Shown: piece after piece, positions 1-64,000 of the stretch
How positions within the stretch are numbered: position 1 is the stretch's first letter
How the letters are laid out: the number at the start of each line of letters is the position of its first letter
Assembly: GCA_030704615.1 (NCBI GenBank)
Contig: CM060731.1
Span: forward strand, 67,022,001 to 67,086,000
Direction: 5' to 3'
DNA from: Takakia lepidozioides
Taxonomy: Eukaryota > Plantae > Bryophyta
DNA: 64,000 nucleotides
Program-made: the position numbers and the translations under genes
Notes under the pieces: generated by a model
The model's database searches: none
The model's input: only the letters and a program-made list of their open reading frames with translations
What the model was told of the DNA's origin: nothing

Positions 1-77
1 TATAGCATAAAATTCTTGGCTACAGTTGGGATTATCTTTCACTCTTCTATTGAACTAATGAATTTCTTTGCTGGCAG

Positions 78-3000
78 AGCGAGCATTGAACCCAATTTTC
101 ATGATCTGTATCTAAAGTTTTTGGACAAGATAAACTCCAAGGGCTTGCAAAAAGAGATTGTCAAGGCAACATATGAGAATTGCAAGGTGACTTAGTGGAT
201 GTTTTTTAAAGGTTGAGTAGCTCGAATGTGAAGAAGCTCCAATGGTAGTTATGCATTGAAGTTGTCTTCAATGTTGGAAGTTGCATTTGGCATTCATTTG
301 GTGTTGAATTGTGCAGCCTGCATGGCGTTTTTCATCCTGCATCGTGGTTTTTCTTGGGGCTGTTGTCTCTGAGTCGGTTGTGTCTGGCACCTGTTGGGAT
401 CTTAGAGCAGTGGGAAAGCCACAGAACCTGCTTGGATTGTGTACCTCTGGTGATTGTGTCCGGACATGTCAGGCATGTTTGATCAATTCATGGTGTAGCT
501 AAAACTTTCCTCATTTTCAAAACTAGATACATGGAAGTGAGATAGGCATTATGCATGTGGACCTGCCACCTTTCTAGAATGTAACCCTGTTTGTTGTTCT
601 TGCAAGGTCTATTGGCTACATTGAAGCACACAGTTCTAATTTTATTAAATTGCAGGTTTTGTTAAGGTCAGAGCTAATCAAAACCAGCTCAGAAGAGCGA
701 TCTCTCTTAAAGAATCTTGGTAGCTGGTTGGGCAAGCTGACAATTGGGCGAAATCAAGCTTTGCGAGCAAGGGAGATTGACCCCAAGTCTCTGATTATTG
801 AGGTTTTTCCGTCTACAATCCAGTGTTTCTCCTACTTTGCTTGAATATTTTATCCCTATTCCTGTAATTTTCTAGCTACTGTTTCTGATTGGGCCCTCTG
901 CCTATGGTTGGCTCTCCAGGTGACCACCATGACATTGAATCTCTGATCCTTTATTTCCAGTATTTTGTTGTAATTCGAGATTGGTACTCCGACATATGAG
1001 ACTGGTCCTAACCACCCACAGCTGATGGATGCAAGTTCCGGGTTACATTGGGAATTGTTTCCTTTGATCATTTGCCATGTTGATGCCCTTGTGTATCTGG
1101 GGTGGGAAAAGAGCTCTGACGTCTATCTCATGAATGGTCTGAAAACCTTGTAATGGGTTATCGTCCTCTTTCTAGACAGCAGTGGTTGTTCTCACCAACG
1201 CTTGCATAGCCATCTGCAGGAGCTATATTTTCAGACAATGTTGAGCTGGTCATTCATTTTTCTTGGGTTCTTTTCATTTGCTTTTTGTGTTCTTCTTTGT
1301 GAAGGAGTGTGGAGCCACACATGTTTGGGGTTTTGAAGGGTTTGGGCTTTTAAGAGGAGTTGCCAAAGTTGTGTGTCGAAATATCGTGACACTCATGATA
1401 ATCTTCTCGTGCAGCTGGACGGTACTTAAAAGTGATTGGTTCCTTTGTGCAGGCATATGAGAAAGGACTGATGATTGCTGTCATACCCTTCACTTCGAAG
1501 GTGATATTCAGATTGTCCTTGTATGGCATGATGAGGAAATTTATGCTTGGTGTTGATCGGTGCTCAGTATTTCCCTGCAGTGATGGTTGGCCCTTAAGGC
1601 TGATGTTGAACCACTGCTTATACATATACTTAACTCGAGCAGAGGATAGGATAAGTAGAGAATCAGCGTATTTCATGCTTTGCATATTGTCCAGAATTTG
1701 AACCAGCTTTGGAATGTGAAGGAGGAGCTGTTGTGATGTTGCAATAAATATAACCTAAATTGTCAATTTTTCCTTTATCTGTAACCCCTTTACTTTGTCT
1801 ATTGTGGTGGAACTCCTGCAGATACTGGAGCCGTGTCAATCCAGTCTGGCATATCAGCCTCCAAATCCGTGGACCATGGGCATTCTGGGACTGCTCGCTG
1901 AAATATATGCTCTTCCCAATTTGAAAATGAACCTCAAGTTTGATATTGAGGTGCGAGAATTTCCAACATCTAAAACTCTAGTGTGGGCCTTTTAGAAAGC
2001 AAATTTGTTCAAAAACCAACCAAATATGTGGTTGCAGTATTCTTGTTACCTTTGCAAGCATTGAAGCTGCAGTTGTGTATTTGTTCATTGGTGTCTAAGA
2101 AGTACAGTTTGTCAAATCACAAATGTTGATTGTGATTTATGCGATGTGACTGATTTATTACCAGTGCAATTTCTGGTCTGACAGATCTTCTGTTAATTGC
2201 AGGTTTTATTCAAGAACTTGACTGTGGATATGAAGGATGTTAAGCCTACGCAGCTGCTGAGAGGCCGATCGCGTGAGATAGAGGGTAATACTGACTTTTC
2301 GAATAAGGACTTGACAGCTGTGCACCAACAGTTCCCAGCCCCAGCGCCCGTAGCTCTTGAATCCCCTTCAGGAGCTCTGGCTGTGGCAACGCTGAGCCAG
2401 CAGGTGGACTTGCCACCTGATCTGCCTACCTCATCCCCACATCCGAGTGTGGCATCTGCCACAGCCTTATCCCAGGTGTGTGTCAATTACGTCCTCACGT
2501 TGTGAACTGGTGACATGTAGTTGTTTGTCATTGTAAACTAGCTGAAGTGTAGTTGTTGTACTATTGGGGTAGTGGTTGCAGGGTTGGGCATTTCCTCAAG
2601 GTTTAGTTTCTTTTCACCTGGATGTATGGCATATGTCCTTCATCCTTTTCAGATGCTTTACTGCATTATGGCTGCTAAGAGACTGCCGTTGTTTCATCTT
2701 AGTGGACTGTCAGAACTGTCAGCTCAATCATGCCGTCCCTGTCTGTTTAGGTTTTCTTAGACACTGGTTGACAGTATTCGTAGGCAATCTCACATTTTGT
2801 ATGCGCTTGGTATGAAACCTTGCTGTAGTTATCAGGAAAGTCTGTTCCGATTTTGGAATGGTTCATGGTTGGTCAGGATTGCAATCATAGTTGCAGCGCA
2901 CAGATTAAGATCAAATTTATTGGCTGAGAATGATTGGTGTTTGTTGGGAATCCAGCTGCTTGAGGAAGAAAAAGTAGGGGCTCTGGGTGTTGTTGATCGT

Positions 3001-6000
3001 TCTCCAAGTGGCCAAGGACTGCCGCAAACTGCAGTGTCCCAGCCTCCATTCTCTGCTGGCCAGGTTTGAAATGAGTCTTGCACTCATCATCTATAGCATT
3101 GTGGGTACAAAGTAGAGAGATTGTTTGTTTAAATGCATTTGTGTGAGTTACATGTCCAAATGTACGGGCCTAAGCTTTGGCTGAACCGCTTGTGAAGAGT
3201 CATGCTTTTAACGTAAAGCTTCGACCAATCGCAGAAAGTTAGCCTCCAGGTGGTTTTTTTGTCTTGCAGAGTAACTGGTCGCCAAGAAGTCCGTTATCAT
3301 GTTTGGTAAGATAGCTCGGGGAGATTGTCCTGGGAAAAGATTCTACCTAAGAACGATAATAATCTGGTTGAAGCGAGGGATGACTCTTGGCTGAGATGGT
3401 TATCCTGGTCATTGCAGGTGGCTATGTCTATTCCAAACTTGACAGCATATGTTGTCCTGAATCCAAAGCTGGCCGGATTGGGCCAGCAGCTACAACTTGC
3501 AAGGTACGTAGCTCTTCAGGGTTCCTGTAATTGTTTAGTGAACGAAACATCTTCACACGTTTATGCACTTTTGTCTGTCCCACTTTCCTTCTGCCAAACT
3601 TATAAAAGCAATTCAATTTCCATTACAGGATTGTGCCAATGGCTATGGAGCGTGCTATTCGTGAAATTATTTCGCCAGTGGTGGATCGGAGTGTTACCAT
3701 CGCTTGTATGACTACCCGGGAACTTGTGATGAAGGTTTGTCTGCCCTCTTCTTCGATGTCTTCCAGAAACTTCGAGTGTGAGTATGTTGGATTTCAAAAT
3801 CTATCTCCTGCAAGTCGCATATTATGTTTTGTAACTCCAGTGATTGTAAGGAGAGTGTCACATTAGAGGATTAGAGTCACTGCGTGTTGAGATTGTTTTA
3901 CATAGCTAAAACTGCTCTTGGCCCAGGACTATGCGATGGAAGCTGACGAGAGTCGCACACATCAGGCAGCAAATTTGATGGTGGCCAGTCTGGCTGGGAG
4001 TTTAGCGCATGTGACCTGCAAGGTTTTTCCTTTCTCTGAAGTGACATTTGTCATTTAAAGTTCTATCAGATTGTTGGGGTTGTTTGCTTAGTTTGGTTCC
4101 TAATTAAGTAAATTGTTCCCAGCGGTAGTTAGTGGTTAGTGGGTTTGTTTGAGTGACTTCTATCAAGTCGGAGCAGAGGGAGAGGCGAGCGCTATGGTTG
4201 TAACATCAAGGTTTGGTTTCAATGTCAGGAACCATTGCGGGTGGCTATGACAAATCATTTGAGAAGTTTGTTGGTGAATCTGGTCAGTGGAGATGTCTTG
4301 GATCAAGCAGTGAATGTGGTCACCAACGATAACTTGGACTTGGGATGTGCTGTTATTGAGAAAGCTGCAACAGAAAAGGTACTGGAAAGTCTTGCTCAGC
4401 TTCCTGTGGTCGATAAGGAATCCAAGGCTGTGAGTGTAAACAATCTGTAGACCACAGTTTTTGTGGATTGCTGGAGTGTTGCTTTGATGTAGGTTTCTAC
4501 CTATATATCGAAGCTTTCATTTTGAACGAGGGATTGCTTTTCTCTTAGTCTTCTGCTTATGATGGTTGTGCAAGGAAAAAGGATAGTTGGCTAATGTTTG
4601 ACATGGCAGGCATTACGGGACCTGGATGAAGCCATTGGGCCATCGCTTTCCATGCGAAGAAAGCAGAGGGAGCAATTGGGTCCTGGCTTCTATGATGCCA
4701 CCATCTACTCAGGGGGCAACCTTGCTCGTCTGCCTGAAGCCCTTCGACCGAAGCCAGTGTGCTTATCAATCTCACAGCGGCGAGTATATGAGGTTGGGCT
4801 CTCCTGCGTTGCATAAATCTATTGATAGTTGTCTGTTGATGGTGTTAAGGGGGAGAGTTTTGATCTTTTTTTGCACTGGTTCTTAGAAGAAACATACGGT
4901 ATCTTCATTGTCTGCAGAGTAAAATCTTATACAGAGGCTAATGGTTCAAATGATGGTATGGGTCAAATTTGCAGGACTTTGCTCGGCTTCCCTGGCAAAA
5001 CCAGCCCAGTCAACCTCCTGCTGCTCTTGCTGGTCCTCCAGCAGCATCGACCCTCTCTGCACGAGTGACTTATACAGTTGGAGGTGGCCAAAGCAATGCA
5101 ACTGCGTTTTCATCTATGGGTGGAACCCAGCCAATATTACCAATGAGTGGGATCCCGCAAGTTCCTGATTTGTCGGGTGATGAGCTAGACCACAGAGCCC
5201 AATCTCCATTGAGGTTTGTTCTCATCTTTCTTTTGTTGTATTGTGTTGGGTGTTTCATGTTCTCAATATCATGGCAGCTTCTGCATTCTGCAGTGACCTT
5301 GCATGATTTTTTTTTCAGCACTTAACTTGTTGAAGACTTGTAGAAATATTAACCCTAAAATTCCCAGTGCCTTTTACAGATATAATTTTTACTATTGGCA
5401 GTATCGGGTTAACTTTGAAATGTAAAGATGTACGTAGAGAAGATGGAGCTGTTCCTCAGCTGGAATTCGACGAATATTGATCCTTTTGACAAGTACTTAT
5501 CTTAGACATATATTTGTTTGGACACACATGCTTATGATTTCAACCCTGGAAACTATCAAAGCTGCTTACTGGTTACTATCATGTTGTGTAAGATACTAAA
5601 TGCATACCAAAGGACTCTTTTTGTGGGTCTAGATAGGTGTGAACTATTCTATTTACTCTGCTGGGTAATTTATATGCAGAAAATGAGACTCGCATTGTAA
5701 GGAACTTCATGAATCATTTATGGGTTAAGGTTTCATAATTAATGGCCTGGCTGGGAATAAGTGTGATGTCGGGTATGTTATTTAAGACAGTACTGTTCTG
5801 GGTGTGTAAGAAAAGTCTAGTTGCCCCTCTTCTGATTGTACGATTCTGGCATCTGATGGCTACAGTGTGTATTATGTGTGAGTAACAGTTTCACTTCAAC
5901 CACATCAGCTGGTGTAGCAGATGGTGCATCCCGCCAAAGTCAAGACAGCAGCCCTGCCCTACCGCCTTTCCCTGGTGCTGGTACATCTGCTCTTGAGAGC

Positions 6001-9000
6001 AGTGGAGCTGAAATGACATCTGTTCTCAAGGTGGGAATGAAAGAGTGCAGAATAGCTTCAAAGCTTAGTTGGCCTTGGCCACAATCTCATATGCCCTGTG
6101 TAGCCTTTTCTCTTGTTGACTGTAACAAGCTCCTGAAAGGGAATATGTGAAGTTTTGGTAAGGTGGAGGATGAAGATATGTTCACAAGACTTTACTTGCT
6201 ATTGACACAAAGAGAAGAGAGTGAGAAATGAGTGACAAAATTTGTGCTGACAGTTTTCCAAAGACATAAGAGAAATGACATGTAATGGTACGTTATAACT
6301 TGATCAGAGAGAAAATACTAATTTATGGTAGAGGGGTGGAAAATCAGGGCACTATGACTGGAGCACCCTCAGTATCACCTCCTTTGCCCGCGGACCAACT
6401 GGGAGCAACAGTGTTGGAGCCATCGCTCCTCACAGGGGAAGCTATTGAAAAGTATCACCTGGTGGCACAGAAGGTAATTTGAAGTAATGTATTCAATCTA
6501 TTAATACAGCTTTCTGATTTATTGATTGAAGAATAGACATCTAGGAACCCTGGCATCTGATACTCCTCGGCTTGTCCCACATTCTACAGTTGGATGCTGC
6601 AGTCTCCAAATTGTCATCAATCAGTTATTCAGCTCTTCCTCCAGACCATGAAGTCCGGGTATGTTATGGTCTTCATTTTCTGTGTGTGCCTATGTGGTGT
6701 CTTCCATCTCAGAAGCTCCCATGGACATTATAAAGTTCCTTCCTTTTTTCTTCTCTTGTTTTTCCCCTATTCCAGGTTTTCTGTCTCTTTTTCATTCTTC
6801 ATGCTTAGATGTTTGTTGTCCTCAATCTCAGTTATTTTTCTGTTGTTCATTCTGTCTCCCTCGAGTGTAAGTAAACTGATTGTAAAGAACGCATAAGTGG
6901 CCAAAGATCTGAGCACCCAATTGTCTGTTGTATATAGTTTCTATGCTCTAGTCAGTCGGTTGCTAAAACGTGGTTTGTGGCTCTGTCTTCCCTTACACAA
7001 ATGTGATTGAGAATTTTTTTTAATGCAAGAAGGATGAGAGAAGCTGTATGTTACTTTGAAGCATTTGTGACAAGGTCAAGTTTCAGAATATCACCTGGTT
7101 CTCATGTTGGTTAGGCAGTGGACCACCACATCTGACACTCTTGAATTGCTTTATACAGACATTGGTGCTGGAGATGCCAGAGATCATCACACAATCTATT
7201 TCCAGGGATGAGGCAGCCCTTGCTATTGCTCAAAAGGTGCTTTACTCTCTGTCCTCTCCATTGTATCTGAGCCAATCTTCATTCTCTTGCAGAGTTTATT
7301 GAAAAAGGGAGCCTAAAAGAGAAGCATGACATCAACTCTGGTGGTACATGCATTCTGTGCAGGTATTCAAGCGCTTGTATGAGAACACTGCCAGCCATGT
7401 GCATGTATCAGTCTACCTGGCAATCCTGGAAGCAATTCGAGATGTATGCAAACGTGTAGTCAAGGAACTGACGAGCTGGGTATGTGTAATGATTATTCTT
7501 CTGTGGTTACGTTTTTGGATTGTAGGTGTCCCTTTTCGTATGTACCTTGTGTTTGTTTCATCCTAAATATGACTATTCAAAGCTTGAACGAATGATCACA
7601 GGTCTGCCTAAAGGTATTTTCTTCTTTTCTGGAATTGTGGCTGTTCACTGCATACTCTTGTTTGATTTCTTTTGTCTAACATAGGTGTTTTGGCTTGCAG
7701 GTTATATATTCTTCTGATGAGGAACGAAAATTCAACCGGGAGATTACGGTCGGCCTTATTCGTTCTGAGCTTATATTCTTAACAGACTACAATCTACACC
7801 TTGCAAAGCTCATTGATGGTGGCCGGAATAGTATGGGATCCAGACCTTTTGGGATACTGCTGCACTTGTTTGGCCTGATCATTAGATCACATTTTGTTTG
7901 GCCTGTTGAAGGTCTGGTGCAGTAAGCGTAGCTAAGTGCCAACATTTTATTCGTGAACATAATTTAATATGAACTGCTCTTGCACCCACTACGCTTACTG
8001 CCAACATTTTGTTGGTGAACATAATTTAATTTGAACTTGACTGCTCTTGCACCAGTGGGTTACAGATGTCATAGAGTCAACATGCATGAGATTGCATCTT
8101 TCTGTACCCCCGTCAGTTCCCAGACTAAGGTATTACAGGTGGTGCTTGACAACCACACAGAGGATGCAGTTGATTTTGCTGCCTACTTGGTGAAGACGTG
8201 TGTGATTGAGGAGGCAGGTGTGAGCAATACGGAGTTTTACAATGTTATTGATGCTCTGGGGAAGGTGCTTTGCTGTTTCCCTTTGCTTGGTTGAGTTTGG
8301 TTACCTTTGTATCGGCTCCCAAGTACTGGTCCCAAGTACTTCTTATTGTACTGGTCCTTGATATCCCTGTTACGTTGCCAAATGAGTGGATAATGAGGCA
8401 AAATTGTCAGACTCATTATCGGTTTTCCTCTCAAGACTTGATGTATTCTGAAATGGTCATTTCTTTGTTCCACCCTGTCCCAATGTGCCTTATGGCCCCT
8501 GTGGATGTTATAAAGTTACTTTCTCTCTTTTGTTCTCTCTGCATCAAATTATTCATTGAGACTGTCGGAAGTGCACAATGTTGATCGTTTTGTATGAACA
8601 TGCAGTTGGCTGCACGGCCAGGCTCCCCAGAGTCTTTGCAGCAGTTGGTTGAGATTGCAAAGAGCACGTCAACTTTGGGGCAGGGAGGAACTGGCACTGG
8701 CAAGGATGACAAAGCCAGGTTGTCCAAAGACAAGAAGGTATGCACAGGGATTGAGGATTTTTACGTTTGCAGTACTTTCAGGGCAGAAACCTTGTCAATC
8801 AGGTTTTGAATTTCATACATTGATGAAATATTCTGGTTGGTCTTAACAGTGTTTGGATAGGCCGAAAAATGGTGCTTTAAGGAATAACAAGGGCGCAGTG
8901 GTCACTTCTATGGTTGAGATTGTGAAAAACTTTAAAACGCACTACAGCATTCTTGGCCGTGAATCTAACTCTAATAGTGAGGTATTTTCGAAAGAATGGA

Positions 9001-12000
9001 AGGATAGAATAGAAAGAACTGTTTCATATGATCCAAGACAGCCTTGATCAACTGGAATTTATCACAAAGGGATACAAGATGCCCATTAGTTCTTCTGAGA
9101 TTGCTGAAGCAATTGAGCATCTCGAGGGATATAAAGCCAGTGGGTGTGATGGCATTGTCAACAAGTTGATTAAGCATGGTGGTGATCCTATACTATCGGC
9201 CCTGCCATCTCCTTTGACCTGATTTGGCATGCTAATATGATACCCTTTTGCTGGAGAGAGGGTGTCATTGTCAATCTGTATAAGAGATGTCCCAGTGTGC
9301 AAGACCAGTTTGATGTTGCTGCTGCTTTGTTAATGCCTTTTTCACATTTGCGCAGCTTCCATCAAGTAGAAGTGCTGGTCTCAGAGAGGATGGTAAGATT
9401 GGGAGCCGAGATACAGCGGCTGGTGATCCTGCTGGACTTCGTGATCAAGTAATTTCTCAAGTGCCATTGATGTGCTTTGGTGCATGGTGGTGTATTAGAA
9501 AGATTTTGGGCTACTGGTGTCAAGAGTTATTGGCAGTATCTGGTGATGGGGTGTCATGTGGAGTCTCTGTTTTGCTCTGTGAATTCAATGTAAACATTTC
9601 AAGGCTGCAATTAGTCTAGCAGCACTATGGCAGACAGGAGAAATTATGAAGTTGTTCAGGCCAAACAAAATGCGCAGACTGGCGCTGACTTTGTTAGTGC
9701 TTGTTGTGGTTTTATGTTACTAAACCTAAATCATTTTGTCAACCAAATGGCATGTTTTCTCTCGAGTTAATGAAAGGGTATTACAGGTATGTTTGGTTGA
9801 TTCCAGTAAAGGCGGGCCATATTTTCTTTAAGTGCTGAATAAGTTCAATGTGTATAGACTGGGTTTGTTTCAGAAGAAACCAAATCCTCATTTTGCTAAG
9901 ATGATGTCACATTTACTGTTGGCAGTTGATGAAGTTTAGGGTGGGACTTAACCTCTTTCATTCTTAATATGGTCATACGAGTATGTTGTACTAACTAAAT
10001 AGATTCTTAACTTGGACTGTTTATTATTTGTTTGCTACCTTTTAATGTCTGTATGGAGTTGGTACTCTGTACTTACATAGATGAGATGGTGAATGTGCCA
10101 GGTTGCAGTCTTGTTTGATGAATGGGCACGCATCTGTGATTCACCCGGCACCAATGACAAGGCCTACGCTGTCTACATGTCGCAGCTCCAACACTCTGGC
10201 ATGCTGAAAGGCGATGACATCTCCGACCGCTTTTTCCGCATTCTTGTTGTATGTATTGTGATTTTCTTCTTTCTGCATGTTGAATCTCTAGCTGCAATTG
10301 TTAGCACACCCTACTAGTTATCCTGTGGGATCTTTGGCTTCCTTCCTCTAGCCTGTGGACATAATAAATTTCTCCTCTCCCTTTTAACTAGAGGATAATG
10401 AATGACATCCATATAGCAAGCAAATAGTAGATGAAGCCAAAACATTAGAACAAAACGCTACTGGTCGACAAACCAAGCTGCATGTTTTCATTTTTTCCTG
10501 ACATGGTGTACAGACACTAGTATCGCAACCACTCTAGATTCTTCATGCCAATCATGTGGAAGAGAGTTGTGATCTCCTGCTACGTTGTAATGTATGTGTT
10601 CATGACTGCTGCTGCTTTTCACGTAAAAGAGCTTAGATCTTACGTTCTTTTGGAGTGTTTTCCATGCTTCTTAATTCTTTTGCTTTTCATCAGTTCAGGG
10701 ATGTTTCTAGAAAGCAAATGTTGTATGATGTACACAAAATATTGCACGTAAATTATATGGATCGTAGCTCCGGAGGCAGCTGCATGAGATATATCATGTC
10801 CTAGAGCTGGCTTCGATTTATTCTCGAACAGAATACTGATATTAGAAGTTCACAAATGTTTGATTATGACCTGTTTCTTCTGCATGATACAGTATCATCT
10901 ATGCACATTTGCGCACAAATTTCCTTTTTGATCATTTTTGGTTCCCAGGTGGACAGTTAGTGCTTTGCAGTTTGTAGAGACATCAGAATGGACACTCTCG
11001 AAGTTTGTGAAGCATTACTCTTGCTGTGCAACGACCATGGGGCTTAGAATTTTAATCTTTTGAGCTGGTTTGGCAGGAATTGGCAGTGACACATTGTCTC
11101 AACACAGAGACCCCGCTGCCCAACATAATTCCAGGGGAAGCAAGGTCACAGGGAGTGAGTCTGTCATTTGCGGCTATTGATATGTTTGCCAAGCTTGTAA
11201 TTTTGCTGGTGAAGGTACTACTTCATCTTTTCCTTCACATTAAATATCAAAGTGGGGGAAACATTTAGCTACAGCTGCAGATGTGAATAATGACTTGGGT
11301 CTCTCTGTTCAATTAGATGCTATTGTACAATGACGAATTGTTATGGGGGTTTTATGCTTAATAGCCTTGTTTTGCGTCTCTCACCCATTTGATTTCTGTG
11401 GATGTGCAGTATTATGTGGATCCTTCTATGAGCAAGGTCAATCTTCTGAACAAGGTAATAGGCCCAAATCTGTTCTGCGAGCAGGGAAAAGGATGGGGTG
11501 AGGTGGACACTGTAGGGACACGCCGGAGCTGATTGAATCTACTGTGATCCTGATGCACGGTTTGGATTTGGGGTTGGCCAGGTGTTGAATGTGACAGTCC
11601 GCGTAATTCAAAGAGACTGCCACGAGCGCAAAGCGGCTTTTCATCCACGCCCATACTTTCGCCTTTTCGTCATATGGTTAATGGACGTCAATTCACCAGA
11701 CTCTACACTTGACTCCAGCAACTTTCAGGTACAATTCTCATGGCTCTTGTTGCATCTACATGAGCCCTGACATTTGTTCTTGAGGTGCTTGTATGTATGT
11801 ACATGAAAAGGGAAGGTGTCTTGGCGTACAAAATGTTTTTGTGAGATGCTACTTGTATTTCTGGGAAGAAGTTATCTAGCTACAGAACAAGATCTAAAGT
11901 GCTCCTTGGCTCCAGGTTCTCACTGCATTCGGGAATGCTCTGTTGGCATTGCAACCACTCCAAGTGCCCGGCTGGAGGTGAGTCAACTAATGCGTCATCA

Positions 12001-14997
12001 ATAGTACAGCCTGTTTAATATGTTGCGTTCAGTAATGTTGTTTCTGGATTCTTGGTTCTAGATAGATGACATGGAATTTTCTGTGACACATTGCTTATGC
12101 TCATTGACTGCAATATGCCATGAATGGCTGAGACCTATTTGCTGTCGTCAGTGTTGAATTTGTTGTAATTTGTCTCTTAAGGTCATTGTAAGGTACTCAA
12201 TTGCAGTTCCAAATGGTTGGCTGATGCTCTACACACCACATTGTTTTGGGGGGGGGAGGATGGATGTTTCTCAGCTTTGCATGGCTTGAGCTGATTAGCC
12301 ATCGAATGTTCATGCCTAAGCTTTTGCTTAGCAACTCGCAGAAGGGATGGCCTTTGTTTCAGCGCTTGTTGGTTGCCCTGTTCAAGTTTATGGAGCCCTA
12401 CCTGCGAAATGCTGACCTGAGTGATCCGGTGTGGTTTTTGTTCCCACATGATGTTCCCAGTAAGGATGTGGTTGGCGTGGACACCGTTTAAGGGTGTCTA
12501 GGGATGGACAGCAGAGACATTGTTTCCAAAGGCTGTGGGTTGTGAGGATTTGTTAAAGGGTCATGGCAGTGTTATTGGTTCTGTGAGATGTAGGTATACT
12601 TGAATTAAGCTTGGCTGTACCCTTACCACTCTGTACCCATTCTAACCGGGTGTTGGGGCTGGCAGGTGCGGCTGCTGTACAAGGGCACACTGCGGGTATT
12701 ACTGGTTCTGCTGCATGACTTTCCTGAGTTCTTGTGTGATCATCACTTCAGTTTCTGTGATGTCATCCCACCCTCCTGCATTCAAATGCGTAACCTTATT
12801 CTCAGTGCATTCCCTCGCAACATGCGCCTTCCTGACCCTTTTACTCCCAACTTGAAGGTACCAGCTTGATACTCTCGAATTTCTCCTAAGCTTTTGACCC
12901 CATTTACCCGTCGTTCTGTGTTAATGGGTCTCTATCTGTATATTACTTGGAGGCGAGTTTGTGTATAGGTTTCTTTAACTAGGATGGGTCTTTCTTTTGT
13001 GTTGGTTGTAATGTGGACCAAGCGGCCTTGTGTCCTATTCTTTCTTCAGGAGTGTTTACAGTTGACTACAATGGGGTTTTTCTTTTTTTCTGGTTATTAG
13101 GTGGATTTACTGCCAGAAATAAGTCAAGCACCGCGCATCCTATCGGATGTTGAGTCAGCATTGAAGAACAAGCAACTGAAGGCTGAAGTGGATGATTATC
13201 TGAAGGTTTGGTTTACAATTGCAATGGGGGAGTGGTTTACTCATTTCATGATTATCTGTTCTCATCACATAATGATTGACCTTTCTCTTGGCCTTGGGGT
13301 TATGTTGTCTTACTGAATCATCTGTCTGGTCTGCTGGTAGCACTAACTATCTGGTGAGGTTATTTGGTATGTACTTCATTTATTGAGTATCTTTTTCTGT
13401 GTCGCCCTTATAAATAGATTCCTGATTTTTCTTTGGGCCTGTAATTCAAATACTGAGTGCTTTTGGTCAAAATGTCTACATAACAAGTTCTGCACAGTTT
13501 CTCATCTTTTGTTTTGAACTGCAATTGCATGTGTGGTTCTAAAGGATTCTCGTACGTCTGCTTTAATAAAAAAGTGGGATCTGCAGACCCGACAACCCAT
13601 GTCCCTTCTTTCAGTGGACTTGAAGCAGCGGCTGATGCTGCCACAGCACGAGGCAGCGCCATGTGGCACCCATTACAATGTGCCCCTGCTAAATGCACTC
13701 GTTCTCTATGTTGGGATTCAGGTCTGTTTCTGCCCTCGTGAAAAAGGAGTTTAGCCTGATTTCTGATAACATCATAGTCAGTAGTGTGCCAACATAATTG
13801 TATGCACTTTATTGCAACATTTTTTGGTCCCAGTTCCAGCTCAAGCAAAGAAGTCCTTCTATTTGGGGTGAGTGCAGCTTGAGGATTGACTGCAGTTTTT
13901 TTTTCTGTGGTGCGTACCACAATGGGTGATGGTCGTGTGTCGGGAGTTTCATCTACAGAGCAGTCTTTCTGGTTTCCTTCCTCTTTTAATTGTTTCTTCT
14001 TCCCCGTGAGTTTTGTGCGGGTGCCTTTGTTTTCATCTTTGAAAGTGCTTCTACCTTGGATGTGGGTTATCCACTTTATCTTTGGTTGCCTCCCATATGT
14101 GAGTTCATAGTTTACTGTGCTCTCACATACATTATCTACACAGGCGATACAGCAGCTACAGAGCAAGACCACTCCTCAACAGCTGGCAGTTCCAACAGCG
14201 CCCATCACCCACAGTGCACCCATGGACATCTTCCAGCGCCTGATCGTTGAGCTTGACACGGAAGGCCGCTACTTGTTCCTGAACGCTGTGGCGAATCAGC
14301 TGCGCTACCCCAACAACCACACACATTATTTTTCCTGTGTTCTTCTCTATCTCTTTGCAGAGGCAAGTCAGGTAAGGCTTTTCACATGACCTGGTTTGTT
14401 CTCTGGATATAGTATAAGCCTGTCCAGAATAATATTACCACTGACCATCTATTGCACATTCTTGTGCCCAGGAGATAATCCAAGAGCAGATCACACGGGT
14501 GTTGCTGGAGCGACTGATTGTCAATAGACCACATCCATGGGGCCTCCTCATCACCTTCATTGAGTTGATTAAGGTTTTTCTGCTTGCCTTTCAGCATCCC
14601 TTAGATAATTGCTGAAGACTGATCTGTCCTGCTGTCAGGCACATCAGTTTTATTCTTGCCTGCTTAGATATTAGGATCAATGTCTCTGAAATGGAGGTAT
14701 GGTTGAGTATCTGGTAGAAAGAGTTGGGAGAATGACTAGGAATGGAAGTCCCTCCTAGCTTTTTGCCCCTGCATGTCCTGTCAAAGCTGATTCTGCTTGT
14801 CCTTTGTAGAAACCTCAGGTGGTTGGTTGGATGTGCAGAACCCACGCTATAACTTCTGGAGCCACGGATTCACACGCTGTGCCCCAGAGATTGAGAAACT
14901 CTTCGAGTCAGTGGCACGATCGTGCATGGGCCCTCCATTGAAGCCTGCTGATGATGATTTATCTGCAAGCCTTGGGGTTGAAGGAATGAAGGGTTGA
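78..14997 (+). CDS. NOT1: CCR4-NOT complex scaffold subunit NOT1, multi-exon, 5' part outside the window
   Basis: GT-AG exons splice into recognisable NOT1 peptides: [175 protein letters not shown]; stop TGA ends at 14997. Confidence 0.97.
7937..8053. repeat. Short (~55 bp) tandem duplication in a NOT1 intron
   Basis: tgccaacatttt...gtgaacataatttaat...actgctcttgcacc occurs twice in succession. Confidence 0.8.
8853..9290 (+). mobile_element. Degenerate non-LTR retrotransposon (LINE) fragment, pre-RT/RT N-terminal region, in a NOT1 intron
   Basis: Frameshifted peptides [34 protein letters not shown] and [15 protein letters not shown] match the K-A-x-G-x-D-G and W-x-x-x-x-I-V-x-L-x-K motifs of LINE ORF2. 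Confidence 0.8.
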
Positions 14998-16208
14998 AGG
15001 CAAATGAAGCTGCAGGGACTCTAGCTGCCACCTACAGACATGTACATACATCAACTGTAGAATAGGGCATCCTACCGATAGCTGACTCCTGTCCATCGGA
15101 GATTGGCACACGCCTTTCCAAGAGAGCTGTACAGCCTGGGCTTCATGACTTTCCAATGCTTTCAACCTGTCAATTGGTTTCTGGGCTGTTGTACTATTCA
15201 GGCCTGCTAGTCAGTGTATCTTGTTCTCCTGTAATTTTTTTTGCCTATAGAGCCAGTAGTTTAACGCGGAATTGTCAATTTGTAGATGACTGAGTGCCCC
15301 ATAGCAAAGGCCTCTTTTGTATACTGTACATTGTTGTCCATTAAAGTCTCATGGTATTTTCACATGCTACCAAACCACCTCATTCGTTGATTTTTTCTCA
15401 AAGTTAGACAAGTGATTAGTTTTCTGTGTGCAGCAGTCTCACATTTGCAATCTGCCAAACTGATACATCAGCACCTTATGAAGAACACACTGGTCTCTCT
15501 CATAGTAAGGCCACACACATTGGCCCTTGCTGTATTGTCTGTAAGTTGGTGGATGTGAAGCTCTTTCTCTTTCTTCTCTGATACTACAGGGCGTGTTGGA
15601 CAGGACTGGGCATGCATGGTGGATGTAAACTTGGGGTTGGTATGTTGGCTGCCCACAAAGCCTTTCTTTCTCCTGGATTGGTAACACAGAAACTGTTTGA
15701 TTTCGAAATCAAAGAATAAAATTGTTGTCATCTGAACATCATAATCTGTGCAATGTTTAGGATTAGCTCATCTAGTAAGGAGGAGGCTCTCACAGCATCA
15801 GATATGAGATTGGGACTTGGATGACAAGAAGATCCACAACAAAACATTGATTTCAATGGGCCAAAGCATCGGTGAGCCCTAAAGAATTCTTAGTTCGTGG
15901 GATTCCGGATGCAAATACTGTGTTGAGGGATAGACATTTCGTGGAGACCAGAGCTTGGTCAGCGTGCTTACTGCAGATGAATCAGGCTGGCTTGTTCTTG
16001 GAGTATCATTCATGCAATCCTGAGGTTCTGGAGGAAGATAGATAGCAAGAGTGTGGAAGAACTCTAAATCGCGTGTCTGTGTATGGCATGTGAGACAATT
16101 CAAGAGTTCTCTTAGGGAAATCCTCGACTCTAGTATTGGATATACTGCTGGGCAATTCAATCGGATTGAGAGCTTGACTGTCTGTCTACGGTATTCAACC
16201 GAGTAAAG

Positions 16209-19200
16209 ATGGAGGGGAAATGGGCAGCAGTGCTGCACCCAGTACATCTGACAGGCAGTGGTCGGCCGTTGTTACATCCAGAAGAGGTGGAGTGCCAGCT
16301 ACTGGATGGTGTGGACATGGAGCTTGAGGAAGCAGGGTCATCGCTGAGGGCCGGCTTGCTCACACTGACCACTCATCGTCTACTCTGGCTGGATGAACAT
16401 GCGAAGCAGGCGGGGGCGGTGCCCCATGGATCAGTAGGGCAGGTGTTCACACCCAAAAAGACAATCAAGACCATGTTTGCAGCACCGCGCCTGCGATTGC
16501 AAGTGTGGACCCAGAAGGATGGTCGCGCTGCTTTGCATGGGGCGCGAGCTGCCGAGGCCTCCATCATTCTCACGCTTGTGTTCCGGGGGCAGACTGGGCT
16601 TGACGCATTTATGCAGCGCTTGGGAGAGGTGCTGCAAGCCAAGGCATGGCAGGTGTCTCTCTTCCTCCTTCACCTAAGGTTTCCAATTGCGAGTTCAATA
16701 GCTGCATCTCTCTCTCTCTCTCTCTCTCCGCCCAAACAACGTCTGATGAGTCCATTCTCTCTCTCTCACTAGATTCAGTGTGTGCTTTTTCTATATGATG
16801 TATAGACCTTAAACCAAAACCCCATTGAGCTGGTGACTCGATCGTCCATGGCTGTGGTTGAGCATTATGGCGATTTGTGGCTTAGTTTCACTCCAGCGAC
16901 CGAATCCACACTAGTGTAACTCTCTTCTATCTCTACGTTTATATTGTCTTTCATGTGATTCTGACTATGATAGTCAATATCTCCCCCCACATTCACCATT
17001 AAATCAACCCGTTGCCCGGGTGATACACAAAAGGACCTTTTTGTGAATACATCGTATGTTCCATTGAGACTGTGAGTATTACTGGAACAGGTGACTTCTT
17101 TTACTGCCTGGAAGTAGGCTCAATTCAAGACCACATTGCAGGTGGATATGGCAGCATCACAAAGTAGGCCCACAACCTCACAGGAGGGCGTTTCAAGAGG
17201 CGAGGCAAGCACCAGTTTGGGAGCAACAGCTGCACACAAGCGCACAGTAGTCAGTAGATTGAACCCATCTATGGCAGGTGTGTCGGGCATTTTGAGAAAG
17301 GAGCAGGAACAGTGGGAGGAGGCAGACAAAAATTTGCATGATGCCTTTCAAGATTTAAATGCTCTTATGGTATGTTGTTTCCCTTCACTTGAAAACAAAA
17401 TGATTTGTTGATGTTTCCTCATGTAGCTATTAGCAGCATATTTAGAAACAAGTGTTCAGATATGGAAATTAGTGGTGTGGACTTTGGTGACGCTACCATC
17501 GTCTGTAGTTCAGAGCACATTTTTTTGTGCTTCTTGGAAGTCTACTGAATTATTGTTGCTGGTGAAGCATATGCGGTAACCTTCTCATTAACTCAACTGC
17601 TGCTATTAGGCATTTGGCACCTGTATTGCTCACTTGTGTGAAACCCAGGACCTCTCATGCTCACATCCTCCCTTACATATTGGAAGCGCTTAGGTACCCA
17701 GCCAGGCAAGGCCAGGCCCCCCATGCAGTTGGATAGACTTCAGAGTATCACCTGCAATGTTTGCCATGTCCATGACTTACATAAGCTTGATGCTCCTCTG
17801 TTGCTGCAATTGGAATCCCAAGACCACTTTTTCCTGTGGTCAAGTACCCTAACCATTGGCCCATGCGTTTGAAGCTGATAAATGGAGAAAGTTTTTTGTG
17901 CCATAACTACCTTCTGCCAAATCTGAATTGTCAAGTTGCGACCAGAGTACTAAGCTGTTAGTTTTCTTACATTACAGAGGGAGCCTGACTAGTGTTGGCA
18001 ATGGAGCAGAGCAAGGCAAAGGAGATGGTGACACTGGCAGAGAGAATGCGCGCTAAGCTACAGCCAGGGCAATCTGGTAAGGTGGAAGAGGAGGAGATGG
18101 GGTCAAAGCAAGAAATGCAGGATTGGTTGTTGAGTGTAGGCATTGTGTCACCCGTCACCAAAGAGTCTGCAGGCGCTCTCTATCATCAGCAGTTGTCTCG
18201 TCAGGTGCATCTCTTATATAGGATTCAAATGTCTGTGAGTTTGGTACATCAATACTGGATGGTGCAACATCAATCCACTTGATTGGTTAGCGTAATGCTC
18301 ACTTCTGCAACTGAGATGCGGCCTTAAAAGCCCCCATATAGTTCTCTTGACACAGAGAGCTCCTTCGTTGTCTCTCTCTGGCCCAATCAATTGTGGGAAT
18401 GAATAACTTTTTGTAAGGTCCATATAATTGGCATAGCTGTAGGGCTTTCTGTCTCCTCATGGTATATCAAGGGCATTAGCCAAAACTTTTGTGTGCTCGA
18501 TGAATTCAGCTGGATTGAGTAAGCGGAGCAGACTGGGTTGGTGTTGGGTGGCAGCTAGCGGATTTTGTTAGAGAGCCCTTGAATAGGTCAGGAGGCATGC
18601 TTGCCATGGTGGATGCGTACTGCCTCTTCAATCGTGCCCGTGGTACAGGTAAAAATTACTTTCCACCTCTAGTACTGGAGGCAGTCGTCAAGCCTGTGTT
18701 TATGTAATAGGCACTGTGTTTTACAAACTGACACGAGGTTTGAGTGTTTGAGGAATCGGCTTTGATTGTTATTTGAAAGTTTTGGCCACCTGTATCATAG
18801 TTTGTGTGTGGGGGAAGACTAGTAATACGGTGCTCGTATATGCAATTGTTTTGGTTAGAAAACTAGTCTGGAGGATTAATGGTATCCGGTGTTCCCGTGA
18901 TACACTTGGGCTTACAATATGTCTGGACAGAACTGATATCACCGGAGGATATGCTACAGGCCTGCACCATCTGGGCAACTATTGATGTGTAAGACACCCG
19001 CATAGCCCCCTACATGAATAGTATTTGAGTTTGACACTATGTGCTGTTGGAGGTTGTATGGATTTCTTCAAATTTTTGTCAGAGAATTATTGCTGCAGTT
19101 CTACTTGGAATGAAGTAGTCGTCTCGTCTTGTTTGATAGAGAGGGAGGCCAGACCTGTTGATAACTCCAACCAGGCTAAGTCTCTAGAATCCATTCAAGT

Positions 19201-20355
19201 GGGGGTGCTTAAGGAGTGTATGTCAGCATGCTCCAAAACAGCCAATGTGGCTGTTCGGGGTGAGTTTGGCATTCCATCCTTAAGCTCCCGACGAGATGAA
19301 TTCAAGGTCAGATGGTGGGGTCAGCTGCAACATATGCCCAACACCAGATATCCTAAGTTAATCGACTCTATATCTTGGAAACAGGACCGCCCTGTCAAAC
19401 AGGCTAAGTCCTGGCAGAAGAGAGTAGAAGAGATTCTCAAGGACCTGGACCTGGATCCACAAGTCTTGACCCTGCTGGATAAATCAGACTTAGAGGCTGT
19501 AGTGTCCAAAGCCATGTCTGTTGCCATGAGATTGTCTGATGAAAATGAAGTTAGGCAGAAAACTTCCCTGAACTTGTTTCCAGTCAGTGACATGGGGGAG
19601 GACATCTTGGATGACCTCAAGGTCTACCCACTCTCGGCACTAGACTGAAATTTAAACTCAGGGCAGGAAGCCTACCTTTGACCAGCAAACAGAAGCAGAG
19701 AGGAAAGGGAGAGTGCAATTGCCCGTTGTGTGGGCAATCTGAAGACAGTATTCATTTTCTGATACACTGTCCGGGGTTCTCTCACCAAAGAGACGCTCTC
19801 TTCAACTCTATCAAGGGAATTGTGCCTGTACCCCTGTTTACCAACTTTGAAAGTCTCGAGGCTGAGCCAAAAGCCCAGGCCCTCCTGAGGCCTAGTTTTT
19901 GGGCAAATCACACACAGCAGATTGATGCTTGTGTGAAGGGATTTCTAGAGGATATCTGGAAAACCCGGATTAATTCTTTATATGAAGGCAAGTCTTACTA
20001 CCAACGTCAGCCCCTGACAGAGGTAGGTTCTGTTCCTTTTGTTCCCGCTCAAACTGGGCGCGGGGTCAATGGCCACAAGGCTACGGCAAACAACGTCTTA
20101 TGAGTACACTCTGTGGTTTCTCTGATTTTGTGTGAACATGTGGGTGTCCTTGCTGTTGCCTGGGGCATGGATGCGGGGAGCACAGACCGGTGAAATTGCG
20201 ACGTTTTGACAGTGGAGTGATGGTGATCCAATCGAAGGCCCAGAGTGATGATGAGGTTAGAATCTCTCCCCCTTTACATTCAGAAGCCAACACAGCGCAT
20301 TCTTTTCTAGCTCAAGAGAAAAGGGGAGAGATTCTGTTTGACTAGCTTAGAAGAG

Positions 20356-20397
<42 letters not shown>

Positions 20398-21187
20398 TAC
20401 CAACGTCAGCCCCTGACAGAGGTAGGTTCTGTCCCTTTTGTTCCCGCTCAAACTGGGCGCGGGGTCAATGGCCACAAGGCTACGGCAAACAACGTCTTAT
20501 GAGTACAATCTCTCTCGCAAACAACATCTTATGAGTTCTCTCTCTCTCTCTCAAACACACACACAAACACGCACCAACTAGGTCATACCAATCAAATAGC
20601 TGTGCACCAGTGCTAGTACACGGCAGTGTTGCCAGGGAACAGTTGCTGTGTCCTTCCTTTCTCTCCCTCCTCCCTTGTTTTCCTGTTGGTCACCCGTTTC
20701 TAAAACATGTGTCCTTCTTGGAAACATTGATCATCTGGAGTGTTTCTGAGCTTTGTCTGTGGGAACAATCTCAGTGACTATGTTTTGAGTGACAGGTACT
20801 GTTGAAGTTGACATTATTGATTAGAAAAGGAGATGCTGTGAATGTGGGCATGAGTGCAAGTGAGGCAGCACGTGCGTTGGGAATGGCACCAGCTCTTGCC
20901 AAGGAACAATTGCTTGCAGCCGAAAACCAAGGTGTTTTCCAATATCTTTTGCAATACGTTCCAGACAGCAGAGAAAATTGTAATTGGTTTGGAGTCTTTG
21001 GACTGGTTGTTATTTTGATGTTTGGTAGTATGTACATTGAGTATCAGTTGTTTGGGGTTTGTAACTAATGGCCAGAACATTCTTACATGCAGGGCTTCTC
21101 TGTCGGGACGATGGAGCAGACGGGCTGCGGTTCTACTCCAATTTCTTCAAAGAGATCAATACATCTACAGTCTTTGCAGAAACTTAG
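16209..21187 (+). CDS. VPS36: ESCRT-II subunit VPS36 (EAP45), multi-exon
   Basis: N-terminal GLUE domain ([14 protein letters not shown]), then [106 protein letters not shown]; canonical splice sites; stop TAG 21185-21187. Confidence 0.95.
19148..20108 (+). mobile_element. 5'-truncated LINE 3' end (post-RT region plus C-terminal zinc knuckle) in a VPS36 intron
   Basis: [22 protein letters not shown]...RYPKL and [17 protein letters not shown] (CCHC) are typical of LINE ORF2 C-termini; interrupted by a stop/frameshift near 19650. Left boundary approximate. Confidence 0.8.
20357..20552 (+). mobile_element. Second, very short 3' end of the same LINE, embedded in a (CT)n microsatellite
   Basis: 20392-20507 matches 19993-20108 at 115/116 nt; flanked by (CT)n on both sides; a further ~19-nt terminal copy at 20518-20536. 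Confidence 0.85.
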
Positions 21188-21749
21188 AGAGGAACATCTT
21201 GTTTCGTTGAAGTTGGGTCATGTCACCCTTAGAGAGCACAAGGTATATATTGGAGTCTAAAGCACCTTCGCAGGAAAGTATGTGAGCAGCTAGGACCCGA
21301 GGCGAATTGGTGCAACTCTCTCTTCATCCAAATGAAAAGCCTAGATGCCCACTTCCTAATAAAGGGCCTGTGGCCCTATGTGATCAAGGACACCCTCATT
21401 CAAACTAGCCTCAACTGCCATGATACATCCTCTTGCTCTAGTATTAGGGAAAATCTCTGGGCTTGCAATCAGAGAAGGGTCAGCTATACTGAAACCAGAC
21501 TACAACCACCAAAGCTTACAAGCAGCTTGGAAATAATTGGGGCCAAACTACTTTCATGCCCTGGTGAGGACAACAAGCTACTGATACCACCAGCCACAAC
21601 CACTGTTGCCTTTTTGATAAAAAGGAGAAAATTTGTCATTCTTCAAGCCACTGACACGCAATTCGGAAACACTACATCGCTTCCCTCAAAGCCACCCTGA
21701 CAAAGCCGTGCACGTCCTACTTCATGAGCTATCAATTATCCACCAACCC

Positions 21750-21945
21750 ATTGTAATTATACAAATCTGCGAGCAATTAGTGCAAAATTGAGGTCATAGC
21801 AGTGAATACAACGTTGATCATATAAGCATAGGAAAACCCATAACACGGATGAAGCACACACACGAGCCCCACTCGGGGTGATGGAAAGGCCATCGAAGAA
21901 GAAAGACCCCCACCTGATCCAGAGGTAAGAGACTTGCAATGCAGC
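21750..21945 (-). pseudogene. Short, internally deleted relic of the BAT1-like permease
   Basis: Similar to 26401-26490 and 26695-26750 (IRWGSFFFDGLSIT vs IIWGSFFFGGLSIT) with the intervening part missing. Confidence 0.7.
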
Positions 21946-22105
21946 AGATGGTAATACTTCTGCAGGGGTGTGTTCTCTTAGCCTGCCAAATTAAAGGGCC
22001 ACCCTATGCTCGTTTGTGAATGGATGAATTTAGTGGATGATGATATCGAACTATAAATGGACCTAGGGGACCATCCTCTCCTTAATTTCTCTCAATTTTC
22101 TTGCA

Positions 22106-22564
22106 ATGGACTCTTCTCTCGCATCTCACAAGGCTGCCAGGGATGCTAGGCTGTGGAGAAAATTTGAGGTGAACACCTCTTACGAGATTGCAATGGAAGC
22201 AAAGATGCATTTGGACTATCTCTTTACGACGGGTCGACATTTCCCGGGATCTCACAAGGCCTCCGGGGGATGGATCGGTTCTGTCAAGACAAAGTCAAAG
22301 AAGGCAGGAGCTAAGCGCTTCTTAAAGGCTCTCTTGCCGGGATCTCATTCGTGGGGAGCCCACAAGGTCTCCTGGGAATTGGGAGATGGCAAGGGAAAGC
22401 CAAAGAAGAACGCGGCCAAACTGTCCTTCAAGTCTCTTTTGGCGGGTACTACTTCCTCGGGAGCCCACAAGGCCTCGGTGGAAATTGGGGAAGCCAAGAG
22501 AAGTAGTAACAAGGGGCAGGTGGGGCACTTGAAGTCGCCACCTCCTGCTCCAGTGACCCCGTAA
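22106..22564 (+). CDS. Intronless 152-aa basic orphan ORF with internal (S/A)HK(A/V) repeats
   Basis: Open ATG-to-TAA frame, TATA-like ctataaat at ~22051, pyrimidine-rich leader, gcaATGG context; no family recognised. Confidence 0.4.
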   Translation: MDSSLASHKAARDARLWRKFEVNTSYEIAMEAKMHLDYLFTTGRHFPGSHKASGGWIGSVKTKSKKAGAKRFLKALLPGSHSWGAHKVSWELGDGKGKPKKNAAKLSFKSLLAGTTSSGAHKASVEIGEAKRSSNKGQVGHLKSPPPAPVTP

Positions 22565-22810
22565 GGGCCTCACAAAACAAAAACAAAAAAACACAATAAG
22601 GGTCCTTTGGACCCACCCACGCCAAATTTTTCATTTTTTCAACAACATTCTAAGAACCCTCTTATGAGCTCTCTCATGAAGCTCCTAGACCCAAAGCACA
22701 CGAGAGCGGGTTTCGTGAGGAAGCTCTTTCGCGTCATGCCGCGAAACATTCGAGTCTCAGGTGCTTCAAAGTTACTCACAATGGTTGCATACTCTTGACG
22801 CTGTGAATTA

Positions 22811-25800
22811 GCATTTGGGAACCAAACTGTACGTCCTTCTTCCATACCTTAATTGGACCAGCAGATGGCTGTCTCGCTGGATCCTCTGTTTGTGCCATAC
22901 TTGGAGAGGCTTTGATCTCTTCCGCCTGCTGGTCACTGACTTAGCCCCATGTCTATTTATTTACGTTGACCTGCGTTTGGAGATTGAAAGTCGCTCAGAT
23001 ACTCTGGAAGTACCGGGTAATGCACTGAAAAGTCTGGCAGAGATTGTGAAAGTGCAAACCGAGTTTTCGATCGATAGATGCGTGAGGCTTAGACAATTGA
23101 GTAGGAATTTGAGAACGACCTGAATTGATGGTGTTTCGGCGGAGGTTGAGATGACCATGAAACGATCCGATTTATTTTTGTGTGGAGTGAATTTTGCTTA
23201 GTCCGAATTTTTTTATCACAAGCTCTTTAGCTTGTGACGACTGAAATTTCATTCCTTCACCGCTGTCCAGCTTCACAGACTTTATTGTTGGCAACATATG
23301 ATGCAACCTTATATCCAACACGCCCTTCATTTGCATGGTGCTCGAGTGATTGTCTAAGGGTGAAGGCCTGTGAAGAGAGAGAATGTGAGCTGTGGCTAAG
23401 TCAGTCTTTGTATGTTGAAGATTGACTGTGCTTCACTTTCTGCAGAAAGTGAAGCATGTCTGCTTTTTTAATGTGATGGGGTTCCCTCTTTCCTCACTGA
23501 CTGGTCTTTTCAGTGTATTTGGCCTTCCATGGTTGCCATCACTCCTCCCTGCGTTTGAAGTCTTAATTTATCATCTTATGTGTCAGTCTGTTTTGCCCCA
23601 TTTTCTCTGGCTTATGCTCTATGCATATTCGGGTGTGCACACAATAAACTCGTTTCAATATTGAAGGAGTTCAGTGTGCTGTAATGCTTGTTAGCCAACT
23701 GCATTGGTCATACAAACTAAGATGTTACTAGAAATGGAATGAATCTTCTTCGGGGGACGAACTGGAGACATGATTTTAATAGATCATGGCGTTCGGGCAA
23801 GAACTAGATTTGTAGGAAAGTCAGCTGTAGAGGCTCTGAATTAGTCCACAGTGTCTTTGCAGTAGCACAGGGACGGAACCTGAATAACTAGAGACATGTC
23901 GGACACGTCCTTAGTCTGTCAGGTGCAGAACCCCTGCACGAAGGACCCAGTCCTCTTGAGCATCGAAACTACGTCAATGCCATGGCTCGATAAAGACAAG
24001 AGAAGGGCAGCACTGGTTTGGTTTAAAGACCTGTATGTGCAAATCTCTCTTCTCTTTTGTTTGTGGTCGGAGGAACTGTCCCACTAAACATGCCAAAAGA
24101 TGCTGATAGAGCACAACATCTCTATCAAAGGGGCTGTATTCTCGTAGATTTTGTGACCCAAATGACAAACTCTCATTTGACCCTGTTGTACTATTTCACT
24201 TGCCAAGTATCTGTTCACCTTTGGAGGTGCTTCACTAGCCAGGTTGGCTTTAAAGATGGGATCTGTAACTTTTGAAGATTGTAAATTTATGAAGAAGCTA
24301 AGGTTAAAGTGTTTTTAACGTGCGTTGAATTCACGGGGCCTACTGCTCTGGACCCAAGCCTTGATGGAAGGTTGAAGGATTGAATTGAACCCAGAAAGCC
24401 CTCAGCCATGTGGTCAATGAGAACTACATCCCTCACATACTGAGAAACCCCTTCTTATATATATCCGTCTTTCGGGCACATGCTCAATTGCACTCATAGT
24501 TGAGCTGGTTGCTTGTTCTTACCCTTCTTTGACTTCCTTGAATCTGACTTCATTTTTTGGTGTCCACCTGAAGCAAATACAACTAACCGTGTGCTGCTCA
24601 CTCAAATCAACCTATTCCCTTTCTTGTGCATGAACAGTGCCAAGAATAATAACTCGATTAGAAGCTCACACCCCAGTGTGGCAAAAGATGGCAGTTAAAC
24701 CAATTTTGTAAGAGCAGGATCCATGAACACAGATTGTCCTATTGCAAACAGGGTTCTCATTCAATTGTGGTTGACTGCATACCATATATGACTGATGACC
24801 TGGAGATCACACCGACGTCAACCATCAAAAGCATTGTCCTACTCAATAAGCTGAAGGTGGAGAAGATGACTGATCTTGAAAGCTTCGAGACAGTTGTTGG
24901 CACTACTGAGGTACAAGACTTCCTCTGAAAAGATTGAGGTTGAAAGCTTTTGGGTTGAGTTTGTAATATTGTTACATGACTATGACTCACAGGAGTCACA
25001 AATTTTTCTGTTTGTGATCATGGATGTTTTGTGTTTTGTGCACTCTGTAGAAGAAATGGTTTAGGTTCATGCCACTTTGTGCATGATGTCCGGTGTGGTA
25101 GCTGTATATAAGTAGTTCTCAATAAAGCAAAGTGGTTTGGTCGCACTTCATTCAACTGCGATCTCACTCGATCTGAATTGATCTTGGGTGCGTTGCTGTC
25201 CTACAGGCCTTGCAGCTGTTGCGAAGTTCTCTAACATGGATGTGCACTCACCGATGTTTTTGGAAACAACTCTTGGAAGCAAGGCCAAAAAGTGAGTAAG
25301 TGAAGCCCACAATCTCGTGACTGTTGTCGAGCAAGCTGGCTGCTGGTGAAACTTCACATCTCATTGAATGAACATGATAGAGGGGAGGACTGAGGTTGCA
25401 GGAATGCAGTCACTACATGATACTGTGAGCTGTTGCAGCTAAGAATGATGATCTAATTTATCCCTAGGTAGTGGTTAAAAGTGGGGCAGACATCTTCATT
25501 TATTTGGTTTCATCATTCCATTTCTTTGCATTGCTCTACCCCACGCACAAGGGCAACACACATCTTACTCCTCAAGGTTTCCAGTTCCTGAAAATTGTAG
25601 GGGGATGATCGCTGATGCAAATTGAGAATCTCCCAGGAGCAAGTTACGGGAAAAATCCTTGAAAGAGGCACTAACAATACAGCTTGAATTCTACCACTCA
25701 TATTCATAGCCAACATTCCTTTCCTCAGCTTTCTATTTGCATGCCTGACATTGGTATTAATCACAACCAATTGCTGGAAGTGAAAATGTTGAAGCCACAT

Positions 25801-26192
25801 TTAACTATGTGACACCACCAGGGAGCACTAATGCCTGGTAAGTTGCATTTTGTTTGGAGTTTGATTTGTATCTCTCTCTTTTCAATTGAGAGGTTTTAAT
25901 AGGGCACCAAAAACAATGTCTGAATATCATGAATACTGACGTGGGTGAGGCAATGTCAACGTCTTAGAAAGGGGGCAAGGAAGGCAAGCTACTCCCACAA
26001 TCTCTATAATCCCATCTTGACTATATAGGACCTAATGGAAGGATCTGCAATCAAAGTCACTCTTCACACAAAATGTGTTACTGGGGTATAGAACCTTTTC
26101 CAGGAAGATCAAAAATCTCCCGGACAGGACCTTTAAACCACCGTCAGGCATCAAATATCCACCAACCCATTATGATTGTCAAAACAAACCCA
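22811..26192. repeat. Segmental duplication copy A (copy B at 29349-31425)
   Basis: Long near-identical blocks; for example the ORF-track peptides at 23896 and 30142 differ by one residue. Confidence 0.95.
24734..25270 (+). pseudogene. DUF674-family C-terminal exons, degenerate
   Basis: YMTDDLEITPTSTIKSIVLLNKLKVEKMTDLESFETVVGTTE|ALQLLRSSL...LTDVF resembles the plant DUF674 C-terminus; no intact 5' part, frameshift in the last exon. Confidence 0.7.
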
Positions 26193-29190
26193 AGAGCCGC
26201 TGGTGCATAATTGAAGGTGGAAAGTTTGAGATGGTATTGGGTGCGAAAAAGGAAGACAACGCATGTGTAGCAAATCCAAACAAAGGATACAAGGCAAAAT
26301 CCCGCGACTGGCTTTGCCGAGGTAGAAGGGACCTGGTTTGAAATCCTCTGAGCACATCACCATCCGACAGAAAATTGGAACAGCGCAGCCGCCCACCCAC
26401 TCAATAGTGCAAATTGAGGTTATAGCAGTGAATACAACTTCGATCGTGAGTATGGGAAAACCTATAAGAATGGCGAAGGACACACAAAACCAGACTGCAT
26501 TGGCTGGGACTTTAAAACGTGGGTGGACTTTGCGCCAGAGCCTTGAGAACGGGACTCCTCCATCACGTGACAGTGCATATATCTGCCATAACTTGAGCAA
26601 AGTCATAGGTTTCAGCACCATTTACTCCTCTATGTCTGGAACGAACTACTGGTTTTCATAGTCAGAAGACACTTACAACGCGAGCTGCACTGGTGGTGAT
26701 GGAAAGGCCACCAAAGAAGAAAGATCCCCAGATGATACAGAGTAACACAATTGCGCCTGAAGCATTGTGATATCGCCCATGAAGTGCATCGTACAAAATT
26801 TGAGCGGGCACAAAGCTACCCACTGTCTCATTGCTTGGGTCAAATAGATACGTTGGGTCCTGCAGATACCATGAATAACTAAATCAATCAGTCTGTGAGT
26901 TTGAAGTGGTCATTTGCCCACCTCCCTCCCTTTCTAATCAGACTCTCTCAGTGAGATTCCCTACTCCAGTGTGACTGGCGCAGCCACCTGGTACACCTGT
27001 GTTACACTTGAGGAGTAAATTGCAGTGTTGTACTCAACAATCCCTTTAGGAAATAAATCGCAGCCCTCATCTTCTGTGACCATATTGCTGTTGCCATGGG
27101 GAAGGCGAAATGCCAAATTCATGTTGAGATTCCTCAACTGGTGGTAGGAAATGCCTCACCAGGTTCCAGAATGAGTAGTACTCATGGTGAACATTCACAG
27201 GAACAGTTCAATTTTCCTGTCCATTTGAATAAATTTTTCACAAAATGCCTATTTTACTTTGCCTGAAATGAAACATGTTTTAGCCCCCAAGTCATTTCCC
27301 CAGGCTCAAAAAAATCCACTGTGAGCAATCCCTGGTGGGCCAAAATGTCGTGATCACCTCCAAACTAAAACTTCCCATCAAGATTAAAGAGCAGAAGGAA
27401 ACGGAAATGGACTGGTTACCTTGACACTAAATGTGAGAGCCAATATGAATGCCCACCCGAAGACCAATACTGGAGAGAATTGCAATTGGGCCATTACTAT
27501 CAGCCCCTCTTGTCTCCTCCGTCAAATGTGCTGCAGCATCATACCCATATAGTGAATACTGACTGACCAACCAAGACATAACTATGGCATAACACCCACT
27601 TTTGATGCCTGTCATGCTTGGGGATGTTTCAAAGTGTGTGAACACATAGGATGCAGGTTGAGTGCTGGTCGCAACCAACGGCAGCAGTATCACAATGATT
27701 GCACCTCCTACCACCTGGCAGCAGCATTCCAATGTAAGTATTCTATCGACCAACATTCTTTCCATGTCAATTTCACCTTTCACAATTTGGGAATCTCATG
27801 AGCAACGTCAATTTGGTGTACAACAAGTCCTATAGTTCAACCAAGTCAATCTCCCTAAGTTTGTTCTCCCTAATTACTGTGTATGCACCTATGCACCCTA
27901 CAGGCACAAGTGGTCTCTGTGATACTCCAGTTACAACTGAATTGATTTCCTGTTTCATGCGTCCTGACAGCAGAAGTATGCTCATCAAAAGTATATCAGC
28001 AATGAGGGATGATCCACGATCAAAGTTGGAAGAGGGAAGAGGCTCCTGACCTGCCAATAGATAGATACCATGTCGATTAAGGCTATGACATTTAATGCAA
28101 ATGTATTGAGCACTGCCCATATGATGCACAGGCCAATACATATTGCTAAAAACACGGCCGGGGGTGCAGAGTAGCCTCCATGCTTGTTGGTACCTGTGCA
28201 CAGTAATATTATATTTAGCAAGATTTGTGTTCCTGCATACACCCAAGAATTCTCAACGATCAGTTCACAGGCCATGCCTGGAGGATATAAATAGAGAGGC
28301 TGGCCCTTATATGCTATGGGTTCAAGGTACATGGGTCTTTGGAGTTCAGGGTTCTAAGTAGTACTGATGGATTGCAATGGAGGATTTTTTGACAGATTGA
28401 CATGTGTATAAGTTCAAACAACTACAGGGTGCTATGGCGATGCAGTAGAAAACTGCCTGGAGGCCCTCAAAAAATCGCCATTTTCAAGCAATGAGTGCAA
28501 CACAAAGAGGGAAAATGACGTCAGCTGTGAGACCCATAGGATGGACTTCTCCTGATAGAACCAATATGGAAGTATAGAGTTATCAAAGCTCAGTCATGAC
28601 GTCTCATGCAAGAGTGACCTTTACCCTGGGCAGCGTCTTAAGAGGATTACAAATTCCACCAGCTAGTAGGGGTCTTGACTCTAATGACAAGCTCCCGAAC
28701 AATAGACAGGTACCCCTAGAACACTTCATGGTCATTAGAACGTCCTACCTGAGTCCCAATACCAGCAATTAGGCCAATGGCTTCCAGCCATGCACATATC
28801 CACGATGCTAGTGGGCCCCATCTAGGCCCCGCCAAGTGCGCTGCCCAAAAGTAGAGTGACCCTGTTGTCTGTCGTTTCCCAATCAACCCAGAAACAAACA
28901 TGAACTGTGGCTTACTGCTGTTGGTACAGGCACCTTCACACCAGAGAAGACAATGGTCCATTTATATGAAATAGACCGTCAGAAGCAAGAGACTTCAACA
29001 TATTTTGCTTTGATCAAAATCTGGGAGAAACAGAGACTTGGCAGCCTCCTGTATACATTAGAGCCATGGCCGTGGATTTTTAGTGTGAGAAATGAAGAAC
29101 TTACTGGAAAAGAGGACCAAATTTCAGCCATTGCAAACCCACGAACCAGGTAAAAAATGTCACCACCACCCAGCCCCAAACCACCGCAAC
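26080..29190 (-). pseudogene. BAT1/GABA-permease-like amino acid transporter (APC family) pseudogene
   Basis: VVWGWVVVTFFTWFVGFAMAEIWSSFP, TTGSLYFWAAHLAGPRWGPLASW, SQYSLYGYDAAAHLTEETRGAD, YALSRDGGVPFSRLWRKVHP, FKPGPFYLG; frameshifts near 27465 and 26305, in-frame TGA at ~26144, and no recognisable N-terminus. Confidence 0.88.
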
Positions 29191-29348
29191 AGGCGGGCCG
29201 TGGGCCGCGGGAATGCGGGGCTGCCGACCGCGCTGCGCGGCCGCCCGGTGGTGGGGGGGCGGGCGCGGGAGGTGGGCTGGGAGACCCCGCGGCCGTGCGT
29301 CCTGGCCCACACGTGAGACAAAAACTCCCAATTATTCAAAAATGAGAG

Positions 29349-31425
29349 GCATTTAGGTGCCAAACTGTACGTCCTTCTTCCATACCTTAATTGGACCAGC
29401 AGATGGCTGTCTCGCTGGATCCTCTGTTTGTGCCATATTTGGAGAGGCTTTGATCTCTTCCGCCTGCTGGTCACTGACTTAGCCCCATGTCTTCGCGTTT
29501 GGCGATTTTGCATACAGAAGAAAGTTGTTCAGATACTCTGGAAGCACCGGGTAATGGACTAAAAAGTAGGGCAGAGATTGTGAAGGTGCAAACCGAATTT
29601 TCGATCGATAGATGCGTGAGGCTTAGACAATTGAGGAGGAATTTGAGAACGACCTGATTTGACGGTGTTTCAATGGAGGTTGAGATGACCATGAAACGAT
29701 CCGATTTATTTTGTGTGGAGTGAATTTCGTTTAGTCCGAATTTTCTTACCACATGCACTTTAGCTTGTGACGACTGAAATTCAATTCATCCTAAGCGGTC
29801 GCAAAGCCTTTTGGTGATACCTGGAATGATTTCCCAGTAACTGCTCTGTAACCCTTGAGACAGCTTCTATTTTCCGCTGTCCAGCTTCACAGACTTTACT
29901 GTTGGCAACATATGATGCCACCTATCCAACACGCCCTTCATTTGCATGGAGGCATATACCAACTAAGATGTTACTAGAAATGGAATGAATCTTCTTCGGG
30001 GGACGAACTGGAGACATGATTTTAATAGATCATGCCGTTCGGGCAAGAACTAGATTTGTAGGAAAGTCAGCTGTAGAGGCTCTGAATTAGTCCACAGTGT
30101 CTTTGCAGTAGCACAGGGACGGAACCTGAATAACTAGAGACATGTCGGACACGTCCTTAGTCTGTCAGGTGCAGAACCCCTGCACGAAGGACCCAGTCCT
30201 CTTGAGCATCGAAACTACGTCAATGCCATGGCTCGATAAAGACAAGAGAAGGGCAGCACTGGTTTGGTTTAAAGACCTGTATGTGCAAATCTCTCTTCTC
30301 TTTTGTTTGTGGACGGAGGAACTGTCCCACTAAACATGCCAAAAGATGCTGATAGAGCACACCATCTCTATCAAAGGGGCTGTATTCTCGTAGATTTTGT
30401 GGCCCAAATGAGAAACTCTCTTTTGACCCTGTTGTACTATTTGTATCTGTTCACCTTTGGAGGTGCTTCACTAGCCAGGTTGGCTTTAAAGATGGGATCT
30501 GTAACTTTTGAAGATTGTAAATTTATGAAGAAGCTAAGGTTAAAGTGTAACGTGCGTTGAATTCACAGGGCCTACTGCTCTGGACCCAAGCCTTGATGGA
30601 AGGTTGAAGGATTGAATTGAACCCAGAATGCCCTCAGCCATGTGGTCAATGAGAACTACTTCCCTCACATACTGAGAAACCCCTTCTTATATATATCCGT
30701 CTTTCGAGCACATGCTCAATTGCACTCATAGTTGAGCTGGTTGCTTGTTCTTACCCTTCTTTGACTTCCTCACTTTTTGAATCTGACTTCATTTTTTGGT
30801 GTCCACCTGAAGCAAATACAACTCACTGTGTGCTGCTCACCCTATTCCCTTTCTTGTGCATGAATAGTGGCAAGAATAATAACTCGATTAGAAGCTCACA
30901 CCCCAGTGTGGCAAAAGATGGCAGTTAAACCAATTTTGTAAGAGCAGGATCCATGAACACAGATTGTCCTATTGCAGACAGGGTTTTCATTCAATTGTGG
31001 TTGACTGCATACCAATTGCTGTGAAAATGTTGAAGCCACATTTAACTATGTGACACCACCAGGGAGCACTAATGCCTGGTAAGTTGCATTTTGTTTGGAG
31101 TTTGATTTGTATCTCTCTCTTTTCAATTGAGAGGTTTTAATAGGGCATCAAAAACAATGTCTGAATATCAGACGTGGGTGAGGCAATGTCGACGTCTTAG
31201 AAAGGGGGCAAGGAAGGCAAGCTACTCCCACAATCTCTATAATCCCATCTTGACTATATAGGACCTAATGGAAGGATCTGCAATCAAAGTCACTCTTCAC
31301 ACAAAATGTGTTACTGGGGTATAGAACCTTTTCCAGGAAGATCAAAAATCTCCCGGACAGGACCTTTAAACCACCGTCGAGCATCAAATATCCACCAACC
31401 CATTATGATTGTCAAAACAAACCCA
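29349..31425. repeat. Segmental duplication copy B, ending in the last codons of the permease
   Basis: Collinear with 22811-26192 but lacks ~23340-23710 and 24785-25769, and has an extra ~85 bp near 29790-29875. Confidence 0.95.
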
Positions 31426-31949
31426 GATCGAGGTTCTATGGAGCACAGGTTTGAGGCCATTGCCTTCCATGCATCCTCTGCTCATCATCTGCAGAATCTC
31501 TATCATCTTCGCACTTTTCGACAGGTGTGGCAAACTTTCTCGTGTTCTGAGCTACTACTGGTTTCGATATGCAGTGAAGTTTTTCCTCTCTTTGGTGGAT
31601 GTTTTAAGCTTCTCTCTCTTTCTTTCTCCCTCTTGCTTCTGAGTCACCTCTTTATCAGTTGGCCCCAGGTCATTGCAACAGGCATGTCAAGGCATGGCGT
31701 CACAATCCTAACCACCAACTATGTCTACACTCTTTCCTGGCCCCCTCATTTTCACTTTACTGGCCGTATTCAGTGATGAATGTCAACCACCTTCATTTGT
31801 GTGCACCTCTATTCTGATGCTTATGCCTCTGTTTCAATTTTTCTTTTTCTTTTTGAATCATCAGGGGAAATAAGTGCTAACCATGCTGGAACGTGGTGTG
31901 TAATGAGCCTATGAGAGAAAGATGTACTCATAAGACTCTGTTTTCTGTA

Positions 31950-34900
31950 GCCTATGAGGGAGAGAAACTGAGAGAGGGAGAGAGATTGAGATGGGGGTTT
32001 GAGAGATGAATGTGGGGTGTAGCCATGGCTCAATGAATGAAGATAAGAGGAGGGCAGCACTGGCAGAGAGAAGCATCTACGTGGGGCTGCTGCTCGCACC
32101 ACAGCAGCCCCCCCACCTGCGGCCACGGCAGACCGCGGGTCGGTCCAACCCGGCTCACCTCCGCTGGGTCTGCCCGCTGGTATCTGCAGGTCGTCCGGCA
32201 GACCACGCAGAACCCGCACAGCAGAGCAGACCCGCGCAGACTTGGCGCGCATCTGCCCGTCCAAACGCGGTTGTATCCAGACCGTCCGAATTTAGGGCAT
32301 GGCATCGCAGTCGCCGATCTCCTAGCACCCCTTTGCTTCTTCTTTTTTATGTTTCCTCCTCTTTCGTCTTCCCTCGTCCCTCGTCCCTGTCTTTTTGTTG
32401 TTTATTGTTTGGTGTATGTTGTTGGTTGTTTGACTATTTGGACCCAACGATTGTGAAGAATCCCGTAGCATGACTCAGTGTGAAGGAGCCGTGGACATCC
32501 CGTGCCAACGTCGGAGTCCATCGTTTCAAGCCACAGCGTCCTTTGTTCATATGCTTCTACTATTTTTGCATTGTTGTTCGCCTATTGATGGGACTATTGA
32601 GGGCGCGGAAGACGTCGTTGTTTACATTGAGTTTACAGTGCAGACTTGAATGGAAGTATGTAGCTCTGATCTAACAACCGGAAGTAGGACTCATTTTAGT
32701 GGACAACAATTGTGAATCGGTCTTTCCGGCGTCGCATTGTCTTCTTTGAGGCTTGTCCTTCATATGCCATGTGTAGAATAGCATTGCAAAAATGGTGGAA
32801 GCATATGTGCATGCAGATTGGCTATATAAAATTCAGATTGGCTCCCGAGTTGTGTGTCTTGAATGTTGTTTGCAGGTGGACCCAGCCTCGGGACCTTGCC
32901 AGTGGGAATGTGTGGCGGACTTTGTTGCGCACCGAACTAGTGGACCTTCCATATGTTAGCATGACAGTGCCGGGATCGACAAACCTCATGAGATGACCAT
33001 TCAAATGGTCAACGGATGGGGACATAAATGTAGACAGAGGGCAGACGGGATGGGCAGACCAGGAGAAGACAAGACCAGACCATACCAGACCAGACCATAT
33101 AGCCGGCACAGCAGACCGGCCTGGAAAGGGTCTTGTAGTAAATTATGGGTCTGCTGCTTATGTGAGTCAATATAGTCAATCATTGGCAGGCCAATGTTGC
33201 AGGCCAGTGTCGCAGGCCATTGTGGCAGACCCGTGTGGCAAACCCGTGTGGCGGAGACTTAGGGCAGACCAGGACGGCAGACCCTGATGGCAGCCATTAT
33301 TGCGCCGCGCAGACATTAGATGTTTCCAGCACCCATTCAATGGGCCGTGTGTATGGCGTGCATGGCGCATTCCGCACGTGTGCGCCCGTCTCTTCATGCA
33401 GCAAGCCGTTACGTTGGGGCGTCACCTCTTCCTCCTCTTCCGTCTTGCGTATCTTTCCACTTTCCTTCTGCACACTGTGGGTTTAGGGTCGTGGTTGGTG
33501 CCTCTCCCATAGTAGTGCGACGATTCGTGTGTATAGGCTTGCCGATTGAGAAGCAAAGGTCCTGCCGTTTCGAGGTCGCGTTGCCGTCGTTGCCGAAGTG
33601 CGATCTGAATGTATCAACTTCACATTCTTTCTTCACCTTCAACCTTCATTACCATTCTCACTCCCGTTTCTGAAATTGCTTTGAGCAGACCATCCTTGAC
33701 ACTCTTCATGCTGATGTTGCAGCCATGGAAGAAGCTTGTCCAAAGGGTGGACCAGATTGGGTGCAATATGTGCATGCCCCCCGCAACAAGCCAAAGAGAA
33801 AATACTGGTATGAGCCAAATGACTACGACGCTAAAATAGTAGAAGCATTTATGGACTTGCGCGTAGACAAGAACAAAGAGAAATGGCCGCATGATCGTTT
33901 TCAATGCCCCTTTTGCCCTGATATCGTGAAGGACAAAGAGACTCTCAACCGGCATGTCCTTGATGGAGGATACAAAGGTGTCGTCCCTGACAACTTCAAG
34001 TCGTGGCCCAAGCCAAGTTCTTCAAAGACTGGTAAAGAAATCGTGAGAAAGTTGAGCGGTGCATCTGTTGTCGCTCGGTTTGTCGATGAAGTGCAACAGC
34101 GTTATCACACTCAAGCAGGTCTACTGGGCCTCGGCCGGCATTGTGCCAGTGAAGAAAAGAAAGCTCAGTGATGGCGCCAAAAAGAATGTAGAGCGCAAAA
34201 GTCACAGGTCTGCCAGTGCCTCTGGCAGACCACAGGACAAGAGAGTGACAAGCAAAGAATTGCAAGCAGGTCCGTCCCAGCAGACCAAAGCCAACAGACC
34301 AGAGCATGTTGTTGAAAATCTGTCATCCAGTGAGGATGACTCTAGTGACCAAGAGTCCCATGAAGAGGAAGACGTGCAGGAGATGTCGACGGAGCTGCCG
34401 CAGCTAATCGTGAGACCGTACTTGGTCTCAGACCCATTGGGTACGCCCCGCCGGTACATGACATAAACCTTGACTCAGATATCCCCATGGAAGAAACAGA
34501 CCTTCAATCAGACCCAAAAAATAGACCCTCAACCAGCAGACCCTCAATGACGTTCCTGTCCGCCCTGGCATATTGTGCATCCTTCCACACGGCCTTCTGC
34601 CTTCCAAGTGCCCAGAAGAATCAGATCCGGAGTTCTTCCCGTTTTTGTCTGATTATGTAAGATCGGGGCAGAAGACTACAACGGCCTGCTAGTACTTTAA
34701 AGACTCTTTGTAGGGTCTTCCCCGTGTTTTCTTGAGCTGTTTACTGTGCTTGATCTACTGTACTGGGTCTAGTGTTGTGGTCTGCCAGCTATAGTCTACT
34801 GTCTGCCAGAATAATTCTGGTCTATCAGATATGGTCTACTGGTCTGCCAGATATGGTTCTGGGTGTACTGTTCTATACAGGGGTCTGCATTACTTGTTCC

Positions 34901-36200
34901 CTTGGGTCTACTTCAATGTGTAGGTCTACTATCATTGGAAATTGCCACATTCATTCTTAAATACATTTTTTTATGGGCTAAAATATTTTGTTTAGTTTTA
35001 GGAGGCAAACGCTCAGGACAACTGCGTTTATAGGGCTTTGCAAATTGCTCATGCACACTCACAAACCACAACATGGCGTCTTGTGTAACACTTTCCCGAC
35101 AATCCTGACTTGCAGCAGGTCAATCTACAGATTTTGAAGGTCATTTTTCAATTTTGTATAAGACGTGAAATTGCCAAATTGCATCCACTGGCGGCGGAGG
35201 AAAGACACTGCAATCTCCTCAAAAGCAGTCTCTATCAAGCTGACAAAGTGCTTGGAACGAACACCAAATATTGGGTGGGCGATGGACATGTGCCTTATCT
35301 CCACTGGGCGAGGGTCGTTCATGAGAAAGAGTTACGCGAGAAGCGGTGGCTCGGTCTCCTCTCCCAGAAGCGCCACTTCGTAGTCCCGGGCTTTCTCCAA
35401 AAGACGGCTAGCTTCCTCCGCGGTAAACTCCATTGGCGAGTGGTGTGGAGCAAAGGTCCACCGCGACGCAACGATGCGGTGAAGCACATTGTACCAGTCC
35501 AGATGCCGATTGCTTTCGGAAGGGTAGGGTCCTCCTCATCTAACGCAGACCGCTGTGAAGGTCGCCAGGATGCCCCAAATGGGAAATCAGTGTCGGTCTG
35601 CCACAGTGTGGTTTGATGTCGGTCTACCGCAGAAGTACGAAGGTATGCTGAAGGACGGGCCACAGAAGACAGGTCCACTGAACTGGGTCTACTGGACGGA
35701 CCCACAATATGCGATGCAGGGTGGACCTTATGGACTGACGGAGGTGGAGGGAGGTCTGTTGTCGGGCCGTTGGCACCATCACCAATTGCTGCAATAGCAT
35801 CGGCGAACTGTGGATACAGACTGAGGATGTACTCCTGAATATCCCTAACCTCATTCCGGACAAGTGCATTTTCCAAGGGAGGACCGTGTCCCCCATTCTC
35901 CTGCCTTACCAATCGCACGCCTAAATGGGTCAGAATGCACAATATTGCCCCAAGGAAAATGTATATAACATATGGCTGTCTTTCAACACCTGCCGGCCTA
36001 GTTTCAACGTTTTAACAACCCAACATTGTTCTAACTGTTTCTTCCCCGGCAAGGTCCCCCTTTCTGCTGTCTTGCCAATCGCATACCTAAATGGGTGTGA
36101 GGGGCAAAGTTATCAGGACCTCCTCTATGAATAATCTCTTCTTAGAATGACTTGATTCCAAGAGGTGTTAAGTGCTTACAAGACAGCAGTCAAGGCAATT
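31950..36200. other. Unclassified degenerate element or gene relics with dispersed CAGACC/GGTCTG motifs and a zinc-finger-like ORF
   Basis: Clusters of cagac(c) at 32120-32240, 33040-33290 and 34490-34545, inverted ggtct cluster at 34700-34930; ORF 33725-34171 has CPFC-x11-RH; broken minus-strand coding-like frame at 35125-35940. Boundaries uncertain. Confidence 0.35.
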
Positions 36201-36498
36201 CCAACTCTCTGTTGTACATAACAGGTAGTTTCAATCACTCAGTTTGTTGGCCTTCCACTGGTCCAACTTATAAAGCAAAACAGATTCATTCTCTTCCATT
36301 CTCTCGCTCATCAGTCGGAAGATAAACAACCTCATTCAGGGTTGTTCGTGGGACCACATATGTCCTCTCTCGACCAATGATGGAGCTTCAATATCTGTAA
36401 GGCACATCCCCAAATTATTATCATTTTCAGAGTCTAGTCCCAATAAGAATGATTCTTTTCCTCAAAAAGGAGAAAGCAAACTCAAGACCTTGTTGGAA

Positions 36499-37610
36499 CT
36501 AGTTGCCACGGTTGTTAGCAACGTGAAAAACACCATAGCCAACATTAGAGCCGGATTGGGAGCCATCTGTATAGTGGGAGTGTGAGGGAGAAAATTTGAG
36601 CGGCAGACGTAGATGTGAGACCGGTGGGTCAGTAGGGGGCGGGAGAGGGGTAGGAGGAGGGCGCGGTAGCGCCCTTATCCAAGCCTTGCTTGGGTTGACT
36701 CTGGGAAACAAGGTGGGTTATAATAAGCAAGATGTAGAAGGAGGAGGATGTGTGTTGTGGATAATGGAGACTTTCATTCCTCATGTGCGGACTAGTAAGT
36801 GGTGTAAGGTAGAGGGGAGGGTAATGGGCGTGGAGGTGGGATGGGTGTGTTGGACAAGTAGTAGTGACGTAGTGGTGGGTTCTAAGTGTCGGAGGTATTT
36901 ACGGGAGAGGAGGTTGTGTTCGTATAGTAGTTGGTTTGGTTCAAAGGTGGCTAGAAGGGTGACGTAGAAGGGGGTGGGGGTTGTGTGGAGGCCTTTGCTG
37001 TGTACATAGGAGAATAGTACAGACAGAGAGGGAGGAGTTGGCAGCAGTACGAGCCCATTGGAGGGCTTCTTGTATTTGGGAGTCAAGAAGGTAGACAAAG
37101 CCGCGACCGGACCACCTGTGCTGGGTGGCAAGACCAACGGCACCAAAGATGCAGTCTCTATGGTATGGGCTAGCGTATGAGGTAAGTTCCATGGGGCACG
37201 TGAGTGGGCTAGAGTAGTAGGAGTGAGTAAGTTGGAAGGAGGAGATTAGAAGGCTAGACAGTTCTCTTGGGATAGTACTGTGAGTGTGTGCTTGAATTAG
37301 TTTGGATTGGACACGGGGTTTTTTGGAGGGGAAGTCCTTAAGGTAGCGGTTTAATAGCCAGCAGATTTCAGTAACGAAATCTTGTCTAGGTGACGATATC
37401 TGATATGCCTGTGGGTTAGGAGTAGAGTATTTATGCCAAAGTCATGCTAGCCGATCATTGGGGATTAGGCCAATGTATTGGTTGTTGTGGGCATATATTT
37501 TTGACCGTTGAGGGCCCTGACAGATTAAGGGGTCTTTATCAGGGTTACATTCGGTAGTGTTGATGTGAATGTGAGGAACGGCGAGCGGGTAGGGAATGTT
37601 GCGGGCATCT
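36499..37610 (-). mobile_element. Non-LTR retrotransposon relic (possibly Dualen/RandI-like): methyltransferase-like segment followed by the start of RNase H
   Basis: Minus-strand frame with stops and one frameshift reads ...SYYSSPLTCPMELTSYASPYHRDCIFGAVGLATQHRWSGRGF...QEALQWAR... then PLKFSPSHSHYTDGSQSGSNVGYGVF (RNase H YTDGS motif). Confidence 0.7.
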
Positions 37611-38055
37611 GAATGTGTTCTGAATGCATGTGCTGGGCAAAGAGCATTGGAAAAGGGCAAGCAGGTACATGCTGACATGCTGAAAGTGTGTTTGGTGCCA
37701 GACATTATTATGGAGAATACCCTTGTTGACATGTATGTCAAGTGCCGTAGCATAAGGGATGCGCATCAAGTGTTCACCATAATGCTAAACGAGATGTGGT
37801 CTCATGGAATGCAATCATTGCAGGATATGTGCAATGTGGCTAAGTGAAGAGGCTCTCAAAATATATGTGGAAATGCAACGGGAAGGGATAGTGCCCAAAT
37901 AACATTACGTACATTTGTGTTCTCAATGCTTGTGCCGGCCTAGGAGCCCTCGAAAAGGGCAAAGCTGAACTCATCAAAGCTGGAATTGTGCCATGTATCG
38001 TCTTGGGAACGAGTCTTGTTGGCATGTATGCCAAATGTGGGATTGTAAATGATGT
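37611..38055 (+). pseudogene. PLS-class pentatricopeptide repeat gene fragment
   Basis: VLNACAGQRALEKGKQVHADM, NTLVDMYVKCRSIRDAHQVF, DVVSWNAIIAGY, PNNITYICVLNACAGLGALEKGK, LVGMYAKCG; frameshifts and stops. Confidence 0.9.
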
Positions 38056-38489
38056 GCTTATATTCAAAGCTCAGATTTGTCTTGATTTTCCTTTCCCTTG
38101 CAGAGCCCATGCAGCATGAGGCACTGCAACAATTGTCATCTGGTAGTTCTAAGTTGTGAACCTTGAGATAAAAAGGATCTCATCAACAAGAGACACTCTC
38201 CCTCACCGGAATTGGTGAGTTGTAGTTTTTCATAAAAAATACTTTGTGAAGGCAATGAAGATCAGAGTGAGACGAGCCCAATGTAGGAATGTTTATCATA
38301 TTTTTATCCCCTGGCAAGGGTTCATTCATCAGCATGAAACCAACCCTAAACACCAATTCCTGTCAAAGCCACCAAAACCTTAAAAAAACAACAAAAAAAC
38401 AAAAACAAACCTAAATCAGGAAAGTTATCAAGGAAAGCCAATGAAATAGGCTGAAATAGGCTTTTTTTCTAAATACATGGCATTCAGTG
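38054..38489. repeat. Non-coding segment X, duplicated at 44249-44686
   Basis: gtgcttatatt(c/t)aaagctcagatttgtc...ctaaatacatggca is shared by both copies. Confidence 0.9.
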
Positions 38490-38663
38490 GGAAATTCTAG
38501 CGATGAAGGTCCCAAGTGTGGAGCAGATATAGGGTGCCATAGTGCCTCATCATCATCACCGCGTCATGTTTGCCATGTCATCATCACCACGTCATCTTCG
38601 CCACGTTTCATAGACACGTCATCGTAGCCATGTCATCGTCGTCATCAAATTTAGGTGCCAACA

Positions 38664-38733
38664 GTCAGTAGCTCAGTTGGATAGTGCCTGAGTGCCACCC
38701 AGATGATTCTGGGGTCAAAACCTGCTACTTGAC
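38664..38733 (+). mobile_element. Possible decayed tRNA-derived (SINE-head-like) sequence
   Basis: A-box TAGCTCAGTTGG, degenerate B-box GGGTCAAAACC, complementary ends gtcagtagc/gctacttgac. Confidence 0.35.
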
Positions 38734-39280
38734 GGGTGTGGTACGCTCTTCTCCCCATTCCCTGCGCAGGTGTCGCATCGGAAAGCCTTCACGGCGAGGT
38801 TATTGTGGAAGAGGTTATTTTCTCCTCTCACGCCTGATTTGTGGTGAGCTGTCGCTCCCAGGTGTTTCCCTTAATTTGTTTTTAAGAAAAACAATAGGTG
38901 TGGGAACCTTGGGGAACAATTTTAGAGCATTTGCGGTCAGCTGCCCAGAAATGAACGACCGAGATCTGATGTAGGATTTCGAGGGCCACGATTTCGTCTC
39001 TCTCCTCTCCTCCGTCTCTTGCCTTGCCCAAGCTCTGGAAGGCCGCGTGCGACGATCCTTCTCCCTATACTTGGTGAAGATCAACTGCCCCATAACTCCT
39101 GCATCCAAAAGCAAAGAAAGCATCTGCCACAGTGAGTTTGGCACTCTTCTTCTTTTGAATTATGTGCTGAGTAGAAGACTAACACTTTTGAGCGGTAACA
39201 TCGGCAGTGAACTGGTGGTTTTTGGAAGTACTCATTCATACCCTCTATGTGTGAATTGCGCCGTGGGTTGCAGCCGTGAC

Positions 39281-42200
39281 ATGGAAATAATGGGCCAGCG
39301 ACCGTTGGCGAGTTGGTGGTGTGGGATTTCAGGGGACAAGGCCGGAGTTGTATGGCCTGCCCCCTCTGTGGCTTTCCCAAATTCAAGTTCAGCTTTGTTT
39401 GCCTCCCAACTGTGCTGGTCTGGTAAGGGGTTGAAATTGGATGTATGCAAGAGAGTGACTACTATCGATATTTCCTGCGCGGTGGCAACGGAATCTGGGA
39501 GCGCGCCTATCACTGGTACAGTTTTCATACAGTTTTCATACACTTTTCAAAATCACTCTGTAGAACGTACTTAGTATGTAACGCCGTGAGAACCACTAGA
39601 TACACCCTACATATGAATGAGAGTCTTGAGACCCCAAGAGCAGAGTCCCAATGCTCTGTCTTTTTTTTCAATTTTAGACTGTCGCATTTTGCTGGGATTT
39701 GAATAGGTAGGCACATCTGGAATATTCTCACCAATGGCATGAGAGAGGGACAAGGCTAGTTCTCAGACAGAGATCTTTCAGAGACGTGGTTACACACTGT
39801 GAGTATCTCCAGGCAGACATCAAGAATGAAAGGAAATTGAAAGATGCCTGTAAAAACCTTCCTTGCTGCTAGATGTGTGTAATTCTCAAAAAGAGGTTAA
39901 GAAGGAAACGTTTCAGCTGCTCTTCAAACGGTGTGATAACTTTGCACCTTCGTGAAGTAGCTACAGTGGAGCGGCCATGGAAAACAGCTGATGCGAGGTT
40001 AGTGCTGCAAGACGGTTCCATATGGAGGGGCAAATCATTTGGAGCTACAGGCACCCAAGTGGGGGAAGTTGTGTTCAACACATCACTGACTGGGTGATTG
40101 TTTTTCCTCGTCTTTGTCAGTTGACCATTCTGAATTTTTATTTTACAGTATATGCTTCAAGGTATGCACTGTTGTACTACTTCCAAACTGCAGGTGAAGG
40201 GAACCCCTTAACCCCATTCCCCCCCTCTACGACTCTGTGTTACAGTTTGGCTCTCACGTCTTTCTCTCTGCCTGTCTCTGTCTATTATTTATCTGCTATT
40301 TCCTTTGAGCACAATCTAGTAGATGATTTTGTGGGCTTTTCTTACCTTCATTCTGCTTCCTGTTTTTTTAACAAAGGGGCACCATCTGGAGAGCATGGTA
40401 TGCACCACACCTGACATTTGATAGAGGAAGAGAGCTGAGAATATGGAATGTTGGGTGCAGATATCAAGAGATATTGACAGATCCCAGCTATGCGGGCCAG
40501 TTTGTGCTTATGACCCAACCTCATATCGGCAACACAGGGGTGAATTTTGGTACTTCTCATCCTCTTTGCAACTTTCATCTTATGGCAGCTACAATATGCT
40601 TAAGACACTCTCCCCCTCCTGTATCTGGAGAAAGACCTGTTGCCTGTGTGGCGACAAGACTTTCTCTTCAATGGTGATCACCATGATGTGACTGCTGCGG
40701 ATATGAGTGTGACCAGGTGCATATATTACTGTTGCCAGTCTGTAATGTAGAGACCTATTTTGCATGCAGGTGATGAGGAATCAGAACAATGCTTCTTGGG
40801 TGGTCTGGTTATCCACAACCTCAGCAATACGTGCGTGCCTCCTGCTTTAAACTACTGAAAGGGTGGTCACACATGTTAAACTTGGCTGTGGTTGCTCTGA
40901 TATATGCATGGGTACATTTTCAGGGTATGGTGTCAAATTTTTGGATGTTCTTGATTCTGAAGGACACATAGAAAATCCTTTGGGGAGGAGATGATGGAGA
41001 GAAAAGTAGGGATGTCGAGGAGAGGGTAGGGTTTGTTCTACTAGTGCTGATCATGATGCACATTTGCAGGGTGTCAAACTGGCGTGCCAGAGAATCTCTT
41101 CCCGAGTATCTGAAGAAGAGGAACGTTATGGGCATTTGTATGTTCAGCATCCCTCCGTGGAATGTGCAACACTGTGCAGTATATAATGTATTCTTCACAA
41201 AGAAGATGTCAACAGCTATCTGAAATGGATTGATAATGTTTTCGTAGCCTGATATACTCAGAGAGCGCTGTATAATTTGACCAATTTTTGCTTGAGTTGT
41301 TTGTCGCATATTTTACTCTGATTTCAATCCCATCTGTAGATTCAGGTGTCCTTATGTCCGCAGAGCTGGGCTGGGTCTCAGTATTGCTAGGTGGGTGGCG
41401 GTCTTGAACTAGTTCAAATGATGGAATTGCAACAACTGACATTGATATTAAGCCAAAACCTGGGCACAGAAATCGTTGTTAGCCTCTTATGCTCATGAGT
41501 GCTCCTGTTTGTACTATACCAGCGGATATTGACACTCGTGCCATCACCAGACGGTTGAGAGAAGATGGAAGCCTAATTGGAGCGTTGACCAGTGACCCAT
41601 CAAAGACTGATGAGGAGCTTCTAGAACTGACACGAACATGGGACATTGTAGGTATGAGAAGTGTTTCCTGTTGTCTGCTTTGATTTGTTCCCAGTCCATT
41701 CAATTTTTGGGGTTAGAGCAATGCAGGAATTTTGTTATCCTCCCAGATGTGGTGAGTTGGAAAAACTGATTGAGACGTTGTTTGTGTCAAGTACTGACTG
41801 AGCCAACAAAGGGGTGGGGTCAAATAGGAAAGGATTTGATCACAGGCGTGACCTGCACTGAGCCCTACGAATGGAAGGAACAAACAAGCAGTGAGTGGGA
41901 GTTCTGCCATATTGCACTGGATGATGACTCTGAGAAGCTTCATGTAAGCTTTATTTCTAAGCATTCCATAGTATCTGGGTGTCATTTGTATGTGTCCTTC
42001 ATGTTTCTCTCTGCTGCCTTTGTCTCCGTTACTCACTCTCCCTGCCACCCCTTTTGAACAGTATCAAGATGGAAAGCACTGTGCTGTCTAGATAAGTGGG
42101 TATCTCTTGAACATAACCTTCTAACGTTAAACTTACCGTACCATATCCTTCTAACCTTCCAGGATTGTGGTAGGTGGTGGTATATGACTTCGGAGTGAAG

Positions 42201-43436
42201 CAAAACATATTGAGGAGGCTTTCGTCTTATGGCTGTAAAATAACTGTGGTTCCATCCACGTGGCCGTCATCAGACGTGATAAAGCTTAACCCCGATGGCG
42301 TGCTGTTCAGCAATGGACCAGGGGATCCATCAGCAGTCCCCTATGCCGTAGAGGGTGTGCGTGACATCGTGGGCAAAATGCCCGTGTTTGGCATTTGCAT
42401 GGGTCATCAGCTGCTAGGCCAGGCACTTGGGGGCAGGACCTTCAAGATGAAGTTTGGCCACCATGGTGGAAATCATCCAGTTCGCCATCTCCCCACTGGA
42501 CGAGTGGAAATCAGTGCACAGGTTGGTTGTCTCTCTTACTCTGCTCACTGTTGCAATTGCTACAGTACTAGTATTCCTTGCAAGTGTCTCTGATGAATAT
42601 GTCAGTCCTTTGATGTCTCTTTGGACAAAGCCTTATATCTGGCAGGGTTATCTTACTCCCTTATTTTCCATTCTCTGTTGTTCCCTCTATCAGTGGGTGG
42701 GTATGTGCTTTTCAATGTTGGTCGCCTTATGACCTGACAACTAAGGGACCTGTCTGGCAGTGTTCTGTCCATAGATCTTCTGCTCTTCATTCTTGCAAAG
42801 CTTGAGTATTTTCCTTACTTGGCTTTTGCACCTGTGGTTTGATGGTAGAATCACAACTATGCTGTTGACCCTGAGACACTGCCAGAAGGGGTGGAAGTGA
42901 CGCACGTCAATCTGAATGACGGCACATGTGCTGGGCTTACTTTCCCATCTATGAAGGCCATGAGCATCCAATACCACCCGGAGTCATCACCCGGACCCCA
43001 TGATGCAGACCCTGGTAAGCAACATTGGTAAATCTGCTGCCAACATTGAGCCACGCCTTTGAAAGCATCATTTAATTGCTCTGCCTGGTTGCCCAGAGGC
43101 AACCCTGGTCTGTCTGGTGTTTTACTAGCTTTGATGGTACGACTGGTTATTTGAGCACCTTACATCATCCCACACATGTCTGGTGTTCTTGGACACTAGT
43201 ATGTGATGGACTTGTGGATTCTGGCCTTCTTATTTTTACTTGATTGCAGTAGATTTAAGGAGGTTTCTAGTATGATGACTTGTAGGTTGAACTGAGTGGC
43301 TGTCAGTGAATATTGGGTCACAGGTCTTTTGAGGATTGTTACTGTAGAATGTTGCCTGATCAAAATTTTGGTTCTACAATTTGCAGCGTTCTATGACTTC
43401 GTGAAAATGATGCAGCGAAGTCGGATGGAATCCTAG
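39281..43436 (+). CDS. carA: Carbamoyl-phosphate synthase small (glutaminase) subunit, plastid-targeted, multi-exon
   Basis: Ser-rich transit-peptide-like exon 1, then [63 protein letters not shown], catalytic [10 protein letters not shown] and QYHPE; stop TAG 43434-43436. Confidence 0.97.
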
Positions 43437-43888
43437 GGAGCACTTGTGCATATTGAGAATCTGTGGCGGATACTCCATGGTATTTTTGCAGGGACCCTGT
43501 GCAAGAAAGCTTGCACTAGGTATGTTTGTCACAGATGGGACAAGCCCGTATTGAGGAGAGACGAACCTCCATCAACAAGGGTTTGTGTTCCACTTGGCTT
43601 CGCAGGTTCAGAAAGCTGTTCCTTGGAAAGGAACATATTTCCCAGTGAGTAACGAAGGGTTGCACTAGTTCTTCAAAATCGCACAGTTCTTGGTTTCTGT
43701 CCCCTTTACTCTCCCCGATTCAGGGAAAATGGGGGAGGATTTCACTAAGAGTATGTGACACTTGGAGCTCAGCAGCTCCGGGAATCTAATCAATAAAAGA
43801 CAAGGAGCCAATGATTTTGTAGTTAGGATATGTCAGACATCTTTGAGGTGGGCATGTTAACTAGTGCTCTGCAGTTGCAGTTGATCAT

Positions 43889-44250
43889 ATCAATACGTCT
43901 ACTGTCTTTGCATAAACTTTAGAGAGGAACATCTTGTTTCGTTGAAGTTGGGTCATGTCACCCTTAGAGAGCACAAGGTATATATTGGAGTCTAAAGCAC
44001 CTGGTAGGAAAGTATGTGAGCAGCTGGGACTTGTCAGATATACCCGAGGCAAAGTGGTGCAACTCTCTCTTCATCCAAATGAAAAGCCTAGATGCCCACT
44101 TCCTAATAAAGGTCCTGTGGCCCTATGTGATCAAGGACACCCTCATTCAAACTAACCTCAACTGCCATGATACATCATCTTGCTCTAGGTTTAGCGATAG
44201 GAACACAAAATAGGAACACAAAATCTGTGGGCCTCCAGTCAGAGAAGGGT
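43889..44250 (+). repeat. Duplicate of the VPS36 last codons and 3' UTR (21155-21480)
   Basis: tcaatac(a/g)tctac(a/t)gtctttgca...agagaggaacatcttgtttcgttgaagttgggtcatgtcacc...agagaagggt is shared. Confidence 0.93.
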
Positions 44251-44686
44251 GCTTATATTTAAAGCTCAGATTTGTCCTGATTTTCCTTTCCCTTGCAGAG
44301 CCCATGCAGCATGAGGCACTGCAACAATTGTCATCTGGCAGTGCTAAGCCGAGAAGTTTGAGATAAAAAGGTTCTCATCAACCAAGAGACACTCTCCCTC
44401 TCCGGAATTGGTGGGTTGTACTTTCTCATAAAAAGTACTTTGTGAAGGCAATGAAGATTAGACTGAGACAAGCCCAATGCAGGAATGTTTATCATGTTTT
44501 TATCCCCTAGCAAGGTTTCATTCATCAGCATGAAACCAACCCTAAACCACCAATTTCTGCCAAAGTGAACAAACCTAAGAAAGAAAAAGAAAAAAGAAAA
44601 AAGAAACCTAAATTAGTTAAGCGATCAAGGAAAACCATTGAAATAGACTCATGGTACTCTTTTTTCTAAATACATGGCAATCAGCG
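44249..44686. repeat. Second copy of segment X (38054-38489)
   Basis: Collinear high similarity; directly abuts the VPS36 3' UTR duplicate. Confidence 0.9.
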
Positions 44687-44694
44687 GACATTTC

Positions 44695-44995
44695 GAGATA
44701 TAGCGATTATAGATATAGTTTAAAAAAGAGAGATATAATGATTATTATTAGAAAACTTGTTATTATTATTTTTCTCGAAAAAGGGCTTGAGAAATTTTAG
44801 AGATATAGTGATTATTATTAAGAGACTTATTATTATTCTGTCTCTGGAGAAAGGGCTTGAGAAATTTAATAATAAAATTAATTCTATTTATAGATATAGT
44901 GATTTGTTTTAAAGGATTATTATTAAGAGACTTATTATTATTTTGTTTCTGGAAAAAGGGCTCGAGAAATTTAATAATAAAATTAATGCTATTTA
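44695..44995. repeat. AT-rich imperfect tandem repeat
   Basis: About three units of gatatagtgattattattaagagacttattattatt...aaagggcttgagaaattt. Confidence 0.75.
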
Positions 44996-46687
44996 GTGCC
45001 CCCTAACCCACTTATTATCGTGCCAGTCAACTGCGCTGGCCTGGATGCCAGCTTCGACCCGCCAAAGCGGGCCGGCCAGGCCGGGCCGGGCAGGGCGCGC
45101 CGGGCCGCCTGCGCCCTGCGGGGTTTTGCTAGACTGGCGAAACCCTGCCCCAGTTGCTGTTCCCGCGCAAACCGTAACTTGCTACCCGCCGAGTTCCAGC
45201 CCTAACCGAGTCCGGCCCGGCCTGGCCCGGTCCGGTCCCAGACCTACCTGCAAATTTGAAGTGCGAGTCACCCGCACGGGGCAGCAGCGTTAGGGAGAGC
45301 GCAAGGGATGCGCGAGGTGCTTGAGCGATGGCGGGCAGTGTCAGTGATGAGATTGCATGTCTCGGGAGGAGTAGAATATCTCGCAGCCTCTCTGTGTCAT
45401 TCCAAGGCTGCCGAGGACGAGATTCGAGCGCTCGGTTGTCGTACTCGGAAATCACGGCTTACTGCATATACACTAATAATAAGTTATGTCATCGGCGAGG
45501 AAAGGGGGGATGGTGCGGAACGATGGAATTGCTGACTTGAGAGAGTGAAGGAGAGAGAGAAGAGACGATGTACGCAGAGCGTATGTGATGTGATGTACGC
45601 GTGATGGCAAGGTACGCAAGGTAGCGACCAAGGGAGGTAGCAGGCCTTATTAGCTGGTGGAACCTGATTGAGGTATATTGAGGTACGGTATCCGCATACG
45701 TATGTGCGGGGGATATGTACGCCGTCGTCTCTTGTCTCTTCCGCTTCCGCTGGACGGAATTTGGGGCGCTCACATGAGAGCTGTTCATTTACTCTTCGGG
45801 ACATTGAACTGGAAGAGTGTGGCGTGGATTGTGAGCTCAGACAGTGGATTCGAGCAAGTTGTGTTATATTTAGTGTAGTTGTTAGGGAGCTGCGGATCTT
45901 GTCGTTTTGGTGCGCAGGTTTTTAGCTGTGCTTTTGTGAGGTGGATTTTCTTGAGAGAGAGAGTACGCTCTCCGTTATTTGTGGACAGGCGGTGCCGCGA
46001 TTATCTGCAGATGTCTTGGTCCTGATGATGAGCTGCGACCGTATTTGATCTTTCTGTTTTGTAACGTTTGGTTGCTGCTGCTGGTCTGCCCGTGTTATGC
46101 TCTGGATGGACTCTGAAATCAGAATTGATAGAAGAGGATCCTGGTCTTGTTTGCTCTATCCATTTCTATTAAGGCGGATGAGGTGCGGTTGGAATCAAGG
46201 TCACAAATGACTCGTGAGGACCGCAATCACGTCCTGTCCCAGATGTTTAGGTGTGCAGCAATGGAATTGAAGCTGCTTCTGAATTTCCAAGCAGCACAAA
46301 GATTGTGTTTTTGAAGGCCTTGAACTTTAACTTCAAAGCGCTCTGGCAGCCGATCTCTTCTCGTGTCATGGCCTCTAAAGTTTGACACTACAGAATGATT
46401 ACGAGGCCACATTCAGCATCGCTTGAACTGATTACGTGTTTCTACTGTATGTATCCTTGGTTTACTATGTGAGGCAAACAACAATTTTTTTGTTGTCTCA
46501 ATCGAGTTTCTCGCTGTCTTCCGAGCATCAGTCAAGCAGTCACGGATAAAATTGCATTGTAGCTACTTGAACTTTATCAGGAGACGAAATAAGATTGGAA
46601 AAGGTGCTCTGAGGAAGTACCGTAGTGCACGCTGCAGGGGAGTAGTGATATGTACGAGTTGCAAAAGCAGGAGTGGTAGAAAGTATC

Positions 46688-49600
46688 ATGCTAAGCTGGG
46701 CGCGCAAGATGACGCAGCGGCGCTTGTTCTGGGTGGTGGGAGCTATGGGCCTTCTGTGCCTCTCGGTTCTAGGTGCTTCGATGGCCAACTTCAGTGCCCC
46801 CCGATATTGTGATTTCTTCAACAATGAGGCCTGTAATACTGGGCCTCCACCTCCTCATCCGTCCCCACCCCCTCGGGAATACAGTGATGAGGAACTGGCT
46901 TCGCTCGTCCTCGCGAAAGATATTCTGTCGCGACCGCAGCCTGCCATGGGAAAAGCAAAACTTGCGTTTATGTTCTTGACGGCGGGACCACTGCCAATGG
47001 AGGCAGTTTGGAGTAAGTTCTTCAAGGTGAGAATTTGCAGGGCAAGGTACTGGATTTGGTTAGCTGGGGCATGTTAGGAGAGAGGATTTGAGAGGATAAC
47101 GCTGAAGATGGCAATCAGGGGCCAGGGAAAAGGCCCTGTTTGAGATCGTCTGACAAGTATGTCCTGCCGTGAAAGCAAATTTCTTGAATTTTTGTCGGTG
47201 AAGTTGCGACTCTCTGCAACTGGATTGTTGGAGTACACTGCTCCTTTGGCCTTATAGAGGTTTCCAGTATTCCTTGGATAGTCCTCCCCTTTCCCCTGAC
47301 AGTTTGATAGGAGAAGCAAGGGAACAAACGAGGAGAATGCCAACAGGGTAGATTGGGTGGGGGCAATGTGCACTGGTTGATTCAAGGTAGGATCAGCGCA
47401 GATGAGTGATGCAATGAGTGATGCATCGTTGCTTCTGGCGTTTGTGTCTGCTGTCTGCTTCTGAATTTTGTATACGGTGAAGGATAGTGTGTTACCTTCT
47501 GTTACCAGGGGCATGAGGGCATGTACTCCGTGTATGTTCACGCATCTGAACGCGAAAGGTTGAAGAGCGAGTGGAAAAGCCAAGTCTTCATAGGCCGCGA
47601 GATCCGCAGCCAAAAGGTAATCCTGTGCTCCTCCTGCCTTGTTTTGAGCTGCTCAAGATCTAGTCTGCATGCTTTCTATTACCTCAATGCAGTGCACATA
47701 TGCATCAGTCAATCATATCCACGAGCAGAGCAATGCAGGGGCAGCACAATTTGTAGAACCTTCCAGTAGGTGCAAAGGAGCACATGCCATGTTCTGAATA
47801 GCAGTGACTGTTGAAAGCACTGTGGGAGATTACTTTTTTATGCTGGTTTCTAGAATGCTGATTGACTTCAGTTGCCAGCTAAAAGCAAAATCTTGAATGT
47901 TGGCCCTGGTCATAGATTCGTGGGTCACTGCCTTCAAAGCCCTCATGCAGTCATACAAGCTTATTTGCAGAGGAGAGTGTATCTTAGTGGGGTTACAACA
48001 TTGATGTCGTTGTCATTCCTGCTTTTCTTCTTCCAATCCTTTACTTTTTATGTAGTGGAGGGATCATCCTTGGCTCTGGCCACAAAGTAAAGTCTCTCAT
48101 CTGAGGTAGTTTTACAGTGCATTATTTCCATATTACATCACAACATAAAGAGATCTTAAATTATAGTTGTAGTGATGAGCTCGGTGTCTAACGGTGTGGG
48201 TAATGTAAAACCCACAGATTTGGCAAGGACCACCTAGAGAGTAGGCCCTTTTTGGGGTCTGCTTTAGAGCTTCAGTGGTTTGTGTGAAGTGGAGAATTGA
48301 GTAGGAGTGTCAATATAACTTGGTTTGTTGCATGGCTTCAGCTGTAACTGAAACTGTGTGTTGGATGAGCAGGTATTTTGGGGGAAGATTGAGATGGTGG
48401 ATGCAGAAAGGAGGCTTCTTGCTAACGCACTCAGGGATACCGACAACCAGTATTTTGTTCTTGTGTCTGAATCGTATGGACTGACTTATTCCTTTTTCTT
48501 CTCAAAACCTGAAATGGGGAACTGTTAGAGGTCATGATTTTCTCAGTTTGTGCTTGTTAGCTTTGGCTTCATAAGACAATCAGTTGCCACAAGGTCTTGT
48601 GGCAAAATATTAGTGCGACATGTTCTCTTTCCTTTATGTTGACACTTTTGACATGAGTTGCAGTTCATATGTCAGTCAAGAGCTTTCGCTCTCTCCCTCT
48701 CCTCTCTCTCTCTCTCTCTCCCTCCAGTGTGTTCAAGCTTTTGCTACCTCTCTTACTCACAAGTAAAACTCGGGAATGAGAAATGACAATGTTCAGTGTT
48801 CAAATCAATACTCAGCCTTGGTAGGTTGAGACTTAAGACAGTGATTAGCCAAACTGCACTATCGTGTGATGATCAACTACTCTGAAGCCCTGTGGAGAGG
48901 GGAGAGACCTGAACTGTGTAGCCACATGGCTCTCAAATATGCTCTCTATCTTGGACAGGATAGTACTAATGCACGTTATGGGGTTTGAACAAACTATTGT
49001 TGGTATTGAGTGGCCACATACAATTGCTCGTTCCGCTTGAGGCTGATGTCTTTTCTGGCATAATGTACACCTCATCCCAGGGAAGCGCGTTGATACTAAT
49101 ACCTTTGCTATCTATGAGCACAGTCAAGACGCAAGTTAATTTTGCTTGTCTCCTTGGCATTGGTGGCAGATGCATACCGCTCTATGACTTCAACTACATT
49201 TACAACTATCTTCTCGGTGCTAACATGAGCTTTGTGGACTGGTAAGACTTTCTGATTTGGACCATTTCCTATTAGGATGGTTTATATAGTGGGCCTAGGC
49301 TGGCCGCGCAAAAAACATGTGGGCCTAGTCATGGCTGCCCAGCTACTCTGTTCTTTAATGGAGTCAGACATTTTTTTAGACATTTCCACAGATAGTCTGT
49401 ATTGAGTGGTATGGAGAGTTGGTGGTAGATGTTAGTGAAAATAATGTTCAGGAGTCAGCATTTTACATTTCCAGTACTATGTCAACATTGGCATGTTTAC
49501 TTGGGATGTTGCATCAATACATTGATTTTTCAAAGGGACTGCTTTAAAAGGAAAACAATCTACAAGCAGGACATCAGGCTAGAAGTGTTTCTCGTTTTTG

Positions 49601-52600
49601 GGCTCCATCAGCTCCAGACTGTTTGAAAATGGTTCACAATGTAGTTCGTTTACATATATCTCATCGGAAGCATCCAATAGATGGCCCAGTGGTGCACAAA
49701 GCCGCCTTACAAGTGGTTACTTTATGTGTCACCTCGGGACTTTCAAGTCCTTTGGGGAGGTTTGGGCAACCATGGTACCCTGGTTACAGCCATTAGTAGT
49801 GTCCGCCTTCCCCAACGGAAGGCAGTAGTCTTTCGGGGTGATGAGACACCTTAATTTACACTCGCTTCAGCATGCCTCTACCTTACCTCTTTATTCATCG
49901 CATTTGCTAACTTGATTTTTCTAGTGTTTTATCAGCTTTGACGATCCAGGGCCACATGGGCAAGGGCGCTACTTGGACAGCATGATGCCTGAGATAAGGA
50001 GAGCGGATTGGAGGAAAGGGGCACAGGTATTCTTCTAACCTTGATCACATCTATGGATATTCACTACATGAAGCACTGCCGTTTTCTATTGGTCAAATTA
50101 AGACCCCAATATATGGAGATGATTTGTGTATGGGGTTGGGAGCTCGTTTCTGACGTAGGTTTCCCTCTCCACAGTTCTTCCCTCTGTTTTGTGAAAGGGC
50201 TCACATTTACCTGTGATTAAATGCCACTTTGGCTATTGGTGTGTGCAGTGGTTTGCGGTCACTAGGAATCACGCCTTACTGATTGTCGCTGATCATCTCT
50301 ACCATGAGAAGTTCCAAAAGTTTTGCAAGGTATCTGTCTACCCTTCACATGTGGACCCTGTATTTCTAACTAGTGTTGGAGGTGTCAAGGCTATAGCCTT
50401 TGCACGACACTATGAGAACAGAACGGGATGGGTAGCTCAATGGTAGAGCACCCCACTGGAATGGGGGAGGTCCTAGGTTCAATCCCTAGCCCGACCACAC
50501 GCCAGTGGTTTTCCAACATGGTATCAGAGCCAAGGTTGGGGCGGTGGTCAGAATGGGTGGGCATTAGCATAAGGGCTATGCCTTGAGGGGGAGTGTTGGA
50601 GGTGTCAAGGCTATAGCCCTTGCACGACACTCTGAGAACAGAACGGGACGGGTAGCTCAATGGTAGAGCACCCCACCGGAATGGGGGAGGTCCTAGGTTC
50701 AATCCCTAGCCCGACCACACGCCAGTGGTTTTCCAACAACTAGAAGATGACCGGTCTGCTTATTAACCGACAGAAGGGGATGCATATGTATCTGAGACAG
50801 ACTGTGTTTGTGTTTGTTGTCTGGTGTCTTTACTACGACTCAACGGTGGTAGGATACTGTACACAACTCACTACACGTGTCATCCTGTCAACATCGACAA
50901 AGAGCATAGAGCTAAGTTGGCATACATCCCATGCATTCATATGCTCCAAACTGGAGATCTTCCTTGTGGTGTCCCAGGTGCCTTGAAGACTCCTGAACGT
51001 TCCATTACAAGGTCCTCTCTTCAGTTGCAGGTGGAAAGCCCACCACCCATTGTCATGGCTTTAGTTCTGGTTTGGAAAGGTTAGATATACACCTCAAGCA
51101 TTAACCTTCACTGTTAGTTCACACTATGGTTCCAAGTCTGGTGAGTTTAAGAGAGTTGCTCAACAAATAGAGAATCTCGTCCAGGGAAGTGCTTATGTAT
51201 CTGCACCTCATCAGTGCTGATGTAACCGGTCTTGATCACAACTTGGGGCTCCTGGCATTGGAGTTGGACATGTTACTGCATGTCAGTGATAACAAGTGTC
51301 ATTTTGTCAGTAGCACTGATTGTGAGTACTGATTGACGTTTGGTGGCATTGGTCGGTGCAGCCTGGGAATGAAAATCGCAACTGCTACCCCGACGAACAC
51401 TATGTCCAGACCTACCTGCATGTATGATCTGTATTCATCACACTCACAGTGCATTTGATGTAGCAGACAAAGTGTGCACCTTGAAGATGTAGTCTGATCA
51501 AAGAAAAGGGATGAGCTTCAGTAAAAAGTACTTCAGAAAAGCATGCATCCCTCTGGCTGGCAAGAAGCTCTAGGCAAATAAAATTCAAGATAAGGAGTGT
51601 TGATTTCATCAATGTTCTAAAGGGTGACAGTCACAATTCTGATTTATAGAGGTCCAAAAATCGGTTTCTTGATGAAACTCTCCTTTCCATTCCTTGTCCA
51701 GTTACAAGCAGGCGAACTCAATCGGCTTGCTTCCGCATCGTGCTCTATGTGAGATGAGTTGTGGGTGGGTGTACATCAAGTGTTAAAAGACCCACCCCTC
51801 TACCTGTGTAGTGCTCCTTAATATTAGAACCTAAGCCACAGCCCTTCTTAAGCAGATTAACTTGGTAAGATGAGTTACCACTAAAACTGATATATATATG
51901 TACACGGCTTCTGATGTATGAGAATTTGTGTTGATTACGTACCGATGTGTGACAGCAACAATTCTTGTCTGCTCACAGATTGTGGACCCGGGTAACTTAT
52001 CCAATTGGACAGTGACGCATGTGGATTGGTCGGAGGGGAAGTGGCATCCCAAGTCATACGTGACTGGAGACATCACTAAGGCCACGCTAGCTGCAATTCA
52101 GGTACACAAAACTGCAGACAGTACTCTTCCCACCAACTGTGAATGGCACTACAATGTAAATCCAATAAGGTTCATCCAGTTGTAATGCTGATGTCAATAT
52201 TACAGCTCTACATGTGAATTCTCTCAAATTTTTGGCTTTGGTAGGGCTGCTTCATGGGTTTGAAAGCTAAGTGAGAAAGTGGCTGCCATGCAGAGTATCG
52301 ACCAGCATGTCCATGTCAGCAGCGATGGCCATGTATGTGGTATCTCCACCTGTCTGTTGTGCACACATTTCTCTCTCCCTTTGTTTGTATTCTCTCTAGC
52401 CTGTTGTCACTACAGTACAGTCACAGTCACTATTCACATCTGTGGTAATCAGGGCCTACATCAGCAGTGGTTAAGTGAATGTTTTGCTCTCTAACATACT
52501 GTGCATGTGAGCCCTTGATTTTACAATGAAATCAACCGTAGTAGTTGAACACCGGCTCTCTACCAGCACTGTTGGTGATTTCGGCAGAATTCTTACTCCG

Positions 52601-52792
52601 ATTAGAATTCCCAGTATTCTGAAAGACTGTGAGCTTGGGTGCGTGCAGCAAATAAAAACTGTGAGACCATGCACATGGAATGGGCAGCAACGACCCTGCT
52701 TTCTGTTTGCCCGCAAGTTCACAGCAGAGACAGCTGATGCCTTACTGGAAATGCTACCAAAAGTGACATGGCCAAGATCTAAAGTGGCTTGA
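46688..52792 (+). CDS. Core-2/I-branching beta-1,6-N-acetylglucosaminyltransferase-like protein (DUF266/BC10-like), type II membrane protein, multi-exon
   Basis: N-terminal TM helix, KLAFMFLTAGPLPME, YSVYVHAS, VFWGKIEMVDAERRLLANALRD, SESCIPLYDF, WRKGAQWF, NCYPDEHYVQT, NWTVTHVDWS, CFLFARKF; stop ends at 52792. Confidence 0.93.
50426..50497 (+). promoter_or_regulatory. tRNA-like module (Pol III A and B boxes) in the 5' LTR
   Basis: A-box TAGCTCAATGG, D-arm GCTC/GAGC, stem CCCCA/TGGGG with a 6-nt loop, T-arm CTAGG-TTCAATC-CCTAG, acceptor-like GGATGGG/CCCGACC-A. Confidence 0.88.
50646..50717 (+). promoter_or_regulatory. tRNA-like module (Pol III A and B boxes) in the 3' LTR
   Basis: Same cloverleaf as 50426-50497, with acceptor GGACGGG/CCCGACC and loop CCGGAA. 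Confidence 0.88.
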
Positions 52793-55749
52793 AGTAAGCA
52801 ATTTTTGTGGAGTCCATCTGTATGTGGTCCATCTAGGCAATGGAGTGAGTTACGGATGGAGATGCTGCCTAGTGTTTCCTGAATTTGATGCTGATGGAGT
52901 AACCTCTTGTTTCCTCACAGCGAACCAGCTTGAGATGGTAAAGGTAACTTGTCCAATGTGTCAGATCATAAAGAAGAGTCTTCATCATTCCAAGATCAGG
53001 GAGACTGAGGGATAGAGGGCAATGTCAGGATGAGTTTGAAGCGGCATTTTTCTCATGACATTTGGGCAGCTGATCCAAGCTGCCCTTCCGATTTCCAGCT
53101 TCTGTCAAATCAACCCTATTTGAATTGGGGTGTGGTTGCATACTATATTTGCAACTAGAAAAGTCCAGCTTGTCACAGGATACCATAGACACAGCAATGT
53201 TTCTACTTCTCTATTCCCATCGCTATGAAGACCTTCACTCATGGTCTGGTAGACCTGAAGTCCAGTATGGAAGATAGGAAGAGCTCACTTGGCATGCTGT
53301 CGGTTTGTGGTCATAGACCTCAAGCTCATCTGGCAAGATAGAAAGGCAACATTGCTTACTGTAGGCTGCCTTTAACCCGACCCTGCATTCAATACAACGA
53401 TATGTTGAGAAAGTTTGAAGATTATTGATGGCTGCGACTAACCCACCATCTCATTTCTGTGTGTTCTGCATGTGTGTTGCTGAGCTGTTGGGTATTTAGG
53501 AGACTGATTTCTATTCCAAAAGCTGTTCTCCCAGCTAAATTCTTTCAAATTTGGGTTATTTATCCTTGAAAAGAAAGGGTTTTGTAAGGTCAACTCTTCA
53601 AAATTGGGAGTAGGAGTCTTACTAGCCCATAACTTTTTGAAGTTTGCTTGTTTAATTTTCGTTTCATTAGATGAAACTGTTGAATTGAAAATCTTGGAAA
53701 AGAAGTTCGTCATTTTGAACTCTTTCAAATTTGAATCGGCTATTCACGAAAGTCAGGAGTCTCAGCAGCTAAATCTCTCTTAACCTAGGTATTCGTTACT
53801 TCCTCTCTCATGTGTATCTCAATGTATGTAGTAGAGGTGGTTGTCTGCAGCTGGCCTACATGCAGGTTAAGTTACTACAATTGCCTCGGGAAAAGTTGCA
53901 GCTGGTCCAGTCCAGCCTCTGTTGGACGTGACTTAACCCTTGGTTGAACTTCCAGTTGGGAAATAGAAGTGTTTCTTTTAGGAAGAAAGATGTATAGATG
54001 TCTGTTGATGGTGTACAAAGTGGGAGTGAGAGGCATCTTGGATGTTCCTCTGTGAACTGCAAAGCAGTTGATGAATTTGTCTTACCCATCCCGTAGAGGA
54101 AGGAGAACGTCGGTAACAGCCAAAACTTGAGATTACACGCCAATGGACTTTTTTTTCAAAAATATCTTATGCAAATATAGTCTACACCAGTGATACTTTT
54201 TCAAAAGGTCATAAACTTACAACCCTGCATTTTTATGCATTAAAATGGAAGCTTAAGTGGACATCTTCTAATGTCCGTAAAACAGCAATGTGGCTGTCCA
54301 AATTTTATCCCAACAATAACTCGAATTAAAAATTCTTCAAGTACCTAGACATTAAAGGTGTCCGTTAAGTGAACCGGATGGAGGGCGAGTGCGGCCAGTT
54401 CGGCCAAAAGACGCTATGAATGTCAAAAGGCGGGGCGGGCAAAGTACAAGCAAATAAAACACAGGGCGAAACTCAAAATCGCGTGAAAAAGGACGGAGAA
54501 CGCTTTTGATCCCCTGACTTCCGCATGTGCATCCACGGGCCCCACACCATGTGAAGGAAGTGAGACGCAGGTCCAAGGCTACAGCAAGGGAAGCTGTCCC
54601 TATTGCCCACGAGGAAGGAGGAGGTGGCAGGGGCACCTGGCATGGGGGCCCACGTTGCTGAGGCGCTCACCCGTCCCCACTTTTTGCCGCTCGTGCCCAT
54701 AGGCGCTTACTGCCCACCATCATGATATGTGGGGATGGATCATAGGGGCAAATAGAGGTTTATTAGGGTCCGGTTGACCCAACATCCTCCTTTTTATAGG
54801 TGGGTTGGCTATAATGGGTGACATCCAAGATTCTACACCGCTTTGAACCCAAACCACATGTAAGGCGACTTGTTCCCTAACCATTGGGTATCTATTGGAT
54901 TCAACTATATTTTCGATTAGTGGGGCTGCACGTTGCTCCGCTAGTAACGACTTTTGAGAGAATGTTCGAGTTTTATAAGAAGTTCAACATTTATCTCATT
55001 GATTGGAAATATATGTGAAAAACAATAGGAATAATGTGAGAACTTAATGCAAGCCTGCAATGTGACGATATTTTTTGCAGAGTTGGCTCTTTGAGCTTTG
55101 TTGAGAAAAAGGGGGTATTGGATCAACGGGTTACTTAACCCTCACACATTGGCCTACGGCCATTATAAGGTATTTAACTTTCAAATGGGAGGTGGTAGCC
55201 TTGTGAAGGCCCATTTCCTCCTAGTGACTTATTTCTTATTTCATCCATCCATCTATACTCATTCATCCAAAAAAAAAATTCGCTTTGTCTATCGTTAAAC
55301 CGTTACACTCATAGTTAAATTAGGGGTTAGTTTAGATGCTGGCTTCATCTTGGCCGTCCGATGAATCTATGGCCGGAAAGAGGCGCCGCGTGCTTAGCCT
55401 ATAGCGCCTCGCCACGCGGCAGCTTACGAGCCGCTCTAGGGTTAGTGTATAACCGGCGCTGACAAGAATCAGGGTCTTTGTGTACACCAGTGATCGTATG
55501 TGGAAAAGTGTGTGAAGCTCTGTACGCGTCAAGAAACCTGTATGTTGTCGTGTGAAAGATTCTCCTCTTGCGAGATTGCATGTTTTTCTTTGCTTCGCCC
55601 TGGTCTCATTTCACTCATTTAAGAGGATATGAGCATATGCTCTCGAGTTGTATTTGTGGTGGAGTCTCGCCGGATAATTTCTAGGGGTTTCTTTTGTCGT
55701 GCACCTTGAGGATGTTTCTTTTGTGGAGGATGTTCTCAAGGTGGCTATG

Positions 55750-58700
55750 GCGGAGCAAGTGAAGGCTACGCCACAGTCATGGTGGGCGGATAAGGCCCAA
55801 GAGATTGCTATCTAGCAACCAAAGGATGCATCTCCTACCTCTAAGCCTGGTGTACCCAAGGTTGCAGTAACTGAGGACAATTAGGAACCAAATGTTGGAC
55901 CTACAGTTACCGAAGGAGAGAGACGGAGGATCCAGCGATTTCTAAGGACTTACAGAAATTTTTTCGAAGGTTCTACAGGTATAGTGACATGGAGAGGTCT
56001 TTGATCCAGTCACGGACTATGGAGTTGTTCGAAGCTAGATTGGTGGAGTTGTCAGGTGGGGAGTATGCCTCGGCAACAGTGAAGTTAGCTAAGAATGATA
56101 TCTATGGCAATTGGACAGAAAGAAAGATGTGTGGGGACTATCGGCATGTGAACCATTAGACTAAGTCCGATAGATATGTCATGCCAACTGCAGAGGAGAT
56201 ATTTGATGCCATTGGGCATGCGAAGGTGTTTAGCACATTGGACTTGCGATCCGGTTACCACCAGTTGCCAATCAAAGAGGCTGACAAGCAAAAGACGACA
56301 TTCTGGGGGATTGACCGACATATGAAGGATTGCTTGTGCCAATGGCAGTTCCTACCGTTTGGATTGAAAAATGCTCCTATAGAGTTCAGAGGGTAATGGG
56401 TAGGATTCTTACGGGGCTAGACTTCGTCCGATGCTACATTAATTGATTACATGATCATCATCTTTAGTGCTATGATTGAGGAGCACGAGAGACACCTTCA
56501 GATGGCGTTTGAGAGCACATGGGTTGAAAATATTGCACTCCGGGAAGCGCAAGTTCTCCACAACCAGATTGAGTATCTGGACCACGTGATATACCCTGGA
56601 GGATTGGGTGTTCAAAGGACCTGTTGAGGCCATTCCACGCATTCCACGCCCCGTAGATGTTAGCAAGAGTTCGTGCTTTCATGGGGTTGACAAACTATTA
56701 TTGACGGTTTGTCAAGGGATTTAGCAGCATTACAAAGGCTCTTACCGAGTTGACCAAGGTGGATCATGAGTGGCAGTGGGAGGAGGAGTAGGATGAAGCC
56801 TTTGAGGAACTCAAGGCTCAATTGACTTCTGCACCTATTTTGAGGCGGCCTATTCGGGGGCGACCTTCCAGCTACATACGGATTGGAGTATGTTGGGGAT
56901 TGGAGCAGTGCTCACACAAGTGGATGATGAGGGAAGAGAGTTCATAGTGGCCTATGCTAGCCGCTCGAACAATGATGTTGAGGCGAAGTATAGATCATAT
57001 GAAAGAGAGTGTTTAGCTGGAGTATGGATTGTGGCACATTTCAGATGTTAGTTCCATGGCAATCTCTTCACCCTTGTCACGGATCACCAACCATTGAAGT
57101 GGTTTATGGAGTCAAACAAGCTTACAGAGAAGCTTGCACGGTGGGCACTTATGCTTCAAGAGTACAACTTTTAGGTGGTGCATCGAGCCGGTATAGTCAA
57201 TCGGGATGCAGATGGATTGAGTCATAATCCATGCACGAGCAAGAATGATGATACTGGATCTCGGTGGCGATGAGGAGATGGTCCCAGGATGTCATGCATC
57301 TGCATTTTTTTGCATTCTAGCAACATGGGAGCTCAAGCTGGTCCATCCCATAGGATTGGTCATGTAGATGGTGTGCATGACGATCCGGAGATCAGTGAGG
57401 AGCTTGGTGGTACTAAGGATGTGTATAAAGATGCAGCAGTGTTGGCATACCTTCGTACCGGAGAGACAACAGCCAGTGTGACTGCTAAGGAAAGAGATCG
57501 AATCCTACAACGAGCCAAGAGGTTCAAGTGGGAGGGGACTCACCTACTCCGTGTATGGGAGGATGGATGAGTGAGGATTGTGCCTCACCCAACACAATGA
57601 GTGCGATTGGTACGCCATGCCCATGAGGAATTGGGACATTTTGGGGTGCGACGCACTCATAGTTTGCTACAAGGACAGTATTGGTGGCGGGGCATGCACA
57701 CAAATGTGCAGCAGCTAGTGGAAGGGTGCATGGTGTGTGATAGAGTGCAAGCTTCTTTCAACGCAACTACCCACAATTGCATCTTTACCCATTATAGGTT
57801 TGGGCTATCGTTGGAGTCTTGACTTCGCAGGCCCATTGCCACTAACAATTCGCCATAACAAGTATGTGTTGGTGATGGTGGAACGTTTCTCCAAATGGAT
57901 TGAACTGGTGGTATCGCTTGACAAGGCAAGTGAGGGGGCCGCGTATGCATTCTTAGATCAAGTGCTTAGCCAATTTGGTGTTCCAGCCGAGGTACTCACG
58001 GACCAGGGGAGAGAGTTCTTGGGGGAGTTTCAGGTTTTGTGCGAGCAAGCCTTGATAGATCACCGCACTACTTCTCGGAATCATCCCGAGGCTGATGGCT
58101 TGGCGGAGAGAGATGTTCAAACAGTCAAGAGGGGTTTGCATAAGTATGGTTTGCAGAAGGGACACCTAGGAAATTGGGACCTTCAGCTACATTGGTTGGC
58201 TATGGGCTATAGATTCAGCAAACAAACGTCACTTGCCTCATTCTCACCTTACTTTCTTCTCTTCGGCCGGGAGCCAGAGTTGCTTGCATCTATTCGCAAG
58301 GAGGCTTAGTAGTCCTCAATCTTGATTATCCAGATGTATGGACACAAACGTGTGACCAACGGTCAGAGTTGTTCAATGCCTATGCCTATGGCTTTTGATA
58401 ACCTTGTTATTGCCCAACACCGAGACACATTGAGGTATGTCACTTTACGTGGATGAGGATATCGACCGGGTGTTCGGAGATTCAACCCTGGGGACTATGT
58501 ATACTTGCAGCAGACAGCACCAACGACCGTGGATGTCACAGCAGGGCGTATGTTTCTAAGGATCAGGGAGGTGTTGCCTTCAGGAGTGTTGATTATGGAG
58601 GGTCGGGATGGCATACGGTATGGAAAGACCATGTGCGCAATTGTGCGTTATGTCACCTTCCCCATATGGATGAGATGATAGATCCCAACCTTGCAGTCGT

Positions 58701-58847
58701 ACCTGTAGGGTTGCATTGTATGCTATGTGGGCATGCTGGTGGTGCCGCAACCATGTTAGTGTGTGGCACATGGGATGTTTAATACCGCTACTTGAGGAGG
58801 TTCCTAGCGGAGAATGGTTGTGTCCACAATGCCTTAAACATAGGTAA
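55750..58847 (+). mobile_element. Degenerate Ty3/Gypsy pol: RT, RNase H, integrase, PHD finger
   Basis: MPTAEEIFDAIGHAKVFSTLDLRSGYHQLPI (RT), VAYASRS and LVTDHQPLKW (RNase H), HEELGHFG...CMVC (H2C2), WSLDFAGPLP...VLTDQGREF...ADGLAER (integrase), C-terminal CMLC...WHMGC...EWLCPQC; many stops and frameshifts; LTRs not identified; left edge approximate. Confidence 0.92.
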
Positions 58848-58988
58848 TGGGCATGATATGGTTAGGTTGGCAAGTGATCCAACCTAACCACATAAACTAA
58901 GTCAAGCCAAGGGCACCTTTGCTAAAGGAATCAAACTCATGCTACAGCTCTCTTTTGTCTTGCTCATGGCATATCCATTCCAGGCAGC

Positions 58989-61900
58989 ATGCATGGTCTG
59001 CCCCCATGCCATGCCATCCCGCAATTGACAACTCAGCCTTATCCAGAGTATACCACGGGTGAGGATTTTGATAGGTTTCTTCAAATGTTTGAGATTATTG
59101 CTCATGCTGTGAATGGGGTGCCTGAAAATTTTAAAGTAACAATCTTTAGAATGAGCATGACGGGGCCAGGTCGTGATTTACTACATGCAGCTGTCATGGA
59201 TGATCCTCAGCTCAATTGGGCTACCCTTATCGAGTGGGCTAGAACCTTGTTCAAACCTTTGGAGCGGCCTCTAGATTGTTTCACCAAATTTTCCTCTAGA
59301 ACCTACCAGCCACGGAAGCCCTTATGGAAGTACTACATGGATCTCAAGTTGGCTGCTACTGAAAACATTACGGATGCAGCAGACAGGGATCATATGATCA
59401 AGGTATACTTCCTTCTTGGTTTTCCCCCTGCTATTCAACCTTCGGCTCAGCGTCGTTATTTTGTTAATGATATGTCTATGCTAGCGGAGGTTGGTCTTAA
59501 AATGGCAGACTTGGCTAACAGCAAACCGATGCAAAGTCATGCCAGACTTCAAGCTCTTGTGGGCTCTGAAGCTGACATGCATGCGACATCTCTCCCCTAT
59601 GTGCCACCTGCAATGCAATCTAGGTCAGAAGATTTTTCTCTATAGTAGTTAGCCAACATGATAGGGAGTCTCTGTACAGTCTGTTGACACACAATTTGCT
59701 GCCTTATAGACCAATCAACAGCGAACTGGTTGGTAGCCCAGGAGGACTCAAGGCCAGCCCAATGGTGCTAATAGGGGTCGTACTCAGACTGGTCAGGGGC
59801 TTATGAGGGCAATCGTGTTGCCTGCTATATTTGTGGGTCATTTGAGCATTGGACTAGAAGCATTGCCCTGACAGGGAAGGATTGCCAAAACTGATCAAGA
59901 ACAAGAAAGCTGCCAAGAGTTCATCCCCTTCTTTAAGCTAAAGAGACATCTTGGGAAGGGGACAAAGGTCCACCATCTACCAACCCTACAAGCTATTTTA
60001 TCCACTAACTTCAAGTTTTCCATTGTCCGCTCAGCAAACGATCTACAGGTCAGCGGATCAGCCCTCTTATGGCCCAATGCCATATCCATGAGTTAAGTTT
60101 TCATGCATAGTGGATACCGGATGTACTATGTTAGCAATACCTTTAAATGTTGTGAGGGTCCTTGGTTTTAAATTATGTCCTGCCTTTGGCCTTGAAGTGC
60201 TAATTGCAGATGGATCCAGATATAAGCCTCTTGGTCTGATCATTGTACCCATCCGAATGCACAAGAAAGAGGTTGTGATCACCTGCATAGTCTACTATTG
60301 GGGATCAATTTTTACTTGGCACTACAACAGATCGCGGTAGTTATGACTGCCAAACTGTGGTAGTCATGGTTTTCTTGAGTTTGACCGTGACTGCACCATG
60401 TTTTTATATGAAATTGACCTCCCGCAGTCGTTTATACGACTGTACTCATATGAATGACTATCTAAATAGTTGTCTGTATGACTACATGGTTCCGGAATGG
60501 GCGGAAGGCTGGTCAACGGCAATTGACCAGATTTAGCTCACCATTCATAGTCATTTCCATGACTACAGTGTACATGGATGAGATTACATAGTCATGATGA
60601 CTACTGGGGATTTTGTAATTTGGTGTGTATAATACAATTAAAACACCATATGATCACATGAATGACTAATGGGTATATTGGTTAGCAGGTAGTGAACTAT
60701 AACTTTTATAGTAAAGAGGTTACAGGTTCAAACTCCTTTAAGTACAATCAAATGGATAAGATGGCCCTAGGGTTAGTAGGCGGGCTAGGGATAGCACGTG
60801 GTAGCCTAGATGGGCTGTCACGTGGCATTTTCATTATTATAAAACACATTATGCCACGTGGCACAATGCGGTGCGACGCGGCGTCCGACATATGTTTTTT
60901 AAAAAAATAGTTTTTTAAATTAAATTAATTTTTTAATCAATTGCGCCTCGCCACGTGGCGCGGTAGCGGCGACTGCAGTATGATGGTATATATGACTGCA
61001 GTGAGAGATATCACTTGGTTCATCTGACTGTAGACATCCGGACCGTACCATCTTGTACTCATTGTATTCATTTGGTTTGCACGACTTACAGTCATAGTGT
61101 CATATGTACCGTTTATGACTGCAGAATAGTCATATATACAGTCAGAAATACCGCAATCTGTTGTAGTGTGGTCTCGACTAGATGACTGGAGCTGGGGCCA
61201 CCATTAGTCTGACAGACAGTTATTCGCTTCACTTTAACAATGGTGAGGGCCATGAGGTAGTTGTACCCTTGAAGGCAGTGAAACTCAAGGCTGGATCTGC
61301 CACAACCAATCTCTCCCGAGTGCAGGTCCTGGAAAAAGAGGTACAACAAAACTCTCACTCCAACCTCAATTGAAATGAATTTTACAAATTACAGCCTGAT
61401 CTTCAGCTTTTGTATCAATGGCATATTTCTGATGCAGCTAGTATACATGGGTGCCCATAGCCATTCCCAGGAACTCCTGATTTGTGTTCTTATTAATATC
61501 ACAATTCCTGCCATGACCCATAAGGTGGTTAAATCTGATCTAGCCTTCTTGTGTCCAGCTGCTCATCTCCTTGAATTTGAGGGTTGGAGGAGGCTTACTG
61601 CCAGCCTCAAGCATTGCCTGGTTGCTACTAGTGTGGTAGATCGAGGTTACTGAGCGCTTTCCTGTTACTATCAAGAAGGGGTCCTGGCCCGCATTACTGC
61701 CTTACTCATTGCTGAATTACGAGAAGTTCAAGCAAGCTTTGGGTTAGAGGCCATTGGCATTCAACATGGTCCTATGGATGCTTTTGCTGCAATTGCTCAT
61801 CCACCTCTCCCTCATCAAATTCATGAAGGTAAAGCTGCCCTCACCAAAGTCCTATCTGAAATCAAATTAGACACCATTCTTTCATCATGACAAAAGAAAA

Positions 61901-63370
61901 AAGTTGAGATGTTTGTGGCCAAGAACTTAGATGTTTTCAGCTTGGGATCTACTGATTTGGGACGCACTCCCATCCTTCAGCATGATATCATCACTGAGGA
62001 CCTCCTATTAAGTAATTTGCTTACCAAGAGAGTGTCAAGGAGCGTGCTATAGTTCAAAAAGAAGTGCAGGAAATGCTAGATGTTGGTGTCATTAAACCAT
62101 CAGTTTCTCCTTGGGCAAGCCCAATTGTCCTGGTTGGAAAGAAAAATAGCACTACCTGCTTTTGTGTTGACTTCAGGAAGTTGAATGACATTACCAAGAA
62201 AGAGGTCTATCCCCTGCCCATGATCAATGAGATCTTAAATCAATTGCATGGTGCTACCATCTTCTCCTCCTTTGATCTTGCATTTGGTTTTTGGCAAGTA
62301 CCTCTCACTGATGCAGCAAAAAAAAAGACCTCCTTCGTGTGTCACATAGGTAAGTATCAATATGAGACAATGCCCTCTGGCCTCTGTAATGCTACCTCTA
62401 CTTTCTAGCGCCTCATGGATATTGTGTTGGATAATCTCCGCTGGGATGTGCCTTGATTTACATAGATGATATTAATGTATACTCAACAAATTTTGATGCC
62501 CGTGGACTGATCTGCAATGTGTGTTCAGAAAATTGCGCACTGCAGACCTAAAGGTTAAACCAAAAAAATGTGAGCTATTTATGCTTGAGCTGCATTTCCT
62601 TGGGCATGTCCTGTCCAGGGATGGCTTACTTCTTAATCCTGCCAAGCTTGAATCTGTTTGGGGCTTTCCTATTCCCCGGGATAAACATTGCATCAAATCC
62701 TTCATTGGTCTAGCTTCTTATTACAGGCGCTTCATTAAAAACTTTGCTAAGCTTGCTCACCCTCTAACCAAGGTGTTGTTAAAGGATGTCAGGTTTGAAT
62801 GAACCTTCTCCCAGCAAGCTATCTTTGACACCCTCCGCAAAGCCTTGTGTTCAGCATCCATCTTGATGTTTCATAACTTTGAATTACTTTTCCTGCTCAA
62901 GACTGATGCATCGGATGTTTTTATTTCTGCAATCTTGTGTCAAGTTGTAGAAGGAAAAAAACATGTAATAGCCTATGCATCCTGCCGTCTAGACCATCAT
63001 GAGAAGAATTATTCCATATCTGATAAGGAAGGTCTGGCCCTGGTTTTTGGTGCGAAGCACTTCAGGCAATATTTACATGGCAGCCGGTTTGTGGTAGAGA
63101 CTGATCATCGTCCACTAAAAACTCTTGTTAGGCCAATGGAGCTTCATGGCAGGAAAATATCAACACTGATGCGCGGACCCGTGTTGATCCTCTTGTTAGT
63201 AGGCCTTTGCTCACCTTGGATGATCTTGCAGCTACTGATGCAGCCACTACTCCAAATCCAGTTCATATTCTCAACCTCATTTGCGCAGATCAGCGACCCT
63301 TGGCCTTGGATTCTCATTGCAACTTGGCTGCATGGGGCTGGTCTAGCCTTTCTTGATGATCCTGGTTGAT
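58989..63370 (+). mobile_element. Second degenerate Ty3/Gypsy element: gag, zinc knuckle, protease, RT, RNase H; truncated before integrase
   Basis: gag-like ORF 58989-59645, CYICGSFEHW knuckle, IVDTGC protease, SPWASPIVLV...CVDFRKLN...YPLPMI (RT), LKTDASD...IAYAS...ETDHRPL (RNase H). Confidence 0.92.
60320..61168. mobile_element. Complete non-autonomous CACTA (En/Spm) DNA transposon, 849 bp
   Basis: TIRs CACTACAACAGATCGCGGTA / TACCGCAATCTGTTGTAGTG (19/20 match), 3-bp TSD TGG (60317-60319, 61169-61171), many subterminal ATGACT/AGTCAT repeats, no transposase. Confidence 0.96.
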
Positions 63371-63767
63371 TTGCTCATGTGCTAGTATGTATGGTGGACC
63401 TAAAGCTTAGTGAGAATTCGGATAGTTTGGTGGAAGTTCCTTGACATGTTCCAGCTCTTCTCTTTCCTAGGCTCCCGAGTTTGTTGTAATTCAACTGCTG
63501 CACTCCGGTGTGACTTTGGCTTGAACTTCAAGGCCTGATTTGGCTATCCATGAGTAGTAACAAATGAGGTGAAGAGAATCCCTCGCTGGAGATCATAGGT
63601 GCGGGCACTCCAGTCCACCTTCACTAAAGCCGATTGTCTATCTCTTATGTGCAGTGCAGTCATGGATGATCAGCTACATATTGCGCTACTCCTGCGATGC
63701 CAAATTGGGCGTTCGTCAACCGGCCTTTCTGAATCATTGCATAAACAAATTCTCTATCATGTGTCTA

Positions 63768-64000
63768 CACTACAACAGATGAGCGTTTTTATGACTTCAC
63801 ATATGACTATTTTTTCAGTCTTATATGCGTTCATGACTACATCACTCTGTAGTGAAAAAAGCCCTGTCATAGCGACTAGTCTTTAGGACTGCGTTTTGCA
63901 AGTCATATCCATGACTGCTTGCGTGGCACCTGGAGTCCTGCTGCAGAGAGGGTTGCAGTCACAACTATATGACTAATATATGACTACATTGTCTGTTGAG
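63768..64000. mobile_element. Left end of a related CACTA element, running out of the window
   Basis: Starts CACTACAACAGAT (13 nt identical to the TIR at 60320), followed by dense ATGACT/AGTCAT repeats. Confidence 0.88.

Follow-up and report, generated by a model that had tools for sequence, protein, structure and literature searches.

A 64,000-nucleotide stretch of the Takakia lepidozioides genome, referred to below in its full length as the window, contains within an intron a short element in which a tRNA-like sequence occurs in each of two direct repeats. This raises the questions of what kind of mobile element is present, how it relates to those already described, and which polymerase might supply the RNA for its mobility. 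Our analysis points to positions 50374-50738 being an intact Helenus-type TRIM (TRIMp3) in a land-plant genome, a reading to which we assign a probability of about 0.9. All features given below lie on the forward strand.

Anatomy of the element

The borders can be read directly from the sequence: the same five letters, ACTAG, occur at 50369-50373 and again at 50739-50743 as the 5' and 3' target-site duplications (TSDs). Between them lie two 145-bp direct repeats of the form TGTTGGA...TCCAACA, the 5' LTR (50374-50518) and the 3' LTR (50594-50738), the TG..CA termini of which fall within a 7-bp terminal inverted repeat; contigs derived from other copies begin at 50594 and stop at 50738. Directly 3' of the first LTR is a primer-binding site (PBS) of the plant initiator-Met tRNA type, TGGTATCAGAGC (50519-50530, or to 50532 with a following CA), which opens a G-rich, non-coding internal domain of just 75 bp (50519-50593). 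This domain closes with a directly legible polypurine tract (PPT), GAGGGGGAG (50585-50593), that adjoins the 3' LTR, giving a total of 145 + 75 + 145 = 365 bp. No Pfam-bearing ORF runs across the element; the ORFs found are spurious, and one of 103 aa spanning the element had no relatives in a database search. The sequence-only reading had described a complete TRIM in which both LTRs carry a tRNA-derived module, and this structural interpretation proves correct, with the TSD, the LTRs and their 7-bp inverted repeats, the PBS, the PPT and the internal domain all found where it had placed them.

Two further features of the LTRs bear on transcription. A TATA motif with a putative promoter role occurs at 50392-50395, inside a near-palindrome (50382-50405) and 34-31 nt upstream of the start of the tRNA-like module, with a second copy at 50612-50615. 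Additionally, a run of four T residues, which had likewise been correctly reported, is present at 50509-50512, 12 nt 3' of the module and 6 nt before the end of the 5' LTR. Its counterpart in the 3' LTR is at 50729-50732, and these are the only T4 runs in the whole element, with none between them. The first is possibly a leaky Pol III terminator; it is also part of the TTTTCCAACA LTR end common to Copia-type elements.

Further, the PPT is embedded in a predicted hairpin (50567-50622), in which internal positions 50567-50586 pair with positions 50604-50622 of the 3' LTR, such that the loop holds both the PPT and the 5' end of the LTR. The minimum-energy folds of three different sequence contexts all contain it; its local z is -3.42, and none of 200 shuffles folds equally well. 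The same design has been reported for the Sire lineage of Ty1/Copia elements, where inverted repeats in the 5' part of U3 base-pair with counterparts 5' of the PPT, so that the latter comes to lie in the loop (Benachenhou 2013, PMC3601003), and hence we dropped the hairpin as a candidate new feature. Sire elements differ in being autonomous, several kb in length and equipped with Pol II LTRs, and the likeness is one of described design.

The tRNA-like modules and their place among known elements

A degenerate tRNA-like module occupies half of each LTR. The module of the 5' LTR (50426-50497, 72 nt) scores 59.2 bits and that of the 3' LTR (50646-50717) 56.6 bits against Rfam RF00005, for which the gathering score is 29 bits, and ARAGORN detects both, in each case as a "tRNA-???" with a 2-nt anticodon. 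At minimum energy the module folds into a cloverleaf whose anticodon loop has 6 nt and whose acceptor stem contains one A.A mismatch. It contains an A box, TAGCTCAATGG (50433-50443), and a B box, GGTTCAATCC (50476-50485); these motifs occur at only two places in the 64 kb, both of them in the modules, as against 0.01 expected, which excludes a chance origin of the boxes. The covariance model, the gene finder and the fold thus agree with the earlier description of a 72-nt cloverleaf with A and B boxes filling half an LTR, and also with its view that the short anticodon loop and mismatched acceptor stem mark a non-working tRNA. A functional tRNA gene was rejected on the same grounds, there being no assignable anticodon. 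A pattern covering this module and its Selaginella counterpart discussed below found no match in bacterial and archaeal genomes or in viral contigs.

TRIMs with tRNA-derived LTR sequence were described in 2024 under the name Helenus (TRIMp3), with a published length range of 311-1263 bp and a TSD of 5 bp in plant and fungal members (Kojima 2024, PMC10886601). The features that define Helenus structurally are all present here, namely a non-coding body, tRNA-derived boxes in the LTRs, a PBS, a PPT and a 5-bp TSD. By that class definition (PMC10886601), the earlier placement of the element as Helenus-like, analogous to Cassandra and rare rather than unprecedented, was sound. Since it belongs to this known type, the element widens the class by one plant host and one family rather than founding a new class.

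That study includes a single plant Helenus, Helenus-1_SMo from the lycophyte Selaginella moellendorffii (PMC10886601), with which the element was compared by three short pattern searches and, for the remainder, by eye. In the searches, three pieces of the Helenus-1_SMo consensus matched at 21 of 22, 23 of 26 and 28 of 31 bases. The two share a tRNA-like module in each LTR, a 5-bp TSD, an LTR that begins TGTT.GA and ends TTTTCCAACA with a T4 run just ahead of that end, a PBS of the form TGGTATC(A/G)GAGC, a PPT ending in GGGGGAG, and a hairpin bracketing the PPT/LTR junction. Within the module, 53 of 72 positions (~74%) are identical as judged by eye on the printed consensus. This identity is unevenly distributed: the A-box/D-arm region (19/20 by eye), the variable/B-box region (20/21 by eye) and the T-arm/B-box region are nearly identical, whereas the anticodon arm retains about 3 of 13 positions and, like the hairpin stems, is unrelated in sequence. 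The stems of the module appear, again by eye, to be kept through compensatory changes. The two elements also differ in the lengths of the LTR (145 bp here versus 120) and internal domain (75 bp here versus 85), in the region upstream of the module, which is 20 nt longer here, and in having hosts from different plant divisions. Membership in one family was rejected under a criterion of about 80% identity over most of the length, given the ~74% identity of the module, the unequal lengths and the divergence of the anticodon arm and flanks; close matching is confined to the box regions and the LTR-end/PBS junction. The suggestion that the element represents an undescribed family in its lineage is accordingly plausible, as the one plant Helenus on record plainly belongs to another family.

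Beyond plants, the Helenus elements of rust fungi (such as LTR-1_PGr, LTR-1_PSt and Helenus-3_PGr) have in common with the present element the tRNA-like LTR module, the 5-bp TSD, an inferred Copia partner and, by eye, a PPT bracketed by an inverted repeat with one arm at the internal 3' end and the other in the 5' part of the LTR. However, their LTRs are longer, they show no sequence similarity to it beyond the boxes, and most fungal Helenus prime from a tRNA anticodon loop rather than, as here, from the 3' end of the initiator-Met tRNA. A parallel outside the class is provided by the plant TRIM Cassandra (Kalendar 2008 and 2020), which is also non-autonomous, forms tandem arrays and holds in both LTRs a small-RNA gene module together with Pol III boxes and terminators, and whose conserved PBS is the same 12-mer, TGGTATCAGAGC, a sequence used by plant Copia elements and badnaviruses as well. 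In Cassandra the module is a 5S rRNA with boxes A and C instead of a tRNA, and the length is 565-860 bp; further, Pol III transcription is reported to have been demonstrated for it, unlike for Helenus. Identity with Cassandra was rejected because an Rfam scan of the window gives tRNA only and no 5S rRNA. The same scan finds no hammerhead family at gathering score in the window, against a retrozyme, and the LTRs, PBS and PPT exclude a tRNA-derived SINE (SINE2), which would consist of one tRNA-related head and a tail that is LINE-derived or A/T-rich.

Copies, insertion site and putative partner

In contigs from a DNA run of the same organism (X1), the summed word depth over the element is 13,560-19,992 as compared with 45 in its flanks, i.e., about 300-440 times higher, although summed depth is not a copy number. 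Altogether 332 contigs were placed in this comparison. At the exact ends of the LTRs, DNA contigs break off into unrelated flanks, eight of them continuing beyond 50738 into differing sequences, and contigs from RNA runs similarly begin at 50594 or exit at 50738 into unrelated sequence. The element is thus one of roughly hundreds of copies in the genome, one of which is known as a full sequence, and the depth and the unlike flanks indicate an interspersed multi-copy family as seen through contigs rather than through the TSDs of individual copies. This already makes it unlikely that further copies with TSDs of their own are lacking from the genome. Rearranged contigs are also present.

The copy in the window lies in the sense strand, 39 nt inside a GT..AG intron (50330-51361) of an expressed Branch/GT14-type gene, the flanking exon of which (50246-50329) is Branch/GT14-like (Pfam PF02485). 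Spliced RNA contigs in runs X5 and X6 join 50327 to 51360 (cut +2), and hence the element has inserted into the intron without stopping correct splicing. The insertion is not recent, as the LTRs are identical at 141 of 145 positions (97%); two of the 4 differences are CpG-to-TpG changes in the 5' LTR. Before insertion, the empty site would have read ...TTCTAACTAGAAGATG...; no contig in the runs examined skips 50374-50743, though contigs are unable to show the absence of such an allele.

An autonomous partner of the Copia type, as the sequence-only reading had proposed, is supported indirectly by the 5-bp TSD, the initiator-Met PBS, the Sire-type PPT hairpin and a 22-nt LTR-end/PBS junction identical to that of elements encoding Copia gag and integrase. 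This junction was found at 38 metagenome loci, all of them AT-rich LTR elements, either Copia-type or decayed, with no tRNA-bearing TRIM among them. Copia gag-integrase remnants are present in 12 of these loci; one (L022) encodes Retrotran_gag_2, gag_pre-integrs and rve domains directly after the junction, and another (L027) shows ...GGGAG followed immediately by TGTTAGA at the start of its 3' LTR. The partner would be expected to share with the element both the junction of ...TTTTCCAACA with TGGTATCAGAGC and the hairpin with the PPT in its loop.

Transcription and competing explanations

We infer that the element is transcribed by Pol III from its 5' LTR. The A and B boxes would act as an internal promoter directing initiation at about 50426, and the polymerase would have to pass the weak T4 run at 50509-50512 before copying the PBS, the rest of the internal domain with its PPT, and the 3' LTR as far as the T4 run at 50729-50732 or beyond. 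The predicted RNA, about 307 nt long, would carry an 87-nt R region repeated at both ends and a U5 of 6 nt. An autonomous Ty1/Copia element would then supply the proteins that package it, reverse-transcribe it from the initiator-Met tRNA and insert it into the genome, with 5-bp duplications as the result. The T4 run that separates the promoter from the PBS may, however, terminate many Pol III transcripts ahead of the part needed for mobility. RNA-run contigs do include the stretch from the T4 run through the PBS into the internal domain (X5 record 11 and X6 record 16, spanning 50463/50468-50601 at depths of 101.7 and 42.9, with the host mRNA at 43.5 and 19.6, respectively), but such contigs reveal neither the polymerase nor the RNA ends. 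The signal per copy is small, with a depth of about 100 for roughly 140 internal regions as compared with about 8 for one host-gene intron, and copies inside Pol II transcripts could be its source.

The most serious rival retains the Helenus-type structure but derives the mobilisable RNA from Pol II, through the LTR TATA motif or read-through from host genes, reducing the tRNA-like module to a passenger inherited from an earlier SINE or tRNA insertion, or to the source of a short dead-end Pol III RNA only. We regard this as unlikely, yet deserving of weight. The TATA motif, at -34 relative to the module, could serve Pol II equally, a T4 run precedes the PBS, this copy sits in the sense orientation in a transcribed intron, and the element appears in RNA-run contigs at low per-copy depth; moreover, according to Kojima, the use of Pol III has yet to be validated for any Helenus (PMC10886601). 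However, no T4 interrupts the path between the two LTR runs, and Cassandra, with the same layout and PBS, reportedly uses its 5S promoter for transcription. When the moss-type module is set against that of Selaginella, the regions around the A and B boxes are nearly invariant (19/20 and 20/21 by eye, with pieces checked by the pattern searches) alongside a scrambled anticodon arm, as expected of a promoter under selection.

The same comparison can be turned to a different end, in that the acceptor, anticodon and T stems seem by eye to be kept by compensatory changes between the two families, where a promoter would need the boxes only. On this account the modules would be mainly RNA structures, serving packaging or stability or allowing RNase P and RNase Z to carve a terminal-repeat RNA out of longer host transcripts, and the position of this copy, and probably of many others, inside Pol II transcription units would fit. 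We consider it very improbable, as only two sequences are compared, independent capture of related tRNAs would look compensatory too, and cleavage by these enzymes would extend to the module in the other LTR. Neither processed ends nor circular joints turned up among the contigs, which are in any case unable to show them. Least credible, to the point of being nearly negligible, is that no retrotransposon is involved and that a decayed tRNA gene and its flank were tandemly duplicated locally with a 220-bp period. The LTR-internal-LTR layout does amount to 1.66 copies of such a unit and rearranged contigs do occur, but this reading is already contradicted by the TG..CA repeat ends in a 7-bp terminal inverted repeat, the perfect 5-bp duplication on both sides, the canonical PBS directly after the first repeat and PPT before the second, and the hundreds of copy-equivalents that stop exactly at the same borders.

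A bolder extension of the preferred Helenus-type reading, which we offer as a rather long shot, is that plant Helenus constitutes one ancient bryophyte-lycophyte lineage, kept for hundreds of millions of years beside an initiator-Met-primed Copia clade, with selection acting on the cloverleaf stems and the PPT hairpin as well as on the two boxes. In such a lineage, the tRNA-like fold might be an RNA-processing or packaging signal, with RNase P/RNase Z cuts setting the RNA ends and intronic copies yielding mobilisable RNA without a promoter of their own.

A survey of 48 genomes had recorded no TRIMs in the moss Physcomitrella (PMC4717578). The present element extends Helenus/TRIMp3 in plants from a single Selaginella family to a second, distant lineage, in which it is abundant. 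Elements of this type raise the number of predicted tRNA genes and distribute Pol III-type promoters across introns, and the close match of the boxes as against the scrambled anticodon arm across two distant plant families provides comparative support for the boxes as the selected part. With its many copies and the public RNA runs of its host, this family offers a practical system in which Pol III-driven LTR retrotransposition could be tested directly for the first time outside Cassandra.

Structure of the element and its tRNA-like module

Direct reading of the plus strand places the 365-bp TRIM between two copies of the TSD ACTAG (50369-50373 and 50739-50743). Its 145-bp LTRs, each running TGTTGGA...TCCAACA, form a direct repeat at 50374-50518 and 50594-50738 on the same strand and, compared pairwise, are identical at 141/145 positions. 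The 75-bp internal part between them (50519-50593) starts with TGGTATCAGAGC and ends with the purine run GAGGGGGAG. The TSD, both LTRs, the PBS, the PPT and the short interior are thus each present where the sequence-only reading had placed them. The only two T4 runs of the element lie at 50509-50512 and 50729-50732, likewise on the plus strand.

Each LTR carries one tRNA-like stretch of 72 nt. The Rfam tRNA model scores the two modules at 59.2 and 56.6 bits (gathering score 29), and ARAGORN reports both as tRNA-???, with an anticodon of two bases. The proposed cloverleaf is borne out by the minimum-energy fold, in which the anticodon loop has 6 nt and the acceptor stem a single A.A mismatch. 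Within the 64-kb window, the A-box and B-box motifs are confined to these modules, with ~0.01 chance matches expected. The observation of a TRIM with tRNA-bearing LTRs is confirmed and its interpretation supported, with Pol III use as its putative part.

Relation to Helenus and the PPT hairpin

Helenus comprises TRIMs with tRNA-derived LTR sequence, a PBS and a PPT; its fungal and plant members have 5-bp TSDs, and with Cassandra and Ajax it makes up Kojima's TRIMp3 grouping (Kojima 2024, PMC10886601). The window element displays every structural feature that defines Helenus, in agreement with its earlier Helenus-like placement. The sole plant member in PMC10886601 is Helenus-1_SMo of Selaginella, with a 120-bp LTR, an 85-bp internal part and a 5-bp TSD. 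Three pieces of its consensus, obtained from the supplement of PMC10886601, served as short patterns for a search of the window and matched at 21/22 (D-arm/A-box), 23/26 (variable/T-arm) and 28/31 (LTR-end/PBS) positions. Compared by eye, the 72-nt modules of the two elements are identical at 53 positions, with 19/20 in the A-box half, 20/21 in the B-box half and ~3/13 in the anticodon arm, and the acceptor, anticodon and T stems are preserved through paired changes. Further, both elements have the LTR start TGTT.GA, the LTR end TTTTCCAACA and a PPT ending in GGGGGAG. Part of the likeness past the PBS (..GGTTGG) probably reflects complementarity to the same primer tRNA (plant initiator tRNA), not common descent. 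The two are separate families, since their lengths and remaining sequence are too different for the window element to belong to Helenus-1_SMo.

Among the matches listed from the full-text literature, none describes Helenus from a bryophyte, and TRIMp3 in the retrotransposon sense occurs only in Kojima's own paper (PMC10886601); a survey of 48 genomes recorded Physcomitrella as being without TRIMs (PMC4717578). The type of element is already known, and the novelty is that of a new family or host.

A strong plus-strand hairpin pairs 50567-50586 of the internal part with 50604-50622 of the 3' LTR and encloses in its loop both the PPT and the 5' end of this LTR. It forms in folds of 69-, 127- and 307-nt contexts and has a local z-score of -3.42, with 0/200 shuffles folding equally well. 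By eye, the published consensuses of Selaginella and rust-fungus Helenus families show, like the moss-type family, an inverted repeat around the junction of PPT and 3' LTR. In Helenus-1_SMo this bracket has a stem (GTGTTCAGCTTAG / CTAAGCTGAACAT) unrelated to that of the window element. The rust-fungus families LTR-1_PGr (GTAACAAGCA/TGCTTGTTAC), LTR-1_PSt (GTATCAAGCA/TGCTTGATAC) and Helenus-3_PGr (CACTGTGGATTA/TAATCCACAGTG) also have it, LTR-1_PGr and LTR-1_PSt differing by a compensatory change. Kojima's Helenus paper (PMC10886601) makes no mention of the hairpin. It is of a kind already described, because a PPT-in-loop stem of exactly such design is reported for Sire (Copia) LTRs by Benachenhou et al. 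(2013, PMC3601003), who urge a systematic search for such stems.

Family size and insertion into the host gene

Contigs of four public runs were placed on 48000-53000. In X1, a DNA run of the same organism, word depth is 45 in the unique flanks versus 13,560-19,992 summed in the element's three bins; 332 contigs were placed, many 85-99% identical and 156 only partly on 48000-53000. Because summed word depth is no copy number, as the tool itself warns, family size is taken only as an order of magnitude, namely hundreds of LTR equivalents. Depth over the internal part is ~3x lower than over the LTR (6,420 at 50568 versus ~20,000 at 50660), which suggests solo LTRs. Eight contigs exit right after 50738, each into different flanking sequence, and X6, an RNA-like run, has a contig that passes from 364 nt of unrelated sequence into the element at 50594 and another that exits at 50738. 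Hence, the family borders are the LTR ends read from the window copy, and the anticipated further genomic copies are seen as contigs breaking at these ends into unlike flanks. The window copy is a member of a minor variant, since both its LTRs have A where the family majority has G (50660; TAGCTCAGTGG). The plant-type PBS and a 'plant metagenome' run that also contains the element point to a plant host.

The host gene, a Branch/GT14-like gene at 46673-52800 (plus strand), was delineated from RNA contigs and Pfam PF02485, with exons from the RNA contigs at 48371-48473, 49170-49240, 49935-50023, 50246-50329, ~51362-51421, 51979-52098, 52291-52332 and 52649 onwards. A spliced contig in two RNA-like runs has GT..AG joints including 50327 to 51360 (cut +2), so that the intron is 50330-51361; the exon directly upstream (50246-50329) matches Pfam Branch PF02485 (Core-2/I-branching enzyme family). 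The element sits 39 nt inside this intron in sense orientation; host splicing is intact, and two runs show the gene to be expressed with correct splicing. The preceding intron contains a second short interspersed repeat (49670-50003), with DNA contig depth up to 872 versus 45 in the flanks and many contigs, also from RNA runs, breaking at ~49731-49737 and 49771 into unlike sequence.

All four LTR differences (50399, 50412, 50429 and 50457 versus 50619, 50632, 50649 and 50677) are one-directional, the 5' LTR having T or A where the 3' LTR has C, and two of them are CpG-to-TpG changes. This pattern is consistent with methylation-driven decay confined to the 5' LTR, or with gene conversion of the 3' LTR. 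The LTR divergence (K = 0.028; four sites only) corresponds, at typical plant rates, to insertion roughly one to a few million years ago.

A probable Copia partner and putative transcription of the element

The 22-nt junction of TTTTCCAACA followed by TGGTATCRGAGC was sought in JGI metagenome contigs and matched exactly at 38 loci, which represent AT-rich (26-39% GC), plant-like LTR elements; the tRNA module is present in 0/38. Copia gag-integrase remnants occur in 12 loci, and L018 and L022 have an intact 681-aa Copia gag-protease-integrase ORF, which in L022 begins 28 nt past the junction and encodes Retrotran_gag_2, gag_pre-integrs and rve in Copia order (Pfam). L027 reads ...GGGAG followed by TGTTAGA at the start of its 3' LTR, with a near-matching 5-bp flank, and several groups of near-identical copies of one family are seen (e.g., L015, L019, L023, L025, L026). 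The conserved PBS of Cassandra is the same 12 nt, which are also in use by plant Copia elements and badnaviruses. Taken together, the 5-bp TSD, the junction/PBS shared with Copia-coding loci and the PPT-in-loop hairpin point to a Copia element as the probable partner, as had been proposed. Elsewhere in the window, 56000-58310 (plus strand) holds remnants of another retrotransposon, with reverse-transcriptase-like ORFs (by eye) and, from Pfam, an rve integrase core at 57737-58306; the PBS of the TRIM is absent there, the window having one PBS match in all. An ORF at 16209-16769 (plus strand) with a Vps36/ESCRT-II GLUE-type domain (PF11605) is probably a host-gene exon.

RNA runs contain element sequence. 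RNA contigs spanning 50463/50468-50601 extend from the B box through the T4 run, the PBS and the internal part into the start of the 3' LTR at depths of 101.7 and 42.9, ~2x the host mRNA; a T inserted after 50568 shows that they derive from other copies. Such contigs reveal neither RNA ends nor polymerase identity, and their shape is ascribed to assembly branch points since X7, a DNA metagenome run, has the same shape. RNA depth per copy is low, and therefore copies inside Pol II transcripts could account for the signal; further, the TATA motif of the 5' LTR (50392-50395, at -34 to -31 of the tRNA-like +1) could be usable by either polymerase. Under transcription by Pol III, synthesis would start at the tRNA-like +1 (~50426), leak through the first T4 run (50509-50512) and end at or past the second (50729-50732), yielding a predicted product of ~307 nt in which R would measure 87 nt and U5 6 nt. 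Between these two T4 runs there is no other. The T4 run of the LTR also belongs to the LTR end common to Copia elements, and integrase recognition of that end may constrain it no less than a role as terminator.
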